This document shows positions 1 through 64,000 of a DNA stretch of 64,000 bases, in pieces (within the stretch, counting starts at the first letter, position 1; each line of letters begins with the position of its first letter). A program made the translations under genes and the position numbers. The notes beneath the pieces were generated by a model that had not been told where the DNA came from, searched no databases, and saw nothing but the letters and a program-made list of their open reading frames with translations. The DNA is from an uncultured Bacilli bacterium (GTDB lineage: Bacteria > Bacillota_I > Bacilli_A > RFN20 > CAG-826): positions 104,864-168,863 of the forward strand of contig CALVYH010000002.1 of NCBI GenBank assembly GCA_944372115.1, written 5' to 3'.

Positions 1-25
1 GCTTGAAAAAAATAAATATTTCATA

Positions 26-949
26 TTATTTAATTTTATTTGCTTTTACATATGGACATTTAAAGTTTGGATTTTCTCTATTTTTATAAATATGATTAAC
101 TACATCAGGATTTGTTTTTAAATCAAATTTACGTCCATATAAAACAGGAATTTTATGATTATATATACGTTTATAATCTTTCATTGTTAAAGATTTGGGT
201 GCATTTAATACATACCAATCGCAATAAAGAAGTGCTCCTCCTCTTTTCTTTTTAATAAATAATTTGTCAAAATATGGTGAATGATATAAAACTTCTGCAA
301 AAATATGTTCATCTGCAATTAAAGTATTTTTATATTTATCAAATAATTTATTATTTTCAATTGTTTCGACAATGTATTTTGCGCAATCTTTTGAAATAGT
401 AAACCATAATAAAGTTGTAGGAACTTTAAATGATTTAAATGCTTTATTTGTTTTCATAAATGGAGAAAATAATAAATCACAAATTACATCTCTACAAGCT
501 AATAAATTGCGATGTTTTCTTTGTTTTAGAGTATAAGCTTTACTATGGATTAAATGTAAACGACTTCTTTTCGTCCAATCAAAACGAACATCGATAAATT
601 CTTTTCCTTTATTTTCTTCTAAAAATTTCTTAATTTCTAAATCTGGATAAAGAGGTAAGCAGGATTCAGAAACCATAGTAAAATAATCATAATCTAAAGA
701 AAGTGTATTCTTTAATAATGAGGTTGTGGCGATAGAAGTAGTTAAATCGCCCCAACCAACATCAAATCGATCCATTATAAAATGAATATGTTGGTCATCT
801 TTAAAGCGAGAATATAATTCTTGAAATAATTCTTCGCTTTTTTTATCAACTAAAATAACAAGTTGATTATCGTTGACATTAAGTAAATTAATTAAGTTAA
901 TTGCTTGCTCTTTTTTACTTGAGAGCATCATTCCGTATACTAATTTCAT
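26..949 (-). CDS. Putative glycosyltransferase, GT14/core-2 I-branching-enzyme-like
   Basis: 307-aa ORF. The N-terminal segment AINLINLLNVNDNQLVILVDKKS resembles the conserved N-terminus of bacterial Branch (GT14) domain proteins. It sits immediately downstream of glf on the same strand. Confidence 0.45.
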   Translation of the reverse strand: MKLVYGMMLSSKKEQAINLINLLNVNDNQLVILVDKKSEELFQELYSRFKDDQHIHFIMDRFDVGWGDLTTSIATTSLLKNTLSLDYDYFTMVSESCLPLYPDLEIKKFLEENKGKEFIDVRFDWTKRSRLHLIHSKAYTLKQRKHRNLLACRDVICDLLFSPFMKTNKAFKSFKVPTTLLWFTISKDCAKYIVETIENNKLFDKYKNTLIADEHIFAEVLYHSPYFDKLFIKKKRGGALLYCDWYVLNAPKSLTMKDYKRIYNHKIPVLYGRKFDLKTNPDVVNHIYKNRENPNFKCPYVKANKIK

Positions 950-954
950 ATTTT

Positions 955-2076
955 TTATTCCACATCTATATTTTCTTTTGCTAAATCATTAAAAGCAAGT
1001 TCAATAACATCATCCATATCATAATATTTATATCTTCCTAATCTGCCAGAAAAAATAACATTACTTTCATTTTTAGCAAGTTCTAAATATTTTTCATACA
1101 ATCGATTATTTTTTTCATCGTTTAATGGGTAATATTTTTCCATTCCTTCAACATAATTAATAGGATATTCTTTTGTTATCCAACTTACTGGGCTTTTGTC
1201 GTTTTCAAAATATTTATGTTCAATAATTCTGGTATAAGCTGGAGTAACATCGGTAAAATTAATCACACAATTTTTTTGATAAAATTCTTTATTTATTTTT
1301 TCTAGATCGAATTTTAATGAACGATATTCTAATTTTCCTATTTTATAATCGAAATATTCATCAATTGCCCCGCTATAAATAATTTTTTTAGCTATTTTTT
1401 TATAATAATCTTTGTTTTTTAAGAAATCTTCGTTTAATTTAACAGGGATATTTTTCAATAATTCCTTTATTAATTTTGTATATCCTCCAACTGGAATACC
1501 CTGATAAATATCGTTAAAGTAGTTGTTATTATATTCAAAACGAAGTGGAAGTCTTTTAATAATAAAGGATGGGAGTTCGTTACATTTTTTACCCCATTGT
1601 TTTTCTGTATATCCTTTAATTAATCTTTCATAGATTGTTCTCCCAACTAAAGATATTGCTTGATCTTCCAAGTTTTTAATTTCTTTTATATTTTCTTTTT
1701 TCTTTTCTTCTTCGATTTTAGCCATTGCTTCCTCTTTTGTGTTAACTCCCCAAATTTCGTGAAAAGTATTCATATTAAACGGCATGTGATAATAATTTCC
1801 TTTATAAAAAGCCAAAGGAGAATTAATAAAATTATTGAATTTAACAAAAGAATTAACATATTTCCAAATTTTTTCATTTGAAGTATGAAAAATATGCGCT
1901 CCATAAATATGGATATCAATATTGTCGCGATATTCAGTATATATATTTCCACCAACATGGTTTCTTTTTTCGATAATTAAAACTTTATAACCGTGATTAA
2001 AAAGTTCGTGAGCCATTATAGAGCCATAAAGTCCACTTCCAACGATTAAATAATCATATTTATAATCTTTTTCCAT
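955..2076 (-). CDS. glf: UDP-galactopyranose mutase
   Basis: 373 aa. N-terminal FAD Rossmann motif DYLIVGSGLYGS is present. Length and overall pattern are typical of Glf. Confidence 0.85.
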   Translation of the reverse strand: MEKDYKYDYLIVGSGLYGSIMAHELFNHGYKVLIIEKRNHVGGNIYTEYRDNIDIHIYGAHIFHTSNEKIWKYVNSFVKFNNFINSPLAFYKGNYYHMPFNMNTFHEIWGVNTKEEAMAKIEEEKKKENIKEIKNLEDQAISLVGRTIYERLIKGYTEKQWGKKCNELPSFIIKRLPLRFEYNNNYFNDIYQGIPVGGYTKLIKELLKNIPVKLNEDFLKNKDYYKKIAKKIIYSGAIDEYFDYKIGKLEYRSLKFDLEKINKEFYQKNCVINFTDVTPAYTRIIEHKYFENDKSPVSWITKEYPINYVEGMEKYYPLNDEKNNRLYEKYLELAKNESNVIFSGRLGRYKYYDMDDVIELAFNDLAKENIDVE

Positions 2077-2103
2077 ACTTAATAATTGTATAATTTTTTC
2101 TTA

Positions 2104-2131
2104 TAAAAAACACCATTTTGAATTAATGGTG
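2104..2131 (-). terminator. Rho-independent terminator downstream of tRNA-Ser (minus strand)
   Basis: Hairpin caccatt...aatggtg is followed on the minus strand by a T-run (plus-strand A-run at about 2105-2110). Confidence 0.4.
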
Positions 2132-2148
2132 CAGTTAATTTAAAATAA

Positions 2149-2237
2149 TGGCGGAGAAAGGGGGATTTGAACCCCCGCGCCTGTTACAGCCTACGAGCTT
2201 TCCAAGCCCGCCCCTTCAGCCTCTTGGGTATTTCTCC
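2149..2237 (-). tRNA. tRNA-Ser (anticodon GGA), class II with long variable arm, CCA encoded
   Basis: The reverse complement reads GGAGAAATACCCAAGAGGCTGAAGGGGCGGGCTTGGAAAGCTCGTAGGCTGTAACAGGCGCGGGGGTTCAAATCCCCCTTTCTCCGCCA. It has a 7-bp acceptor stem, anticodon stem CGGGC/GCTCG with loop TTGGAAA, a long extra arm, and a T-arm GGTTCAAATCC. The first 54 codons of track ORF 2148..3281 are just the antisense of this tRNA. Confidence 0.85.
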
Positions 2238-2309
2238 ATTAATTTAGTTGTATATGCTTTTTTAAAGCCTTATTATTTTATCAAAAGAATATTTGAAAGT
2301 CACATAAAA

Positions 2310-3281
2310 ATGAAAGAATTTAAGATTACACATAATGATGCAAACCAAAGAGTAGATAAATTTGTAAAAAAATATTTAAAAAACGCTCCATTATCTTTTA
2401 TTTATAAAACTTTTAGAAAAAAAGATATCAAAGTAAATGGCAAACGGGTTAAAGAAAATTATATTTTAAATGAAGAGGACATTTTAAGAATTTATATCAC
2501 AGATGATAAAATAGCTGAATTTTTAAGCGATAATTTTGAAAATATTAAATATAATTTTGACATTATTTATGAAGATGAAAATATTTTAATTATTAATAAA
2601 GACCGTGGACTTTTAATTCATGGTGATAACAATGAAAAAAAATACACTCTTTCTAATGAGGTTATATCTTATTTAATAGATAATGGTGAATATTCGCCTC
2701 GAAATGATAATTTCATTCCTTCTCCAATTCATCGACTTGATCGAAATACTTCTGGTTTAATTATTTTTGCTAAAAATTTAATGGCATTTAAAGAAGGAAG
2801 TGATTTATTTAAAAATAAAACTGAGATTGAAAAACATTATATCGCTTTAGTTTTTGGAAATATTCCAGATGAAGGTAAAATTAACGCTCCGCTTTTAAAA
2901 AATAGCAAAACAAATACTGTCAAAGTTGATTATTCTTTAGGAAAAGAATCTTTAACAACTTTTAAAAAAATATGCGGAAATGACTTATATTCATTAATAA
3001 ATGTTAATTTAATAACTGGTAGAACTCATCAAATTAGAGTACATTTAGCTTATATTCATTTCCCGATTGTTGGAGATGAAAAATATGGTAATTTTGTTTT
3101 AAATAAAGCTTTTAATAAAGAATTTAAATATGAAAAACAATTTTTACATGCTTATTCCTTATCTTTTAAAAACATAAAAGGGGATTTATCTTATTTATCA
3201 AATAAAACTTTTTATGCACCATTAAAAAATGAAGAAAAGAAAATATTAAAAGAATTGAAATTTAATATTGAAAAAAATTAA
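2310..3281 (+). CDS. rluD: RluA-family 23S rRNA pseudouridine synthase (RluD-like, S4 domain plus catalytic domain)
   Basis: Catalytic motif HRLDRNTSGLIIFAKN is present. The start was moved to the ATG at 2310 (MKEFKITHND) because the upstream part of the track ORF is antisense tRNA-Ser. Confidence 0.8.
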   Translation: MKEFKITHNDANQRVDKFVKKYLKNAPLSFIYKTFRKKDIKVNGKRVKENYILNEEDILRIYITDDKIAEFLSDNFENIKYNFDIIYEDENILIINKDRGLLIHGDNNEKKYTLSNEVISYLIDNGEYSPRNDNFIPSPIHRLDRNTSGLIIFAKNLMAFKEGSDLFKNKTEIEKHYIALVFGNIPDEGKINAPLLKNSKTNTVKVDYSLGKESLTTFKKICGNDLYSLINVNLITGRTHQIRVHLAYIHFPIVGDEKYGNFVLNKAFNKEFKYEKQFLHAYSLSFKNIKGDLSYLSNKTFYAPLKNEEKKILKELKFNIEKN

Positions 3282-3306
3282 AATATTAAAGAATAGAGGG
3301 GAAAAT

Positions 3307-5019
3307 ATGAAAGATATCGTTCAAAACAATTTAGAGAGATGGTTAAATTCTCCAAAAGTTAGTCAAGAAGATAAAGCAAAATTAAATTCAATGAATGAGC
3401 AAGAACTTGATGATGCTTTTTTCAAAAATATTGCTTTCGGCACCGCAGGATTAAGAGGTATTTTAGGTCCTGGAACTAACAGAATGAATTATTTTACTGT
3501 TTTAAAAGCTACTGTTGGTTTTGGTCTTTATTTAAAAGAATTATATAAAGGTTTAGATAATATAAAAGTTGCAATTTCTCATGATAATCGTCATTTTTCA
3601 AGAGAATTTACTTTAGAAAGCGCTAAGATTTTAAATGACATGGGAATTGATACTTATATTTTTGATGCTTTAAGACCTACCCCAGAACTTTCTTATGCAG
3701 TTAGATATAAGAAATGCCAAGGCGGAATTATGATTACTGCTTCTCATAATCCAAAAGAATATAACGGATATAAAGTTTATGATGAAGAAGGATGCCAATT
3801 AGTTCCTAGTAAAATTGCTCGTTTAATTGAAATTATTAATTCTTTGAACGATGAATTAAATGTTGAAGTTCCTTTGGTAGAAAATAAGGGAAAAAATGAA
3901 ATTTTAGGACAAGATGTTGATGATACTTATGTTGAAAACGTTGAAAAAATAGTTATTGATAAATCTTTAGATAAATCAAATTTTAAAATCGTTTATTCTC
4001 CAAACCATGGAACAAGCTATGTTAATGCGATGAGAGTTTTTAAAGATGAAGGCTACGAAGTTTATCCGGTTGTTAAACAATGTAGTTATGACCCTGATTT
4101 TAGTGCTACACTTTCTCCAAACCCTGAAGATCCGCGCGCATTTATTGAAGGTATTAAATTAGCTAAAGAAATTGGAGCTGAACAAATTTGTATGACAGAT
4201 CCAGATGGCGATAGAGTAGGGCTTGCAACTAAACTTGAAAATGGCGAATTTGCATTAATGACTGGAAATGAATCGGCTGCAATTTTACTTGATTATATTC
4301 TTGATCATAAAAAGAAAAATGGTGAAGATTTATCTAAATATGTTGTTTACAACACTGTTGTTTCTTCTATGCTTGGTAAAGCAATTTGCGATTATTATAA
4401 TGTAAGATTAGAATCTTTCCTTACTGGGTTTAAATTTATTGGTGATAGAATTCATTATTATGAAAAAAATAATGGTTATAAATTTCTTTTTGGATATGAA
4501 GAAAGCTATGGATGCTTAGCTTCGCCATTTGTAAGAGATAAAGATGGAATCCAAGCTATATTATTATATAGTGAAATGGGTTTAGCTTATCATTTAAAAG
4601 GTATGAATTTAGTCGAAGCTTATGATGAAATTTGTAAAAAGTTAAATAATTTCTATCATTCTGAATTATTTAATATTTATTTTGAAGGCAGCGAAGGCCA
4701 AGCAAAAATGGATAAAATTATGGAGAGAATAGAAAAAGATCCATTTAAAGAATTATTAGCTAATAAAGTTAAAGTTATCGAAAATTATTTTACTTTAACT
4801 AGAAAAGATTTAGATAATGAAAAAGAAAGTAAAATTGAAAATTTACCAAAAGGTGATTTAGTTAAATTCTATTTTGAAGATGGTTCAAATATCTCAATTA
4901 GACCTAGTGGAACTGAACCAAAATGCAAATTCTATGTTGAAGTTTGTGGGAAAAATAGAAAAGAAACTGAAGGTAAGCCAGAATTATATTTTGAAGAGTT
5001 AAAGAAAATTTTACTTTAA
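3307..5019 (+). CDS. pgcA: Phosphoglucomutase/phosphomannomutase (alpha-D-phosphohexomutase)
   Basis: Active-site serine loop GIMITASHNPKEYNGYKV is present. The protein is about 570 aa, as for Firmicutes PgcA. An RBS agagggg lies before the ATG at 3307. Confidence 0.85.
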   Translation: MKDIVQNNLERWLNSPKVSQEDKAKLNSMNEQELDDAFFKNIAFGTAGLRGILGPGTNRMNYFTVLKATVGFGLYLKELYKGLDNIKVAISHDNRHFSREFTLESAKILNDMGIDTYIFDALRPTPELSYAVRYKKCQGGIMITASHNPKEYNGYKVYDEEGCQLVPSKIARLIEIINSLNDELNVEVPLVENKGKNEILGQDVDDTYVENVEKIVIDKSLDKSNFKIVYSPNHGTSYVNAMRVFKDEGYEVYPVVKQCSYDPDFSATLSPNPEDPRAFIEGIKLAKEIGAEQICMTDPDGDRVGLATKLENGEFALMTGNESAAILLDYILDHKKKNGEDLSKYVVYNTVVSSMLGKAICDYYNVRLESFLTGFKFIGDRIHYYEKNNGYKFLFGYEESYGCLASPFVRDKDGIQAILLYSEMGLAYHLKGMNLVEAYDEICKKLNNFYHSELFNIYFEGSEGQAKMDKIMERIEKDPFKELLANKVKVIENYFTLTRKDLDNEKESKIENLPKGDLVKFYFEDGSNISIRPSGTEPKCKFYVEVCGKNRKETEGKPELYFEELKKILL

Positions 5020-5064
5020 TGTATAAAATAAATTATAACTAATTAAAAAGAGTTAAATTAAGTG

Positions 5065-5106
5065 AGACCCTAATGTTGGACAAACTAATAGGAGGGTCTT
5101 TTTAAT
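5065..5106. terminator. Bidirectional rho-independent terminator between convergent pgcA and the HAD gene
   Basis: Hairpin agaccct...agggtct is followed by ttttt. Confidence 0.55.
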
Positions 5107-5177
5107 ATTCTTAATATTGTTTTGATAAAAAAACAAATTAAATATGTATATAAGTTTTAGAAATAATAAAAATATAG

Positions 5178-6002
5178 TTAGTTATCAAAAAATTTTTTTA
5201 ATTCTTTTATAACACCATCATTGTTATTATCAAATTCTGTAATGTTTTTAGCATATTCTTTAATTTTTGGATTACCATTTTTCATTAAATATGAATGATT
5301 ATAATTTGATAGCATTTCAATATCATTATCAGCATCTCCAAAAACAAAAACATTATCTTCTTTAATATTTTCTGTTTTTCTTAATTTTTCTAAAGTATTA
5401 GCTTTTGAAACATCTTTAAAATGAATTTCACAATAAGGGCAATCCCACCAAAATCTTAATTTATATTTGCTTTCTTTATCGATTTGTTTAAATTTTTTAA
5501 GCAAAGAATTTTTAGTTTCTTCACTTTCATCTTTCATTTTCATAACAAAGATATATGTTGAATCAATTTCATTTTCATCAAATTTTTTATCAATAATTTC
5601 CATATTATCTTTTTTAAAGAAAGCAAACAAAAAATCATCTTCCTTATCACAATAAATATGGTTATCATCTTCAGCAAGTATAGAAATTACTTCCTTATTT
5701 ATTATTTCCTTATAAAGTTTTTTTGTAAAAGAAGTATCAATTTTATAAGAAATAGTTTTAAATTTGTCATTTCTTGGGTCAAAGCAAAGTGCCCCATTAT
5801 AACTAATAATAGGAGAAGTAATATCTAAAAATTTATAATAATCAATTATGCTTCTAGGAGCTCTCCCCGAACAAATAACTATTAAATTTCCTTCTTTTTC
5901 TAATTTATTTAAATAATTTTTAGTTGTTGAAGTAATTTCTTTATTATCGTTTAATAATGTTCCATCTAAATCAAGAGCGATTAAATATTTATTATTTTCC
6001 AT
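5178..6002 (-). CDS. HAD-IIB (Cof-type) sugar phosphatase
   Basis: Motifs LIALDLDGTLL and FGDADNDIEM are present. It overlaps the trpS stop, so it is probably co-transcribed with trpS. The ATG at 6002 is preferred over the TTG at 6011. Confidence 0.75.
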   Translation of the reverse strand: MENNKYLIALDLDGTLLNDNKEITSTTKNYLNKLEKEGNLIVICSGRAPRSIIDYYKFLDITSPIISYNGALCFDPRNDKFKTISYKIDTSFTKKLYKEIINKEVISILAEDDNHIYCDKEDDFLFAFFKKDNMEIIDKKFDENEIDSTYIFVMKMKDESEETKNSLLKKFKQIDKESKYKLRFWWDCPYCEIHFKDVSKANTLEKLRKTENIKEDNVFVFGDADNDIEMLSNYNHSYLMKNGNPKIKEYAKNITEFDNNNDGVIKELKKFFDN

Positions 6003-6981
6003 AAATACCAACTGTTCTTTGAACGTTTCTTAAAGTAGCTGATGCTACTGATTTAGCCTTTTTAGCTCCTTCTTTTAAAACTTCATCAACTAAATTTGAG
6101 CTAATAATTTCGTTATATTTATTTTGAATTTTAGAAATTGTATCAACAACGACACTTGCGACTTCCTTTTTAAAGTCGCCATAACGATGACAATCTTTAA
6201 AATGGTCTTCAGCCTCTTCAACGCTAATATCTTTTAATGAAGCAGAAATCATTAAAAGATTTGAGATTCCAGGCTTATTTTCTTTATCGTATTTTATATC
6301 TGAACCAAGATCAGTAGTAGCTCTCATAATTTTCTTTTCAATAGATTTTATGTCTTCAAGTAAGAAAATATCGCCTTTTTCATCACTTTTTGACATTTTT
6401 TTAGTTGGATCACTTAAAGACATAATTCTTGCACCGACTTGTGGGACGATTGGTTTAGGCATAACAAAGACTTCTTTATTGTAACGAGTGTTAAATCTAT
6501 GAACTAAATCTCTACATAATTCAACGTGTTGTTTTTGGTCTTCTCCAACAGGAACAACATCTGCATTATAAAGTAAAATATCAGCACACATTAAAACTGG
6601 ATAAGCAAATAATCCCAGCCCAATTGCGTTTTGATTTAATTTTTTACTTTTATCTTTAAATTGAGTCATTCTTGATAACTCACCCATATAAAGATAATTT
6701 TGTAAAATTGAATTTAATTCACTATGTTCTGAAACATCGCTTTGTAAAAAAATTGTTGTTTTATTTGGATCGAGTCCGCATGCTAAATATAAAGCTACCA
6801 AATCACGAGTATTATTTCTTAAATATTCAGGATCGATAGGAAGAGTTAAAGCATGCAAATCAGCAACAAATATAAAATTTTCGTATTCTTCTTGAAATTT
6901 TGGGAAATTTTTTAAGGCCCCAATATAATTACCTAATGTTAATTTTCCGGTAGGTTTAATACCGCTTAATGATCTTTTCAT
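5992..6981 (-). CDS. trpS: Tryptophanyl-tRNA synthetase
   Basis: N-terminal GIKPTGKLTLGNYIGA and the KMSKS motif (KKMSKSDEKG) are present. Confidence 0.95.
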   Translation of the reverse strand: MKRSLSGIKPTGKLTLGNYIGALKNFPKFQEEYENFIFVADLHALTLPIDPEYLRNNTRDLVALYLACGLDPNKTTIFLQSDVSEHSELNSILQNYLYMGELSRMTQFKDKSKKLNQNAIGLGLFAYPVLMCADILLYNADVVPVGEDQKQHVELCRDLVHRFNTRYNKEVFVMPKPIVPQVGARIMSLSDPTKKMSKSDEKGDIFLLEDIKSIEKKIMRATTDLGSDIKYDKENKPGISNLLMISASLKDISVEEAEDHFKDCHRYGDFKKEVASVVVDTISKIQNKYNEIISSNLVDEVLKEGAKKAKSVASATLRNVQRTVGIYGK

Positions 6982-7044
6982 ACGCTAAAAATGATAGCAT
7001 TAAAGATAGAAAATATCAATTTATGGTTGTATAATTGTAAGGCT

Positions 7045-8376
7045 ATGGAAATTAAATTTTATAACTCATTGACTAATAAAATTGAAGAATTCAAGCCTAT
7101 TAAAGAAGGCGAAGTTTCAATTTATGTATGCGGACCTACAGTTTATAATTTTCCCCACATTGGAAATATTAGACCCGTTGTCTTTTTTGATACCTTAAGA
7201 AAATTTTTAGAAGCAGTTGGCTATAAAGTCACTTATATTTCAAATTTTACTGATGTCGATGATAAAATTATTAATAAAGCTCAAGAAGAAAAAATAACCG
7301 AAAAAGAATTAACTGATTATTATATTAACGAATATTTAAAAACACTTGATGATTTTCATGTAAAAAGAGCTTCAGAAAATCCACGTGTAAGTGAATACAT
7401 GAATCAAATCATTACTTATATTAATGAATTGGTTGAAAAAGGTAGCGCTTATGTTAATGATGGAGAAGTATTTTTTGATGTTTTAAGCGATAAAAAGTAT
7501 GGAGAGTTATCTAAAATTAACTTAGACGACCTTATTAATGGCGCTCGTATTGATGTTAATGAGAAGAAAAAATCCCCACTAGATTTTTTACTTTGGAAAG
7601 ATACAAAGGTAGGAATTAAATGGAATTCACCTTGGGGTGAAGGACGCCCAGGATGGCATACTGAATGTTGCGTTATGATCCATTCAATTTTTAAAGGAAA
7701 AATCGATATTCATGGCGGAGGAAGCGATTTAAAATTCCCACATCATGAAAACGAAATCGCTCAAAGCGAAGCTCATGATGGTAATGCTTTAGCAAATTTT
7801 TGGATTCATAACGCTATGATGAATATTAATGGCGATAAAATGTCTAAATCTTTAGGAAATGTTATTTTAGCTAAAGATGCAGTTAAAGAATATGGCGCTA
7901 ATTTAACAAGATTGTTACTTTTAAACGCTCCTTATCGCTCAATTATCGATTTTAGTGATGAATCTTTACAAAATAACAGAGCAATTTTAAATAAAATTGA
8001 ATTCGTTATAAAACAATCCAATCTTTTATTGAATTTAAATAAGATAGATTTAGATGGTGATGCAATTAAAATTAATCCTTTTTTAGAAGCTTTAAGTAAC
8101 GACATGAATATTCCAAACGGAATTACATACTTACTTGATTTAATTAAAGAATCAAACATCGAAATTAGAAAAAAAGATAGAAATTTAAATGTAATTGCAT
8201 CAAATTTTTATACAATTAATAAAATTTTATATATTTTAGGAATAGAGGTTCCTTATAGAAAATTTGATGATGATGAAATTGCTTTATATAACCAATATAT
8301 GGAAGCAAAAGCTAATAAAAACTTTGAACTTTCTGATTCTTTAAGAGATGAACTTATAAAAAAGGGTTTATTATAG
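7045..8376 (+). CDS. cysS: Cysteinyl-tRNA synthetase
   Basis: Motifs YVCGPTVYNFPHIGN and DKMSKSLGN are present. MEIKFYNSLT aligns with the canonical CysRS N-terminus, so the in-frame ATG at 6991 is less likely the start. Confidence 0.9.
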   Translation: MEIKFYNSLTNKIEEFKPIKEGEVSIYVCGPTVYNFPHIGNIRPVVFFDTLRKFLEAVGYKVTYISNFTDVDDKIINKAQEEKITEKELTDYYINEYLKTLDDFHVKRASENPRVSEYMNQIITYINELVEKGSAYVNDGEVFFDVLSDKKYGELSKINLDDLINGARIDVNEKKKSPLDFLLWKDTKVGIKWNSPWGEGRPGWHTECCVMIHSIFKGKIDIHGGGSDLKFPHHENEIAQSEAHDGNALANFWIHNAMMNINGDKMSKSLGNVILAKDAVKEYGANLTRLLLLNAPYRSIIDFSDESLQNNRAILNKIEFVIKQSNLLLNLNKIDLDGDAIKINPFLEALSNDMNIPNGITYLLDLIKESNIEIRKKDRNLNVIASNFYTINKILYILGIEVPYRKFDDDEIALYNQYMEAKANKNFELSDSLRDELIKKGLL

Positions 8377-8421
8377 AAAAAGTTTTGATATAATTTAATC
8401 CCATTCATTCGAGGATTTTTT

Positions 8422-9180
8422 ATGATATTAACAAACAATTATACGACGCCTTTGTCAATAGACGGACGGATTGTCAACTTTTTCGAAACCGGTTTTGATG
8501 GTTTAGTTAGCGAAAGTATCGGTGTTTCATTATTGATTTTTCTTTCAATAATTTTTGCGGTTGGCTTTTCTGCCGCTATAGGTATGCAACGAGAAAAAAA
8601 TGGCCATCCAGCTGGATTTAGAACTCATCTTTTAATTGGGTTAGGTTCAGCATTAATCATGATTATTTCAATTTATGCTGCTCCTGGAAGTTATGAAACT
8701 AGAGATCCAATGAGACTAGCAGCAGCTGGAGTAACAGGTATAGGCTTTTTAGGAGCAGGAGCTATTATTCAAAATGGCTTTTCTATTAGAGGTTTAACAA
8801 GTGCGGCTTCTATTTGGATAACGATGGCTATTGGAATGTGTTCAGGAGCTGGCTATTTCATAGTAGGTTTTATTGTTACTGCATTAACACTTTTATTCCT
8901 AACTTTCTTCCATAAAATCGAAGTAAAAGCTAGTTCAAAAAGCGCTGTAATTATGATAGTTACAAGAGTCGAGGACAAAAGTTTAGATAAAATAATTAAT
9001 ATTTGTAACGAAAATAATATTAAAGTTAGTGAATTATCATCAGAACTTGTTAAAGATGGAGATTCATATTTATCAAGAATTGTTTTTAAAGGAACCGGTG
9101 ATAAAAAGGACGCTATGCCACAGTTGGTTATGAAATTAACTCAAGAAATACAACCTATCGAATGTAAAATATTGCACTAG
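8422..9180 (+). CDS. MgtC/SapB family membrane protein
   Basis: N-terminal membrane domain with MgtC-like IGMQREK...GFRTHLLIGLGSALIM and a soluble C-terminal domain. Confidence 0.75.
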   Translation: MILTNNYTTPLSIDGRIVNFFETGFDGLVSESIGVSLLIFLSIIFAVGFSAAIGMQREKNGHPAGFRTHLLIGLGSALIMIISIYAAPGSYETRDPMRLAAAGVTGIGFLGAGAIIQNGFSIRGLTSAASIWITMAIGMCSGAGYFIVGFIVTALTLLFLTFFHKIEVKASSKSAVIMIVTRVEDKSLDKIINICNENNIKVSELSSELVKDGDSYLSRIVFKGTGDKKDAMPQLVMKLTQEIQPIECKILH

Positions 9181-9303
9181 TTGCAATATTTTTTTTACAA
9201 TATAATTTAGAATTTTTATAAAAAATATTATATTTTTTTAAAAATTTAAGATATATGTTTTTATACATTAAGACATTTTTGTTTCATTTTAGTAGGTGAT
9301 TTT

Positions 9304-10011
9304 ATGGATATAATTTATGGCACAAACTCAGTAAGACAATCTTTAGAAGCAAATCGTGTTAAAAAGCTTATTATTACAAACGATTTTAAAAACGAGGAGA
9401 TCCTAAAATTGGCTTCTGAGAAAAAGGTTGTAATTGAAAGAGTAAGTAAAAAAGAATTAGATGGATATGTTAGAAGCAAGAATTCACAAAGTTGCATGGC
9501 TTATATCACTCCTTACAAACTATATTCTTTAGATGAAATTTTAAAAAAACCAACCAGTAACGAAAATAGGGTCATAGCTATTCTTGATGAATTAACTGAC
9601 CCAAATAATTTAGGGGCGATAATAAGAAGTGCCGAAATATTTAATGTCGAAGCTTTGATTTATAAAAAAACTAATTCTGTTTCGCTTTCACCATTAGTTG
9701 CAAAAATATCTTCAGGAGCTATAAATTACATTAAATGTTGTGAAGTAACTAATCTTACAAGGTCCATAGAGAAGATAAAAGAAAATTCTTTTTGGGTATA
9801 TGGATTAGATGGAAACGCTAAAATTAATATTCAAGATTTAGATAAAAATAGGAATATTTGTTTAGTTATAGGATCAGAAGGCAAAGGAATTTCTAGATTG
9901 GTTAGGGAAAACTGTGATGATTTAGTAAAAATTCCTCAATATGGTCATACTCCATGTTTAAATGCTTCAAATGCTGCTGCAATAGCTTTTTATGAAATAA
10001 GAAGAAAATAA
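9304..10011 (+). CDS. rlmB: 23S rRNA 2'-O-methyltransferase, TrmH/SpoU family (RlmB/YacO-like)
   Basis: SpoU motifs LDELTDPNNLGAIIRSAE and LVIGSEGKGIS are present. It occupies the conserved position between cysS and sigH seen in Firmicutes. Confidence 0.8.
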   Translation: MDIIYGTNSVRQSLEANRVKKLIITNDFKNEEILKLASEKKVVIERVSKKELDGYVRSKNSQSCMAYITPYKLYSLDEILKKPTSNENRVIAILDELTDPNNLGAIIRSAEIFNVEALIYKKTNSVSLSPLVAKISSGAINYIKCCEVTNLTRSIEKIKENSFWVYGLDGNAKINIQDLDKNRNICLVIGSEGKGISRLVRENCDDLVKIPQYGHTPCLNASNAAAIAFYEIRRK

Positions 10012-10045
10012 ACGCTCCGATAAAAACCTATAGGAGGGTTTATTT

Positions 10046-10633
10046 ATGGACAATAATGTCTACATCAGATCAAAACTTGGAGATGAATTCGCACAAAAAA
10101 TTTTATTTGATCACTACATTAATATTGCTTTGCCAATAACAAAAAAATACGTGAGATCCTCAGTTAATACTTCTGGTATTCTCTATGAAGATTTAGAAGA
10201 ATTAATAATCGATTCGTTTGAAACAATTATTTATTCTGAAGATATTTTTTATAAAACTGATGATTTCTTTAAATTTATTTATATTCAAAGAATTAAAGAT
10301 TTTTTTAGAAAAAGAATACGCAAAAACGAATCATTACAAAAATTTATTTATGATTCTGGGTATTTATTAAATCAAGAAAACGGTGTTGAAATTGATAGAA
10401 ATTTAAACTATTCAAATGGTCATGAAGTATTAGATAAAATCGTTAGCGATAAAAGATCTGAACTGACCGAAGATGAGAAAATAATTTTAATTTTATATTC
10501 AAATTCTTATACAATCGATGAAATCTCTGAAATTTTAAAAATATGTTATTCATGTGCTTTTAGAAAACTTAAATCTGCTCAAAAAAAGTGTAAAAAGTAT
10601 ATTAAAAATTTTTTACCAGAACTTGTTTATTAA
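10046..10633 (+). CDS. sigH: Sigma-70 family sigma factor, SigH-like
   Basis: 195 aa. A region-4 HTH (SYTIDEISEILKICYSCAFRKL) is present. It occupies the conserved Firmicutes position just upstream of rpmG-secE-nusG. An RBS aggaggg is present. Confidence 0.6.
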   Translation: MDNNVYIRSKLGDEFAQKILFDHYINIALPITKKYVRSSVNTSGILYEDLEELIIDSFETIIYSEDIFYKTDDFFKFIYIQRIKDFFRKRIRKNESLQKFIYDSGYLLNQENGVEIDRNLNYSNGHEVLDKIVSDKRSELTEDEKIILILYSNSYTIDEISEILKICYSCAFRKLKSAQKKCKKYIKNFLPELVY

Positions 10634-10663
10634 TATTTTTAGAATTATTTAAGCAAAAAATGT

Positions 10664-10692
10664 TTGACAACAAAGCCTTGTTTCACTATATT
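10664..10692 (+). promoter_or_regulatory. Sigma-A type promoter for rpmG-secE-nusG
   Basis: TTGACA, a 17-nt spacer, then TATATT. Confidence 0.5.
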
Positions 10693-10726
10693 TTTTATAG
10701 TTTGTGTGTTATAAATAATAATTGAT

Positions 10727-10876
10727 ATGAGAAAGAAAGTTATTTTAATATGCAGCGAATGTCTTGCTAGAAATTATACTACAACAAAAAGAGAAGAGGA
10801 TCGTGATACTCGTATTGAGTTAAAAAAATTCTGTCCTCGTTGTAATAAGTATACAATTCATAAAGAATCTAAATAA
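10727..10876 (+). CDS. rpmG: 50S ribosomal protein L33
   Basis: 49-aa ORF that is not in the track because it is under 60 aa. It reads [49 protein letters not shown], with the L33 zinc-ribbon CxxC...CxxC. Confidence 0.85.
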
Positions 10877-10898
10877 GTAAGACGAAGGAAGGAAAAAT

Positions 10899-11096
10899 AT
10901 GAAAAGTGTCTTAAGATATTTTAAAGGCGTAGGTCGAGAAACAAAAAGAATTAAATGGCCAGATAGGGAAACTTTTATCCCATCAATGGTTGTTGTTATT
11001 TGCATTGCAATTTTTGCAGGTATTTTCCTTTCGCTTGAGGATCTTGCAACTGCAACGATTCTTGAACAACTTAGAAATGCTTTTGAAAGTATTTAA
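10899..11096 (+). CDS. secE: Preprotein translocase subunit SecE
   Basis: 65 aa with a single transmembrane helix, located between rpmG and nusG. Confidence 0.85.
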   Translation: MKSVLRYFKGVGRETKRIKWPDRETFIPSMVVVICIAIFAGIFLSLEDLATATILEQLRNAFESI

Positions 11097-11116
11097 TTAA
11101 ATTTTGAGGTTATTTT

Positions 11117-11713
11117 ATGAGTGAAGAAAAAGTATCTGAAAAACAATGGTATGCTGTTACTACTTTTATTGGTCACGAACAAAAAGCAGCAGAAAACATT
11201 AGAACAAGAATTGAAACATATGATTTAAGCAAATATATTTTTAGAGTAATTGTTGCTGAAGAAAAAGTTCCTTCAATTAATAAAAATGGCGATCCTGTTA
11301 TGAGAAGAAATAAAGAAACAGGAGAGATGGAACAAAAATATAAAATCGTTAACCTTTATCCAGGTTATGTCTTCGTTGAAATGATTATGACTGACGATGT
11401 TTGGTATGTTGTCAGAAATACTCCGGAAGTTACTGGTATTACTGGTTCAAGTGGTGGTGGACAAAAACCTACTCCAATTACATCAAGAGAAATTGAAGCT
11501 GTTTTAAAAAGAATGGGTATGGTCGATTTTGCTATGTATGAAAACTACCATGTTGGAGACCTTGTTAAGATTATCCACGGCACTTTCGATGGTGTTGAAG
11601 GAACAATCATCTCAATTGATAAAGAAGGTGGAACTGTTAAAGTTGATGTTATTTTCTTTGGAAGACATACTCCGGTTGACGTTGACTTCTCTGAAATTGT
11701 ACATGTTTCGTAA
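11117..11713 (+). CDS. nusG: Transcription termination/antitermination factor NusG
   Basis: NGN domain (WYAVTTFIGHE) and a C-terminal KOW (GDLVKIIHGTFDGVEGTI) are present. At 198 aa it carries a small insertion. Confidence 0.9.
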   Translation: MSEEKVSEKQWYAVTTFIGHEQKAAENIRTRIETYDLSKYIFRVIVAEEKVPSINKNGDPVMRRNKETGEMEQKYKIVNLYPGYVFVEMIMTDDVWYVVRNTPEVTGITGSSGGGQKPTPITSREIEAVLKRMGMVDFAMYENYHVGDLVKIIHGTFDGVEGTIISIDKEGGTVKVDVIFFGRHTPVDVDFSEIVHVS

Positions 11714-11715
11714 TG

Positions 11716-11744
11716 AAAAACTCCCTTATTTTGGGAGTTTTTTA
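11716..11744 (+). terminator. Rho-independent terminator after nusG
   Basis: Hairpin aaaactccc ttatttt gggagtttt is followed by a T-run. Confidence 0.6.
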
Positions 11745-11763
11745 GATATTTTTAAAAATATAG

Positions 11764-11792
11764 TTGATACAAATTTAGTTTTGAGATAAAAT
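11764..11792 (+). promoter_or_regulatory. Promoter for rplK-rplA, followed by a possible L1-binding leader
   Basis: TTGATA, a 17-nt spacer, then TAAAAT. About 90 nt of leader follows before rplK. Confidence 0.4.
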
Positions 11793-11882
11793 TATAAAGC
11801 ACAATTTTGCGTGCATAATTTTTTGTAGGAGAAGAGCGATACTTCATACTACATATCTATTTGTATAAAGGAGAATTTAACA

Positions 11883-12296
11883 ATGGGTAAAAAAATCGCA
11901 AAGGTTGTTAAAATGGAACTTCCTGGCGGGGATGCAAAACCAGGACCAAAATTAGCATCAGCTGGTGTTGTTATGCCAAAATTCTGTACAGAATTCAATG
12001 CTAAAACAGCCGATAGAAAAGGTGAAGTTGTTCCTGTAATTATTACAGCTTATGAAGACAAAACCTTTGATATGGAAATTAAAACTTCCCCAGTTACTGG
12101 TCTTTTACTTAAGGCTGCAGGAATTTCAAAAGGTAGTGCAAATGCAAAAACCAATATTGTTGGTCAAGTTACAAAAGCACAAATTAAAGAAATTGCTGAA
12201 TACAAGATGCCAGATTTAAACGCAAACGATATCGAAGCAGCTTGTAGAATTGTTGAAGGCAGTGCTCGTAATATGGGCATTAAGGTCGTTGATTAA
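11883..12296 (+). CDS. rplK: 50S ribosomal protein L11
   Basis: 137 aa with a conserved L11 N-terminus. Confidence 0.95.
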   Translation: MGKKIAKVVKMELPGGDAKPGPKLASAGVVMPKFCTEFNAKTADRKGEVVPVIITAYEDKTFDMEIKTSPVTGLLLKAAGISKGSANAKTNIVGQVTKAQIKEIAEYKMPDLNANDIEAACRIVEGSARNMGIKVVD

Positions 12297-12315
12297 TTTT
12301 AAAGGAGAGTAAAAG

Positions 12316-12996
12316 ATGAAACACAGTAAAAAATATCAAGCTGCTTTAAAATTAGTTGATAAAACGAAAACTTATACAGTTAAAGAAGCAGTTGAAGTTA
12401 TTGGAAAAACATCAACAACTAAATTTGATGCATCAGTTGGAATTTCATTTAGTTTAAATATTAATACAAAAGCAGCTGATCAACAAATTAGAGGAACAGT
12501 TATTCTTCCAGCAGGTAGTGGTAAAAATGTTAGAGTTTGTGCTATTACTTCAAAAGTTGATGAAGCAAAAGCTGCTGGCGCTGATTTCGCTGGTGGAAAA
12601 GATTTATTAGAAAAAATTTCTAATGAAAAATGGTTTGACTTTGATGTCATGTGTGCAACTCCTGAAATGATGGGTGAAATTGGTAAATTAGGTCGTATCT
12701 TAGGTCCTAAAGGATTAATGCCAAACCCAAAAACTGGAACAGTTGGACCAGATATCACAAAAATGGTCACCGAACTTAAAGCGGGTAAGGTTGAATATCG
12801 TGCTGATAAAGACGGAAACGTAAACTTAGCAGTTGGTAAATGTTCATTCGAGCCAGCTAAATTAGAAGAAAACGTTAACGCTGTTGTTAACCAAATCTTA
12901 AAAGTTAGACCAGCAAGTGTTAAAGGTGTTTATGTTAAATCATGCCACCTTGCAACAACTATGGGTCCATCAATTAAATTAGCAGTTGGTGATTAA
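12316..12996 (+). CDS. rplA: 50S ribosomal protein L1
   Basis: 226 aa, typical L1. Confidence 0.95.
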   Translation: MKHSKKYQAALKLVDKTKTYTVKEAVEVIGKTSTTKFDASVGISFSLNINTKAADQQIRGTVILPAGSGKNVRVCAITSKVDEAKAAGADFAGGKDLLEKISNEKWFDFDVMCATPEMMGEIGKLGRILGPKGLMPNPKTGTVGPDITKMVTELKAGKVEYRADKDGNVNLAVGKCSFEPAKLEENVNAVVNQILKVRPASVKGVYVKSCHLATTMGPSIKLAVGD

Positions 12997-13126
12997 TTAA
13001 ATTAGTTTTGTAGGATAAATATACCAAAGACAGTAACGGGTTTAGCCTTAATTATGTTACCGAGGTTAAAAATAGATAAATTAAACCTTATTGTATATAT
13101 ATCCTCAATATATAAGGAGGTAAAAG
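12997..13126 (+). promoter_or_regulatory. Probable ribosomal protein L10 leader (autoregulatory rplJ 5' UTR)
   Basis: 130-nt structured leader (ccaaagacagtaacggg...gttaccgagg) lies between rplA and rplJ, where L10 leaders sit in Firmicutes. Confidence 0.35.
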
Positions 13127-13612
13127 ATGAATCAAGACGTCTTAAAGGAAAAAGAAGGTGTCGTTGGTGAAGTTAAAGACCTTGTCAATGAAAATCATAG
13201 TTTCGTTATTTGCGAATACCGTGGATTAACAGTTGCTGAAATCTCTTCTTTAAGAAAAGATTTAGCAAAACTTGATGCAAAAGCTAATGTTTATAAAAAT
13301 TCATTAGTTTCAAGAGCATTAAGAGAAGATTATGATGGAATTGATGAATATTTAGCCGGACCAAACATTTATATTTTCTTAAAAGATCCAACAAACGGTT
13401 CTTTAAAAGCAATTACAAAATTTGCTAAAAGAAACGAAAATCTCGTCATTAAAGGTGGCGTTATCGATGGAAATTTAAAGAATGCTGATTATATTAAAGT
13501 TCTCGCAGCATTACCATCAAAAGAAGGACTTGTTTCTATGTTATTAAGCGTATTACAAGCTCCAATGAGAAACTTAGCTTACAGTTTATCTCAAGTAAGC
13601 GAAAAGAAGTAA
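13127..13612 (+). CDS. rplJ: 50S ribosomal protein L10
   Basis: 161 aa, located between rplA and rplL. Confidence 0.9.
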   Translation: MNQDVLKEKEGVVGEVKDLVNENHSFVICEYRGLTVAEISSLRKDLAKLDAKANVYKNSLVSRALREDYDGIDEYLAGPNIYIFLKDPTNGSLKAITKFAKRNENLVIKGGVIDGNLKNADYIKVLAALPSKEGLVSMLLSVLQAPMRNLAYSLSQVSEKK

Positions 13613-13648
13613 GCATTTGCTATTGAAATTTAGGAGGAAAAAATATTT

Positions 13649-14023
13649 ATGGCAAAATTAACAAATGAAGAAATTATCGCTGCTGTTAAAGAAATGACAG
13701 TTGTTGAATTAAATGATTTAGTAAAAGCAATCGAAGAAGAATTCGGTGTTACAGCTGCTGCTCCAGTTGCTGCTGGTGCTGCTCCAGCTGAAGAAGAAGA
13801 AAAGAAAGGACCAAGTGAAGTTTCTTTAATCTTAAAATCAGTTGGCGGAAGCAAAGTTGCTGTTATTAAAGCAGTTCAAGCTATTACAGGATTAGGCTTA
13901 ATGGATGCTAAAAAATTAGTTGATGCAGCACCAAGCCCAGTCAAAGAACACATTTCACCAGTCGAAGCAGAAGAACACAAGAAAGCTTTAGTTGCTGCTG
14001 GTGCAGAAGTTGAAATTAAATAG
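13649..14023 (+). CDS. rplL: 50S ribosomal protein L7/L12
   Basis: Ala-rich hinge [18 protein letters not shown] is present, with a typical C-terminal domain. Confidence 0.95.
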
Positions 14024-14044
14024 TTTTAACTTTAATTTAATTAA

Positions 14045-14078
14045 CCTGCTTCTATAAATTTATAGGGGCAGGTTTTTG
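14045..14078 (+). terminator. Terminator/attenuator between rplL and the downstream methyltransferase-rpoB unit
   Basis: Hairpin cctgc...gcagg enclosing the palindrome tataaatttata, followed by ttttt. Confidence 0.45.
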
Positions 14079-14098
14079 CCTATTTAAAGGAATGCAAA

Positions 14099-14692
14099 AT
14101 GAGCCATTATTTTATTGAAGACACAACTCTAGCGAAAAATCCAAAAATCGTGGATTTTATCGTGAAAAATGAAAAAATAATGGTGGTAAGTGATAAAGGG
14201 ACATTCTCTAAATATCGAGTTGATTTAGGAACACGAATTTTTATTAATACTATCATTGCTTTACCGTTAAAAGGCGATATCCTAGATTTGGGATCGGGAA
14301 ATGGGATTATAGGAATTTCTATCAAAAAAATATTTTCCAACGATGTAAATGTATCTTTTTCAGATATAAATCCTTATTGTGTTGAATTAACAAAAAAGAG
14401 TTTAACTTTAAATGATATGTTTGCTGATGTTTATTTATCAAACGGATTAGAAAATATTGATAAAAAATTCAATCATATCTTATTAAACTCCCCTATATCG
14501 GCCGGAAAAGATGTTTGTTTTAAACTTTATAAAGAAGCAAAAGATAAACTCTTTGACAAAGGGTCGCTTCTTATCGTTATAAGAAAAGACAAGGGTGCTT
14601 TATCTCATAAAAAATATTTAGAAACTTTATTTAATAAAGTAGAAATTATTGAAAAAGATAAAGGCTACTATGTCCTTGAATCAAGTAATTAA
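14099..14692 (+). CDS. Class I SAM-dependent rRNA methyltransferase (RsmC/YbxB-like)
   Basis: SAM motif LDLGSGNGIIG and NSPI (an NPPF-like) motif are present. It occupies the same position as B. subtilis ybxB between rplL and rpoB. Confidence 0.7.
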   Translation: MSHYFIEDTTLAKNPKIVDFIVKNEKIMVVSDKGTFSKYRVDLGTRIFINTIIALPLKGDILDLGSGNGIIGISIKKIFSNDVNVSFSDINPYCVELTKKSLTLNDMFADVYLSNGLENIDKKFNHILLNSPISAGKDVCFKLYKEAKDKLFDKGSLLIVIRKDKGALSHKKYLETLFNKVEIIEKDKGYYVLESSN

Positions 14693-14708
14693 TAAAAAGG
14701 AGAAAGTA

Positions 14709-17700
14709 ATGAAATCATATAAAGATTATCCAAAACTTAATAATGATCGTATTAATTTTTCTAAAATCAGTGGTCATTTAGACTTGCCTTATTTGTGTGA
14801 AATTCAAACTGATTCATACAGATCTTTCTTAAAAGATGGTATCGATGAAGTCTTCAGAGACGTATTTCCAATTGTTTCAAACAATGGTTCAATGACACTT
14901 GATTATCGTTCATTCAAGATTGAAGAACCAAAATATTCATATCTAGAATGTAAAGAAAAAGATTTAACATATTGTGCTCCATTAACAGTTAATCTTGCAT
15001 TAATTGATAAAAATAACAATGGACAAATTGTTACTAGTGATGTCTTCATGGGTGATATTCCTCTCATGACAGATAGCGGTACTTTTATTGTAAATGGTGC
15101 CGAAAGAGTTATCGTTTCACAAATTGTTAGATCTCCAGGTGCATATTTATCAAAAACAATGGATACAAAAAACGGTCTTTTTGTATACAATGCTGACCTT
15201 ATTCCTTCAAGAGGTACATGGTTAGAATTTGAAAGTGATACTAAAGGTTTTTTATGGGTAAGAATTGATAGACAAAGAAAAATGCCTGCAACAATTTTAC
15301 TCAAAGCTTTAGGTTTTACTACTCAAGAAGAAGTAGTTAATCTTTTCGGAGAAAGAGAAGTATTAACTAAAACTTGGGATAAAGATCCAATTAAGAGCGA
15401 TGCAGTTGCTAAAATTACTGAAAATACTGCATTAACATTTATTTTTACTAAGTTAAAACCAGGCGAACCATTTAACGATGAAGGAATTGTTAATTTTATG
15501 GTTCAAAAATTCTTTGATGAAAAAAGATATGATTTAGGTAGAGCTGGTAGATTTAAATATAAAAACAAGTTAGGAATCTATAATCGTTTAATTAATAGAA
15601 TCCTTGCTGAAGATTTAATCGATGCTAATGGTGAAGTTAAATATACAAAAGGTACTTTATTAACAAGAGAAATGGTTGAAGATCTCCAAAACGAAGAATT
15701 CTTCGAAAAAGGAGCTCATCAAAAGGTTTTAGCAGTTAATGAAAGACTTGATAAGAATAGCGTTGTCAATATCGTTAAAGTTTACAATAACGATAATAAA
15801 GATTTAGTTTCTAATGTTATTGGAACAGATTTGAATTTAAAAATTTCAAGAGTAACAATTTCTGATATTGTTGCAATTTTCTCATACTTCCTTAATTTAA
15901 TGGATGGATTTGGAAGTGTTGATGATATTGACCATTTATCCAATAGACGTATTAGATGTGTTGGTGAACTTATCCAAACTCAATTCAGAATTGGTTTAAC
16001 AAAAATGGCAAAGAGTGTTACTCAAAAAATGTCTATTACCGCTGGAGATAGTTTAAGAGAAGTTACACCAAAAAGTTTAATTAATATTAGACCATTATCT
16101 AGCGCAATTAGAGAATTCTTTGCTTCTTCACAACTTTCACAATTTATGGACCAAACTAATCCACTTGCTGAACTTGCTAATAAGAGAAGAATTTCTGCTT
16201 TAGGTCCAGGTGGTATTACAAGAGATAGAGCTTCTATGGAAGTCAGAGACGTTCACTTTACTCATTATGGAAGAATCTGTCCTATTGAAACACCTGAAGG
16301 TCAAAACATTGGTTTAATTAATAACCTTGCAACATATGCTAAGGTTGATAAATATGGATTTATTGAAACTCCATATAGAAAGGTTGATAAAGAAACTGGA
16401 AAAATTAGTGAAGAAACTGAATATTTCTCAGCTGCAGATGAAAATAATCACTTTATTGCTCAAGCAACAAGAGATGACATTAAAGATGGATATTTAGTCG
16501 GCGATAAAGTTGTCGCAAGATATAATGGTCAAAATGTTTTAGTCGATAGACATTTAGTTGATTTTATTGATGAATCTCCAATGCAAATTGTCTCTGTCGC
16601 TACGGCATGTATTCCATTCCTTGAAAACGATGATAACCATAGAGCCTTAATGGGTGCTAACATGCAAAGACAAGCATTGCCTCTTTTAAGACCACATGCT
16701 CCATATATTGGAACTGGTTTAGAAAATAAAATTGCCCATGACTGTGGATTAGCTGTTATTGCTGTCGATGATGGTATTGTTACATATAGCGATTCTAAAC
16801 AAATAAGAGTAATGGAAAAAGAAGGTGAAAGAACCTACCATTTACAAAAATTTGAAAGAAGTAACCAAGGAACTTGTACAAATCAAACTTCAATTGTAAA
16901 AGTCGGACAACAAGTTAAAAAAGGCGATATTATTGCTGATGGTCCTTCAATGGAAAATGGCGATTTAGCTTTAGGTCAAAATGTAACTATCGCTTTCATG
17001 ACTTGGGAAGGATATAACTACGAAGATGCTGTCATCATGTCTGATCGTTTAGTTAAAGAAGATGTTTATACTACTATTCATATTGAACAATATGAAGTTG
17101 AATGTCGTGAAACTAAAAATGGTAAAGAATTAATTACAGCAGACGTTCCAAATATTGGCGAAAAAGGAAAAATTAACTTAGACCAAGATGGTATTGTCAT
17201 TGTTGGTACTGATGTTAAAGAAGGCGACATTTTAGTTGGTAAAGTTACTCCAAAAGGACAAAGCGAACCAACTCCTGATCAAAAATTACTTGATGCTATC
17301 TTTGGTGATAAATCAAAAGATGGTAAGGATACATCTTTAAGAGTTCCTCATGGTGGCGCTGGTACAGTTTTAGCTGTTAAAGTATTTTCACGTGAAAACA
17401 AAGATGAACTTTCCCCAGGCGTTTTAAAGAAAATTAGAGTTTATGTCGTTCAAAAGAGAAAGATTTCTGAAGGTGATAAGATGTCAGGAAGACACGGAAA
17501 TAAAGGTGTTATTTCTTGTATCGTACCTCAAGAAGATATGCCATTTATGGAAGATGGTACACCAGTCGATATTTTATTAAATCCTCAAGGTGTCCCTTCA
17601 CGTATGAACATTGGTCAAGTTCTTGAAGTCCATTTAGGTATGGCTTGTAAAAAACTTGGTGGTTTAAAAGTTGCAACTCCTGTTTTTGATGGTATTTCCA

Positions 17701-18317
17701 ATGATGAAATTATGGTCATGATGGAAGAAGCAAAATGTTCAAAAGATGGTAAATATACATTGTATGATGGAAGAACCGGTGAAAAGTTTGATGACAGAAT
17801 TAATGTTGGAGTCATGTATATGATTAAACTTGTTCACATGGTTGATGATAAATTACATGCTCGTGCTACTGGACCTTATTCAATGGTTACACAACAACCT
17901 TTAGGAGGTAAAGCACAAAACGGTGGTCAAAGATTTGGTGAAATGGAAGTTTGGGCACTTGAAGCTTATGGTGCTGCATACACATTACAAGAAATGATGA
18001 CTATTAAATCAGATGATAGAGTCGGTAGAAGAAAGACCTATGAATCTATTATTAAAGGAAGACCACTTCCAACTCCATCAATCCCAGAAGCATTTAAAGT
18101 TTTAACTAAAGAATTACAAGGTTTAGCTTTAAATGTTGAACTTAAAGATAAGAATGGAAAGATCATTGATATGGATCAACTCGCAAGAGAGACTCAAAAA
18201 GAAGAACAACAATCTCTTAGAAGTGTTAAAAACTACGGAGGAGATAATAATGTTCCATTTGATGGCGATGATGATCAAGACTCAATAGATGAAACCATCG
18301 ATGAATTATTAAACTAA
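14709..18317 (+). CDS. rpoB: DNA-directed RNA polymerase beta subunit
   Basis: Rif-cluster SQLSQFMDQTNPLAELANKRRISALGPGG is present. The ATG at 14709 with an RBS aggag was chosen over the track start at 14649. Confidence 0.97.
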   Translation: MKSYKDYPKLNNDRINFSKISGHLDLPYLCEIQTDSYRSFLKDGIDEVFRDVFPIVSNNGSMTLDYRSFKIEEPKYSYLECKEKDLTYCAPLTVNLALIDKNNNGQIVTSDVFMGDIPLMTDSGTFIVNGAERVIVSQIVRSPGAYLSKTMDTKNGLFVYNADLIPSRGTWLEFESDTKGFLWVRIDRQRKMPATILLKALGFTTQEEVVNLFGEREVLTKTWDKDPIKSDAVAKITENTALTFIFTKLKPGEPFNDEGIVNFMVQKFFDEKRYDLGRAGRFKYKNKLGIYNRLINRILAEDLIDANGEVKYTKGTLLTREMVEDLQNEEFFEKGAHQKVLAVNERLDKNSVVNIVKVYNNDNKDLVSNVIGTDLNLKISRVTISDIVAIFSYFLNLMDGFGSVDDIDHLSNRRIRCVGELIQTQFRIGLTKMAKSVTQKMSITAGDSLREVTPKSLINIRPLSSAIREFFASSQLSQFMDQTNPLAELANKRRISALGPGGITRDRASMEVRDVHFTHYGRICPIETPEGQNIGLINNLATYAKVDKYGFIETPYRKVDKETGKISEETEYFSAADENNHFIAQATRDDIKDGYLVGDKVVARYNGQNVLVDRHLVDFIDESPMQIVSVATACIPFLENDDNHRALMGANMQRQALPLLRPHAPYIGTGLENKIAHDCGLAVIAVDDGIVTYSDSKQIRVMEKEGERTYHLQKFERSNQGTCTNQTSIVKVGQQVKKGDIIADGPSMENGDLALGQNVTIAFMTWEGYNYEDAVIMSDRLVKEDVYTTIHIEQYEVECRETKNGKELITADVPNIGEKGKINLDQDGIVIVGTDVKEGDILVGKVTPKGQSEPTPDQKLLDAIFGDKSKDGKDTSLRVPHGGAGTVLAVKVFSRENKDELSPGVLKKIRVYVVQKRKISEGDKMSGRHGNKGVISCIVPQEDMPFMEDGTPVDILLNPQGVPSRMNIGQVLEVHLGMACKKLGGLKVATPVFDGISNDEIMVMMEEAKCSKDGKYTLYDGRTGEKFDDRINVGVMYMIKLVHMVDDKLHARATGPYSMVTQQPLGGKAQNGGQRFGEMEVWALEAYGAAYTLQEMMTIKSDDRVGRRKTYESIIKGRPLPTPSIPEAFKVLTKELQGLALNVELKDKNGKIIDMDQLARETQKEEQQSLRSVKNYGGDNNVPFDGDDDQDSIDETIDELLN

Positions 18318-18332
18318 TAAGGAGGAGAGATT

Positions 18333-21300
18333 ATGTTTGATGTAAATAATTTAGCTTCAATTAAAATCGGACTTGCTTCCCCAGATAAAATTAGACAACT
18401 TTCACACGGTGAAGTTACTAAACCAGAAACAATTAACTATCGTTCACAAAAGCCTGAGATGGATGGCTTATTCTGTGAAAGAATTTTTGGTCCTTCAAAA
18501 GATTTTGAATGTCACTGTGGAAAATATAAAAAGAGCAGATACGCAGGGGTTGTTTGTGAAAAATGTGGCGTTGAAGTTATTTCAAAAGAAGTTAGAAGAG
18601 AAAGAGTCGGTCATATCGAATTAGCTTCTCCTTGTTCTCATATTTGGTATTTAAAAGGTATTCCTTCAAGAATGGCTTTAGTATTAGATATGTCACCAAA
18701 AGATCTTGAAGAAATCGTTTATTATAGTGCACACGTTTGTTTAAATGCAGGAACTTCAAAAACTTTACAATATAAACAATTCTTGGATGATGCAAAAGGT
18801 AGAGAAGCTTTTACAGCAACTATCAAAGAAATTCAAGAAACACTTGAACCTGGCACATATGATTATTCAAAAGCTCAAGATTTACTTGAAGGCTTAGAAA
18901 GATTAAGAGATCCTTTCGATTTCTATTCAAATGCTGAATTCATTTCTGAAAAACTCGGCGTTGAATTTGGTGAAGGCGCTGAGGCTGTTAAACGTTTATT
19001 ACAAGAAGTTAATTTAGAAGAAGAATTTAATAGAGTTAACGAAGAAATTCGTAAAGCTTCAGGACAAAAATTAACAAAATTAACAAAAAGATTAGAAGTT
19101 TTAGATGCATTTATTAAATCTGAAAATAAACCTGAATGGATGGTATTAGATGCTGTCCCAGTTATTCCACCAGATTTAAGACCTATGCTTCAACTTGATG
19201 GTGGCCGTTTTGCTACATCTGATTTAAACGATTTATATAGAAGAATCATTACTCGTAATAATCGTTTAAAGAAATTACAAGATATGAATGCTCCAACTGT
19301 TATTCTTGTTAATGAAAAGAGAATGTTACAAGAAGCAGTTGATGCTTTAATTGATAATGGAAGAAGAAATGGAAAACCTGTTACGGGTCAAAATGGAAGA
19401 CCATATAAATCACTTTCCGGTGCTTTAAAAGGTAAACAAGGTAGATTTAGACAAAATTTACTCGGTAAGAGAGTCGACTATTCAGGCCGTTCCGTTATTG
19501 CAATTGGCCCTAAATTAAAAATGTATCAATGTGGTTTACCACGTGAAATGGCAATTAATCTTTTAAGACCATTTATTGCTGCAATTTTAATTAAAGAAGG
19601 CAAGTGCTCATTACATAGACAAGCAGATCGTAAGATTAACGACAAAGATAACGATGTTTATGATATCGTTGAAAGAATTATTTCTTACCATCCTGTCTTA
19701 TTAAACCGTGCTCCTACCCTTCACCGTTTAGGTATTCAAGCTTTCCAACCAATTTTAGTTGAGGGAAGAGCTATTAGATTACATCCACTCGTTTGTACAG
19801 GATTTAACGCTGACTTCGATGGTGACCAAATGGCTGTTCACGTTCCACTTGGTAAAGCAGCACAAGAAGAAGCTATTGATTTAATGCTTGCTTCAAATAA
19901 TATTCTTGCTCCAAAAGATGGAAAACCAATTGTTACTCCTTCACAAGATATCTTAATCGGTAACTATTATTTAACTATGGAAGCTAACGAGGAAGATTTC
20001 CTTAAGAAAGCAAAAAAATATGAAGATAATGGCGATTTAGATGAGGCAGAAAGATATAGAAGCTTCATTAATATGGAAGGTAAAGTATTTAAAGATATTG
20101 ATGAATGTATTAAATGTTATGAATTAGGAAAAATCCATCTTCATAACAGAATAGCTCTTCCAGCAAAAGCTTTAAGAAAGAAGATTTTTACACCAGAACA
20201 AAATGAATCATATGTCATAACAACTGTTGGTAAAATTATCTTTAACCTTATATTCCCAAGCGATTTCCCTTATATTAATTCAAATGACAAGAGAAATTTA
20301 AAGGAAACTTTACCTGAATTCTTTGTTAAAAAAGGTTCTAATATTAAAGAAGTTATTAAAAATACTCCAACTCGTGAAGCTATCGAGAAAAAATATATTA
20401 CTTCAATTATCGACGAAGTTTATGCAAAATATGGCACAACAAAAACTTCAGCAATCCTTGATAAGATTAAAGACTATGGATATAAATATTCAACAATTTC
20501 AGGCTTAACAGTCGCTATTTCCGATATTTATGTCCTTCCAAATAAGAATGAATTAATCAAGAAAGGTGATGAACAAGTCGAAAAAATTGAAAATCTCTAT
20601 GAAAAAGGATTCTTAACTGATGATGAAAGACATAACTTAGTTGTCGGATTATGGACAAAAATTAACTCAGAAGTCGGAAACGATGTTGAAAAGGTATTAA
20701 AGAGTGATACAAGAAACCCTCTTTATATTATGTGGCATTCTGGAGCTAGAGGTAGTAAATCTAACTATACTCAACTTATGGGTATGAGAGGACTTATGGG
20801 TTCTACTTCTGGTGATACTATTGAAATTCCAGTTAAATCATGTTTTAGAGAAGGATTAAATGTTAGCGAATTCTTTACTGGTACTCATGGTGCTAGAAAA
20901 GGTGGAGCTGATACCGCTTTAAAAACTGCTGACTCTGGTTATTTAACAAGAAGATTAGTCGATGTTTCTCAAGATGTTATCGTTAGAGAAGAAGATTGTC
21001 ATTCTGACCATGGTACGATTGTTAGCGATATCGTAGATACTGCTCAAGGTACAGTTATCGTTAAATTATTTGATAGACTTGTAGGTAGATTTAGCTGTCA
21101 TAATATTTATAATCCAAATACTGGAGAATTAATTATTCCAGCAGATCAATTAATTGAAGAAGATACAGCTCAAAAAATTGTTGATGCTGGCATCACTCAA
21201 GTTGAAATTAGATCATTATTTGGGTGTGAAACAAAAGACGGCGTTTGTGTACACTGCTATGGAAGAAACTTAGCTACAGGTAAACTTGTTGACATTGGTG

Positions 21301-22259
21301 AAGCTGTTGGTATTATGGCTGCTCAATCAATTGGTGAACCAGGTACTCAATTAACTATGAGAACATTCCATACTGGTGGTGTTGCTACAACTGAAGATAT
21401 TACTCAAGGTCTCCCTAGAGTCCAAGAATTGTTCGAAGCTAGAACACCAAAAGGTGAAGCTACAATTTCCGAAATCAGCGGAACTGTTACTGATATTAGA
21501 GAAAATAACGGTATTTATACAGTTAAAGTTGAAAACGACTTAGAATTTAAAGAATATACAACTTCATTTGGCGCACGTTTAAGAGTTAGAAAAGGCGACC
21601 ATATTAAAAATGGTGGCAAAATTACTGAGGGTGCTATTTCACCTAAAAAATTACTTGAATGTGCTGATGTTGGTAGTGTCGAACGTTATATTATTAAAGA
21701 AATTCAAAAAGTTTATCGTTCCCAAGGTATTGGAATCAGTGATAAACATATTGAAGTTATCGTTAGACAAATGTTAAGAAAAGTCGTTGTTGTTGATGGA
21801 GGTGAAACATCTCTTATTTCAGGAACAAGAGTTTCATTAGCTGAATTTACAGAAAAGAATAGAGACGCATTATTAAATGGCAAACGTCCAGCATTCTGTA
21901 AACCATTGGTTTTAGGTATTACTAAAGCTGCTCTTGAAACTGAATCATTCCTTTCAGCCGCTTCATTCCAAGAAACAACAAGAGTCTTAACTGATGCTGC
22001 AATTAAAGGTAAAACCGATAATTTACACGGCTTAAAAGAAAATGTTATCACTGGTAAACTCATTCCAGCTGGAAGAGGTTTAAATTCTATTGATAAAGAA
22101 AAAGCTATCTTAAGTGAATTTGATGTTACCGATTCAATGCAAAGAGTTAAAGACCAATATATTGGTGTCCATGATAAAAATTCGGATATCGAATCAAAAG
22201 ATCCTGAATTAGAAAATATGGAATCTCTTACAACACAAAATTTATTATCAACAAAATAA
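18333..22259 (+). CDS. rpoC: DNA-directed RNA polymerase beta' subunit
   Basis: Catalytic motif NADFDGDQM and an N-terminal zinc finger CHCGKYKK...CEKCG are present. RBS aaggagg is present. Confidence 0.97.
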
Positions 22260-22264
22260 AAAGA

Positions 22265-22297
22265 AAAGGGCTTCACGTTTGAAGTGAGGCCCTTTTA
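22265..22297. terminator. Bidirectional rho-independent terminator after rpoC
   Basis: Hairpin aaaagggcttcac gtttg aagtgaggccctttt. Confidence 0.7.
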
Positions 22298-22765
22298 ATT
22301 ATGAAGAAATTCATCGCTTTTTAAATATAAAGAGTTTTTCAATAAATCAAAATTATTTAATATAAAAAATCTCGCATTTAAGATTTTTCCAGAATAATCA
22401 AAAATAACAGCATCTTTAAGAACTTTAGCAAAATATGATAAGTAGCAATCTTTAAAAACCATTAAATAATTATCCAAATTTTGAAAGAACATATCTGTTA
22501 AATCATGTTTAGTGATAGTTTTAAATATTTCATAATTATAATCACTCATTATTTGTTTTGGATAATTTCTTGCAATTTTAAGTTTGTCTAAATATTCGTT
22601 AAAAGAATCGACAATGATGCTTTCTTTACTACATATCTTTTTATGATAATAAGATTCAGAGATATCTAATAAGTTACAAAAACGAAGAATATTCATATTA
22701 TATAAATCTTCTTTGAAAAATAGATTGAAAAAATCTTTGCGTAGTTTGGTTAAATTAATTGACAT
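22295..22765 (-). CDS. Hypothetical protein, possible small HTH transcriptional regulator
   Basis: 156 aa. The segment ILRFCNLLDISESYYHKK weakly resembles a TetR-type HTH. The gene is divergent from the subtilase gene. Confidence 0.3.
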   Translation of the reverse strand: MSINLTKLRKDFFNLFFKEDLYNMNILRFCNLLDISESYYHKKICSKESIIVDSFNEYLDKLKIARNYPKQIMSDYNYEIFKTITKHDLTDMFFQNLDNYLMVFKDCYLSYFAKVLKDAVIFDYSGKILNARFFILNNFDLLKNSLYLKSDEFLHN

Positions 22766-22864
22766 CTTTTATTATTATATTCGCTTTACAATCTTTAAAA
22801 AATAGTTTTTTATTTTACTTTAAACGCGTTTATCTTTATCGAAATTACAAACATTGTTATAATA

Positions 22865-25800
22865 TTGAGGATGAAAAATAAAGGATTACTTGTATTTTGT
22901 GCTTCTATATTTGCTTTTTCTTTTGCTTTATATACAAAAAAAGAAAATCCAAATAAAAAAGATTTAGATACAAATATTGTTGTCAGAATTAAAGATAGTG
23001 AATCAATTGATAAAGACGAAATGACTCGTCGTTTTTTTGTTGAATTAACAAATAATATTTCGTTTAACTATCGTAAAGTTGATGAAATAAATGGTGTTTT
23101 TAATTTTATATGTTTAAAAGTTAATAGTAGTGATATTGAAAAAATTAATTCTTTATCAACCGTTGAATATGCTTATGAAGAATTTGAATATTATTTTGAT
23201 CCTAATGACCCAACATATAATTATTTAGGGAAAAATGAAATATTGATTACCAATTATAGTGAAAATGAAATGAATAAGGGCGAAGAGATAAAAGATGGAG
23301 AAAATACTATTGTCGCTATTTTAGATAGTGCATTAAATTATGATCACGAAGCTTTCCAAAATATTAATTCATCTTCAATCCGCTATACTTCAAATGATAT
23401 TGCTACTTTAGCAAATGATAGTGATTTTAATGGAAAAAATTATAAAAGAATTAATGATAAAATTCCTTTTAGTTATGATTATTGTAATGACGATAACGAT
23501 GTAAAAGCTAAAGATACTCATGGAAGCCATGTTTCTTCTTTATCAATTGGAAATGGTAGATATAAAGGCATTGCTCCTCAATCTCAATTAGCGTTTATGA
23601 AAGTTTTTAACGATTATGGAGGAGGGTGTACTTCAATCGTTTATTTAAAAGCTTTAGAAGATGCTTATTTACTCGATGTTGATGCTGTAAATATGTCTTT
23701 TGGAAGTGCTTTAAATTATACAAAAGATGCTACTGATAAAGCGGTAGATGATATATTAAATGCTTTAAGAGAAAAAGGGACCCAAGTTTTTATTGCTGCT
23801 GGAAATGATGGAAGAGATGACTTTGTTGGTTCAAATTATGAATATTCTTTAACTTCATCGGTGGAAACTGGTGTTATGGGGAATTTGGCTTTAAACGAAG
23901 ATTCAATTACGGTAGCTAATTCTACTTTAAGTGATGATGTTTCAAACGTTTATGGTTTGATTGATAATATAAGATCTATTCAACTTATTGATAGAATAGT
24001 TGATTCAGTTGGACTAGAAGAAGGAGCAAATGATTATCATATTACCGATTTTCCTAATGAATATAGATTTTCTTCCTTGATTGGAGAAGGAACTTATGAA
24101 TATGTTTTAGTTCCTAATAAGGGAGCAGACAAAGATTATAAAAATATTAATGTAAAAAATAAGATTGCAGTAGTTGAAAGAGGAGAACTTCCTTTTACTG
24201 CTAAAATTTATTATGCAATTAAAAATGGTGCGTCTGGTTTAATTATTTATAATCAAAAAAGCGACACTAATTTACCTCAATTTTCTTTTAAAATCGATGA
24301 TGAGACATTAGAAAATTACCCAGGAATACCTACAACAATAGATGAATATGGCGATAGAATATTTGACTTATCTTATATTAATATCCCTGTTGCAATCGTA
24401 ACTTATGAAGCAGGAAAGAGATTAAATGAAGCTTCTAATAAAGAAATTAGTTTTTTTCATGAAGAAATGTCTGGTTCATCTTCTTTAGGAGCTAATGCCG
24501 ATTTATCTTTAAAACCAGATTTAGCTGCTCCAGGAACAAATGTTTATGGTGCTTATAGTTATTATAAACCAAGTGGATCTCCTACAAGTGGTAACTATTA
24601 TTTAAATGACGCCTATTATTTTTTAAGTGGAACATCTATGGCTTCACCAAACTTAATGGGTGCTTATATTTCATTATTATCTTCTTATAATATTGAAAAT
24701 AGTTCTTCAAGAGAAGCAGCAGCAAAGAATATAAGAAACAAAATTTTCTCAAATACAACTTTATTAAAAGATGAATTTGGCACTTTTATTTCGCCAAGAA
24801 GACAAGGGAATGGATTAATAAACGTTGATGCTACATATAATTCTTCATCTTATCTTTCATATAATGATAAAAATCAAATGGAATTAGGAAATTCATATAC
24901 GATAAGAAATGGTATTTTTAATGAGGAAGTTACTTTAATTGAAGAAGAAACATCTCATAATTATAAAATAACGTTAAATATCATGGCTCCAAAAATCATT
25001 AATGATAAGTTTAAAGATAAAGACGTTGAACTTATTAATAGTGATGATGTTTTATTAGAATCTAAAGTTATTTCTACTTCATATCAAAGTAAAGTTGGTG
25101 AAAATAAGATAAAAATTAATGAAATTATTTCTTCTTCATCAAGAGAATATCTAGATAGATTTGAAAATGGCACATATATTGAAGGATATTTAGTTTTTGA
25201 AAGCGAAGAAAATAGTTTAAATATGCCTTTTTTAGGTTTTTATGGAGATTATAATTCCTTAAAACCATATGAAGATTTTTCTTTTGAAAAAGATTCAAAT
25301 AAAGTATATGAATCCGATATTATGGATGATTATTTAAGAGAAAATTATGGTTTAGTCAATGCTTATACAGGTTCTTATTTTTTAATCGGAGATAATGAAA
25401 AGTATTATATTCGTAATATTTTACCTTCTACTTTCTCATTGATTAAGCAATATAAATATATGGAATATATTTATGATGAAGAAAATGAAATTTATCATAT
25501 TTATACTGGCGAATATCCTGATTCAAAAGGTTTAATTATTCAATTATTCATGTTAAGAAGCGTTGTTGATAATGAAGTCACTTTATTTGATAGTAATAAT
25601 AACGTAATTGAGACTTATTATTTTAAAGATTCAGCTCCTTATAATGATTTAGCACATGAATTACATAGAAGTTATATTTTGCAACAAAATAGTTATCTAA
25701 TGAATAATGAATATTTTACTCATCGAAGTTATTGTTATATTCCTCTTGTTTATGATGATGGGTATGGGGATTATTTATATCCTGATGGAACTTATAATTT

Positions 25801-26524
25801 TTTATTTGAGTTCGAACTTGTAAATGGTGAAAAGTTTACTTCTAAATATGTCTTGCATTTAGGTGAAAGTTTTAAATCGATTCCATCAATTTATGATATT
25901 ACTTTATATAACAATATCTTAAGAGTTTATGTTAGAGAACAGGATAGTTATAAAGTTTTAATTAATAATGCAGCTAATAATTCTATTAAAATTTCTAACA
26001 TAGGTGTTTATAGAAGCTATTTTGAAATCAATTTAAATGAATATTCTTCAAGTGATTTATTTATTTCGGTTATTAATAATGATAAAAATTCAACTTTTGC
26101 TAAATATTTTATTGATGAAAATGTTATTATTGCCGGAAACGAAGTTTCTTCATCAATAAAATTAGAAAAAGAAGAAAGAAATAATAAATCCTATTATTTA
26201 AAATTGGTCGATTATAATGACGAGTTAATCAATTTTACAAATGAGGTTTTATATGGGTTATTACTAGATGGTTTATTTATAAATGTTGAAGCTGTTGATG
26301 GAGAATCAACTGCTGAGATAAATTATCAAGCCGCAACAAGTGAAAATGATTTAATTCGTTTTAATACTTCATATTCAGAATTTTTAATTAATAATAGGTT
26401 AGAAAGTGATGGATTATTTAATTTATTCCTTCCTTCTATAATAGTCGTTTCTGTTATCGCAGGCGGTGTTTTAATTGTTGGAACAATAGGAATTATTAAA
26501 CACGCATTAAAAAAGAGAAAATAA
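22865..26524 (+). CDS. Cell-surface subtilisin-like serine protease (S8 family) with PA domain, signal peptide and C-terminal transmembrane anchor
   Basis: Catalytic triad contexts are AILDSALNYDH (Asp), HGSHVSS (His) and GTSMASP (Ser). A PA-domain insert NKIAVVERGELPFTAKIYYAIKNGASGLIIYN is present. The N-terminal signal is MRMKNKGLLVFCASIFAFSFALY. The C-terminal anchor is a hydrophobic helix plus KKRK, with no LPXTG. Confidence 0.85.
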   Translation: MRMKNKGLLVFCASIFAFSFALYTKKENPNKKDLDTNIVVRIKDSESIDKDEMTRRFFVELTNNISFNYRKVDEINGVFNFICLKVNSSDIEKINSLSTVEYAYEEFEYYFDPNDPTYNYLGKNEILITNYSENEMNKGEEIKDGENTIVAILDSALNYDHEAFQNINSSSIRYTSNDIATLANDSDFNGKNYKRINDKIPFSYDYCNDDNDVKAKDTHGSHVSSLSIGNGRYKGIAPQSQLAFMKVFNDYGGGCTSIVYLKALEDAYLLDVDAVNMSFGSALNYTKDATDKAVDDILNALREKGTQVFIAAGNDGRDDFVGSNYEYSLTSSVETGVMGNLALNEDSITVANSTLSDDVSNVYGLIDNIRSIQLIDRIVDSVGLEEGANDYHITDFPNEYRFSSLIGEGTYEYVLVPNKGADKDYKNINVKNKIAVVERGELPFTAKIYYAIKNGASGLIIYNQKSDTNLPQFSFKIDDETLENYPGIPTTIDEYGDRIFDLSYINIPVAIVTYEAGKRLNEASNKEISFFHEEMSGSSSLGANADLSLKPDLAAPGTNVYGAYSYYKPSGSPTSGNYYLNDAYYFLSGTSMASPNLMGAYISLLSSYNIENSSSREAAAKNIRNKIFSNTTLLKDEFGTFISPRRQGNGLINVDATYNSSSYLSYNDKNQMELGNSYTIRNGIFNEEVTLIEEETSHNYKITLNIMAPKIINDKFKDKDVELINSDDVLLESKVISTSYQSKVGENKIKINEIISSSSREYLDRFENGTYIEGYLVFESEENSLNMPFLGFYGDYNSLKPYEDFSFEKDSNKVYESDIMDDYLRENYGLVNAYTGSYFLIGDNEKYYIRNILPSTFSLIKQYKYMEYIYDEENEIYHIYTGEYPDSKGLIIQLFMLRSVVDNEVTLFDSNNNVIETYYFKDSAPYNDLAHELHRSYILQQNSYLMNNEYFTHRSYCYIPLVYDDGYGDYLYPDGTYNFLFEFELVNGEKFTSKYVLHLGESFKSIPSIYDITLYNNILRVYVREQDSYKVLINNAANNSIKISNIGVYRSYFEINLNEYSSSDLFISVINNDKNSTFAKYFIDENVIIAGNEVSSSIKLEKEERNNKSYYLKLVDYNDELINFTNEVLYGLLLDGLFINVEAVDGESTAEINYQAATSENDLIRFNTSYSEFLINNRLESDGLFNLFLPSIIVVSVIAGGVLIVGTIGIIKHALKKRK

Positions 26525-26567
26525 TCAATTTTAATGTAAATTAAAGTATCTCGAATATAGAATATTG

Positions 26568-26600
26568 CCTCGTATATTGCTAAAATATATGAGGTTTTTT
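26568..26600 (+). terminator. Rho-independent terminator after the subtilase gene
   Basis: Hairpin cctcgtatat tgctaaa atatatgagg is followed by tttttt. Confidence 0.6.
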
Positions 26601-26629
26601 AAATAATTAATTAACTGTGGGAGTTTAAT

Positions 26630-27601
26630 ATGGAGCCTATAATCGAAAAATTTAATGATAATTTTGACTTTATAAAGATTAAAGCTAACGATTTTGAGTA
26701 TGTTTTTTCTTCATGCGGAGCAAGTTTATATTCGTTAAAAAAAAATAACATACCTTTGATTTTAGAATTAGAAGATAAAGATAAATTTTTATTATCGCCT
26801 CAATTCTTTAATAAAACATTAGGAATGGTTGCTGGAAGACTTCCGGTTGATTATGAAAATAATGGAGTTAAATATCATTTAAAAGATACTGGAAATAATA
26901 TTTGTCTTCATGGTGGAGTTTTTACTTCTTTATCTTTTAAAAAATGGAAATATAAAATAAAAGAAACTAAAAATAAAATTGATGTTATTTTCTCAATTTC
27001 TCCAAGAAAAGGAGAAAATGGTTTTAATGGAAAGGTAAAAATTTATAATATCTATTCTTTATATAAAAATAAACCAGGCTTTAAAATCATACAAAAAGCC
27101 AATATTAAAGAAGATAGTTTGTTGAGCTTATCAAATCATATTTATTGGAATTTAAATACAGTCAATATTAACGATTATTCTTTAAAATTTAACGCTTCAA
27201 AAATTGGAAAAGTTAACGATGATCTTTTAATGGTTGATACAATTGATACTCCTGATTATTTATTATTTAATAGAAAAACAAAATTAAAATCTAGACTTGA
27301 TAAAGCTTCTAAACTTCCTATTGGAACTATTGATAATACATTTGTTTTTGATAATAAAATTAACAAAGTTTTATTAGAAAATGATAAATATTCTATAAAA
27401 TTAAAAACGGATTACCCTGCTATGAATATTTATTGTGATTCTTCTTTAACACCAATTAAATTTGTTAATAATTCGAATTTAAGAGAAAGAAGAGCAATCG
27501 CATTAGAGCCTCAATTATATATACTCGATAAAGATTCGATTTTCTATGAAAAAGGACAAAAATATAATCATTATATTGAATATATTATTTTAGAAAAATA
27601 G
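26630..27601 (+). CDS. galM: Aldose 1-epimerase (galactose mutarotase)
   Basis: An LHGGVFTSLSFKKW (HGG...W) motif and a C-terminal ALEPQ (catalytic Glu context) are present. It leads a gal operon. Confidence 0.65.
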   Translation: MEPIIEKFNDNFDFIKIKANDFEYVFSSCGASLYSLKKNNIPLILELEDKDKFLLSPQFFNKTLGMVAGRLPVDYENNGVKYHLKDTGNNICLHGGVFTSLSFKKWKYKIKETKNKIDVIFSISPRKGENGFNGKVKIYNIYSLYKNKPGFKIIQKANIKEDSLLSLSNHIYWNLNTVNINDYSLKFNASKIGKVNDDLLMVDTIDTPDYLLFNRKTKLKSRLDKASKLPIGTIDNTFVFDNKINKVLLENDKYSIKLKTDYPAMNIYCDSSLTPIKFVNNSNLRERRAIALEPQLYILDKDSIFYEKGQKYNHYIEYIILEK

Positions 27602-27610
27602 GGAGATTTT

Positions 27611-29131
27611 ATGGATATCAATTTAACGATTAATGAGCTTATCAGATATGCGAAAGTTAATTTCGATATTGCTGATGATGATCTAATTTATTTTAGAAAT
27701 ATTATTTTAGGTGAATTAGAAATACCTTCTTTTAAAGAAGTATGCGTTAATATTTCTAAAATTGATTCTTTTAAAAATCCAGATTATTTTACAGAAATTT
27801 TAACAAACTATTTAAACGAAACAAAAACATTAAGCGAAAATGAAATAGATAGAAAAATAACAAAAATATATGGCTTTTTAACTCCTAGACCATCAAGTGT
27901 TATTGCTAAATTTAATTCTATTTTTAAAAATAAAAGCGATAAAGAAGCTTTAGATTATCTTTATGATTTATCTATTAAAAATGATTATGTAAAAAAATCA
28001 AAAATTGATAAGAATTTATTATGGACTTCAAATTATCCAAATAAAAACATTGAAGTTTCAATAAATCTCTCTAAACCTGAAAAAAACAATAAAGATATTG
28101 CTAAATTATTAGTTAAACCAAAAGCTAGCGATGTTAAGTATCCTTCTTGTTTATTATGTAAAGAAAACCTTGGCTATTATGGAAGAGATGATCATCCAGC
28201 AAGAGAAAATATAAGAACAATACCTTTAAAACTAGAGGATGAGAATTGGTATATTCAATATTCTCCATATGGTTATTTTAATATGCATTGCATTGTATTT
28301 AAAGATACGCATTCAAACATGGTTATTAATGAATCAACATTTAAAAAACTTTTAACTTTTGTTGATGAATTCCCTTATTTCTTTATAGGTAGTAATGCAG
28401 ATTTACCTATTGTAGGTGGCTCTATTTTGAATCATGAACATTATCAAGGCGGTGAACATAGATTACCAATTATGCATGCAAAACCAAAAAAAGAATACCA
28501 ATTATCAAATCATGATTCAAAACTTTATTTACTTGATTGGTATAATTCTACTCTTTTAATTCAAGGCAAAAATAAAGAAGATATTGTTGATATTGCAACA
28601 AAAATTCTTACAAAATGGAGAAATTATGATGATTTAGAGAATGATATTTTATCTTTTAGCGATGGGGTAGCACATTCAACCGTTACACCATGCGTTAAAA
28701 AAGACGGAGATATTTATTCTTTATATTTAATTTTAAGAAATAATAGATGTAACGAAGAATATCCTGATGGAATTTTCCACGCTCACCCAGAATATCATCA
28801 CATTAAACATGAAGGTATTGGAATTATTGAAGCAATGGGATTATTTATTCTTCCAGCAAGATTAGTAAGACAAACAAATCAAATTAAGGATTGTTTAAAA
28901 AATATTTTAAGCGATGAAGAAATTGTTTCAAAATACCCAGATTTTGATAAATTGTTCCTCAATATGATTCATGAACTCGCAAAAAATTATAATGAATTTA
29001 CAATTGATGATGATATTAAAGATTATATTAATAATGTATGCCGTAATATTTTAATGAATACAGCAGTATTTAAAGATAATGATAAAGGCAATGAAGGAAT
29101 TGATAGATTTATAAATTCAATAGAATTTTAA
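27611..29131 (+). CDS. galT: Galactose-1-phosphate uridylyltransferase, family 2 (Gram-positive type)
   Basis: 506 aa. The N-terminus and overall layout resemble B. subtilis and Streptococcus GalT. It sits between galM and galK. Confidence 0.75.
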   Translation: MDINLTINELIRYAKVNFDIADDDLIYFRNIILGELEIPSFKEVCVNISKIDSFKNPDYFTEILTNYLNETKTLSENEIDRKITKIYGFLTPRPSSVIAKFNSIFKNKSDKEALDYLYDLSIKNDYVKKSKIDKNLLWTSNYPNKNIEVSINLSKPEKNNKDIAKLLVKPKASDVKYPSCLLCKENLGYYGRDDHPARENIRTIPLKLEDENWYIQYSPYGYFNMHCIVFKDTHSNMVINESTFKKLLTFVDEFPYFFIGSNADLPIVGGSILNHEHYQGGEHRLPIMHAKPKKEYQLSNHDSKLYLLDWYNSTLLIQGKNKEDIVDIATKILTKWRNYDDLENDILSFSDGVAHSTVTPCVKKDGDIYSLYLILRNNRCNEEYPDGIFHAHPEYHHIKHEGIGIIEAMGLFILPARLVRQTNQIKDCLKNILSDEEIVSKYPDFDKLFLNMIHELAKNYNEFTIDDDIKDYINNVCRNILMNTAVFKDNDKGNEGIDRFINSIEF

Positions 29132-29141
29132 AGGAGAAATT

Positions 29142-30299
29142 ATGGAAGTTAATACTTTATTTGAAGAATTTTTCAATGAAAAACCTCAATTTTCCATTGA
29201 TACGGGCGGTCGTTTTGAAATAATTGGAAATCATACAGATCACAATCATGGGTTGTGTTTAGTTGCTAATTGCTCTTTAAGAGCAAGAGCTTGCTTATCA
29301 CTTAATGGTGAAGAAGTTATAATTAAATCAAAAGGATATAAAGAATTTTCTTTTAATATCAATGATTTAGAAAATAGCGATGAGATCAATGGTAAAACTA
29401 TTGGTCTTGCCAAAGGAATATTATTTAAACTAAAAGAATTAGGCTATAAAATCGGTGGATTTAAAATGTTTATAGATAGCGAAATTCCTGATGGTAGTGG
29501 TGTTTCTTCTTCAGCAGCAATTGAATCATTATTTGGTTATGCAATTTCTTGTTTATTTAACGAAGGCAAAATTACCCCATTAGAAATTGCTAAAACTGGT
29601 CAATTTGCTGAAAATGTCTATTTTAAAAAGCCTTGTGGTTTATTAGATCAAATCGGTACTTCATTTGATTCATCTAACTTCATTGATTTTAAGAATATAA
29701 ATAATCCAACGATTACAACTTTACCATTTAATTTACCTTTAACTCTTTATTTAGTTAAATCAGTTGGAGATCATTCTTCGTTAACGCCTTTATATGCAGC
29801 AATTCCTGATTCAATGAAAAAAGTTGCTCATCTTTTAGAAGGAAAGGAATTTTTAAGAGATATTGTTGATACAAATAATATTTTAGAAAAAATTGATAAT
29901 CTTGATGTTGAAGATAGTGTAAAAAGGAAAGCAAAACATTTCTTTATTGAAAATGCTAACGTTTTAAATGCAAAAAAAGCTGTTGAAACAAATAACTTAG
30001 AAGAATTTTTAAGTTCTATTCGTGCTTCTCAAGATTCGTCTAACATAAATCTTGAAAATACCTTTGTTAAAGGAGAATATGAAAATTCGCCTCAATCAAT
30101 TATTGATGAATTGACTCCAATTATTGGAGAACATGGTGCTATTAGAATTCATGGTGGCGGATTTAAAGGTACTGTTTTAGCATTTATAAAAAATGATTTT
30201 GTTGATGAATTTGATAAGATTTTAAAAGAAAAGTATCCAGAAGATAGATATTTTAAAGTACATATTTCAAAACATGCATGTAATTTTGAAAGATTATAA
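29142..30299 (+). CDS. galK: Galactokinase
   Basis: Galactokinase signature GGRFEIIGNHTDHNHG and GHMP ATP motif PDGSGVSSSAA are present. Confidence 0.85.
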   Translation: MEVNTLFEEFFNEKPQFSIDTGGRFEIIGNHTDHNHGLCLVANCSLRARACLSLNGEEVIIKSKGYKEFSFNINDLENSDEINGKTIGLAKGILFKLKELGYKIGGFKMFIDSEIPDGSGVSSSAAIESLFGYAISCLFNEGKITPLEIAKTGQFAENVYFKKPCGLLDQIGTSFDSSNFIDFKNINNPTITTLPFNLPLTLYLVKSVGDHSSLTPLYAAIPDSMKKVAHLLEGKEFLRDIVDTNNILEKIDNLDVEDSVKRKAKHFFIENANVLNAKKAVETNNLEEFLSSIRASQDSSNINLENTFVKGEYENSPQSIIDELTPIIGEHGAIRIHGGGFKGTVLAFIKNDFVDEFDKILKEKYPEDRYFKVHISKHACNFERL

Positions 30300-30309
30300 A
30301 AGCTAAATA

Positions 30310-30329
30310 AAAAGGACAAAACGTCCTTT
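30310..30329. terminator. Bidirectional terminator between convergent galK and hpt
   Basis: Hairpin aaaggac aaaac gtccttt is flanked by A and T runs. Confidence 0.65.
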
Positions 30330-30898
30330 TATTTTTCTTCGTTATTTTTTAATATTTTATTCCATTCATCAATTTCATTTTCGTCAGGAATAAAAATAAA
30401 AGGTGTATTTCTTTTAATTTCATTGTAGTCAAGACCATATCCAACAAGAAATTGATTTTTAGTTAAAGTAACTCCAACAAAATCAGCATCTAAATCTACT
30501 TTTCTTAATGGTTTCTTATCTAAAAAAGAAACGATTGTTATTGATCTTGGTTGATATTTAATTTTGAAATATTGTTTTAAATAGGAAAGAGTAGTTCCAG
30601 TGTCGACAATATCTTCGATTAAAACAATATCTTTATTTTTAACGTTTTCAGTAATATCTTTTTTTAAATGAATTACACCGGTTGAAGAAGTGCCATCATA
30701 AGATGATACTTGGATAAAATCTTCAATAACTGGCAAATCATAATATTTAAGTAAATCCATCATAAAAGGCATTGCTCCTTTTAATACTCCGATAAATACT
30801 GGGATGGAATCGTTATTTTTAAATTTTTCTTTTAATTCTTCAGCAACTCTTTTAACAGCTTCTTGAATTTCCTCTTCGTTTAAAACAATTTCTTTCAT
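30329..30898 (-). CDS. hpt: Hypoxanthine-guanine phosphoribosyltransferase
   Basis: PRPP-binding motif VLIEDIVDTGTTL is present. 189 aa. Confidence 0.9.
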   Translation of the reverse strand: MKEIVLNEEEIQEAVKRVAEELKEKFKNNDSIPVFIGVLKGAMPFMMDLLKYYDLPVIEDFIQVSSYDGTSSTGVIHLKKDITENVKNKDIVLIEDIVDTGTTLSYLKQYFKIKYQPRSITIVSFLDKKPLRKVDLDADFVGVTLTKNQFLVGYGLDYNEIKRNTPFIFIPDENEIDEWNKILKNNEEK

Positions 30899-31182
30899 AT
30901 ACTCCCTCGATAAAAAAATATAAAAAATATTTAATTATTTTATTTTTATTAAGTCAAATAAATACCAATTATTTAAAATAAAAATAATACTATCTTAATA
31001 AGTTTAAGGGTATCTTAATAAAAGTAATATTAATTATAAAAATACATATATATTATAAAAATGGGATTTTTATAATAAATGGAAACCCTACCCGTACGTA
31101 GTACAAGAACGGAAATTTTTTAAAATTTATGCTAATTTTTGAGAAAATTAATATAAAATTAATATAGTCGGAGGAAAGAAAC

Positions 31183-31527
31183 ATGCCTTATATTGAATTA
31201 AATACGAATATAGAAATAAGCAAAGAATTAAAAAATGAAGTTAAATCAAAACTAGGTAATTTAATTAAAGAATTACCGGGAAAAAGCGAAAACTGGTTAA
31301 TGGTAAACATTAACGATAAAACTTCTTTATATTTTAAAGGAAGTGATAAGGGTGCAATCATGATAAAAGTCTTAATTTATGGTGATTCTTATTCTAGCCA
31401 AGTTTTAGATAATTTCACTTCATTATTGACTTCATATTTACAAAAAGAACTAGATATTGATGGTTCAAGAATATATATTTCTTATTTCTTTACTAAAAAT
31501 TGGGGATTTAATGGTTCAAATTTCTAA
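31183..31527 (+). CDS. MIF/D-dopachrome tautomerase-like protein (tautomerase superfamily)
   Basis: 114 aa beginning MPYIELNTN, giving Pro1 after Met removal. This parallels MIF MPMFIVNTN. The C-terminus RIYISYFFTKNWGFNGSNF parallels MIF [22 protein letters not shown]. Confidence 0.7.
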   Translation: MPYIELNTNIEISKELKNEVKSKLGNLIKELPGKSENWLMVNINDKTSLYFKGSDKGAIMIKVLIYGDSYSSQVLDNFTSLLTSYLQKELDIDGSRIYISYFFTKNWGFNGSNF

Positions 31528-31584
31528 ATTATATAAAAAAATACTTGCTAAATTATAAAATTCTATTAATATATTGATTTGTAA

Positions 31585-31800
31585 AGATTGATAGAGGCGC
31601 GATTACGATTAGTAGTTAATGGAGGAGACGTCCGATGAAGTTAATGAAAGGCAAAATCGCCGAAACAAATTCAAGGTATTGGATTTGATTGGGCTATGGG
31701 AGAACATCCTTTAGACTCCTAGTTTATCTAGAGGCGCTATCGGTGTGAATCTTCTTAATGAAAATTATAGATTGCATCGAGCGATGCAATCTTTTATTTT
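31585..31800 (+). promoter_or_regulatory. Lysine riboswitch (L-box) with terminator-type expression platform, upstream of an amino-acid ABC transporter operon
   Basis: The 5' AGAGGCGCG, ...TTAGTAG...GGAGGAG..., ATCGCCGAAAC, and 3' CTAGAGGCGCTATCGGTGTGAAT segments match the conserved L-box pattern. In B. subtilis lysC the equivalents are AGAGGTGCG, AGAGTA, GTCGCCGAAG and GGAGGGCTATCTCG. A terminator hairpin attgcatcg agc gatgcaat plus a T-run sits at about 31770-31799, directly before the transporter RBS. Confidence 0.6.
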
Positions 31801-31814
31801 AAAGGAGATTTAAA

Positions 31815-32699
31815 ATGAATAGAAAATTATTAATTTTTGGTGTCGCAATTTCTTTATATGGCACCGTATTAACTTCTTGTGGAAATAGTGGTTTAACTGT
31901 TTCTAACGATGTTTTAGTTATTGGTATGGAAGCAAATTATCAACCATTTAACTGGACAACATATACTTCAAGTGAATACACCATTCCTATTTATGGAACT
32001 AATGAATACGCTGATGGATATGATGTTGCTATTGCTAAATATTTAAGCGATGAAACTGGTAAAGATGTTTATATCAAAAGAATTGTTTGGGATAGTTTAA
32101 TACCTTCACTTCAACAAGATGAGGTCAATTTAGTTTTAGCTGGAATGACCGATACGCCTGAAAGAAGAAAATCAATTGATTTTACTGATCCATATTTAAC
32201 TAGTGACCTAGCTTTTTTAATTAGAACTGAAGATATGCCTGAAGGTTATGGCACAAAAGAAAACCCTGCTAGTTATGAACAATTACTTGAATTATTTGAT
32301 GGTCAAACTTTAGTTTGCCAAGCAAATGTTGTCGGCGATGGATTTATTGATACTTATTTTGTAAATAATGATCAAGGAAAAACTATTAGACATGCTAATC
32401 CACAAAGTACTTATCCTTCTGCAGCAAACGAAGTTAAAGGTGGAGTTTCTTTTGCAATGCCAGCTGAACTCCCTGTTATCGAAACAATGACAAATCTTGG
32501 TGGATTAAGTGTTCTTTATTGTGATTATAAGAGTTTTTTAAGCGAAGAAGACTTAAACGGCCTTTCAGTTTCAATCGGAGTTAAAAAAGGAAATGCAGAA
32601 TTAGCTGATGAAATTAATGCCGCTTTATCAAAGTTAAGCGATGAAGAAAGAAATAAAATGATGGGGGATGCAGCTTCTAGAAGCGCAGAAAACGCATAA
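31815..32699 (+). CDS. Polar amino-acid ABC transporter substrate-binding lipoprotein (likely lysine-related, given the riboswitch)
   Basis: Lipoprotein signal MNRKLLIFGVAISLYGTVLTSC with a lipobox, and a type-2 periplasmic-binding-protein fold pattern. Confidence 0.8.
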   Translation: MNRKLLIFGVAISLYGTVLTSCGNSGLTVSNDVLVIGMEANYQPFNWTTYTSSEYTIPIYGTNEYADGYDVAIAKYLSDETGKDVYIKRIVWDSLIPSLQQDEVNLVLAGMTDTPERRKSIDFTDPYLTSDLAFLIRTEDMPEGYGTKENPASYEQLLELFDGQTLVCQANVVGDGFIDTYFVNNDQGKTIRHANPQSTYPSAANEVKGGVSFAMPAELPVIETMTNLGGLSVLYCDYKSFLSEEDLNGLSVSIGVKKGNAELADEINAALSKLSDEERNKMMGDAASRSAENA

Positions 32700-33484
32700 T
32701 GATAGATTTTGAGAAGATGCGGAATGTTTTAGGACAAAATTTTACTTTTATCATTTATGCAATTATTACAACAGTAATCTTAGCTATAGTTGGTACTTTT
32801 GTAGGATTATTTTTAGGGATTTTCTTAGCATATGGAAAAAATTTAAAAAGTAAGGAAATCGATAATGGAGTTGTTAAAACATTTAAATATATTATAAAAG
32901 GTATCTGCAGTATTTATTCGACTGTTTTACGTGGTACACCAATGATGGTTCAAGCTTTAATTTTTAAGTTTGGTAGCCAAGCATTAGGATTAAATTGGGG
33001 AGATATTTATTTTCAAGGAGAAATAAACAATATTTTTAATGGATGGTTTTTTGCTGGTTTGATTGTAATTACTCTTAATACAGCTGCTTATATGGGCGAA
33101 ATTGTTAGGAGCGGTCTTAATGGAGTTGAACAAGGACAAATTGAAGGCGCAAGAAGTTTAGGGATGAGTGCTTCAAGAACTAGTTTTTCAATTATTCTTC
33201 CACAAGCTTTAAGAAATTCACTTCCTACTATTGGTAACGAACTTATTGTCAATATTAAAGACTCATCCGTTTTAAATGTTATCAGTGTCACCGAGCTCTT
33301 CTATAGGATGGATTTAATTGCAGGTAAAAACTTTGCTTATATGGAATGTTATATTATTGCTGCAATTATTTATTTAGTCTTAACTCTTATAGCAACAGGA
33401 GTTTTAAAACTTATAGAGAAGAAAATGGATGGAGTTAAGTTCTCATTTAACCCATTTAGATTTAGGAGAAGTTTTAAAATATGA
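32699..33484 (+). CDS. Amino-acid ABC transporter permease (His/Glu/Gln/Arg/opine family)
   Basis: Multiple transmembrane helices. An EAA-like loop [29 protein letters not shown] is present. Confidence 0.85.
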
Positions 33485-34485
33485 GTGAATTATTATTAAA
33501 AATTGAAAATATTGCAAAGTTTTTTGGTCCATTAAAAGTTTTAAAAGATATCTCTTTAGATGTTAATAAAGGTGATGTTATTGCAATTATTGGGCCATCA
33601 GGAAGTGGAAAATCAACATTTTTAAGATGCTTAAACCTATTAGAAACTCCTACACGTGGTAGATTAGAGTTTAAGGGTGAAGAGTATTTTAATATTTCTA
33701 AATGTAAAGACGATTTTGTTGATTACGAAAGATACGTTCATGATTATGACGCATATAAAGAATTGTATATTGAAAAGGAAGACAACTATGCAATTGTATT
33801 AAACAAATATTTAGAAGATAAAAAGAATAATAGGGAGTTAAAACCAGAAATAAGAGAAAAGAAAAAAGAATTTAACTATGTAAAAAAACATCCCGTTTTA
33901 AAAGAAGATTATTTTGACAAAGAGTCTTATAAAGCTGCAATTAAAAAAAATCCAAACGTTATTATTCCTTCTAAAAAAATTAACGAAATTAGAAGTAAGA
34001 TGGGCATGGTTTTCCAATCGTTTAATTTATTTAATAATTATGATGTTTTATCTAATTGTACATTGGCGCAAACTAAAGTTTTAAAAAGAAAATATAACGA
34101 AGCTAAAGAAATTGCTATTCAACATCTTACTCAAGTAAATATGCAAGATAGAATGAATTATAAGATTAGAGAGTTGAGCGGTGGGCAAAAACAAAGAGTA
34201 GCGATTGCTAGATCACTATGTATGAATCCAGAAATATTACTTTTTGATGAACCAACTTCAGCGTTAGATCCAGAAATGGTTGGAGAGGTATTGGAAGTCA
34301 TGAAAAAACTAGCCAACCAAGGAATGACGATGATTGTTGTCACTCACGAAATGAATTTTGCAAGAAATGTTTCAAATAAAGTAGTTTTTATGGAAAACGG
34401 ATACATTGTTGAAAGTGGAACTCCTGAACAAATATTCGATTTCCCAAAAGAAGAGAGAACCAAAGAATTTTTAAGAATGAAATAA
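33481..34485 (+). CDS. Amino-acid ABC transporter ATP-binding protein carrying an insertion of about 95 aa
   Basis: Walker [10 protein letters not shown], signature [15 protein letters not shown] and Walker [12 protein letters not shown] are present. An extra Lys/Glu-rich segment lies between Walker A and the Q-loop. Confidence 0.9.
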
Positions 34486-34532
34486 TTTAAGAGAGCACTA
34501 AATTATTTTGGTAAAATTGATAAACTTTTCTA

Positions 34533-34561
34533 TTGACTTGATGTTTTACTTTAAGTAAAAT
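34533..34561 (+). promoter_or_regulatory. Sigma-A promoter of the str operon (rpsL-rpsG-fusA-tuf)
   Basis: TTGACT, a 17-nt spacer, then TAAAAT. Confidence 0.5.
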
Positions 34562-34642
34562 ATTCGAGCAACTGAAAAGTTTATTTTTTTTAGTGTTATT
34601 AATGATACACTCGGTATTGTGTATATTGGAGGAAAGAAAAGG

Positions 34643-35062
34643 ATGCCAACTATTAATCAATTAGTTAGACAAGGTAGAAGCAAAACTACTGAAAAATCAA
34701 AAGCACCTGCACTCTTAAAAAGATATAATTCTTTAACAAAAAAAGAAACAAATCAAAATAGTGCACAAAAAAGAGGCGTTTGTACCCGTGTTGGTACTAT
34801 GACACCTAAAAAACCTAACTCAGCTTTAAGAAAATACGCAAGAGTTAAGTTATCAAATGGATATGAAGTTACTGCCTATATCGGTGGTGAAGGACACAAT
34901 TTACAAGAACACTCAACAGTTATGATTAGAGGAGGAAGAGTTAAAGACCTCCCAGGTGTTAGATATCATATCATTAGAGGTACATTAGATTGTGCTGGTA
35001 TCGAAACTCGTAGACAAGGAAGATCACTTTACGGTACCAAAAAACCAAAAGGTAACGAATAG
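34643..35062 (+). CDS. rpsL: 30S ribosomal protein S12
   Basis: MPTINQLVR...[26 protein letters not shown]. The ATG at 34643 is preferred over the upstream in-frame start. Confidence 0.95.
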
Positions 35063-35075
35063 GAGGTAATTAAAC

Positions 35076-35546
35076 ATGTCAAGAAAAGGATTTAATCAAA
35101 AAAGAGACGTTTTACCAGATCCAATTTATAATTCAAAATTAGTTACTCGTTTAATTAATAGAATTATGCTTGATGGTAAAAAAGGTACTGCTCAAACAAT
35201 TCTTTATAACGCATTTAAAAGAATTGAAGAAAAAACACAAAAACCAGCTATGGATGTTTTCGCAACAGCTATCAATAACATTATGCCTGAAGTCGAATTA
35301 AAGGCAAAAAGAATTGGTGGTGCTAACTTCCAAGTTCCAACAGAAGTTTCGGCTGAGAGAAAAGTTACATTAGGCTTAAGATGGTTAGTTTCTTATTCAA
35401 GATTAAGAAAAGAAAAATCAATGGAAGAAAAATTATGTAACGAAATTATCGATGCAGCAAATGGAACTGGCGGTTCTGTTAAGAAAAGAGAAGATGTTCA
35501 TAAAATGGCTGAAGCTAACAAAGCTTATGCTCACTATAAGTGGTAA
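35076..35546 (+). CDS. rpsG: 30S ribosomal protein S7
   Basis: 156 aa, typical S7. Confidence 0.95.
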
Positions 35547-35571
35547 TTTATATTAAAAAGGGAAAAATATT

Positions 35572-37644
35572 ATGGCAAGAGAATACGATTTAGCTCATAC
35601 TCGTAATATCGGTATCATGGCTCATATTGATGCTGGTAAAACTACAACTACAGAACGTATCTTATATTACACACATAAAATCCATAAAATTGGTGAAGTT
35701 CACGAAGGTGCTGCAACAATGGACTGGATGGTTCAAGAACAAGAAAGAGGTATTACAATTACTTCTGCAGCTACAACTTGTTTTTGGAACAACCATAGAT
35801 TTAACATCATCGATACTCCTGGGCACGTCGACTTTACAGTTGAAGTTGAGCGTTCATTAAGAGTCCTTGATGGTGCTATTACTGTTCTTGATGGTAAGAA
35901 TGGTGTCGAACCTCAAACTGAAACAGTATGGAGACAAGGCTCAAAATATGGCGTTCCAAGAATTGTTTTCGTCAATAAACTTGATGCTATTGGTGCTGAT
36001 TTCGAAATGTGTGTTGACTCATTAAAAGAAAAATTAGGTGCTAATGCAAAACCTGTTCAATATCCAATTGGTATTTCATCAACATTAAAAGGTGTTATCG
36101 ATTTAATTAAAATGGAAGCTTGGGATTTTACAGATAAAGATCATCCAGCAAAAATCGATATTCCTGAAGAATATGTTGAAAAATGCAAAAAATTTAGAGA
36201 AGAATTAATTGAAGATATCGCTGGATTTGATGATGATTTAATGATGAAAGTTCTCGAAGGTGAAGAACCAACAGTCGAAGAAATCAAAGCAGTCATTAGA
36301 AAAGCAACAATTTCAGGACAATTCCACCCAGTTTTCTGTGGATCAGCATATAAAAATAAAGGTATTCAATTATTACTTGATGGTGTTATCGATTATTTAC
36401 CATCACCACTTGATATTCCTGAAGCAAAAGGATTTGATGCAAAAGGTAATGAATATCTTTGTAAACCAGATGATAAAGAACCATTTGTTGGTTTAGCATT
36501 CAAAATTGCTACTGACCCATTTATTGGTAGATTAGCATATGTTAGAGTTTATTCAGGTGTCTTAAAATCAGGATCATATGTTTTAAATTCAAACAAAGAT
36601 GTTAAAGAAAGAATCGGTAGATTAGTCTTAATGCACGCTAACCATAGAGAAGAAGTTGAAGCATTACATGCTGGAGAAATTGGCGCTATCATTGGTTTAA
36701 AAAATACTACAACAGGTGAAACTTTATGTGATGAAAGCCTCGATGTCGTATTAGAAAAAATGGAATTCCCTGAACCAGTTATTGAAGAAGCTGTTGAACC
36801 AAAAACAAAAGCTGATCAAGAAAAGATGTCAATTGCTTTAGCAAAACTCGCTGAAGAAGATCCAACATTTAGAGTTTCTACTTCAGAAGAAAGTGGCCAA
36901 ACAATTATTGCGGGTGTTGGTGAATTACACTTAGACATTATTGTTGATAGATTAAAGAGAGAATTTGGCGTTCAAGTCAATGTTGGTAAACCACAAGTTG
37001 GTTATCGTGAAACAATTAAATCTGTCGGAGATTGTGAAGGTAAATACATTAAACAATCTGGTGGTAGAGGACAATATGGTCACGTTGTTATCAAATTCGA
37101 ACCAAATCCAGGAAAAGGATTTGAATTCGTCAACGGTATCGTTGGTGGTGTTATTCCAAAAGAATATATCAAACCAACACAAGACGGACTTGAAGATGCA
37201 TTACAAAGAGGTCTCGTTGCAGGCTATCCTGTAATTGATATTAAAGCTACATTACATGATGGTTCTTACCATGATGTTGACTCTTCAGAAGCTGCTTATA
37301 AGATTGCTGCTTCAATGGCATTAAAAGAAGCTGCTAAAAAATGTAACCCAGTTATTCTTGAACCAATCATGAAGGTCGAAGTTACTGTTCCAGAACAATA
37401 CTATGGTGATGTTATCGGAGATATTTCAAGAAGAAGAGGTCAAATGACTGGAGAATCACAAAGAGGTAATGCAAAAATTATCGATGCTGAAGTCCCACTT
37501 GCAGAAATGTTCGGATATGTCACTGACTTACGTTCATTTACACAAGGTAGAGGTTCCTATACAATGGAATTTGATCACTTCGGTGAAACTCCAAAATTCA
37601 TCCAAGATGAAATTATTAAAAAGTCAGGAATGAGCGGACGTTAA
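35572..37644 (+). CDS. fusA: Elongation factor G
   Basis: G-domain motifs AHIDAGKTT and DTPGHVDF are present. 690 aa. Confidence 0.97.
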
Positions 37645-37779
37645 TCGCTCTTTCCTAACTAAAAATTAAGAAAATATATAATCGTAAATATCCCTAGATA
37701 TTTATTGATAATATAAATAAAATGCTATAAAATTTAATCATTGCAAACGCAAGGTATTATTAGGAGGAAATGAATACTT

Positions 37780-38964
37780 ATGGCAAAAGAGAAATTTGAT
37801 AGAAGTAAGGTTCATATGAATATTGGTACCATTGGACACGTTGACCATGGTAAAACAACCTTAACTGCTGCTATCACACACGTTTTAGCAAAAAAAGGAT
37901 TATCTGAAGTTAAAGATTACGATCAAATCGATGCTGCTCCAGAAGAAAAAGCAAGAGGTATTACAATTAATACTGCTCACATCGAATATCAAACAGCAAA
38001 AAGACACTATGCACACGTTGACTGTCCAGGGCACGCAGACTATGTCAAAAATATGATTACTGGTGCTGCTCAAATGGATGGCGCTATTCTTGTTGTTGCT
38101 GCAACTGATGGTGTTATGCCACAAACAAGAGAACACATTCTTTTAGCTAGACAAGTCGGTGTTCCATACATTGTTGTTTTCTTAAATAAATGTGACTTAG
38201 TCGATGATCCAGAATTAATCGACTTAGTTGAAATGGATGTTAGAGACTTATTAAATAAATATGGCTATCCAGGTGATACAACTCCAATTATCAGAGGTTC
38301 AGCTAGAAAAGCTCTCGATGGCGATCCAGAAGCAGAAAAGTCAATCTTAGAATTAATGGATGCTGTTGATACATATATTCCAGATCCAGTTAGAGATACT
38401 GATAAACCATTCTTAATGCCAATCGAAGACGTTTTAACTATTACTGGTAGAGGAACAGTCGTTACTGGTAGAGTTGAAAGAGGTACAGTTAAATTAAACG
38501 ATGAAGTTGAAATCGTTGGTATCAAACCTACAATTAAATCAGTTGTTACAGGTATCGAAATGTTCAGAAAAACACTCGATTTCGCTGAAGCAGGTGATAA
38601 TGCAGGTGTCTTATTAAGAGGTGTTAACAGAGATCAAGTCGTTAGAGGACAAGTCCTTGCAAAACCAGGATCAGTTACTCCACATACAAAATTCACATGT
38701 CAAGCTTACATCTTAACTAAAGAAGAAGGCGGAAGACATACTGGATTCCTTTCAAACTACAGACCACAATTCTATTTCCACACAACAGATATTACTGGAA
38801 CTATTACTCTCCCACAAGGAACAGAAATGGTTATGCCAGGTGATAACGTCAACTTCACTGTTGAATTAATTCACCCAGTCGCTGTTGAAAAAGGTACTAA
38901 ATTCTCAATCCGTGAAGGTGGTAGAACAGTTGGTGCTGGTACAGTTAGCGAAATCTTAAAATAG
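37780..38964 (+). CDS. tuf: Elongation factor Tu
   Basis: G-domain motifs GHVDHGKTT and DCPGHADY are present. 394 aa. Confidence 0.97.
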
Positions 38965-38986
38965 TTAACTTAAAAGCGAATTTATA

Positions 38987-39012
38987 AGCAGGCGAATTGC
39001 CTGCTTTTTTAT
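38987..39012 (+). terminator. Rho-independent terminator after tuf
   Basis: Hairpin agcaggc gaatt gcctgct is followed by tttttt. Confidence 0.75.
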
Positions 39013-39113
39013 ATGGATATTGAAAATCCCCTATATTTAGTTAAAGGAAAAAGCGACTGCACCAAATTAAAAGTTTATCTCTCTTATTTAGTAAGTTGAA
39101 AGGAGGATAAACA

Positions 39114-39227
39114 ATGAAAATGATGATGAAATGTTTTTTATTCATTCCTATTTTCTTTTTATTATTCTTTCTTTTAATGCCAATAACTTTAATGATTATG
39201 ATAAGTAAATGTATAAAAAATAATTAA
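39114..39227 (+). CDS. Small hydrophobic peptide (37 aa), hypothetical
   Basis: Reads MKMMMKCFLFIPIFFLLFFLLMPITLMIMISKCIKNN. A strong RBS aaaggagg lies 7 nt upstream. Its stop is 1 nt from the stop of the convergent ZIP gene. Confidence 0.3.
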   Translation: MKMMMKCFLFIPIFFLLFFLLMPITLMIMISKCIKNN

Positions 39228-39228
39228 T

Positions 39229-40053
39229 TTAAATTAATAATAAAAAGGTTGATAAAACAAAACTAAAAGCTAAGATTAAAAAAGTATATTTGTTTTTATA
39301 TTCATAAAATATAGAAGGAAGAAGTTCTATTAATAAAACGTATAATAAACTGCCGCTAGAAATAGCAAAAATAATTGTAGTTATTATATCAGGGAAAGAA
39401 ATAGAAAAATAATAACCAACAATTGCCAATATAAATGAAACTAAGCCATTAAGAGAAGTAAGTAAAATAGAAAACAATTTTCCTTTTTGACTTTTTTTAA
39501 ACGATGATGAAATTGAATAACCGATGATTAAATTGTGTATAAATAACGAAATAGTCATCATTAATCCACTTAAAGGGAATGTCTCACCAGTAAAAAATGT
39601 CCCTAATACGAATCCTTCAGGAATATTATGAATAAAAATTGCAAATAAATATATTAATGAAGAAGTTAGAGTAATTTTATTTTCTAATATCATTTCATTT
39701 GAATGAACGTGGTCATGACAAGGAGTAACATCTTCTTCGTCGTGATTATGATGATGGGTAATCTTGTGCATTAATTCGTGTAGTAAGAAAAATAAAAATC
39801 CTGTAATAAAAATTATGCTTAAAGATAATAAAATGCCATAAGTTTCGTTATTAAATATTGTATTGCTATGTTCTAAAGCATGAGGAATTAATTCAATAAA
39901 TAATAATGATATAATTGCTCCTACAGCAAATGTCATAAAAAAAGAAGTTAATTTAGGATGTAATTTTTTAAAAACAAAAGGGAAAATAGCCCCTAAAAAT
40001 GTTGGGAATAGTGTTCCTAAAAATGAAAAAATATATAAATAAATTGTGTTCAT
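39229..40053 (-). CDS. ZIP family metal (zinc) transporter, ZupT-like
   Basis: HNIPEGF motif is present. A His-rich loop HKITHHHNHDEEDVTPCHDHVH and about 8 transmembrane segments are present. Confidence 0.75.
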   Translation of the reverse strand: MNTIYLYIFSFLGTLFPTFLGAIFPFVFKKLHPKLTSFFMTFAVGAIISLLFIELIPHALEHSNTIFNNETYGILLSLSIIFITGFLFFLLHELMHKITHHHNHDEEDVTPCHDHVHSNEMILENKITLTSSLIYLFAIFIHNIPEGFVLGTFFTGETFPLSGLMMTISLFIHNLIIGYSISSSFKKSQKGKLFSILLTSLNGLVSFILAIVGYYFSISFPDIITTIIFAISSGSLLYVLLIELLPSIFYEYKNKYTFLILAFSFVLSTFLLLI

Positions 40054-40110
40054 AATCGTAATTTCTTCCTTTTATATTTTAATTAGTGTTTTTGTAAATA
40101 CTATATAAAT

Positions 40111-40590
40111 TTATTTTTTATCTTCTTTGAATGGATATTGTCTTTTTTCAACAGAAATTTTTTTATTATCATCAATTAATAAAATAGCATAAGATCCATA
40201 AAAGTCGTCACGAGGTTGTGTTAATGAACCTGGATTAATTAAAATCGTCTTATCATTTATTGTACTGACATAAAAACGATGGGTATGACCGAAAATAAAA
40301 ATATCTGGGTCAATTTTTTTAATATAATTAGTTTTGTTTACTTGAAATTCGAAATTATCACCATGTTCTAAATGTATTTTTATTCCATCGATTACTAAAT
40401 CTTTCTTTTTTGGGAATTCGGTTGAAAAATCGTTATTTCCTTTAACAGCTAAAAAAGGAGATACTAAATAATCAGGTATACAAAAATCTCCTAAATGAAA
40501 ATAATAGTCAGCATCATATTCTTTCGTTTGTATATCTAGAAGAGGTTGATATGAACCATGTGTATCACTTATAATAACGATTTTAATCAT
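40111..40590 (-). CDS. Metallophosphoesterase (YfcE/MJ0936-like)
   Basis: Motifs IISDTHGS, GDF and FGHTHRF are present. 159 aa. Confidence 0.75.
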   Translation of the reverse strand: MIKIVIISDTHGSYQPLLDIQTKEYDADYYFHLGDFCIPDYLVSPFLAVKGNNDFSTEFPKKKDLVIDGIKIHLEHGDNFEFQVNKTNYIKKIDPDIFIFGHTHRFYVSTINDKTILINPGSLTQPRDDFYGSYAILLIDDNKKISVEKRQYPFKEDKK

Positions 40591-40656
40591 GAAAATATTA
40601 TAGTTTTTTAAAAAGTAATTGTCATATTATTTATAAGTGTTTATTATTTTAATGTT

Positions 40657-42141
40657 ATGAAAAAATATGACCTTGAAGAACAAATAAAGACACCTTATTT
40701 AGATGCTTATAAAAAATATCTTGATAAACATACCACTGCATTTGATGTCCCTGGGCATCATCAAGGAAAGATTAAAACAGATTTTAACAAGGTGTTTGGA
40801 CCAAGTATATATAAAAGTGATGTTAATGCACCTCGAGGAATGGATAATTTATCTCATCCAACAGGCGTTATTAAAGAGGCGCAAGAATTATTCGCTAAAG
40901 CTTGCGGAGCTACTTATGCAAAGTTTTTAATTAATGGAAGTAGTGAAGGCAATTTGATTATGCTTATGTCTGCATTAAAAGCCAAAGAAAAGATTTTAAT
41001 GCCAAGAAATGTGCATAAATCTGTAATTAATGGCCTTGTTTTAAGTGGGGCAGTCCCTATTTTCGTAATGCCTGAAATAGATAAAAATACTGAGATAGTT
41101 AATCAAATTTCTTATAAAGATTGGAAAAAAGCGATAGATAATAATCCTGATGCAAAAGCTATATTTATAATTAATCCAACATATTTTGGGGCAACATGTA
41201 ATATTAAAAAAGTAGTTGAATATGCGCATTTAAAAAATATGATTGTTTTAGTTGATGAAGCTCATGGTTCGCATTTTTATTTTTCATCACATTCTCCAAT
41301 ATCAGCGATGGAAGCAGGAGCGGATATGTCAACTCTTTCAATTCATAAAACCGGGGGTAGTTTAACTCAATCTTCTGTTTTGCTTGTTAATGGAAATAGA
41401 GTTCCGCGTTATGATGTTATTAAAACTTTTAATCTTTTAACAACAACTTCACCATCATCTTTATTAATTGCTTCTTTAGATTCGGCTAGAAAATATTTAG
41501 TTTTTCATGGGTCAAGAACAATAAATAGAATTATTAAATTAGCTCGCGAAGCAAGAAATAGAATTAATGAAATTAAAGGATTTAAAGCTCGTGATAAAGA
41601 GTATTTTAAAGAAAATGGTGCTTATGATTATGATGAAACAAAAGTAGTTGTTGAATTAGATAATCTTTCTTTAACTGGTTTTGAATTATATAAAATTTTA
41701 AAAGATAAATATAATATTCAAATCGAACTAGGAGAAACGTATGTATTTCTTTTACTTTTTACTGTTGGAACAAAAAAAGAAGATGTCGATATAATTGTTA
41801 ATGCTTTAAAGAAAATATCTAAGAAATATTATAAAGAAGATATAGTTTATCCTTCACATCATTACTTAAAAGATTCATTCCCTCCTTTAGTTTTAAGACC
41901 AAGAGAAGCATATCATGCATCTTTAAAAATAGTTAAACTTGATAAGGCTTTAAATAAAATTTCTAAAGAAATGATTATGACTTATCCACCTGGAATTCCA
42001 GTAATTATTCCAGGAGAAAGGTTTACTCAAAATGTCATTGATGAACTTAAATATTTTAAGAAAATAAAAGCAAATATTTTAAGCGATTTCGAAGGCGTTA
42101 ACGAAGTAAGCGTTGTTGATGAATTAAAATTGGAAAAATAA
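40657..42141 (+). CDS. PLP-dependent Orn/Lys/Arg decarboxylase family protein
   Basis: PLP-lysine context SIHKTGGSLTQSS is present. 494 aa, similar to B. subtilis YaaO/SpeA-type decarboxylases. Confidence 0.8.
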   Translation: MKKYDLEEQIKTPYLDAYKKYLDKHTTAFDVPGHHQGKIKTDFNKVFGPSIYKSDVNAPRGMDNLSHPTGVIKEAQELFAKACGATYAKFLINGSSEGNLIMLMSALKAKEKILMPRNVHKSVINGLVLSGAVPIFVMPEIDKNTEIVNQISYKDWKKAIDNNPDAKAIFIINPTYFGATCNIKKVVEYAHLKNMIVLVDEAHGSHFYFSSHSPISAMEAGADMSTLSIHKTGGSLTQSSVLLVNGNRVPRYDVIKTFNLLTTTSPSSLLIASLDSARKYLVFHGSRTINRIIKLAREARNRINEIKGFKARDKEYFKENGAYDYDETKVVVELDNLSLTGFELYKILKDKYNIQIELGETYVFLLLFTVGTKKEDVDIIVNALKKISKKYYKEDIVYPSHHYLKDSFPPLVLRPREAYHASLKIVKLDKALNKISKEMIMTYPPGIPVIIPGERFTQNVIDELKYFKKIKANILSDFEGVNEVSVVDELKLEK

Positions 42142-42163
42142 GGCTAAAAAACCTTATTTTTTT

Positions 42164-42205
42164 ATTAAAAACCCCTTTGTATTAGATTTTATCAAACAAA
42201 GGGGG
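42164..42205 (-). terminator. Rho-independent terminator for tRNA-His (minus strand)
   Basis: Hairpin cccctttgt...acaaagggg. On the minus strand it is followed by a T-run (plus-strand A-run at about 42166-42171). Confidence 0.5.
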
Positions 42206-42217
42206 TACATCTTAATC

Positions 42218-42294
42218 TGGGGCGAAATACCGGGATCGAACCGGTGAATGCTTGGTTCACAGCCAAGTGAGTTAACCGCTTCTCCAATTTCGCC
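42218..42294 (-). tRNA. tRNA-His (anticodon GTG) with encoded G-1 and CCA
   Basis: The reverse complement reads G-GCGAAAT...CTTGG CTGTGAA CCAAG...GGTTCGATCCCGG...ATTTCGC-C-CCA. Anticodon loop CUGUGAA gives GUG. An extra 5' G pairs with discriminator C73. Confidence 0.85.
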
Positions 42295-42365
42295 ATTTAT
42301 TTAGTGCTTCGTTATAATATCAAAAATAAGCGATTAATTCAATTAAAAATTTATGTAAATAAGTT

Positions 42366-43292
42366 TCAACGAATTCTTTCTTTAATAATATCATCTTTTT
42401 CAATTTTTCCAATCAATAAAGATGAATTATCATCATGATTTTTATAATTTGTTAAAACTTCATTTTCATTATAATTAGCATAACAATATTTACATAAAGA
42501 TAAACAAGAATTATAAGATCCTATATCAACCATTTGAACACAGTTACATGTAAATTTATTATCTTTTCTAAATGTTTGCTTTTTTAATTTTATCTCTTTT
42601 TCATTCATATTTAATGTTTTTAAAACAAAATCTTTAGATACACATGCCCCTTTATTAAAACCATATTTTATTAAATCCTCTTTTTCACCACATGTGAAGA
42701 TATATATATTATAAAGATGAGCAATGCTAGAAAAATTTTCTCCAATTATTTTATAATCATTTTCATTAAAATCTATTAAATGAAGAAATTTATTATTTTT
42801 AATAGTATTTTTATAATAATCAACAAAAGAAATAACTATATTTTCGGTTGAATCTTTTATTAATGGAAGTAGTTTTTTAAAAGCTTTTATATGAAAAGAA
42901 GTTGTGTAACGATTATTTTTTAATATTGGATCATAACGAATAAAGATATTTTCCTTTCCATATTTTTTTGCTATAAGGTTTATATCTTCAATAATCATTT
43001 TTTTCTTTTTTGCGATTATTGGTTCAATATCTTCATTATAAGGTGTTAATGTTAAATGAAAAACAAAAGGTATATCGTTTAATTTATTTTTTATTTCATC
43101 TAAATATGGAAGAAGAGGGTGAATGTTTTTTGAACAAAAAACTATCATATCCACATTTTTAAAATATATTCTTGAAATAAGTTTAGGATTAAATGGATTT
43201 CTTGAATCGATAAAACCTTCTTTTACTCGATTAAAAAACCATTTTGGATAATAACTTGCAATATCGCTTCTCCCGCTGACAAATAGTATCAT
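42366..43292 (-). CDS. DUF1848-like protein with C-terminal cysteine cluster (possible Fe-S)
   Basis: The N-terminus MILFVSGRSDIASYYPKWFFNRVKEGFIDSRNPFNP resembles the DUF1848 N-terminal signature. A C-terminal cluster CNC...C..C..CKYC is present. Confidence 0.4.
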   Translation of the reverse strand: MILFVSGRSDIASYYPKWFFNRVKEGFIDSRNPFNPKLISRIYFKNVDMIVFCSKNIHPLLPYLDEIKNKLNDIPFVFHLTLTPYNEDIEPIIAKKKKMIIEDINLIAKKYGKENIFIRYDPILKNNRYTTSFHIKAFKKLLPLIKDSTENIVISFVDYYKNTIKNNKFLHLIDFNENDYKIIGENFSSIAHLYNIYIFTCGEKEDLIKYGFNKGACVSKDFVLKTLNMNEKEIKLKKQTFRKDNKFTCNCVQMVDIGSYNSCLSLCKYCYANYNENEVLTNYKNHDDNSSLLIGKIEKDDIIKERIR

Positions 43293-43344
43293 AAAAAAAT
43301 AACTTAGTTTCCTAAGTTATTTTATCATTTTTAAGAATTTTTAA

Positions 43345-43728
43345 TTATAATTCTTTAACCCATAAACCATGAAGATTGCAGAATTCGTAAACCTTTAATG
43401 GTTTTTCATTGTCAATAAAGAAATCTGCAACAGGTTTAGATGTATGAGCTAAATCAACACGATGTGTGGCTCTATCAGTTACTAAATAAACAAAAGCGAT
43501 ATGATGTTCTTCGCTCATTGGATGTTCAACACTTCCAACTTGAACGTGAACATGATTTCCTTCAACACTTACTACTGGAACATGTTTTTCATTTGCAGCG
43601 TCAATTGAATTTGGTACTAATTCGACCATTGGTTCGCCACAACACATAGTTTGGCATCCATGTGTGCCTGGTAAAAGTTCAACGACTTTGCCACATTTAT
43701 TGCATTTAAATAATTTTAAATCTGACAT
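43345..43728 (-). CDS. dfx: Desulfoferrodoxin (2Fe superoxide reductase)
   Basis: N-terminal desulforedoxin site CNKCGKVV...GTHGCQTMCCGEPM. The C-terminal SOR domain carries HVPVV...H...H..C..H ligands. Confidence 0.85.
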   Translation of the reverse strand: MSDLKLFKCNKCGKVVELLPGTHGCQTMCCGEPMVELVPNSIDAANEKHVPVVSVEGNHVHVQVGSVEHPMSEEHHIAFVYLVTDRATHRVDLAHTSKPVADFFIDNEKPLKVYEFCNLHGLWVKEL

Positions 43729-43899
43729 ATAATTCTCCTTTATTTTGAATTTAATTTAATTATAAATAATTAATTAAATAAATAAAGAGATATGCTTTTA
43801 AAAGATAAAAATTGTTACAAATTTTCTTAATAATATCATTATTAATAATACTTTATTAATGATATAATTTTTTTGTTCGAATAATTAGGAGAAAATACA

Positions 43900-45723
43900 A
43901 TGTATATTAAAAAATTAGTAACTAAAGATACTTATTATGTTGGTGGAAGTGACCGAAGATTGGCACTTTTTGAAAATATTTATCCTTTAACAAATGGTGT
44001 AAGTTATAACTCATATCTTATTATGGATGAAAAAACTTGCTTATTAGACACAGTTGATCCATCTGTTGAAAATGTTTTTTTTGAAAAAATAGAAGACGTT
44101 TTAAATGGAAAATCGCTTGATTATCTTATTATTAATCATATGGAACCTGACCATTCTAGCGAAATTTGTCGTGTTTTAGATAAATATCCAGAAGTAACAG
44201 TTGTAACAAGCGATAAAGCTTATACAATGTTTAAAAATTTTAATAATGGTCGAGAAATTAAAAATCTAATTTTAGTTAAAGAATTTGATACTCTTTCTTT
44301 AGGTTCTCATACTTTAACTTTTGTTATGGCTCCAATGGTTCACTGGCCAGAAGTCATGGTTACTTATGATGTAACAACAAAAACACTTTTTTCAGCAGAT
44401 GCTTTTGGTACTTTTGGTGCATTAAGCGGTAATTTATTTGCACACGAAATGAATTTTGACCATGATTATTTAGATGAAGCAAGAAGATATTATACTAATA
44501 TTGTTGGTAAATATGGTTCTCAAGTCCAAGCTATTTTAAAAAAGGCTGGAACAATTGAAATTGAAACTATATGTCCATTACACGGTCCAATTTGGAGAGA
44601 AAATTTACCTTATTTAATTAATTTTTATGATAAATGGTCAAGATATGAACCTGAAGTTCAAGGTGTTTTAATCGTTTATGGTTCAATTTATGGAAATAGT
44701 GAAAAAGTAGCTAATATGATTGCTGATGGTCTTGCAAATGAAGGCATTAGAGATATTCATATGTACGACGCTTCTAAAACAGATAAATCATATCTTGTTG
44801 CAGAGACTTTTAAATATTCGCATTTAGTTGTCGTTTCTTCAACATATAATATGGGAATTTTCACTCCAGTTGAAGAATTCTTATTAGATTTAAAATCTCA
44901 TAATATGCAAAATAGAACTGTTGCATTGGTTGAAAATGGTAGCTGGGCACCTAATTCACTTTCATTAATGAAGTGTATATTCTCTCAAATGAAAAACATG
45001 AACGTCTTAAATGATGTTTGTTTCACAATTAAATCAGCAATTAGAGAAGAACAAAAAGATAATGTCAATGCTTTAGTTCGTGAAATTGCTAAAGATTTCC
45101 CTAAAGCAACTCTTAATTCTAATCCATTATTCAATATTACTTATGGACTTTATGTTTTAACTTCAAATGATGGAAATCGCGATGATGGAATGATTTTAAA
45201 TACTATTAATCAAGTCGCTGAAAATCCAAATAAGATTATGTTCTGTGTTAATAAAAGAAATTATTCGGCAGAAGTTATTAAAAACACAAAAAAAGCCACT
45301 GTTTCAATTTTATCTACCAATACTCCTTTCTCAATTTTTAAAAATTTCGGTTTCCAATCAGGTAAAGACGTTGATAAATTTGCTAATATCTCATATACAA
45401 AACGAGATAAAAATGGGCTTTTGTATTTAACAAAATTTACAAATGCTTATATTTCATTAGATGTAAATGAAGTTATTGATTTAGGTTCACATTATGGATT
45501 TATTGCGACAATTGTAGAAACTAAACAATTAAGTAAAGAAAAATCGCTTTCTTATTCATATTATATGGATAATATAAAACCTAAACCTGCAAGAAGTGAA
45601 AAAAAGATTAATGGTTGGATTTGCAAAATTTGTGGATATATTTATGAAGGTGAAAATCTTCCTGCAGATTTTATCTGCCCATTATGCAAGCATGGCGCTG
45701 AAGATTTTGAAAGAATTAAATAA
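43900..45723 (+). CDS. Multidomain flavodiiron protein: FDP core (MBL plus flavodoxin), a flavin-reductase-like domain and a C-terminal rubredoxin
   Basis: Diiron motif NHMEPDHSSE (HxExDH) is present, with a flavodoxin-like middle. A flavin-reductase-like block LYVLTSNDGNRDDGMILNTINQV is present. Rubredoxin WICKICGYIYEG...CPLCK is present at the C-terminus. Confidence 0.85.
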   Translation: MYIKKLVTKDTYYVGGSDRRLALFENIYPLTNGVSYNSYLIMDEKTCLLDTVDPSVENVFFEKIEDVLNGKSLDYLIINHMEPDHSSEICRVLDKYPEVTVVTSDKAYTMFKNFNNGREIKNLILVKEFDTLSLGSHTLTFVMAPMVHWPEVMVTYDVTTKTLFSADAFGTFGALSGNLFAHEMNFDHDYLDEARRYYTNIVGKYGSQVQAILKKAGTIEIETICPLHGPIWRENLPYLINFYDKWSRYEPEVQGVLIVYGSIYGNSEKVANMIADGLANEGIRDIHMYDASKTDKSYLVAETFKYSHLVVVSSTYNMGIFTPVEEFLLDLKSHNMQNRTVALVENGSWAPNSLSLMKCIFSQMKNMNVLNDVCFTIKSAIREEQKDNVNALVREIAKDFPKATLNSNPLFNITYGLYVLTSNDGNRDDGMILNTINQVAENPNKIMFCVNKRNYSAEVIKNTKKATVSILSTNTPFSIFKNFGFQSGKDVDKFANISYTKRDKNGLLYLTKFTNAYISLDVNEVIDLGSHYGFIATIVETKQLSKEKSLSYSYYMDNIKPKPARSEKKINGWICKICGYIYEGENLPADFICPLCKHGAEDFERIK

Positions 45724-45740
45724 CGTTTTGGTAAAATTTT

Positions 45741-46082
45741 ATGGAAAAGAAAGAATTAGGATTTAACGAATATCAAAAGAATGCATATAATCTCATTTCC
45801 CCAGAAGGAAAAAAGGACATGATTACAAACGGTGTTTTAGGTCTTGCTGGGGAAGCTGGTGAATGTTGCGATATTGTTAAAAAATACAAATATCAAGGTC
45901 ACGAACTAGATAAAGATCATTTAAAAGATGAACTTGGTGATGTTTTATGGTACATCGCTGAAACAGCTAGTGGTCTTGGTATAAGTTTAGAAGAAGTTGC
46001 ACAATACAATTTAGATAAACTTCACAAAAGATATCATGGTGAAACATTCCATGCAAAAGATTCAATAAATAGGGATGAATAG
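45741..46082 (+). CDS. MazG-like nucleotide pyrophosphohydrolase (small, YpjD-like)
   Basis: EAGE...ELGDVLWY motif pair is present. 113 aa. Confidence 0.65.
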   Translation: MEKKELGFNEYQKNAYNLISPEGKKDMITNGVLGLAGEAGECCDIVKKYKYQGHELDKDHLKDELGDVLWYIAETASGLGISLEEVAQYNLDKLHKRYHGETFHAKDSINRDE

Positions 46083-46085
46083 TTA

Positions 46086-47537
46086 ATGAACAAAAAAATT
46101 TATGATGTAATTATTGTTGGCGGCGGCGTTATTGGTTGTTCAATTGCTCGCTATCTTTCACGTTATAAAGTAAATGGCTTATTAATTGAAAAACATTCTG
46201 ATGTTGGCGAAGAAACTTCATGTGCTAATAGTGCTATTGTTCATAGTGGATATGACCCACTCCCAAATACAAGGAAAGCTTATTTTAATGTTAAAGGAAA
46301 TAAAATGATGGAAGAAGTTTGCAAAGAACTTCATGTTCCTTTTATTAGAAACGGCTCTTTAACTATCGGCTTTAATGAAGAAGATAGAAAAACTATTGAA
46401 AATCTCTTTTCTAGAGCAAAAAGTAATGGCGTTGATGCTAGAATCGTTGAAAAAGAAGAACTTCATGAAATGGAACCTTCATTAAACGATGAATGTTTGT
46501 GCGCTCTTTATTGTAAAAATAGTGGAATTGTGTCTCCTTTTGAATTAACTATTGGTTTTATGGAAAACGCCATGGACAATGGTTTTGAATTAAACTTAAA
46601 TGAAAAGGTTGAGAAAATTATTAAAAATAATGAATTATTTGAAGTTATTACTAATAAAGGAGAATATCTAAGCAAAACATTAGTTAATGCGGCTGGACTA
46701 TATTCCGATGAAATTTTATCGAATTTAGAAAAACCAAGTTTTAAAATTAATGCTAGAAAAGGTGAATACATTCTTTTAGATCATTTTAATAATGATTGGT
46801 GCAAACACACATTGTTTATGTGTCCAACAAAAGTTGGAAAAGGAGTTTTGATTTCTCCAACCACATCTTTTAATTATATTATTGGGCCATCTAACGATTC
46901 TTCTTCAAAAGAAGATACATCAACAGATACATCAACAATGTCTATATTAAAAGAAACAGCAGCGAAATTAATAAAAAATATTCCTTATTCAGAAGTTATT
47001 AGAACTTTTGCTGGAGTAAGAGCAAATCCAGATAATGATGATTTCATTATTGAAGAAAGCAAGACGAATCCTGGCTTATTTAATGTTGCTGGAATTATGT
47101 CGCCTGGTTTAGCTTCATCTCCTGCAATTGGTGAATATGTTTCTGATTTAATTAAAGAAAAATTAAAACTTGAAAAAAATAATAATTATAAATCTAAAAG
47201 AAAAGAAGTTTTATCATTAAATTCATTAGGAATAGATAAATATAATGAATTAGTAAAAAAATGCCCTGCTTATGGCCATATGATTTGTCGCTGTGAAAAA
47301 GTAAGTGAAGGACAAATTATCGATGCGATTCATCGTAATTGCGGGGCAAAGACTGTTAAAGGTGTTAAAAAAAGACTTCGCGCTGGCTTTGGTAAATGCC
47401 AAGGAAGTTTCTGTGAAGAGGAAGTTTGTAAAATTTTAGCACGTGAATTAAATGTTCCATTATCCTCTATTCTATATAAAGATGAAGGAAGCGAAGTTTT
47501 CAAATACAAAAGCAAAGGTAATAATTATGATGAATAA
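46086..47537 (+). CDS. FAD-dependent glycerol-3-phosphate dehydrogenase/oxidase (GlpA-like) with C-terminal BFD-like [2Fe-2S] domain
   Basis: N-terminal motif YDVIIVGGGVIGCSIA. C-terminal cysteines CRCEKV...C...CQGSFC form a BFD-type cluster. The gene lies in a glpK neighbourhood. Confidence 0.7.
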   Translation: MNKKIYDVIIVGGGVIGCSIARYLSRYKVNGLLIEKHSDVGEETSCANSAIVHSGYDPLPNTRKAYFNVKGNKMMEEVCKELHVPFIRNGSLTIGFNEEDRKTIENLFSRAKSNGVDARIVEKEELHEMEPSLNDECLCALYCKNSGIVSPFELTIGFMENAMDNGFELNLNEKVEKIIKNNELFEVITNKGEYLSKTLVNAAGLYSDEILSNLEKPSFKINARKGEYILLDHFNNDWCKHTLFMCPTKVGKGVLISPTTSFNYIIGPSNDSSSKEDTSTDTSTMSILKETAAKLIKNIPYSEVIRTFAGVRANPDNDDFIIEESKTNPGLFNVAGIMSPGLASSPAIGEYVSDLIKEKLKLEKNNNYKSKRKEVLSLNSLGIDKYNELVKKCPAYGHMICRCEKVSEGQIIDAIHRNCGAKTVKGVKKRLRAGFGKCQGSFCEEEVCKILARELNVPLSSILYKDEGSEVFKYKSKGNNYDE

Positions 47538-48792
47538 TAAATTTTACGATATTGTTATAGTTGGGGGCGGAAGTGCTGGATTAAGCGCCGCTAAAAAAGC
47601 TTTTGAGGAAGGAATTACTTCGATTTTAATAATTGAAAGAAATAACGAACTTGGCGGTATTTTAAATCAATGTATTCATAATGGATTTGGTCTTCATAAA
47701 TTTAAAAAAGAATTAACTGGTCCTGAATATGCGTATGAATATATTAAATTTGTAAAAGATCATAAAATCGAATATCTATTGAACACGTTGGTTTTATCTA
47801 TTGATAAAAATAATAAAACTATTGTTTGTTCATCAAGTGAAAATGGTGTTACTTCCATAAATTATAAAACTTTAATTTTTTCTGCCGGATGTAATGAAAG
47901 AACTAGTGGGCAAATTATGACTCCTGGAGAAAGACCTAATGGGGTTTATACTGCTGGATTAGCCCAAAAACTTCTTAATATTGATGGATATTTAGTTGGC
48001 AAAAATGTTTATATTTTAGGAAGTGGCGATATTGGCCTAATTATGGCTAGAAGAATGAAACTTGAAGGAGCTAATGTAATAGGGGTTAGTGAACTTATGC
48101 CTTATTCCAATGGTTTAAATAGAAATATTGTCCAATGTTTGAATGATTACAATATTCCTTTAAGACTTCACAATACCGTTATTAAAATTCATGGAAAAAA
48201 TCAACTTGAAGGTATAACTATTTGTGATGTTGATGATTCTTTAAAGCCTATTAAAGGAAGAGAAGAATTTATTAAATGCGATACTCTTTTACTTTCGATT
48301 GGTCTTTATCCATTTAATTCAATGCTTAAAAATAGTGGAGCTAAGGTAAATAATGAAACAAAAGGTGCTTGGGTTGATCAAAATTTAGAAACTTCTTTAG
48401 ATTCGGTATTTTCTTGTGGAAATGTCCTTCATGTTCATGATTTAGTCGATTATGTATCTGATGAAGGTGAGATTGCGGGTAAAAACGCAGCTTCTTTAGT
48501 TAAAAATGGAAGGAAAAAATATTCTAAAATAATTTTAACTTTCCATAATGAAAATTTATCTTATTTATTGCCGAACGAAATAAAAGTTTATGATGATTTA
48601 AACGAAGTTAACTTTTCTTTTAGAGTGAAAAAACCTATTTCTAAAGGCGAAATATTATTTAAAGATGGTAATAATATTATTAAAAAAGTTATTAAAAATG
48701 ATTTGATTCCATCAGAAATGGTAAGAATTAAATTAAATGATATAGATTATAAAGTTGTTAATGACCTTAAAGTCGAGGTGAATGAGTTATAA
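47527..48792 (+). CDS. NAD(P)/FAD-dependent pyridine nucleotide-disulfide-type oxidoreductase (partner of the GlpA-like protein)
   Basis: N-terminal motif YDIVIVGGGSAGLSAA and a second Rossmann motif LGSGDIGL are present. The ATG at 47527 overlaps the upstream stop. Confidence 0.65.
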   Translation: MMNNKFYDIVIVGGGSAGLSAAKKAFEEGITSILIIERNNELGGILNQCIHNGFGLHKFKKELTGPEYAYEYIKFVKDHKIEYLLNTLVLSIDKNNKTIVCSSSENGVTSINYKTLIFSAGCNERTSGQIMTPGERPNGVYTAGLAQKLLNIDGYLVGKNVYILGSGDIGLIMARRMKLEGANVIGVSELMPYSNGLNRNIVQCLNDYNIPLRLHNTVIKIHGKNQLEGITICDVDDSLKPIKGREEFIKCDTLLLSIGLYPFNSMLKNSGAKVNNETKGAWVDQNLETSLDSVFSCGNVLHVHDLVDYVSDEGEIAGKNAASLVKNGRKKYSKIILTFHNENLSYLLPNEIKVYDDLNEVNFSFRVKKPISKGEILFKDGNNIIKKVIKNDLIPSEMVRIKLNDIDYKVVNDLKVEVNEL

Positions 48793-48793
48793 T

Positions 48794-49135
48794 ATGGTTC
48801 AAGAATTAATTTGTATAGTTTGTCCAAAAGGATGTCATATTAAAGTTGATGGTGAGAATATTAGTGGTTACACCTGTTTAAGAGGGCTTTCTTATGCAAA
48901 ACAAGAAAGCGTAAATCCTTTAAGAACTATAACTTCAACTGTTCTTATTGAGGGAGAAGATAATCTTGTTTGCCCTGTTAAAACTTCTCACGAAATACCG
49001 AAAAAAGAAATATTTAATGTCATGAAAGTAATTAATAAAATAAAAGCAAAAAGACCAATAAAAATGAATGAAGTTTTAATAAAAAATGTTTTGAATTTGG
49101 GAGTAGATATAATTTCAACAAAAGAGATTTTATAA
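48794..49135 (+). CDS. DUF1667 domain protein
   Basis: CIVCPKGCHIKV...C...CPV cysteine pattern is present. This is the third gene of the GlpA-like/oxidoreductase/DUF1667 trio seen in Firmicutes. Confidence 0.6.
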   Translation: MVQELICIVCPKGCHIKVDGENISGYTCLRGLSYAKQESVNPLRTITSTVLIEGEDNLVCPVKTSHEIPKKEIFNVMKVINKIKAKRPIKMNEVLIKNVLNLGVDIISTKEIL

Positions 49136-49136
49136 A

Positions 49137-50264
49137 ATGGCAACCGCAAAGAATTTTTTAAAAATGACTAAAAATGATTCCTTTAAAAAGACACCTTTTT
49201 GTGAGGCAGATTTTTTAGTTCTAACAGCACTTTCATATGCTGATTTTAAAAATTCGTTATATTATGATGAAAAAAGTATCAACGGCCTTGTTCCTTTAAA
49301 TGTTTTTGCAAAAAGCACAATTATTGACAAACTTAAGAAAAATTATTTAACAATTGGTAAAGACTATAATCAATTTTTAAATTTATTTTTTTCTTCTTCT
49401 AGATATAAAGATGTAAAAGTTGGATATTTTTGCGATAAATTTTCTTTAGAACATAATATGCAATTTTTTGCTTTGACTTTTTATGTAGATGATAAATATT
49501 TGATTGTTTTTAGAGGTACGGATAATACAATAATTGGCTGGAAAGAAGATTTTAACATGGCTTTAATGGAGAAAATTCCTGGTCAAAAAATGGCTAGGGA
49601 TTATGTTCGTAATTTATTAAAGAAAATTAAAGGAAAAATTTATATTTCGGGCCATTCTAAAGGTGGAAATTTAGCCTATTATTGTTATTTAAATTTAAAT
49701 AAACGTGAAAAAAATCGTGTACTATCTGTTTTTAATTATGATGGTCCAGGCTTTAAAAATGATGATTACGATTATAGTGATTTTGGAAGTAAAATGTTTA
49801 AATTTGTTCCAGAAGATGATGTTTTTGGAATGATTTTTGATACTTCTAATAAATGGGAGATAGTTGCATCAACCAGAATAAATATGGCTGCCCATGATTT
49901 ATTAACATGGAAGTTAGATAGAAAAAGCAAATATACAAAATTACAAAGATTAAAATCGCTTACTATTTATTCAAATTGTTTTAATCAAACTTTTAATGAC
50001 TGGTATTATAAAAGCGATCCTAAAGATGCTGAGGCATTAATAAAATTCGTTTTTAAATTAGTTGAGACGAATAATATTTCAACTTTAGGTGGATTATTTA
50101 AAGATATTCTTTTTGCCGGAGATGAATATTATCGAGAGATTGCAAATTATGACGAAAATAGTAAAAAAAGAATTAAATCTATGTTAAGAGACCTTCTGAA
50201 ATTATATTTAAGTAATTTGTTAAAAGACAAACGTGAACTGAAAAGTAATGAAAGAAAGGAATAA
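49137..50264 (+). CDS. DUF2974/Mbeg1-like alpha/beta-hydrolase (lipase class 3-like)
   Basis: Nucleophile elbow ISGHSKGGNLAYY (GxSxG) is present. 375 aa. Confidence 0.5.
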   Translation: MATAKNFLKMTKNDSFKKTPFCEADFLVLTALSYADFKNSLYYDEKSINGLVPLNVFAKSTIIDKLKKNYLTIGKDYNQFLNLFFSSSRYKDVKVGYFCDKFSLEHNMQFFALTFYVDDKYLIVFRGTDNTIIGWKEDFNMALMEKIPGQKMARDYVRNLLKKIKGKIYISGHSKGGNLAYYCYLNLNKREKNRVLSVFNYDGPGFKNDDYDYSDFGSKMFKFVPEDDVFGMIFDTSNKWEIVASTRINMAAHDLLTWKLDRKSKYTKLQRLKSLTIYSNCFNQTFNDWYYKSDPKDAEALIKFVFKLVETNNISTLGGLFKDILFAGDEYYREIANYDENSKKRIKSMLRDLLKLYLSNLLKDKRELKSNERKE

Positions 50265-50269
50265 TTCTT

Positions 50270-51745
50270 ATGAATAAATATGTTTTAACAATTGATCAAG
50301 GAACAACATCAACAAGAGCTTCTTTAATTGATAAAGATGGAAATGTTTTTTATAAAGCTCAACAAGAAATAAAATGTTTTTTTCCATATGATGGATGGGT
50401 AGAACAAGATGCTATTGATGTTTGGCTTTCTGTTTTGAATGTAATTAATGATTTACTTGCAAAAACGAATCTTACCTATAAAAATATAGATTCAATTGGA
50501 TTAACAAATCAAAGGGAAACCACAATAATCTGGGATAAAAAAACTGGAGTGCCTGTATATAATGCTTTAGTTTGGCAATCACGCCAAAGTGCTTACATTT
50601 GTGATAATTTGATTGATAAAACCTCTTTTGTAAGAGAAAGGACAGGGTTAATAATTAATCCATATTTCAGCGCTTCAAAAATTAGATTTATTCTAGATCA
50701 TATTGAAAACGGTCAAAAACGAGCTGAAGATGGTGAATTGATGTTTGGAACAATCGATACGTGGATAATGTATAAATTATCTAATGGTAAAATTTTTAAA
50801 ACAGATATTACAAATGCTTCTAGAACAATGCTTTTTAATATCAACACGTTAAAATGGGATGATGATTTATTAAAATTATTTAATATTCCAAAATGCATGT
50901 TGCCTGAAGTTTGCCCTTCTTCTTATAATTTTGGTTATGCTTCATTGTTAAAAAAGAATTTGAAAATTTGTGGCGTCGCCGGGGATCAACAAGCTGCGTT
51001 ATTCGGACAAAACTGTATTAAAGAAGGAGATGTTAAATCTACTTATGGCACTGGTTGTTTCGTTTTAATGAACATAGGAGATAAACCTATATTTGATCAA
51101 GGAGGATTAATTACAACAATCGCTTGGCAAATTGGAAATGAAGTTACTTATGCAATTGAAGGCTCTGTTTTTGTTGGAGGAGCGGCAATTCAATGGCTTA
51201 GAGATCAGATGAGAATGTTTAAAAAAGCTTCAGATAGTGAAAAATATGCTAGAAATTGTGAGAATTCACTTGGCGTTTATGTCGTTCCTGCATTTGTTGG
51301 TCTTGGAGCCCCTTATTGGGATGATGATTGTCGAGGAGCTGTGTTCGGTTTAACAAGGGCAACAACAAAAGAGCACTTTATTAGAGCAACACTCAATTCA
51401 ATTGCTCTCCAAACCAAAGATGTAATCAAAGAAATGGAAAGAATTTCTAATAAAAAGATTGAAAGTTTAAGAGTGGACGGAGGCGCAAGTGAAAATTCAT
51501 ATTTAATGCAATATCAATCTGATATTTTATCTTCAAAAGTAATATTACCAAAAAATTTGGAAACGACATCTTTAGGTGCTGCTTATTTAGCAGGTTTAGC
51601 ATCTGGATATTGGAAGGATGTCAATGAAATATCTAAAGTTCATAAAATTTCAAAAATTTATAATCCAAAAATGAGTAATGAAGAAATTATTGAAATTGAT
51701 AATAAATGGAAAAAAGCTGTTGCTGCAACTAGACTTTTTAAATAA
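50270..51745 (+). CDS. glpK: Glycerol kinase
   Basis: Motif IDQGTTSTRASLID and the FGGY fold are present. 491 aa. Confidence 0.95.
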   Translation: MNKYVLTIDQGTTSTRASLIDKDGNVFYKAQQEIKCFFPYDGWVEQDAIDVWLSVLNVINDLLAKTNLTYKNIDSIGLTNQRETTIIWDKKTGVPVYNALVWQSRQSAYICDNLIDKTSFVRERTGLIINPYFSASKIRFILDHIENGQKRAEDGELMFGTIDTWIMYKLSNGKIFKTDITNASRTMLFNINTLKWDDDLLKLFNIPKCMLPEVCPSSYNFGYASLLKKNLKICGVAGDQQAALFGQNCIKEGDVKSTYGTGCFVLMNIGDKPIFDQGGLITTIAWQIGNEVTYAIEGSVFVGGAAIQWLRDQMRMFKKASDSEKYARNCENSLGVYVVPAFVGLGAPYWDDDCRGAVFGLTRATTKEHFIRATLNSIALQTKDVIKEMERISNKKIESLRVDGGASENSYLMQYQSDILSSKVILPKNLETTSLGAAYLAGLASGYWKDVNEISKVHKISKIYNPKMSNEEIIEIDNKWKKAVAATRLFK

Positions 51746-51772
51746 AAAATATTTTATGAAAGATTATAATTT

Positions 51773-52483
51773 ATGCTTTCAAAAACTGAAACAACGCATT
51801 TAAATAATCATGAAAAATATTTAAGCAATAGAAAGAAAGTCGCTTTAAATGCATTAACATCTGTTTCTTATTGCGAATTCTATTATTTTTTAAATACTTT
51901 TAGAGATCAACATGATTTTATTAAGATTAATAATAATATTGATTTCTTGATTAATTTGTTTGATAAATATTCTGTTTCTGAAAATAAAATATTTCATTTT
52001 AAATATAAAAATTATAATTTTGTTGTTCCAACAAAATACTTTATTAAAACAAATGAATTAACATTAGTCATATTAAATAAGCACGTTTTATCAGAAAATT
52101 ATGCTTTTATATGTTTATGTTTATTTATTGAAAATGGAATTTTACCTGATGGAATTTATTATCTTGATAACGACGAGAAATATCATTCTTTGAATGGACT
52201 TACTAATTTAGATAAAGATTTTTCAAATATAAACCCAAATATATTATCAACGCTTGTTTATTGTGTAAATAAATTAAAGAAAAATAAGAGAACAAATAAA
52301 ATAAATACAAAATCTAAAGGCTTTTATTTTAGTCAAATCGAAGCTGGTAAAATACTTGATAGGTTAATTAAAACTATTTTAAAAGGCAAATTTAAGAAAG
52401 AAACAAGCCAAAAATGTAAATATTGTAAGATAAGAAATAAATGTAATACTTTTTTAGAAGATGAAACATTTAATTTATATTAA
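51773..52483 (+). CDS. Cas4-like/PD-(D/E)xK nuclease-domain protein with Fe-S cysteine motif (standalone)
   Basis: An N-terminal Cys (VSYCEF) is present. Putative nuclease acidic residues lie in ILPDG and YYLDNDEK. A C-terminal CKYCKIRNKC (C-x2-C-x5-C) follows the Cas4/AddB/Dna2 pattern. Confidence 0.45.
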   Translation: MLSKTETTHLNNHEKYLSNRKKVALNALTSVSYCEFYYFLNTFRDQHDFIKINNNIDFLINLFDKYSVSENKIFHFKYKNYNFVVPTKYFIKTNELTLVILNKHVLSENYAFICLCLFIENGILPDGIYYLDNDEKYHSLNGLTNLDKDFSNINPNILSTLVYCVNKLKKNKRTNKINTKSKGFYFSQIEAGKILDRLIKTILKGKFKKETSQKCKYCKIRNKCNTFLEDETFNLY

Positions 52484-53876
52484 TGATAAAAATAGATATA
52501 TTTTAGAAAATTTAAGTGAAGTGGATTTATTAAATCCATTTTATTTTGACGTTGTTATTAAAAATGAGGACGATTTATTAATTTTTTTTGATCGAATCAA
52601 TCTTGATTTATTAAAAGATTTTGAAAAAAACAAAGATTACGAAGCCCCTTTATCAATTGCTTTAAATCTTTCAAATTCATTTATTAATGATAATAAAAAA
52701 ATTTTTATAAAGAAAAAGAATGTAATTATTGAAGAAGAGGAACAATTTTTATTTTCGTTAGTTAGAACTTTAATAAATAATCAAAAGAATTCCTCTAGAA
52801 TTATTAGTATACGTAATATAAATCGTTTATTAAAAACTCGTGATTATAAAGGTTTAATTGATAATTTATCTTTAATTAATAAGAAAAATTTTCAAAACAA
52901 ACCTTTTTCATTTGTGATTTTATTTTTAAATCGTTTAGATGTTTTAAAATATTTAAAAATAAATTCGTTACCAGCTTTTAAATATAGTTCTACAAATGTA
53001 ATTAATACAAAGATTTTAACTTCATTAAATGATAATGAAACTTATTTAGAAATGTTTTTAAAAGCGGTTTCAAATAATAAATTTAGTTTTAATTTTTATA
53101 AAACCATTAATAATATTGATATTAAAAATGATAATTATGATAATTTTTTAAATTTAATAATTAAAGGGATACACTTTCAAATTGATTGTTTTATTTTTGA
53201 AGATGAAGATGATTTTAATGAATTTATTAATAATATGAATTTAATTAATAAGAAGGTTTTTTATTATTCTCCTTTAAAAAAGAAATTATTAAACTATTTA
53301 TTAAAAGTTTTAAAAGTAATTTTAAATAAAGATGATAAAGAAGATTTAGATTTTTTAAGATTATTATCAAAAGATAAAATTTTAAAATTTTTAAAAAACT
53401 TTCATTCTTTCAATGCCTATGATTTTTTAAATAAGCTTAACGAAGAAGTAAATTTATTTAATTTGTATTCCGATACAGATGATAAAATGTTATTAAATAC
53501 TTTGTTAACTTTTTTAAAGAAAAAAGCTCTAAATATTGAAAGATTTTATTTTTTTATTACATTTTTACTAGCAATAAGATTTAAAAAAGAAATTAATGAA
53601 GTAGCGAATATTAAAGCAATAAAATTAGATGATTTGCATTTACTTAATTTAAATAATTTAATAGTTGGATTTATCAGTACAAAAAAGAAGAAAAATTATA
53701 ATAATGAAGTTATGTATAAAAGCATCATTTTAAAAAATTATATATTTTTTAACGAAATTTTAAAAAAATCTAAATTAATTTATTTTTATCAATATGATAG
53801 TTATTCTAGTATTGAATTATTGGCTTCACATTTAGACGAAGTTTCACTATTTTTCGATTTAGTTAAATATTTATAG
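52461..53876 (+). CDS. Hypothetical protein, 471 aa, Leu/Asn/Lys-rich, no recognisable domain
   Basis: Long uninterrupted ORF in a very AT-rich stretch. It overlaps the upstream gene by 23 nt in another frame. No nucleotide-binding or catalytic motif was found by eye. Confidence 0.45.
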   Translation: MKHLIYINDKNRYILENLSEVDLLNPFYFDVVIKNEDDLLIFFDRINLDLLKDFEKNKDYEAPLSIALNLSNSFINDNKKIFIKKKNVIIEEEEQFLFSLVRTLINNQKNSSRIISIRNINRLLKTRDYKGLIDNLSLINKKNFQNKPFSFVILFLNRLDVLKYLKINSLPAFKYSSTNVINTKILTSLNDNETYLEMFLKAVSNNKFSFNFYKTINNIDIKNDNYDNFLNLIIKGIHFQIDCFIFEDEDDFNEFINNMNLINKKVFYYSPLKKKLLNYLLKVLKVILNKDDKEDLDFLRLLSKDKILKFLKNFHSFNAYDFLNKLNEEVNLFNLYSDTDDKMLLNTLLTFLKKKALNIERFYFFITFLLAIRFKKEINEVANIKAIKLDDLHLLNLNNLIVGFISTKKKKNYNNEVMYKSIILKNYIFFNEILKKSKLIYFYQYDSYSSIELLASHLDEVSLFFDLVKYL

Positions 53877-53912
53877 TGTTTAAAAAATTAAAAGATATTA
53901 AAATAAATAAGG

Positions 53913-55067
53913 ATGGAAGTTAAAAAAGTAAATAAAACTCAATTATCAAATATTTTAAAAGGTCTAAATTCTTCTAAAGACGTTTTTCTTTTTGTTGACC
54001 AAATTTATGAAATTTATGATTGTGTTTGCGAAGGGATAGAAGAAGTAATGAAAATTACAGAATTTAAAGAATATACTTACGTAAATCCAGTCGTAATTAT
54101 TTTATATATTGTTAATGAACTAAATTTTTATTTTAAAAGCCGTGGTTTTGATAATGTTAAAATAGCTGAATTTTTGAATACAGATAGTTTTGTTGAATTT
54201 ATATCCTCAATAGTTTGCGATAAATATTTAACAAACGAACAATTAAATTATAAATCCCCAGCATTTTTAAATAAATTTAATCCTCAAATTTCGACTTTAT
54301 CTTTATATTTTAATTTTTGTCTTAATATTTTAAATAAATCATATAAATTGAATAAATATGATGCATTAGTTAAAGACATGCTTAAAAATTCTTTTTCCTT
54401 AGGTCAATGCATTGAAAATCTTTTGATTAACGCTTTCGATGTCGAGGCTTTTTCTACCTGGAGAACAATGCATGAAAATGAATGCATACTATATTGTCTT
54501 GTATTAAATGGGAAAGATACTTTTGACTCTTATTTTAAACATATTCAATATTCTTTAGCTTATCGTGGCCAAATTAAAAATAAAGAAAAAACCGATAAAG
54601 TATTTGAAGAAATTAAATCACAAATGAAGGAATATAACTTGAAAAGTAAAGATATGAAGAAATTTATTGAATATGGATATCTATTTTCAATAAAAAACAA
54701 AGAATTTAATGTCGATTTTAAACTTAATTTTAGAGATGGAGTTGAAGCGATGGCGGGATTAAAATCATATTCAAAAATATATGAATTATCTAGCGAAATT
54801 GCACATTCTTCACCATTATTAATTTATTCGAATCGTGAATATTATTTTAATATTACTTTATTAAATTTATATGAAACATTTTTTAGATTAGAAAAAGTTT
54901 TCTATACTTTTTATAAATCAGTATCAAAAAAAGATGAAGTCGAGCAATATGAAACTTTACAAAAAATTTATATTAATCAACTTCATCAAATTCATAATGG
55001 TTTAGCTGCTTTATTTAAAGATAGATTTTTTAAGATTGAACATCTCGATAGCAAGAGCCACCTATAA
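53913..55067 (+). CDS. Hypothetical protein, 384 aa, no recognisable domain
   Basis: Long ORF with an RBS-like aaggatggaag upstream. Its 3' end overlaps the convergent kinase gene by about 38 nt. Confidence 0.45.
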   Translation: MEVKKVNKTQLSNILKGLNSSKDVFLFVDQIYEIYDCVCEGIEEVMKITEFKEYTYVNPVVIILYIVNELNFYFKSRGFDNVKIAEFLNTDSFVEFISSIVCDKYLTNEQLNYKSPAFLNKFNPQISTLSLYFNFCLNILNKSYKLNKYDALVKDMLKNSFSLGQCIENLLINAFDVEAFSTWRTMHENECILYCLVLNGKDTFDSYFKHIQYSLAYRGQIKNKEKTDKVFEEIKSQMKEYNLKSKDMKKFIEYGYLFSIKNKEFNVDFKLNFRDGVEAMAGLKSYSKIYELSSEIAHSSPLLIYSNREYYFNITLLNLYETFFRLEKVFYTFYKSVSKKDEVEQYETLQKIYINQLHQIHNGLAALFKDRFFKIEHLDSKSHL

Positions 55068-56676
55068 ATTCTTTTAATATAGAATTACATGGAATATATT
55101 CTTCATTAATGTCGCTAAAATATTTTAATAATTTTAATAATCTTTCTGCATCAGGACCATATTTACTATCACGATCAATTTTTAATAATAAAGGTGTAGC
55201 ATATTTTTTCATAACCCCGATTTCATAATTTAAGAAGGAATCAAATACATAATCGGCAAATTCTTGAGTTTTATAGATCCATTTAAATTCACCTCTTCTA
55301 ACTGATGGCCACATTGAAAGTGTCTCTTCTGCCGAAGAATTACGATATTTTGAATCTCTTACAATTCTTCTAAGTAATCTAATATCAGTAATCGAAATAG
55401 GGTTTTCATAATCTAAATTGATTTGAGCTTGTGGCGAAATATAGATTTTATATTTGATGTGTTTAGGAATTAAAGGTGTCATTGCTTCATTTAAAGCGTG
55501 GATTCCTTCAATAATAATAGGATCTTTTGGCCCGATTTTTACTAATCTATTAAAAATTCTCGAATTTGTTTTAAAATCGAATGTTGGTAAATTTACTTCT
55601 TCACCGCTTAATAAAGAAAGCAAATTTTGATTAAATAGTTCAATATCTAATGCATCGATACTTTCGAAATCATAATTTCCATCTTCATCTAAAGGCACAT
55701 TTTCCCTAGTTTTATAATAATCATCGATAGAAATTCTAATTGGTTTTATTCCTCTAGAAATAAGTTCGAGAGTTAAACGATCGGCAAAAGTAGTTTTTCC
55801 GCTACTTGAAGGGCCGGCTATACAAATTAATTTAATATTGTTTATTTTGTCTTGAATTTTTTGTCCGAGTTCAACAAGCATCCTATTATGTCTATTCTCA
55901 CAAATATTTATTAAGTTAGTTCCTTGATTTTCTTTTGCTCTATCATTAATTTCTGCAATTGTTGAAAGTTTTACTAAAGATGACCATGCATCGCTTCCTT
56001 CAAGAGTATCTTGGAAAATAGGTTCGTCCTTAAAAGGAGGGATTTCTCCATTAAATTCTGAACGTGGATATTGAATTAAAATTCCTGGTGGATAAAAGAT
56101 TAGTTTAAAATTCTTTAAATAACCAGTTGATGGAACCATTTTTCCATACATATAGTTAAAATAATTATCTGCTTTATATAAATGGACAGTTTTTTCTGGT
56201 CGATATTGTAATACAGCTAATTTATCGTATAGTTTAAATTCTTTATATAATTTTGCCGCTTCTTCATTGCTTATAATAAGTCGTTCAAAAATATAATCAT
56301 TATCAACAATTTTCTTCATTTCTTGATAAATTTCATTTACGACTTGAGTAGTAATACTTTTATTTCCGATTTCAACATGGGCAAAAATTGAGCGAGATAT
56401 AGAATAAGAGAAACGGAATTTTATATCTGGATATAGTCTTTGAGCGGCCATTGCGAATAAAAATCTTATTCCTCTTTCATAAATTCCAGCTGCAGGTTGA
56501 TCTTGGGTTGTTAAAAATTTAACGGTTGCATCGTAATGTAAGTCATAATCTAATTCTCTTACTCTTCCATTAACAAGTGCGCAAATTACCGAATAATCGG
56601 AATTTGTTAAGTCTTTTAATTTGATTTTTCTATCAAAATATAATTCTTTAGAGTCTAAAAAAACAGTAAATCCCAT
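55030..56676 (-). CDS. Uridine kinase/phosphoribulokinase-family nucleoside kinase with N-terminal TGS/ThrRS-like extension
   Basis: P-loop CIAGPSSSGKTTFADRL in the C-terminal half. A roughly 280-aa N-terminal domain of ThrRS-N/TGS-like character is present. 548 aa. Confidence 0.65.
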   Translation of the reverse strand: MGFTVFLDSKELYFDRKIKLKDLTNSDYSVICALVNGRVRELDYDLHYDATVKFLTTQDQPAAGIYERGIRFLFAMAAQRLYPDIKFRFSYSISRSIFAHVEIGNKSITTQVVNEIYQEMKKIVDNDYIFERLIISNEEAAKLYKEFKLYDKLAVLQYRPEKTVHLYKADNYFNYMYGKMVPSTGYLKNFKLIFYPPGILIQYPRSEFNGEIPPFKDEPIFQDTLEGSDAWSSLVKLSTIAEINDRAKENQGTNLINICENRHNRMLVELGQKIQDKINNIKLICIAGPSSSGKTTFADRLTLELISRGIKPIRISIDDYYKTRENVPLDEDGNYDFESIDALDIELFNQNLLSLLSGEEVNLPTFDFKTNSRIFNRLVKIGPKDPIIIEGIHALNEAMTPLIPKHIKYKIYISPQAQINLDYENPISITDIRLLRRIVRDSKYRNSSAEETLSMWPSVRRGEFKWIYKTQEFADYVFDSFLNYEIGVMKKYATPLLLKIDRDSKYGPDAERLLKLLKYFSDINEEYIPCNSILKEFIGGSCYRDVQS

Positions 56677-56791
56677 AGCTATATTATTTCCTTTTTTATT
56701 TTTGGCTTTAATATTATATCGAATATTGCCTTATTAATCTAGTTATTTAAAATATAGTTCTTTTTTATAAATTTTAGTATAGAATATTCAC

Positions 56792-57175
56792 ATGGCGAAA
56801 ACTGATAAGAGAGCACAGATTTTATATGCTTTGATATCTATTGCGGCTATTTTAGTTTCATTAATATTTGGATTTATTTTTAATTCCTATGAAGCAAGTG
56901 TTGTTTTATTATCATCTTCGCTATTTTGTTATTTTGCATTACTTATAAATTTATATTCGATGAAAAGTAAAGAAACGACTAGTTTATTTACGGTCTTATC
57001 TATTTCGTTTTTAAGATTTATACTTATTGCAATCGGCTTAATTCTCGGAGCATTATTTATTTATTTTAATAATATGAATGAGTCTGAAAATTTGAGGTAT
57101 TTATATTTATTATTGGGTTTAGTTCCTATTTTTTTCTCTAATTTAATTTTCTTTTTAAGGAGTAAAAATGATTAA
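56792..57175 (+). CDS. atpI: ATP synthase protein I-like small membrane protein
   Basis: 127 aa with four hydrophobic segments, immediately upstream of atpB. Confidence 0.5.
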   Translation: MAKTDKRAQILYALISIAAILVSLIFGFIFNSYEASVVLLSSSLFCYFALLINLYSMKSKETTSLFTVLSISFLRFILIAIGLILGALFIYFNNMNESENLRYLYLLLGLVPIFFSNLIFFLRSKND

Positions 57176-57983
57176 TTTTATTACATTGGCTATTACTCAA
57201 GAACAAATTGATAGTATTATAGAATTTCATATATCTAGTGAAGTTTTTTATTCTTTGATAGTCATGATTTGCTTAATTATTTTTTCGATTATTATCGGAC
57301 TATTATTTAAAAAAGCAATGAAAGATCCTTTAAAAACTCCTAAAGGATTAATTTTTGTAATGTATACTTTTGTTAATAGTTTAGAAAACTTTGTTGTTTC
57401 AATAATGGGAGAAAAGGGTCGAAAATTAACTGGTTATTTTTTAGGATTAACCATGTATTTATTTTTAAGTTTTGCTTTTGGATTAACAGGACTTTCTTCT
57501 CCATTCACTTATATAGTCATGCCTTTATCTATTTCTTTAGTAACTTTTTTATTAATTCATATTACTGCAGCTAGAGAAAATAAATGGGGCTATTTTAAAA
57601 GATATATTGATCCAATACCAATTTTACTTCCAATAAATTTACTTACAATGTGGGCTCCACTTTTATCTTTAACTTTACGTTTATTCGGCAATGCTTTAAG
57701 TGGATATTGCATTATGTCGTTAGTTTATGCTGCTTTAGAAGCTTTGTCTTCGGATATATTTAGACCAATTTTTGGTCTTGTTGGAGTTAGTGGAATTCAA
57801 GGAAGCGATATTATATTAGCTCCTTTTATAACTCCGATTTTGCATGTTTACTTTGATTTATTCTCTTCTTTTATACAAACTTTAGTTTTCTCAATGCTAA
57901 CAATGATTTTCATTGCTCAAGAGCAAAACGAAGATGAAGAGGATAATATATTAGAAAATGTTCAATTAGAGGTCAGTAATTAG
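57168..57983 (+). CDS. atpB: F0F1 ATP synthase subunit a
   Basis: Conserved LTLRLFGNALSGY is present with the essential Arg. Confidence 0.9.
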   Translation: MINFITLAITQEQIDSIIEFHISSEVFYSLIVMICLIIFSIIIGLLFKKAMKDPLKTPKGLIFVMYTFVNSLENFVVSIMGEKGRKLTGYFLGLTMYLFLSFAFGLTGLSSPFTYIVMPLSISLVTFLLIHITAARENKWGYFKRYIDPIPILLPINLLTMWAPLLSLTLRLFGNALSGYCIMSLVYAALEALSSDIFRPIFGLVGVSGIQGSDIILAPFITPILHVYFDLFSSFIQTLVFSMLTMIFIAQEQNEDEEDNILENVQLEVSN

Positions 57984-57992
57984 GAGGTGTCT

Positions 57993-58268
57993 ATGAACTT
58001 TTTAGCTAATTTAATGCCTATGTTAACAGTTTTAGCCGAATTCACTGATAAAGGACTTGCATATATTGCAATTGGCATGTGTGGTCTTTCAATGATGGCT
58101 TCAGGCTTAGGCGAAGGATATTTATGTTCCCAAGCATTATTAGCAATGGGAAGAAATCCTGAAATGTATTCAAAATTAAGAACAGGTATGATTTTAGGTT
58201 GCGCTTTAACAGAAACAACTGCGATTTATTGTTTATTACTTTCAATTTTCTTATTCTTCTTAGTCTAA
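57993..58268 (+). CDS. atpE: F0F1 ATP synthase subunit c
   Basis: Hairpin of two transmembrane helices. SGLGEG motif and the carboxylate in ALTETTAIY are present. RBS aggagg lies before the ATG at 57993. Confidence 0.9.
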   Translation: MNFLANLMPMLTVLAEFTDKGLAYIAIGMCGLSMMASGLGEGYLCSQALLAMGRNPEMYSKLRTGMILGCALTETTAIYCLLLSIFLFFLV

Positions 58269-58273
58269 TTAAA

Positions 58274-58864
58274 ATGAAAACTTTTAAAAAATTAACAAAA
58301 ATTTTTCCTTTATTTTTAATTTTATTAAGTGTTACTAGCTGTAATATTAATGATTACTTAAATATCGGCGATGATATTGCTAGCAAGATTTTTCCTAATG
58401 TTTGGGATTTTCTTGTTCAATTTTTAGCATTTGTAATAATGGTAATTTTAATTACTATTTTTGCTTATAAACCAATAAAAAAATATATAAAGAAAAGACA
58501 AGATTTATTGGATGAAGAAGTTAATGAGACGAAAAAAAGAAATGAAGAAGCTAAGACCAATCTTTTAATTTCTCAAAAAGAAATTGCTTTAACTCATGAA
58601 AAAGCTTCAAAAATAATTGAAAATGCTACAAAAGAAGGCAATGAAAGAAAAGAAGAGATTATTTTGAGAGCTAACAAAGAAGCAGAAAATAAAATTAAAG
58701 AAGCCGATGAAATAATTAAGAAAAATAAAATCGAAGCTAAAAATGAACTTAAAAATGAACTTTCTGATATTGCTTTAGATCTTTCAAGCAAGATTTTAGA
58801 AAGAGAAGTAAATGAAAATGATAATAAAAAATTGATTGATGATTTTGTTAATAAAATGAAATAA
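58274..58864 (+). CDS. atpF: F0F1 ATP synthase subunit b (with lipoprotein-type signal peptide)
   Basis: MKTFKKLTKIFPLFLILLSVTSC lipobox followed by a long charged coiled-coil typical of subunit b. The ATG at 58274 is preferred. Confidence 0.8.
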   Translation: MKTFKKLTKIFPLFLILLSVTSCNINDYLNIGDDIASKIFPNVWDFLVQFLAFVIMVILITIFAYKPIKKYIKKRQDLLDEEVNETKKRNEEAKTNLLISQKEIALTHEKASKIIENATKEGNERKEEIILRANKEAENKIKEADEIIKKNKIEAKNELKNELSDIALDLSSKILEREVNENDNKKLIDDFVNKMK

Positions 58865-58869
58865 ATTTT

Positions 58870-59403
58870 ATGGATTCAAGGGTTTTTAATGTATATGCTA
58901 ATGCTCTTTTAGAAATTGCGATTTCAAAAAATGAAGTTTTAAAGATTCGTAATGAAATAAAAGAAATTAAAAAAATCATTAAAGAGAATAGTGATTTTCT
59001 TTTAATTATGCATTCAAAATCACTTAAATTAAACGAAAAATATAAACTCATTGATAGAATATTCGATTCTTGTTCAATAACGACAAAGTCTTATTTTAAA
59101 GTCTTGATTAAAAATGATTTATCTTATTATTTTTATGATGTTTTAAAAGAGACTTTATATCGTTTTGATGATTATTTAAATATAGAAGAAGGAACTTTAT
59201 ATCTTTCTAGCCCTTTAAAAGATGAAGAAATTGAATTAATTAAAAATATAATTTCTAAAAAAATTAATAAAACATTAGATATTGAAGTTTTAATTGATCG
59301 AAATTTAATTGGCGGATTTAAGATTATTTTAAGAAACGATGTTTTCGATTCATCTATCATTTCTAGAATAAATGATTTCAAAAAAGCATTGAAAAAGGAG
59401 TAA
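58870..59403 (+). CDS. atpH: F0F1 ATP synthase subunit delta
   Basis: 177 aa in OSCP-family position between atpF and atpA. Confidence 0.8.
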   Translation: MDSRVFNVYANALLEIAISKNEVLKIRNEIKEIKKIIKENSDFLLIMHSKSLKLNEKYKLIDRIFDSCSITTKSYFKVLIKNDLSYYFYDVLKETLYRFDDYLNIEEGTLYLSSPLKDEEIELIKNIISKKINKTLDIEVLIDRNLIGGFKIILRNDVFDSSIISRINDFKKALKKE

Positions 59404-59406
59404 ATT

Positions 59407-60919
59407 ATGGCAATTAATGTTGAAGAGATATCTTCTTTAATTAAAGAACAAATTAAAAGTTTCGAAAATGATATCCAAGTAGAAAATGATGTTGGCACTG
59501 TCGTAACTGTTGGCGATGGAATTGTTTTAATTTACGGTCTTGAAAAAGGAATGCTTGGTGAATTGCTCATTTTTGATGATGGAAGTTATGGAATGATTAT
59601 GAATTTAGAAGAAGAATCTGTTTATGCAATTCTTTTAAATAATTCAACCACAATCAAAGAAGGAGACAAAGTAAAAAGAACTAAAAAAGTTGTTGAAGTT
59701 CCTGTTGGAGACTCACTTTTAGGTAGAGTCGTAAATTCTCTTGGCTTACCTTTAGATGGGAAAGGGGATATTAAATATAGTGAAACTTTACCAATCGAAA
59801 GAATAGCTCCCGGTGTTATAAGTAGAGAAAGTGTTAATGAACCTTTAGAAACTGGAATTTTGGCGATTGATTCATTAATCCCTATTGGAAAAGGACAAAG
59901 AGAATTAATTATTGGAGATAGACAAACTGGAAAAACTGCAATTGCGATAGATACAATAATTAATCAAAAAAATAAAAATGTTTATTGTATTTATGTTGCG
60001 ATAGGTCAAAAAAATTCGACTGTAGCTTCAATTTATGAAAAATTGAAAAATTCAGGCAGTATGGAATATAGCGTTATTGTTAATGCGAGTGCTTCTGAAA
60101 TAACTCCTTTACAATGGTTAGCTCCTTATAGTGGTGTTACAATGGCTGAAAAATGGTGTGAAGAGGGTAAAAATGTCTTAATTGTTTTTGACGATTTATC
60201 AAAACATGCAATTGCTTATAGAACTTTATCATTATTGTTAAAAAGAAATCCTGGAAGAGAGGCTTATCCAGGCGATGTTTTCTATTTGCATTCTCGTTTG
60301 TTAGAAAGATGTGTTAAGTTAAATAAAAAAAGAGGGGGCGGTTCAATAACTGCTCTTCCGATTATTGAAACTTTAGCAGGAGATATTTCTGCTTATATTC
60401 CAACAAATGTTATTTCTATTACTGATGGTCAAATTTTCTTGCAAACAAGTTTATTTAATAAAGGACAAAGACCTGCAATTGATGTTGGGTTATCTGTATC
60501 GCGTGTTGGAAGTAATGCACAATTTAAAATTATTAAAAAGACATCTTCATCTTTAAAAATGGAAATTTCTCAATTCCACGAATTAGAAGCTTTCAATCAA
60601 TTTGGAAGCGATATAGATTCGGAAACCAAAAAGATTTTAAAACATGGTCAAGTTTTAGAAGAAATTTTAAAACAAAACCAATACCGTTCTTTAACTACTA
60701 GTGAGGAAGCTGTTTATCTTTTTGCTGCAAAAACAGGTTTACTTGATGATTTAGAGATTGAAAAAGTGAAAAAATTCCTTTCTTCTCTTTATAGATATAT
60801 TAAAGATTTTAATAAAGGAATTATTAATGAAATCAACGATAAGCACGATTTAAGCAATGAAAAATTAGAAGAATTAAGAAATATTATTTTGAATTTTAAA
60901 AAGGAACAACTTTTAAATA

Positions 60920-60930
<11 letters not shown>
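59407..60930 (+). CDS. atpA: F0F1 ATP synthase subunit alpha
   Basis: Walker A GDRQTGKT is present. 507 aa. Confidence 0.97.
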
Positions 60931-63192
<2,262 letters not shown>

Positions 63193-63194
63193 AA

Positions 63195-63602
63195 ATGGGG
63201 AAAATTAATCTTTATATACATTCAAAAGATGGTAAATCTTTTAATAAAAATAACGTTGATGAAGTATATTTTACTTCAAAAAATGTTGGCGACATTGGAT
63301 TAATGAGCGGTTCAGATCCTTTTATTGGTCTTCTTGATGTTTCTCATGTTTTTTATAAGATAAATAATGAAAAGATTTTTTTAGCTACTAGCGGTGGATT
63401 AATTGATTTTAATAAGAATGAATGCTCGCTTCTTTTAGATACGTTTGAATTCGTTGATGAAATAGATGAAAATAGGGCATTAAACGAAAAAGAAAACGCC
63501 TTGAAAATTATTAATAGTGAGGCGATTTATGATGATAAAATTTTAAAAAATGCTCAATTTTCATTAAAAAAAGCCATTAACAGAATTACTTTATTAAAGT
63601 AA
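63195..63602 (+). CDS. atpC: F0F1 ATP synthase subunit epsilon
   Basis: 135 aa, last gene of the atp operon. Confidence 0.85.
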   Translation: MGKINLYIHSKDGKSFNKNNVDEVYFTSKNVGDIGLMSGSDPFIGLLDVSHVFYKINNEKIFLATSGGLIDFNKNECSLLLDTFEFVDEIDENRALNEKENALKIINSEAIYDDKILKNAQFSLKKAINRITLLK

Positions 63603-63638
63603 AATATTTTTGTGATATTTTTTAATTGAGGTTTTCTT

Positions 63639-64000
63639 ATGCGTAATTTTATATTTATTTCACCACATTTTCCTGATTCATATTGGAAATTCTGTATGGC
63701 TTTAAAAGAACATGGTTTTAATGTTTTGGGTATTGGAGATGCTCCATATAATGAAATACCTGAGCAATGTAAATATGCCTTAACAGAATATTATTTATGT
63801 TCTTTTATGGATGAATTTGAAAATGAAAAAAGGGCAGTTCAATATTTTAGAGATAAGTATGGATCAATTGAATTCATTGAATCAAATAATGAATATTGGT
63901 TAAGAAAAGATGCTCGTTTAAGAGATATTTTCCAAGTTAATACATCATTTAGCGAAGAAGAAGTTGCTTATCGAATGAAAAAATCTAACCAAAAGGAATT
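63639..64000 (+). CDS. Hypothetical protein (5' partial in window, continues beyond the end); possibly an ATP-grasp-like family
   Basis: Open frame from the ATG at 63639 to the window end, reading MRNFIFISPHFPDSYWKFCMALKEHGFNVLGIGDAPY.... No stop was found. The identity is uncertain. Confidence 0.35.
   Translation, partial: MRNFIFISPHFPDSYWKFCMALKEHGFNVLGIGDAPYNEIPEQCKYALTEYYLCSFMDEFENEKRAVQYFRDKYGSIEFIESNNEYWLRKDARLRDIFQVNTSFSEEEVAYRMKKSNQKE

Follow-up and report, generated by a model that had tools for sequence, protein, structure and literature searches.

A bacterial member of the MIF subgroup of the tautomerase superfamily on the chromosome of a gut Bacilli bacterium

The stretch of DNA that we analyzed, referred to here as the window, comprises 64,000 nucleotides of core chromosome with a GC content of 28.2%. 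Reading along it, an L10 leader is followed by open reading frames the size of rpoB and rpoC, a subtilase of 1219 amino acids, and galM, galT, and galK; then come hpt, on the opposite strand, the gene for a macrophage migration inhibitory factor (MIF) family protein that is the subject of this work, a lysine riboswitch with an amino-acid ABC transporter, and rpsL, rpsG, and open reading frames the size of fusA and tuf. Genes for glycerol utilisation and the ATP synthase operon lie farther on. The EF-Tu encoded in the window falls into a 90%-identity cluster together with EF-Tu of Candidatus Onthovivens sp., a genus of the Bacillota (Bacilli). The features in and around the MIF gene are as follows, in window coordinates:

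31139-31168, forward strand: promoter-like TTGAGA-18-TATAGT, weak, its -10 hexamer ending 1 nt before the Shine-Dalgarno sequence
31170-31175, forward strand: Shine-Dalgarno sequence GGAGGA, 7 nt 5' of the MIF ATG, read from the sequence
31183-31527, forward strand: MIF-family gene, ATG to TAA, 114 amino acids
31186-31188, forward strand: codon of Pro-2 (the catalytic Pro-1 once Met is removed), in a Met-Pro pair found in 166 of 166 full-length relatives
31282-31284, forward strand: codon of Lys-34 (Lys-32 of human MIF), placed by alignment at the GK(P) motif of the human protein, with Lys in 164 of 166 relatives
31474-31476, forward strand: codon of Tyr-98 (Tyr-95 of human MIF) by alignment, Tyr in 158 and Phe in 7 of 166 relatives
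31584-31792, forward strand: lysine riboswitch (RF00168, 82.7 bits), directly 3' of the MIF gene
31769-31792, forward strand: terminator hairpin of the riboswitch expression platform, the first 3' of the MIF gene
31815-34485, forward strand: three-gene amino-acid ABC transporter (SBP_bac_3, permease, ATPase), led by the lysine riboswitch

The extent of the MIF gene is given by the list of open reading frames together with the sequence, and its start codon is fixed by the Shine-Dalgarno sequence 7 nt upstream. The 114-residue translation begins with MPYIELNTN and ends with RIYISYFFTKNWGFNGSNF. Two antisense open reading frames of 43 and 57 amino acids overlap the gene and are unsupported. At 0.24, the GC content of the gene is close to that of the flanking genes (0.25-0.29).

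We do not take the promoter-like sequence upstream of the gene to be its promoter: a scan found 6 such sites against 13.2 expected in shuffled sequences, and the -10 hexamer abuts the Shine-Dalgarno sequence. The real promoter must fall within the divergent spacer between hpt and the MIF gene (30899-31182, 284 bp, about 20% GC). Downstream, a scan for terminators from the MIF stop codon to the lysine riboswitch found no terminator-like structure, so MIF transcripts may end at the riboswitch terminator, which would then serve both.

The original prediction had assigned this gene to the MIF family from its sequence, and the assignment is borne out by family models and solved structures alike. 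The protein matches Pfam family PF01187 (MIF) over its full length (residues 2-113, aligned to positions 1-112 of the 114-position profile), with an E-value of 2.9e-10 and a score of 40.9 bits; the gathering score is 22. MIF is the sole Pfam family at E<=10, with no match to PF01361 (4-OT) or to CHMI. A scan of the window protein against NCBIfam returned no family, which is uninformative because PGAP names such proteins from the Pfam model. Among its relatives, PF01187 is precomputed for nearly all, and a few carry a secondary match to PF01361. The 4-OT and CHMI proteins belong to the same superfamily and likewise place an N-terminal catalytic proline on beta-alpha-beta units; in contrast to the single unit of about 62 residues that defines 4-OT, the window protein is a 114-residue chain with two units.

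Searches against solved structures gave the same answer. A phmmer search of all PDB sequences yielded 105 matches, almost all of them MIFs, MIF-like proteins, or L-dopachrome isomerases; the few that remain are designed cage proteins, scored as MIF-like. The best match was to Leishmania major MIF2 (3fwt, 1.2e-12), followed by Trichomonas vaginalis MIF (8ur2, 4.3e-11), with weaker matches to the Prochlorococcus protein (2xcz, 2.3e-6) and human MIF (about 8e-3). In a pairwise BLASTP comparison with human MIF (human sequence identical to 1gif_A), identity is 25% over the full length, with an E-value of 3e-10. An AlphaFold2 single-chain model, built from an input alignment of 33 sequences, has a mean pLDDT of 96.8 and a pTM of 0.88, and its secondary structure is two successive beta-alpha-beta units (strand 2-8, helix 14-30, strand 40-44; strand 59-66, helix 72-90, strand 97-104). 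Comparing this model with the PDB using Foldseek, we obtained L. major MIF1 (3fwu) as the best match, with a TM-score of 0.92 and an rmsd of 1.5 A; next came L. major MIF2, T. vaginalis MIF, Arabidopsis MDL1, Prochlorococcus MIF, human MIF, and D-dopachrome tautomerase (D-DT). All of these have a Foldseek probability of 1.00, and the top 50 matches consist of MIF, D-DT, or designed cage proteins matching as MIF-like. The parallels to eukaryotic MIF that had been noted at the N- and C-termini align column for column. Best matches to 4-OT or CHMI tautomerases, or to proteins that are not tautomerases, had been named as evidence that would speak against the assignment; the Pfam, PDB, and fold searches returned none. 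The resemblance to MIF is far beyond chance, and the gene product is a bacterial member of the MIF subgroup of the tautomerase superfamily.

The solved structures most like the window protein, in both sequence and fold, are L. major MIF1 and MIF2 (3fwu, 3fwt, 3b64) and T. vaginalis MIF (8ur2), with TM-scores of 0.88-0.92 and rmsd values of 1.5-1.8 A. Like it, they have a GKPED/GKSEN-type motif following the catalytic Lys, and their C-terminus is of the WG(F/W)NG(S/T)NF type. Identity is only 26-31%, however, and these proteins come from eukaryotic parasites and are discussed as virulence factors directed at the host, whereas the window protein clusters with bacteria in the tree described below. 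The GKPED/GKSEN-type motif is shared by the kinetoplastid MIFs and the Firmicutes set used for that tree (alignment including P0236, P0239, P0245, P0247, and P0256). The Prochlorococcus marinus MIF (2xcz) is alike in length (about 114 residues), Met-Pro start, two beta-alpha-beta units, and equivalents of Lys-32 and Tyr-95; it too lacks a signal peptide and is encoded by a bacterial chromosomal gene. In contrast, it is about 24% identical to the window protein, with a TM-score of 0.77, a weaker match than to the protist MIFs, and the window protein belongs to a gut-Firmicutes subfamily marked by the motif GKSExWLM.

Bacterial members of the MIF family had been described in the original prediction as uncommon, and this view does not hold. 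We scanned one genome per GTDB species for a single 9-residue motif, which matched at least 600 stretches, and confirmed relatives in at least 594 GTDB species genomes, mostly Ruminococcus and Oscillospiraceae along with uncultured gut Bacilli. The best 80 of these at least 594 come from Ruminococcus, Oscillospiraceae, other Clostridia, Eubacterium uniforme, and uncultured gut Bacilli or 'Mollicutes'. When 1.84 billion representatives of 50% identity clusters were searched exhaustively with phmmer, 767 clusters passed a cutoff of E<=1e-3, of which 177 reached E<=1e-10 and 4 reached E<=1e-30. The third-ranking match of this search, P0037 (6128 amino acids, rich in Thr and Asn, 125.9 bits), is an artefact of repeat summing and no relative of MIF; it contains 25 identical 118-residue repeats, each scoring 4.5 bits against residues 33-69 of the window protein. 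Homologues also occur in free-living bacteria, including Prochlorococcus, Synechococcus, and Thioalkalivibrio.

Existing names tell the same story. A public entry reads 'Macrophage migration inhibitory factor (MIF) [Ruminococcaceae bacterium FB2012]', close relatives are named 'phenylpyruvate tautomerase MIF-related protein [Eubacteriales bacterium]' at NCBI, and relatives at JGI are named 'phenylpyruvate tautomerase PptA'; the 'phenylpyruvate tautomerase' names are derived from homology. Bacterial MIFs are documented in the literature (PMC5818174; PMC6826473), and an analysis of the tautomerase superfamily ascribes to the MIF subgroup 'significant representation from bacterial organisms' (PMC5818174). 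The window gene is thus an ordinary member of a documented bacterial MIF branch that can already be annotated. The relatives form a coherent and highly conserved MIF subfamily that is widespread in Firmicutes of the gut and rumen.

A second suspicion raised at the outset was that such genes are acquired horizontally, and the phylogeny, gene order, and base composition all point elsewhere. A neighbor-joining tree (Kimura distances, 500 bootstraps) was built from 71 bacterial sequences, namely the window protein and its 70 nearest Firmicutes homologues, and 15 eukaryotic sequences, a thin sampling of 8 vertebrate and 6 kinetoplastid MIFs and that of Trichomonas. Eukaryotes and bacteria are split in 377 of 500 bootstraps, and the window protein, which the original prediction had proposed to place in either a eukaryote-like or a bacterial clade, groups with the bacteria; it lies in a clade of uncultured Bacilli with L001, L002, L003, and L011 in 425 of 500. 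Its identity to the 70 bacterial homologues is 38-77%, compared with 25-31% to any eukaryotic MIF sampled. Given how few eukaryotes it includes, the tree would exclude a recent eukaryotic origin only, and would leave the deep history of the family aside.

The setting of the gene is conserved as well. L001, L002, and L011, which represent three other species, have exactly the gene order of the window: subtilase-galM-galT-galK-hpt (reverse strand)-MIF-ABC transporter-rpsL-rpsG-fusA. Their MIF proteins show 77%, 71%, and 53% identity, respectively, to that of the window. The lysine riboswitch is found at the same place in all three. This shared gene order and riboswitch position in four species argues for vertical inheritance within the lineage. 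In addition, the identical MIF protein occurs on at least 23 independent metagenome contigs with the same neighbours, and we found no mobile-element genes flanking the MIF gene.

Recent transfer from a eukaryote, either the host or a gut protist, would fit the fact that the top PDB matches by sequence are to protist MIFs (3fwt, 1.2e-12, against 2.3e-6 for the cyanobacterial 2xcz), and also the greater similarity of kinetoplastid MIFs to the Firmicutes set (mean identity 31.7% in the alignment used for the tree) than to vertebrate MIFs (26.1%). Against this, bacterial homologues are closer to the window protein than the eukaryotic MIFs sampled, at least 177 clusters score better than E 1e-10, synteny is kept in four species, composition is ordinary, nothing mobile lies nearby, and the tree separates eukaryotes from bacteria. 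We reject transfer from eukaryote to bacterium on the grounds of the identity hierarchy, synteny, composition, and the tree, and consider it extremely unlikely.

To relate the window protein to characterized family members, we aligned it with the MIFs of human and T. vaginalis and with L. major MIF2 and mapped its residues. In the numbering of mature human MIF, the correspondence is:

Pro-1: window P2
Lys-32: window K34
Tyr-36: window W38, the aromatic side chain being kept
Ile-64: window Y66
Tyr-95: window Y98
Asn-97: window S100

We counted conservation in 166 full-length relatives, aligned with MAFFT. It is highest in the columns of the initial Met-Pro (166/166), K34 (164/166), M40, W107 (161/166), G53, and Y98 (158/166). 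Pro-2 is also unchanged in two further alignments, one of which includes human and protist MIFs. Adjoining the catalytic Lys is the near-invariant motif GKSExWLM of the subfamily, in which E36 is present in 94%. That conservation peaks at Pro-1, Lys, and Tyr indicates that purifying selection acts on the catalytic apparatus, and the strong constraint on this triad supports the idea that the enzymatic function is ancestral and has been maintained outside eukaryotes.

Human MIF and D-DT resemble the window protein in fold, length, Pro-1, Lys-32, Tyr-95, and terminal motifs. Human MIF differs from it not only in overall sequence but also in the pocket and near the C-terminus, where the window protein has a 2-residue deletion before the last strand. 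Two of the five classical pocket residues of human MIF are replaced, Ile-64 by Tyr-66 and Asn-97 by Ser-100. Across the 166 relatives, the column of Tyr-66 contains Y, F, or L and position 100 is variable, mostly K, S, T, A, Q, or E. These two positions are not universal in the MIF family, and Ile-64 acts through its backbone; in the alignment with human MIF, the L. major and T. vaginalis proteins differ there too. The substitutions therefore limit any claim that the pocket is the same as that of human MIF, and not the claim of family membership; they do mean that the substrate may not be that of human MIF.

Inspection of the sequence revealed no hydrophobic N-terminal signal peptide in the window protein. 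A cleaved signal peptide would be incompatible with a catalytic Pro-1, which supports a cytoplasmic location. Taking these observations together, we favor the reading that the gene encodes a vertically inherited, chromosomal, cytoplasmic protein of the MIF subgroup in a low-GC gut member of the Bacillota close to Candidatus Onthovivens, and we put the probability of this reading at about 0.78. The most likely role of the protein is that of a tautomerase in the cytoplasm, and not that of a mimic acting on immunity. By analogy with the rest of the family, methionine aminopeptidase would remove Met-1 and expose Pro-1, and the protein would assemble into a homotrimer whose three active sites lie where the subunits meet. 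The secondary amine of Pro-1, with its low pKa, would act as the general base in the keto-enol tautomerisation of an alpha-keto acid. Tautomerase activity of the phenylpyruvate or 4-hydroxyphenylpyruvate type is established for eukaryotic MIFs. The Prochlorococcus homologue, too, is reported to have tautomerase activity (Wasiel et al. 2010, as cited in PMC6826473). Judging from the Prochlorococcus and eukaryotic proteins, the substrate here is probably also an aromatic alpha-keto acid such as phenylpyruvate or 4-hydroxyphenylpyruvate.

The divergence in the pocket also bears on whether this chemistry is the right one. A protein with the MIF fold and Pro-1 could instead act on another enol or keto compound or an unsaturated acid, could work as a decarboxylase or dehalogenase or in a hydratase-like manner, or could have a non-catalytic role. 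The differences at the equivalents of Ile-64 and Asn-97, the variability of position 100 in the family, and the subfamily-specific GKSExWLM motif, which puts Glu-36 beside the catalytic Lys, would all be compatible with such a departure, as would the fact that the tautomerase superfamily carries out diverse reactions on one scaffold, with most of its members uncharacterised (PMC5818174). However, the window protein keeps Pro-1, Lys-32, and Tyr-95, the L. major MIFs with the GKPED/GKSEN-type motif are described as tautomerase-active homologues (PMC4407349), and nothing in our analysis points to any specific alternative reaction. We regard a different chemistry as plausible, though unlikely, and tautomerisation of a phenylpyruvate-type substrate remains the preferred reading. 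In the literature that we searched, we found no experimental work on the GKSExWLM subfamily of gut Firmicutes.

The original prediction had also allowed for an immunomodulatory role in a host-associated organism, and the sequence features expected of a MIF-type cytokine give this little support: the window protein shows neither a signal peptide nor the CALC and pseudo-ELR motifs of human MIF. The human CALC oxidoreductase motif (Cys57-X-X-Cys60) aligns to A-I-M-I, and a CxxC of any kind occurs in only 8 of 165 relatives. Arg-11 and Asp-44, the pseudo-ELR residues that we take to bind CXCR2 in human MIF, align to Ile and Lys. We weighed these features against the possibility that the protein is released by the gut bacterium as a mimic of a host cytokine, binding CD74 or CXCR and modulating immunity. 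Neither a signal peptide nor a secretion-system context accompanies the gene; eukaryotic MIFs are likewise leaderless. The organism and nearly all of its relatives come from metagenomes of the animal gut or rumen, the closest solved structures by sequence are the parasite MIFs of Leishmania and Trichomonas, and effects on the host are reported for parasite MIFs whose identity to human MIF is similarly low (PMC6826473). In contrast, conservation follows the pattern of an enzyme active site, the neighbours of the gene are housekeeping genes, and its homologues extend to the free-living Prochlorococcus, Synechococcus, and Thioalkalivibrio. A host-directed cytokine mimic is on this evidence very improbable.

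We think it equally doubtful, to a very high degree, that the GKSExWLM MIFs of gut Firmicutes are released by lysis or in vesicles and engage host CD74 or CXCR in that way. If this were true, commensals of the Ruminococcus, Oscillospiraceae, and gut Bacilli groups would be an unrecognised and abundant source of MIF-like signals in the gut. A cytoplasmic tautomerase is the reading that we retain.

We also asked what the neighbourhood of the gene says about its pathway. Open reading frames were called in 81 loci and clustered by all-against-all BLASTP. No conserved neighbour emerged as a pathway clue, for even the top neighbour cluster is present in no more than 10 of these loci. Neighbours that do recur are unrelated: a protein of the Met_gamma_lyase family, a Cel124 dockerin cellulase, a Pyr_redox_2 pyridine nucleotide-disulphide oxidoreductase, Lit, YgbB (IspF), and a GTPase of the HflX type. 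These are unrelated housekeeping genes, and we rejected them as a functional clue. A link between MIF and lysine transport was likewise rejected: the riboswitch and ABC transporter adjoin the MIF gene in the four syntenic Bacilli only, and not in the rest of the family. We treat the adjacency to the lysine riboswitch and ABC operon as specific to this lineage and not as a functional link.

Several other features of the window are recorded here in their own right. In the ABC transporter downstream of the MIF gene, the ATPase (33481-34485, forward strand, 334 amino acids) matches the ABC_tran profile in two separate stretches, with a Lys/Glu-rich insertion of about 100 residues at roughly residues 60-165; its homologues in L001, L002, and L011 are 334-341 amino acids long. 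The subtilase upstream (22865-26524, forward strand, 1219 amino acids) carries a PA domain and lies between the rpoC-sized open reading frame and the gal genes, a position kept in L001, L002, and L011. Between a glycerol-kinase-like gene and a gene of the uridine-kinase family, at 51773-55067 on the forward strand, are open reading frames of 236, 471, and 384 amino acids with no PADLOC match and no Pfam match except DUF5677 on the third; the trio may be a small accessory insertion. Finally, a DUF1848 protein (42366-43292, reverse strand, 260.7 bits) is encoded beside a tRNA (42221-42293), and it also matches the PADLOC model RTasDUF1848 (DRT-associated) with an E-value of 5e-35.

Follow-up and report, generated by a model that had tools for sequence, protein, structure and literature searches.

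The window, that is, the whole 64,000-nucleotide stretch of DNA that was analysed, had a GC content of 28% and read cleanly in the standard bacterial code; TGA terminated two of 50 long open reading frames (ORFs). Since it carried genes of rpoB and rpoC size, an L10 leader, a lysine riboswitch and an ATP synthase operon, the window was assigned to the core chromosome of a Bacillota/Mollicutes-like organism. The gene under study, which a sequence-only reading had taken to encode a standalone Cas4-like nuclease, was found in the following run of genes.

50270..51745, + strand: glpK (glycerol kinase), the conserved upstream neighbour, separated from the Cas4-like gene by a 27-nt spacer
51773..52483, + strand: the Cas4-like ORF, encoding an orphan protein of 236 aa (net charge +13; 20% GC) with a Cas4/AddB-type 1+3 cysteine arrangement
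52461..53876, + strand: p471, a 471-aa orphan gene, the constant downstream neighbour and proposed partner, whose first 23 nt are shared with the 3' end of the Cas4-like gene
53913..55067, + strand: the gene for a DUF5677 protein (384 aa), third gene of the same-strand run and far more conserved (dN/dS 0.07-0.09)

The Cas4-like ORF was intact, with an ATG start codon at 51773 and a TAA stop codon at 52481-52483 on the + strand. No terminator-like site was detected between glpK and the Cas4-like gene in a promoter and terminator scan that is uninformative in DNA of 28% GC. The GC content of the Cas4-like gene was 20.1%, compared with 26-31% for its conserved neighbours; that of p471 was 16.9%. 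K, N, I, F, Y and L made up 59% of the Cas4-like protein, and the survival of four G/C-containing cysteine codons in such an AT-rich background is itself telling.

The gene order was the same in all five lineages. Glycerol-3-phosphate dehydrogenase genes, DUF1667, an Mbeg1-like gene and glpK were followed by the Cas4-like gene, a gene of 469-471 aa and the DUF5677 gene, and then by a convergent PRK/uridine-kinase-like gene and the ATP synthase operon. The 23-nt overlap of the Cas4-like gene with p471 was present in the window and in its two nearest relatives; in the two distant relatives the genes lay 1-2 nt apart. The Cas4-like gene is translationally coupled to p471, and this arrangement suggests that the two proteins probably form a complex. 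Membership of the DUF5677 gene in the same module is uncertain.

No family assignment was obtained for p471 in Pfam, NCBIfam, PHROG or PADLOC. The sole match in a profile search was a doubtful one, to 61 residues of a CdiI immunity protein (E = 9e-4). In some of the relatives p471 carried an in-frame TGA codon. Two conserved motifs, 'FIFEDEDDF' and 'LYxDxD', were observed, and neither a Walker A motif or P-loop nor UvrD-type motifs were present (Pfam; sequence). No DEDD motifs were detectable; a DEDD reading, for which a 'Y336-x3-D340' and an acidic cluster were present, was rejected, since the acidic positions were not conserved and there were no matches.

Relatives of the Cas4-like protein were sought among billions of proteins, in clusters of 50-90% identity. 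A word-indexed search returned three clusters, namely the window protein, one at 75% and one at 64% identity. When 1.84 billion representatives were searched exhaustively with an HMM, only P0004 (328 aa) and P0005 (325 aa) were gained, both at approximately 30-35% identity and each with approximately 90-100 extra N-terminal residues. Nothing further was found in a second profile search with E values of up to 10, and neither the word-indexed nor the 1.84-billion HMM search yielded larger or annotated relatives from which a function could be transferred. The family thus has five clusters in total, its four other members (P0002 to P0005) sharing 75, 64, 35 and 30% identity with the window protein, and is extremely narrow.

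The dN/dS ratio of the Cas4-like gene was 0.19-0.26 among the three closer lineages. That of p471 (0.22-0.45) indicated that it evolves as fast, and the comparison values were 0.05 for glpK and 0.07-0.09 for the DUF5677 gene; all of these ratios are rough, because dS among the three closer lineages (0.7-1.4) was near saturation. The Cas4-like gene is under purifying selection: it is weakly constrained and fast-evolving, and clearly maintained. In the five-member alignment 42 columns were invariant, E70 and D147 being the only invariant acidic residues. The segments of the protein that bear on its function were as follows.

51872..51874, + strand: codon for the N-terminal cysteine C34, invariant in the family, within the motif L-x-x-L-x-x-x-S-[YF]-C-x-F-x-x-[FY]-L
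52013..52081, + strand: predicted beta-hairpin, residues 81-103, 'YNFVVPTKYFIK-TNE-LTLVILNK', placed by manual alignment
52145..52180, + strand: residues 125-136, 'PDGIYYLDNDEK', the candidate acidic residues of the sequence-only reading; non-conserved, aligned to 'YGEIFYYGNRRRQ', the beta-hairpin after the Q-helix of Cas4
52190..52237, + strand: residues 140-155, the best-conserved block of the family, 'L-x-G-[LF]-T-N-L-D-x-x-F-x-x-[IV]-[DN]-P', containing the invariant D147
52415..52444, + strand: CKYCKIRNKC, that is, C215-x2-C218-x5-C224, three invariant cysteines; the sole segment with above-null similarity to Cas4, PDDEXK_1 and phage exonucleases

Seven cysteines were present in the window protein (residues 34, 114, 116, 164, 215, 218 and 224), of which C34, C215, C218 and C224 alone were invariant in the five-member alignment; C114, C116 and C164 varied. 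All five members therefore carried the four conserved cysteines of Cas4, one N-terminal and three in a C-terminal C-x2-C-x5-C, and the pattern that had been picked out in the sequence-only reading (an N-terminal cysteine plus a C-terminal CKYCKIRNKC) was confirmed as real and as strictly conserved down to 30% identity. C34 lay within '...LTSVSYCEFYYFL', and CKYCKIRNKC was located twelve residues before the C-terminus. The motif around C34 resembled the first-helix cysteine motif of Cas4 ('LNAWEYCHRRFYL') and was placed colinearly with it, at an alignment score equal to the null level; in P0005 the motif had the classic 'F-C-P-F' form. Of the window's 65 ORF segments of 100 aa or more, only this one contained C..C.....C, a single time, and shuffling the protein 200,000 times produced the pattern in 0.37% of cases, which places the cysteine arrangement beyond chance.

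Sequence comparison with known nuclease families gave a more restricted similarity. The sole Pfam match of the window protein was to PDDEXK_1 (E = 0.054), at 13.9 bits against a cut-off of 22; it extended over protein residues 190-225, which aligned with positions 212-247 of the 247 in the profile. P0002 matched the same model at E = 0.23, and no match was obtained for P0003, P0004 or P0005. Neither the window protein nor its four relatives matched Cas_Cas4 in Pfam, and no Cas4 family model was matched at its curated threshold in Pfam or NCBIfam. The HMM check that the sequence-only reading had proposed, against Cas_Cas4 and PDDEXK_1, thus gave nothing for the former and, for the latter, a sub-threshold match restricted to 36 C-terminal residues. 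There was no relevant match to the window protein or its relatives in NCBIfam or PADLOC; a single chance match was returned in that scan (NF058537, E = 0.06). Three PHROG exonuclease families were matched (69, 1870 and 20376; best E = 0.0029), and the matches to phrog_69 and phrog_1870 on the window protein lay at the C-terminal block. None of the HMM matches reached its curated threshold. Profile searches of PDB sequences with the family alignments returned no nuclease, Cas4, AddB, Dna2 and Exo5 all being absent from the matches.

Examples of Cas4 (COG1468/PF01930) are the type I-D protein of Synechocystis pSYSA, the Cas4-Cas1 protein of G. sulfurreducens (7MI4), a type I-C protein (8D3L) and SSO0001 (4IC1). 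For the comparison a Cas4 profile was assembled from the pSYSA cas4, 75 type I-D relatives of metagenomic origin and, from the PDB, the Cas4 portions of 7MI4 and 8D3L. When the whole family alignment was compared to the Cas4 profile (77 sequences) with hhalign, a score of 24.3 was obtained (P = 0.0078), with positions 210-227 aligned to 166-183; shuffled alignments scored 12.8 ± 2.4 with a maximum of 22.4, and none of 150 shuffles reached 24.3. The C-terminal part alone (residues 185-236) scored 23.6 over 206-230 aligned to 162-186, a value that was reached by none of 60 shuffles (11.1 ± 3.0). The N-terminal part (residues 15-60) scored 8.7 (null 9.2 ± 1.7), with 21-45 aligned to 3-27, and the core (residues 60-145) scored 9.5 (null 11.7 ± 2.1), with 80-144 aligned to 81-139; both alignments were colinear. 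Similarity to Cas4 above the null is limited to the C-terminal cysteine block, the N-terminal part and the core being at or below the shuffle mean. The [4Fe-4S] arrangement of Cas4, AddB and Dna2 proposed in the sequence-only reading was thus upheld in the 1+3 spacing and in the similarity of the C-terminal block, but not in the N-terminal part or the core, where the similarity did not rise above the null level.

From the five-sequence alignment AlphaFold2 was run twice, with the window protein first (pLDDT 42.6) and with P0005 first (pLDDT 41.2); both models were of too low confidence to be used, and a Foldseek search with the first of them returned noise only. In both low-confidence models the elements were predicted in the order of a helix with the N-terminal cysteine, a helix, a meander of three to four strands, a helix, a strand, further helices and the cysteine block. 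This predicted order is compatible with, and not proof of, the alpha-beta-beta-beta-alpha-beta core of a PD-(D/E)xK protein with an iron staple. On balance, we consider it fairly probable that the window protein is truly of the Cas4/AddB fold.

An alternative that we judge rather unlikely is that the protein lies outside the PD-(D/E)xK group, being unrelated and specific to its lineage, with Zn or Fe-S bound by its four cysteines and a C-x2-C-x5-C block that resembles Cas4 by convergence. WhiB-like proteins and EndoIII/MutY have the same spacing as well, and the alternative accords with above-null similarity over only approximately 25 residues, with the missing Cas_Cas4 match, the sub-threshold PDDEXK_1 score and the three unmatched relatives in Pfam, and with the lack of PDB sequence matches and the low confidence of the models. 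However, the fourth ligand of the window protein lies approximately 180 residues upstream, in a predicted helix and in a [YF]-C-x-F context, as in Cas4 and AddB, whereas the fourth ligand is 14-22 residues upstream in WhiB and 6 residues upstream in EndoIII. Moreover, the weak matches came from three independent libraries, were all to exonuclease or PD-(D/E)xK families and fell toward the C-terminal end, and both the predicted order of secondary-structure elements and the colinearity of the segments fit Cas4.

The catalytic residues were considered separately from the cysteines. The catalytic residues of SSO0001 are His62, Asp99, Glu113 and Lys115 (summarised in PMC13621843), and the catalytic motifs were conserved in an alignment of the 7,060 Cas4 proteins identified in a survey (PMC5704561). 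The sequence-only reading had proposed 'PDG' and 'LDNDEK' as the nuclease acidic residues, and both were present as written, at residues 125-127 and 131-136 respectively. Across the five members, however, the P125 column was P/P/L/I/I, D126 was D/D/D/D/N, D132 was D/D/N/S/N, D134 was D/N/N/E/E and E135 was E/E/E/N/E, and the only invariant residues within 125-136 were G127 and K136. Furthermore, 'DGIYYLDNDEKYHSL' paired with the Cas4 hairpin after the Q-helix, both in the greedy hhalign alignment and by eye; this hairpin, whose sequence is 'GEIFYYGNRRRQPVEF' in type I-D and 'KGYLFYNEIKHRVEV' in type I-C proteins, lies outside the active site. The assignment of these residues to a nuclease site was not supported: they were not conserved, and their positions matched the non-catalytic 'G-x-h-F-Y-Y' hairpin of Cas4.

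The predicted hairpin at residues 81-103 has the same length as the motif II/III hairpin of Cas4, 'LKVKGIIDAVEE-SDG-LLIPVEYKK'. In the manual register the Cas4 D position corresponded to K88 (K/K/K/K/R in the family), the E position to L101 (L/L/L/L/F) and the K position to the invariant K103. In an alternative hhalign register, 'P-T-K-Y' was opposite 'P-V-E-Y', likewise without D and E. No conserved D...ExK was found anywhere in the five-member alignment, and the canonical metal ligands were missing in both registers, as were the PD-(D/E)xK catalytic motifs by which Cas4 is recognised (His, Asp and Glu-x-Lys). Since the canonical metal-binding D and E are lost in this alignment (K103 being kept), the protein is most likely not a nuclease, although calling the site catalytically dead presupposes an unverifiable alignment.

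The protein could instead be a Cas4-like Fe-S nuclease that is active through a non-canonical or migrated site and, with p471, processes DNA ends in the course of repair or recombination; this we regard as unlikely. Enzymes of the PD-(D/E)xK type are able to relocate their catalytic residues, as in Cfr10I and NgoMIV, and candidates are available in E70, D147, K103 and K136, or in D126 with [D/N/E]134-x-K136. Residues 134-136 read D-E-K, N-E-K, N-E-K, E-N-K and E-E-K in the five members, with K136 invariant and D126 an aspartate in four of them. The purifying selection on the gene and a cysteine module like that of active Cas4 proteins fit the same view. Nevertheless, there was no invariant acidic pair at any hairpin, the 125-136 stretch aligned with a non-catalytic hairpin, and D126 and residue 134 are only eight positions apart and, if the turn is at D132-N133 as seems likely, would sit at the two opposite hairpin ends. 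In addition, the surveyed Cas4 proteins all keep their catalytic motifs (PMC5704561).

No CRISPR array was present within the window, and within approximately 10 kb on the syntenic stretch none of the genes annotated by Pfam was a cas gene, in agreement with the earlier description of a Cas4-like gene outside a CRISPR locus. The accompanying suggestion, that such a gene is usually phage- or defence-associated, was contradicted for this gene by the same core-chromosome position in five of five lineages. There was no integrase, transposase or recombinase nearby in the annotated syntenic stretch, and no PADLOC match for the Cas4-like protein, p471 or the DUF5677 protein. Relatives of the Cas4-like protein or p471 were absent from 2.9 million IMG/VR viral contigs, and a tblastn search of phage GenBank records gave no relatives and one chance match at E = 6. 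PADLOC, IMG/VR, the phage GenBank records and synteny thus gave no indication of membership in a known anti-phage system or of a Cas4 borne on a mobile genetic element. Identical synteny, saturated dS and the lack of PADLOC matches, viral relatives and a CRISPR array together indicate that the locus is not mobile, and the Cas4-like gene and p471 are a vertically inherited chromosomal module rather than a mobile or defence one.

That a defence or mobile module containing a solo Cas4 has become fixed in the clade, with p471 and DUF5677 as the other parts of an uncharacterised anti-phage system, is very improbable: DUF5677 showed statistical enrichment next to serine recombinases in defence islands of Bacillota (PMC12632615), the orphan genes are fast-evolving and very AT-rich and p471 has its weak link to a CdiI immunity protein, but the synteny from the glycerol-catabolism genes to the ATP synthase operon is the same in five lineages with saturated dS, no mobility genes, PADLOC matches or viral relatives accompany the genes, and DUF5677, highly conserved here, was not among the five ORFs reported as protective (PMC12632615).

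The sequence-only reading of a standalone Cas4-like nuclease was therefore retained in part: the 1+3 cysteines remained, as did a C-terminal block recognised as the Fe-S block of Cas4/RecB-like exonucleases, and the catalytic residues and the link to phage or defence did not. Compared with Cas4 proteins, the window protein was of similar size (about 190-240 aa), shared the first-helix cysteine and the C-terminal K-C-x2-C-x5-C, and had a colinear predicted order of elements, with an 'LCL' helix and a G-h-h-Y-Y hairpin in matching places. It differed from them in that the family had no conserved His, Asp or Glu metal ligands and no Cas_Cas4 HMM match, in an insertion of approximately 45 residues relative to type I-D Cas4, which contained GLTNLDxxF and in which the best-conserved block (residues 140-155) lay, and in having no cas1, cas2 or CRISPR nearby.

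The C-terminal Fe-S nuclease domain of AddB/RexB (PF12705, PDDEXK_1; B. subtilis AddAB) was the source of the sole Pfam model that touched the window protein. Both come from the Bacillota lineage, and a larger partner gene lies downstream in each; the gene order in Firmicutes is addB, then addA. The window protein, unlike AddB, had no helicase-like N-terminal region of approximately 800 aa, and the nuclease motif GRIDR...DYK was missing. At 236 aa (325-328 aa in two relatives) it could not be placed in AddB/RexB, and there was no AddB/RexB or AddA match in NCBIfam for the window protein or p471. Because AddA and AddB share a domain, the N-terminal extension of approximately 100 aa in P0004 and P0005 was compared to the N-terminus of p471; the similarity was not significant (P = 0.31).

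The DUF2779 protein (PF11074) of M. mycoides JCVI-syn3.0, MMSYN1_0389, has a Cas4-like domain fused to a DEDDh exonuclease and is quasi-essential (PMC13621843). Like the gene in the window, it is a chromosomal, non-CRISPR, Cas4-related gene of a Mollicutes-type reduced genome, with a second part of approximately 450 aa after the Cas4-like part; this second part is fused in DUF2779 and is a separate, coupled gene in the window. In its residues DUF2779 is a mirror image of the window family, since it has D, E and K and only two cysteines, whereas the window family has four cysteines and no D or E. No PF11074 or RNase_T-type match was found for the window protein or p471, and the PDB profile search returned neither MrfB nor Cas4. 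The features that define DUF2779 (PF11074, conserved D/E/K, a fused or adjacent DEDD exonuclease) were thus missing here. By analogy, the pair could be a split DUF2779-like protein or, equally possibly, a remnant of an AddB-AddA-type pair.

A precedent for a Cas4 fold without catalysis, in a structural, DNA-binding role, is the TTV1 nucleocapsid protein TP1, an inactivated Cas4 derivative (cited in PMC5704561). TP1, however, belongs to an archaeal virus, whereas the gene in the window is bacterial and chromosomal and is accompanied by its own partner gene. Among inactivated Cas4 proteins this nucleocapsid protein would be the nearest analogy, and Mollicute DUF2779 would be the nearest in phylogenetic terms.

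Taken together, the absence of catalytic residues and of a link to phage or defence suggests that the protein is probably a relative that does not cut and that cooperates with the adjacent orphan gene. The explanation that we tentatively prefer, and which we consider plausible, is that of a Cas4/AddB-type Fe-S domain protein, highly divergent, restricted to its lineage and probably without catalytic activity, as the partner of p471; of this explanation, we infer the Fe-S binding, the PD-(D/E)xK fold, the loss of catalysis and the complex with p471. The protein would derive from, or at least carry, a Cas4/AddB/Dna2-type 'iron-staple' module, in which an Fe-S cluster bound by the four cysteines would staple together the N- and C-terminal helices of a RecB-like fold that has degenerated. 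With the nuclease site lost, a basic, Fe-S-stabilised nucleic-acid-binding or scaffold subunit would be more probable than an enzyme. Such a subunit may bind nucleic acid without cutting it, probably DNA ends or single-stranded DNA, as its relatives do, and may act within a complex with p471. The host would be a small clade of uncultured Bacillota/Mollicutes-like bacteria with small genomes of approximately 28% GC.

A fuller version, in which the iron-staple domain has lost its nuclease site and kept its Fe-S cluster as a long-retained housekeeping subunit with p471 in reduced-genome Bacillota, is possible but doubtful. The Cas4-like gene and p471 could also be all that is left of an AddAB- or DUF2779-like machine for end processing, now otherwise employed. 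The AddAB form of this idea was set aside as speculation only, the motif resemblances having been seen by eye with no HMM support.

Since the family comprises only five clusters, with a putative fold and a proposed function, the practical importance of a non-catalytic iron-staple protein of this kind is limited for now. If the preferred explanation is true, however, the Fe-S 'staple' of Cas4, AddB and Dna2 nucleases can be maintained by selection without nuclease chemistry, which would bear on the long-running question of the purpose of the cluster and would favour a role in structure or in DNA-end sensing rather than in catalysis. The protein would then also be a bacterial chromosomal example of a Cas4-fold protein in a non-catalytic role, and this conserved orphan pair in very small genomes would join the unexplained 'quasi-housekeeping' relatives of nucleases, of which DUF2779 in the minimal Mycoplasma is another.

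In the p471 orthologues of two related lineages, an in-frame TGA was found at the same codon (11466-11468 in locus L001; 11472-11474 in locus L004), the corresponding codon of the window p471 gene being TTA, which encodes leucine (codon 261, 53241-53243). This TGA was also seen in independent assemblies, represented by related locus L002 and by protein clusters P0007 and P0008 (259 and 261 aa). In the orthologues approximately 210 codons downstream of the TGA were still open, the 26 codons directly after it were conserved, and comparison of the two TGA-bearing lineages showed that the post-TGA part was under purifying selection (dN/dS 0.26). These results suggest that UGA read-through or recoding takes place, or that a split gene is maintained, rather than that p471 is a dead pseudogene in these lineages.

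TGA was rarely used as a stop codon; of 50 long window ORFs, 2 terminated with it, and at related loci L005 to L008 no long ORF did so. Read-through of the two TGA-ended window ORFs would lengthen each by just 5 residues. The scarcity of TGA stops is compatible with a lineage that is drifting toward losing the TGA stop codon. The window contained no tRNA-Trp gene.

The p471 gene (52461-53876, + strand) is an extreme orphan. It has a GC content of 16.9%; K, N, I, F, Y and L make up 66% of the encoded residues and there is one cysteine. The conserved motifs were FIFEDEDDF (residues ~245-252) and L-Y-x-D-x-D (335-340). The sole database match of the p471 profile was to a CdiI immunity protein (PDB 5T86; 61 residues, E = 9e-4), a match that may be compositional.

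The two distant members of the Cas4-like family, P0004 and P0005 (loci L005 and L007, from 8001), carried an extra N-terminal region of ~90-100 aa (residues 1 to ~100 and 1 to ~120, respectively) that contained Y-P-[RK]-Y-Y-x-F. This extension had no family match, and its similarity to the p471 N-terminus was not significant (P = 0.31). The extension has been lost from the window clade: the protein there begins at the equivalent of residue ~88, and the spacer between glpK and the window gene is only 27 nt.

The following RNA elements and redox genes were noted in the window.
2149-2237, - strand: tRNA-Ser(GGA)
13006-13102, + strand: ribosomal protein L10 leader (53.5 bits)
31584-31747, + strand: lysine riboswitch (82.7 bits)
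42218-42293, - strand: tRNA-His(GUG)
43345-45723: desulfoferrodoxin and flavodiiron/rubredoxin-type protein, by synteny with Pfam-annotated L001

The desulfoferrodoxin and flavodiiron/rubredoxin-type genes adjoin the glycerol genes, and their presence indicates an anaerobic lifestyle of the host, under which Fe-S proteins are plausible.

The DUF5677 gene (53913-55067, + strand) and the convergent PRK/uridine-kinase-like gene (55030-56676, - strand) overlap at their 3' ends by 38 nt. DUF5677 had a dN/dS of 0.07-0.09 here, unusually strong conservation for a domain that has elsewhere been recorded in defence islands.
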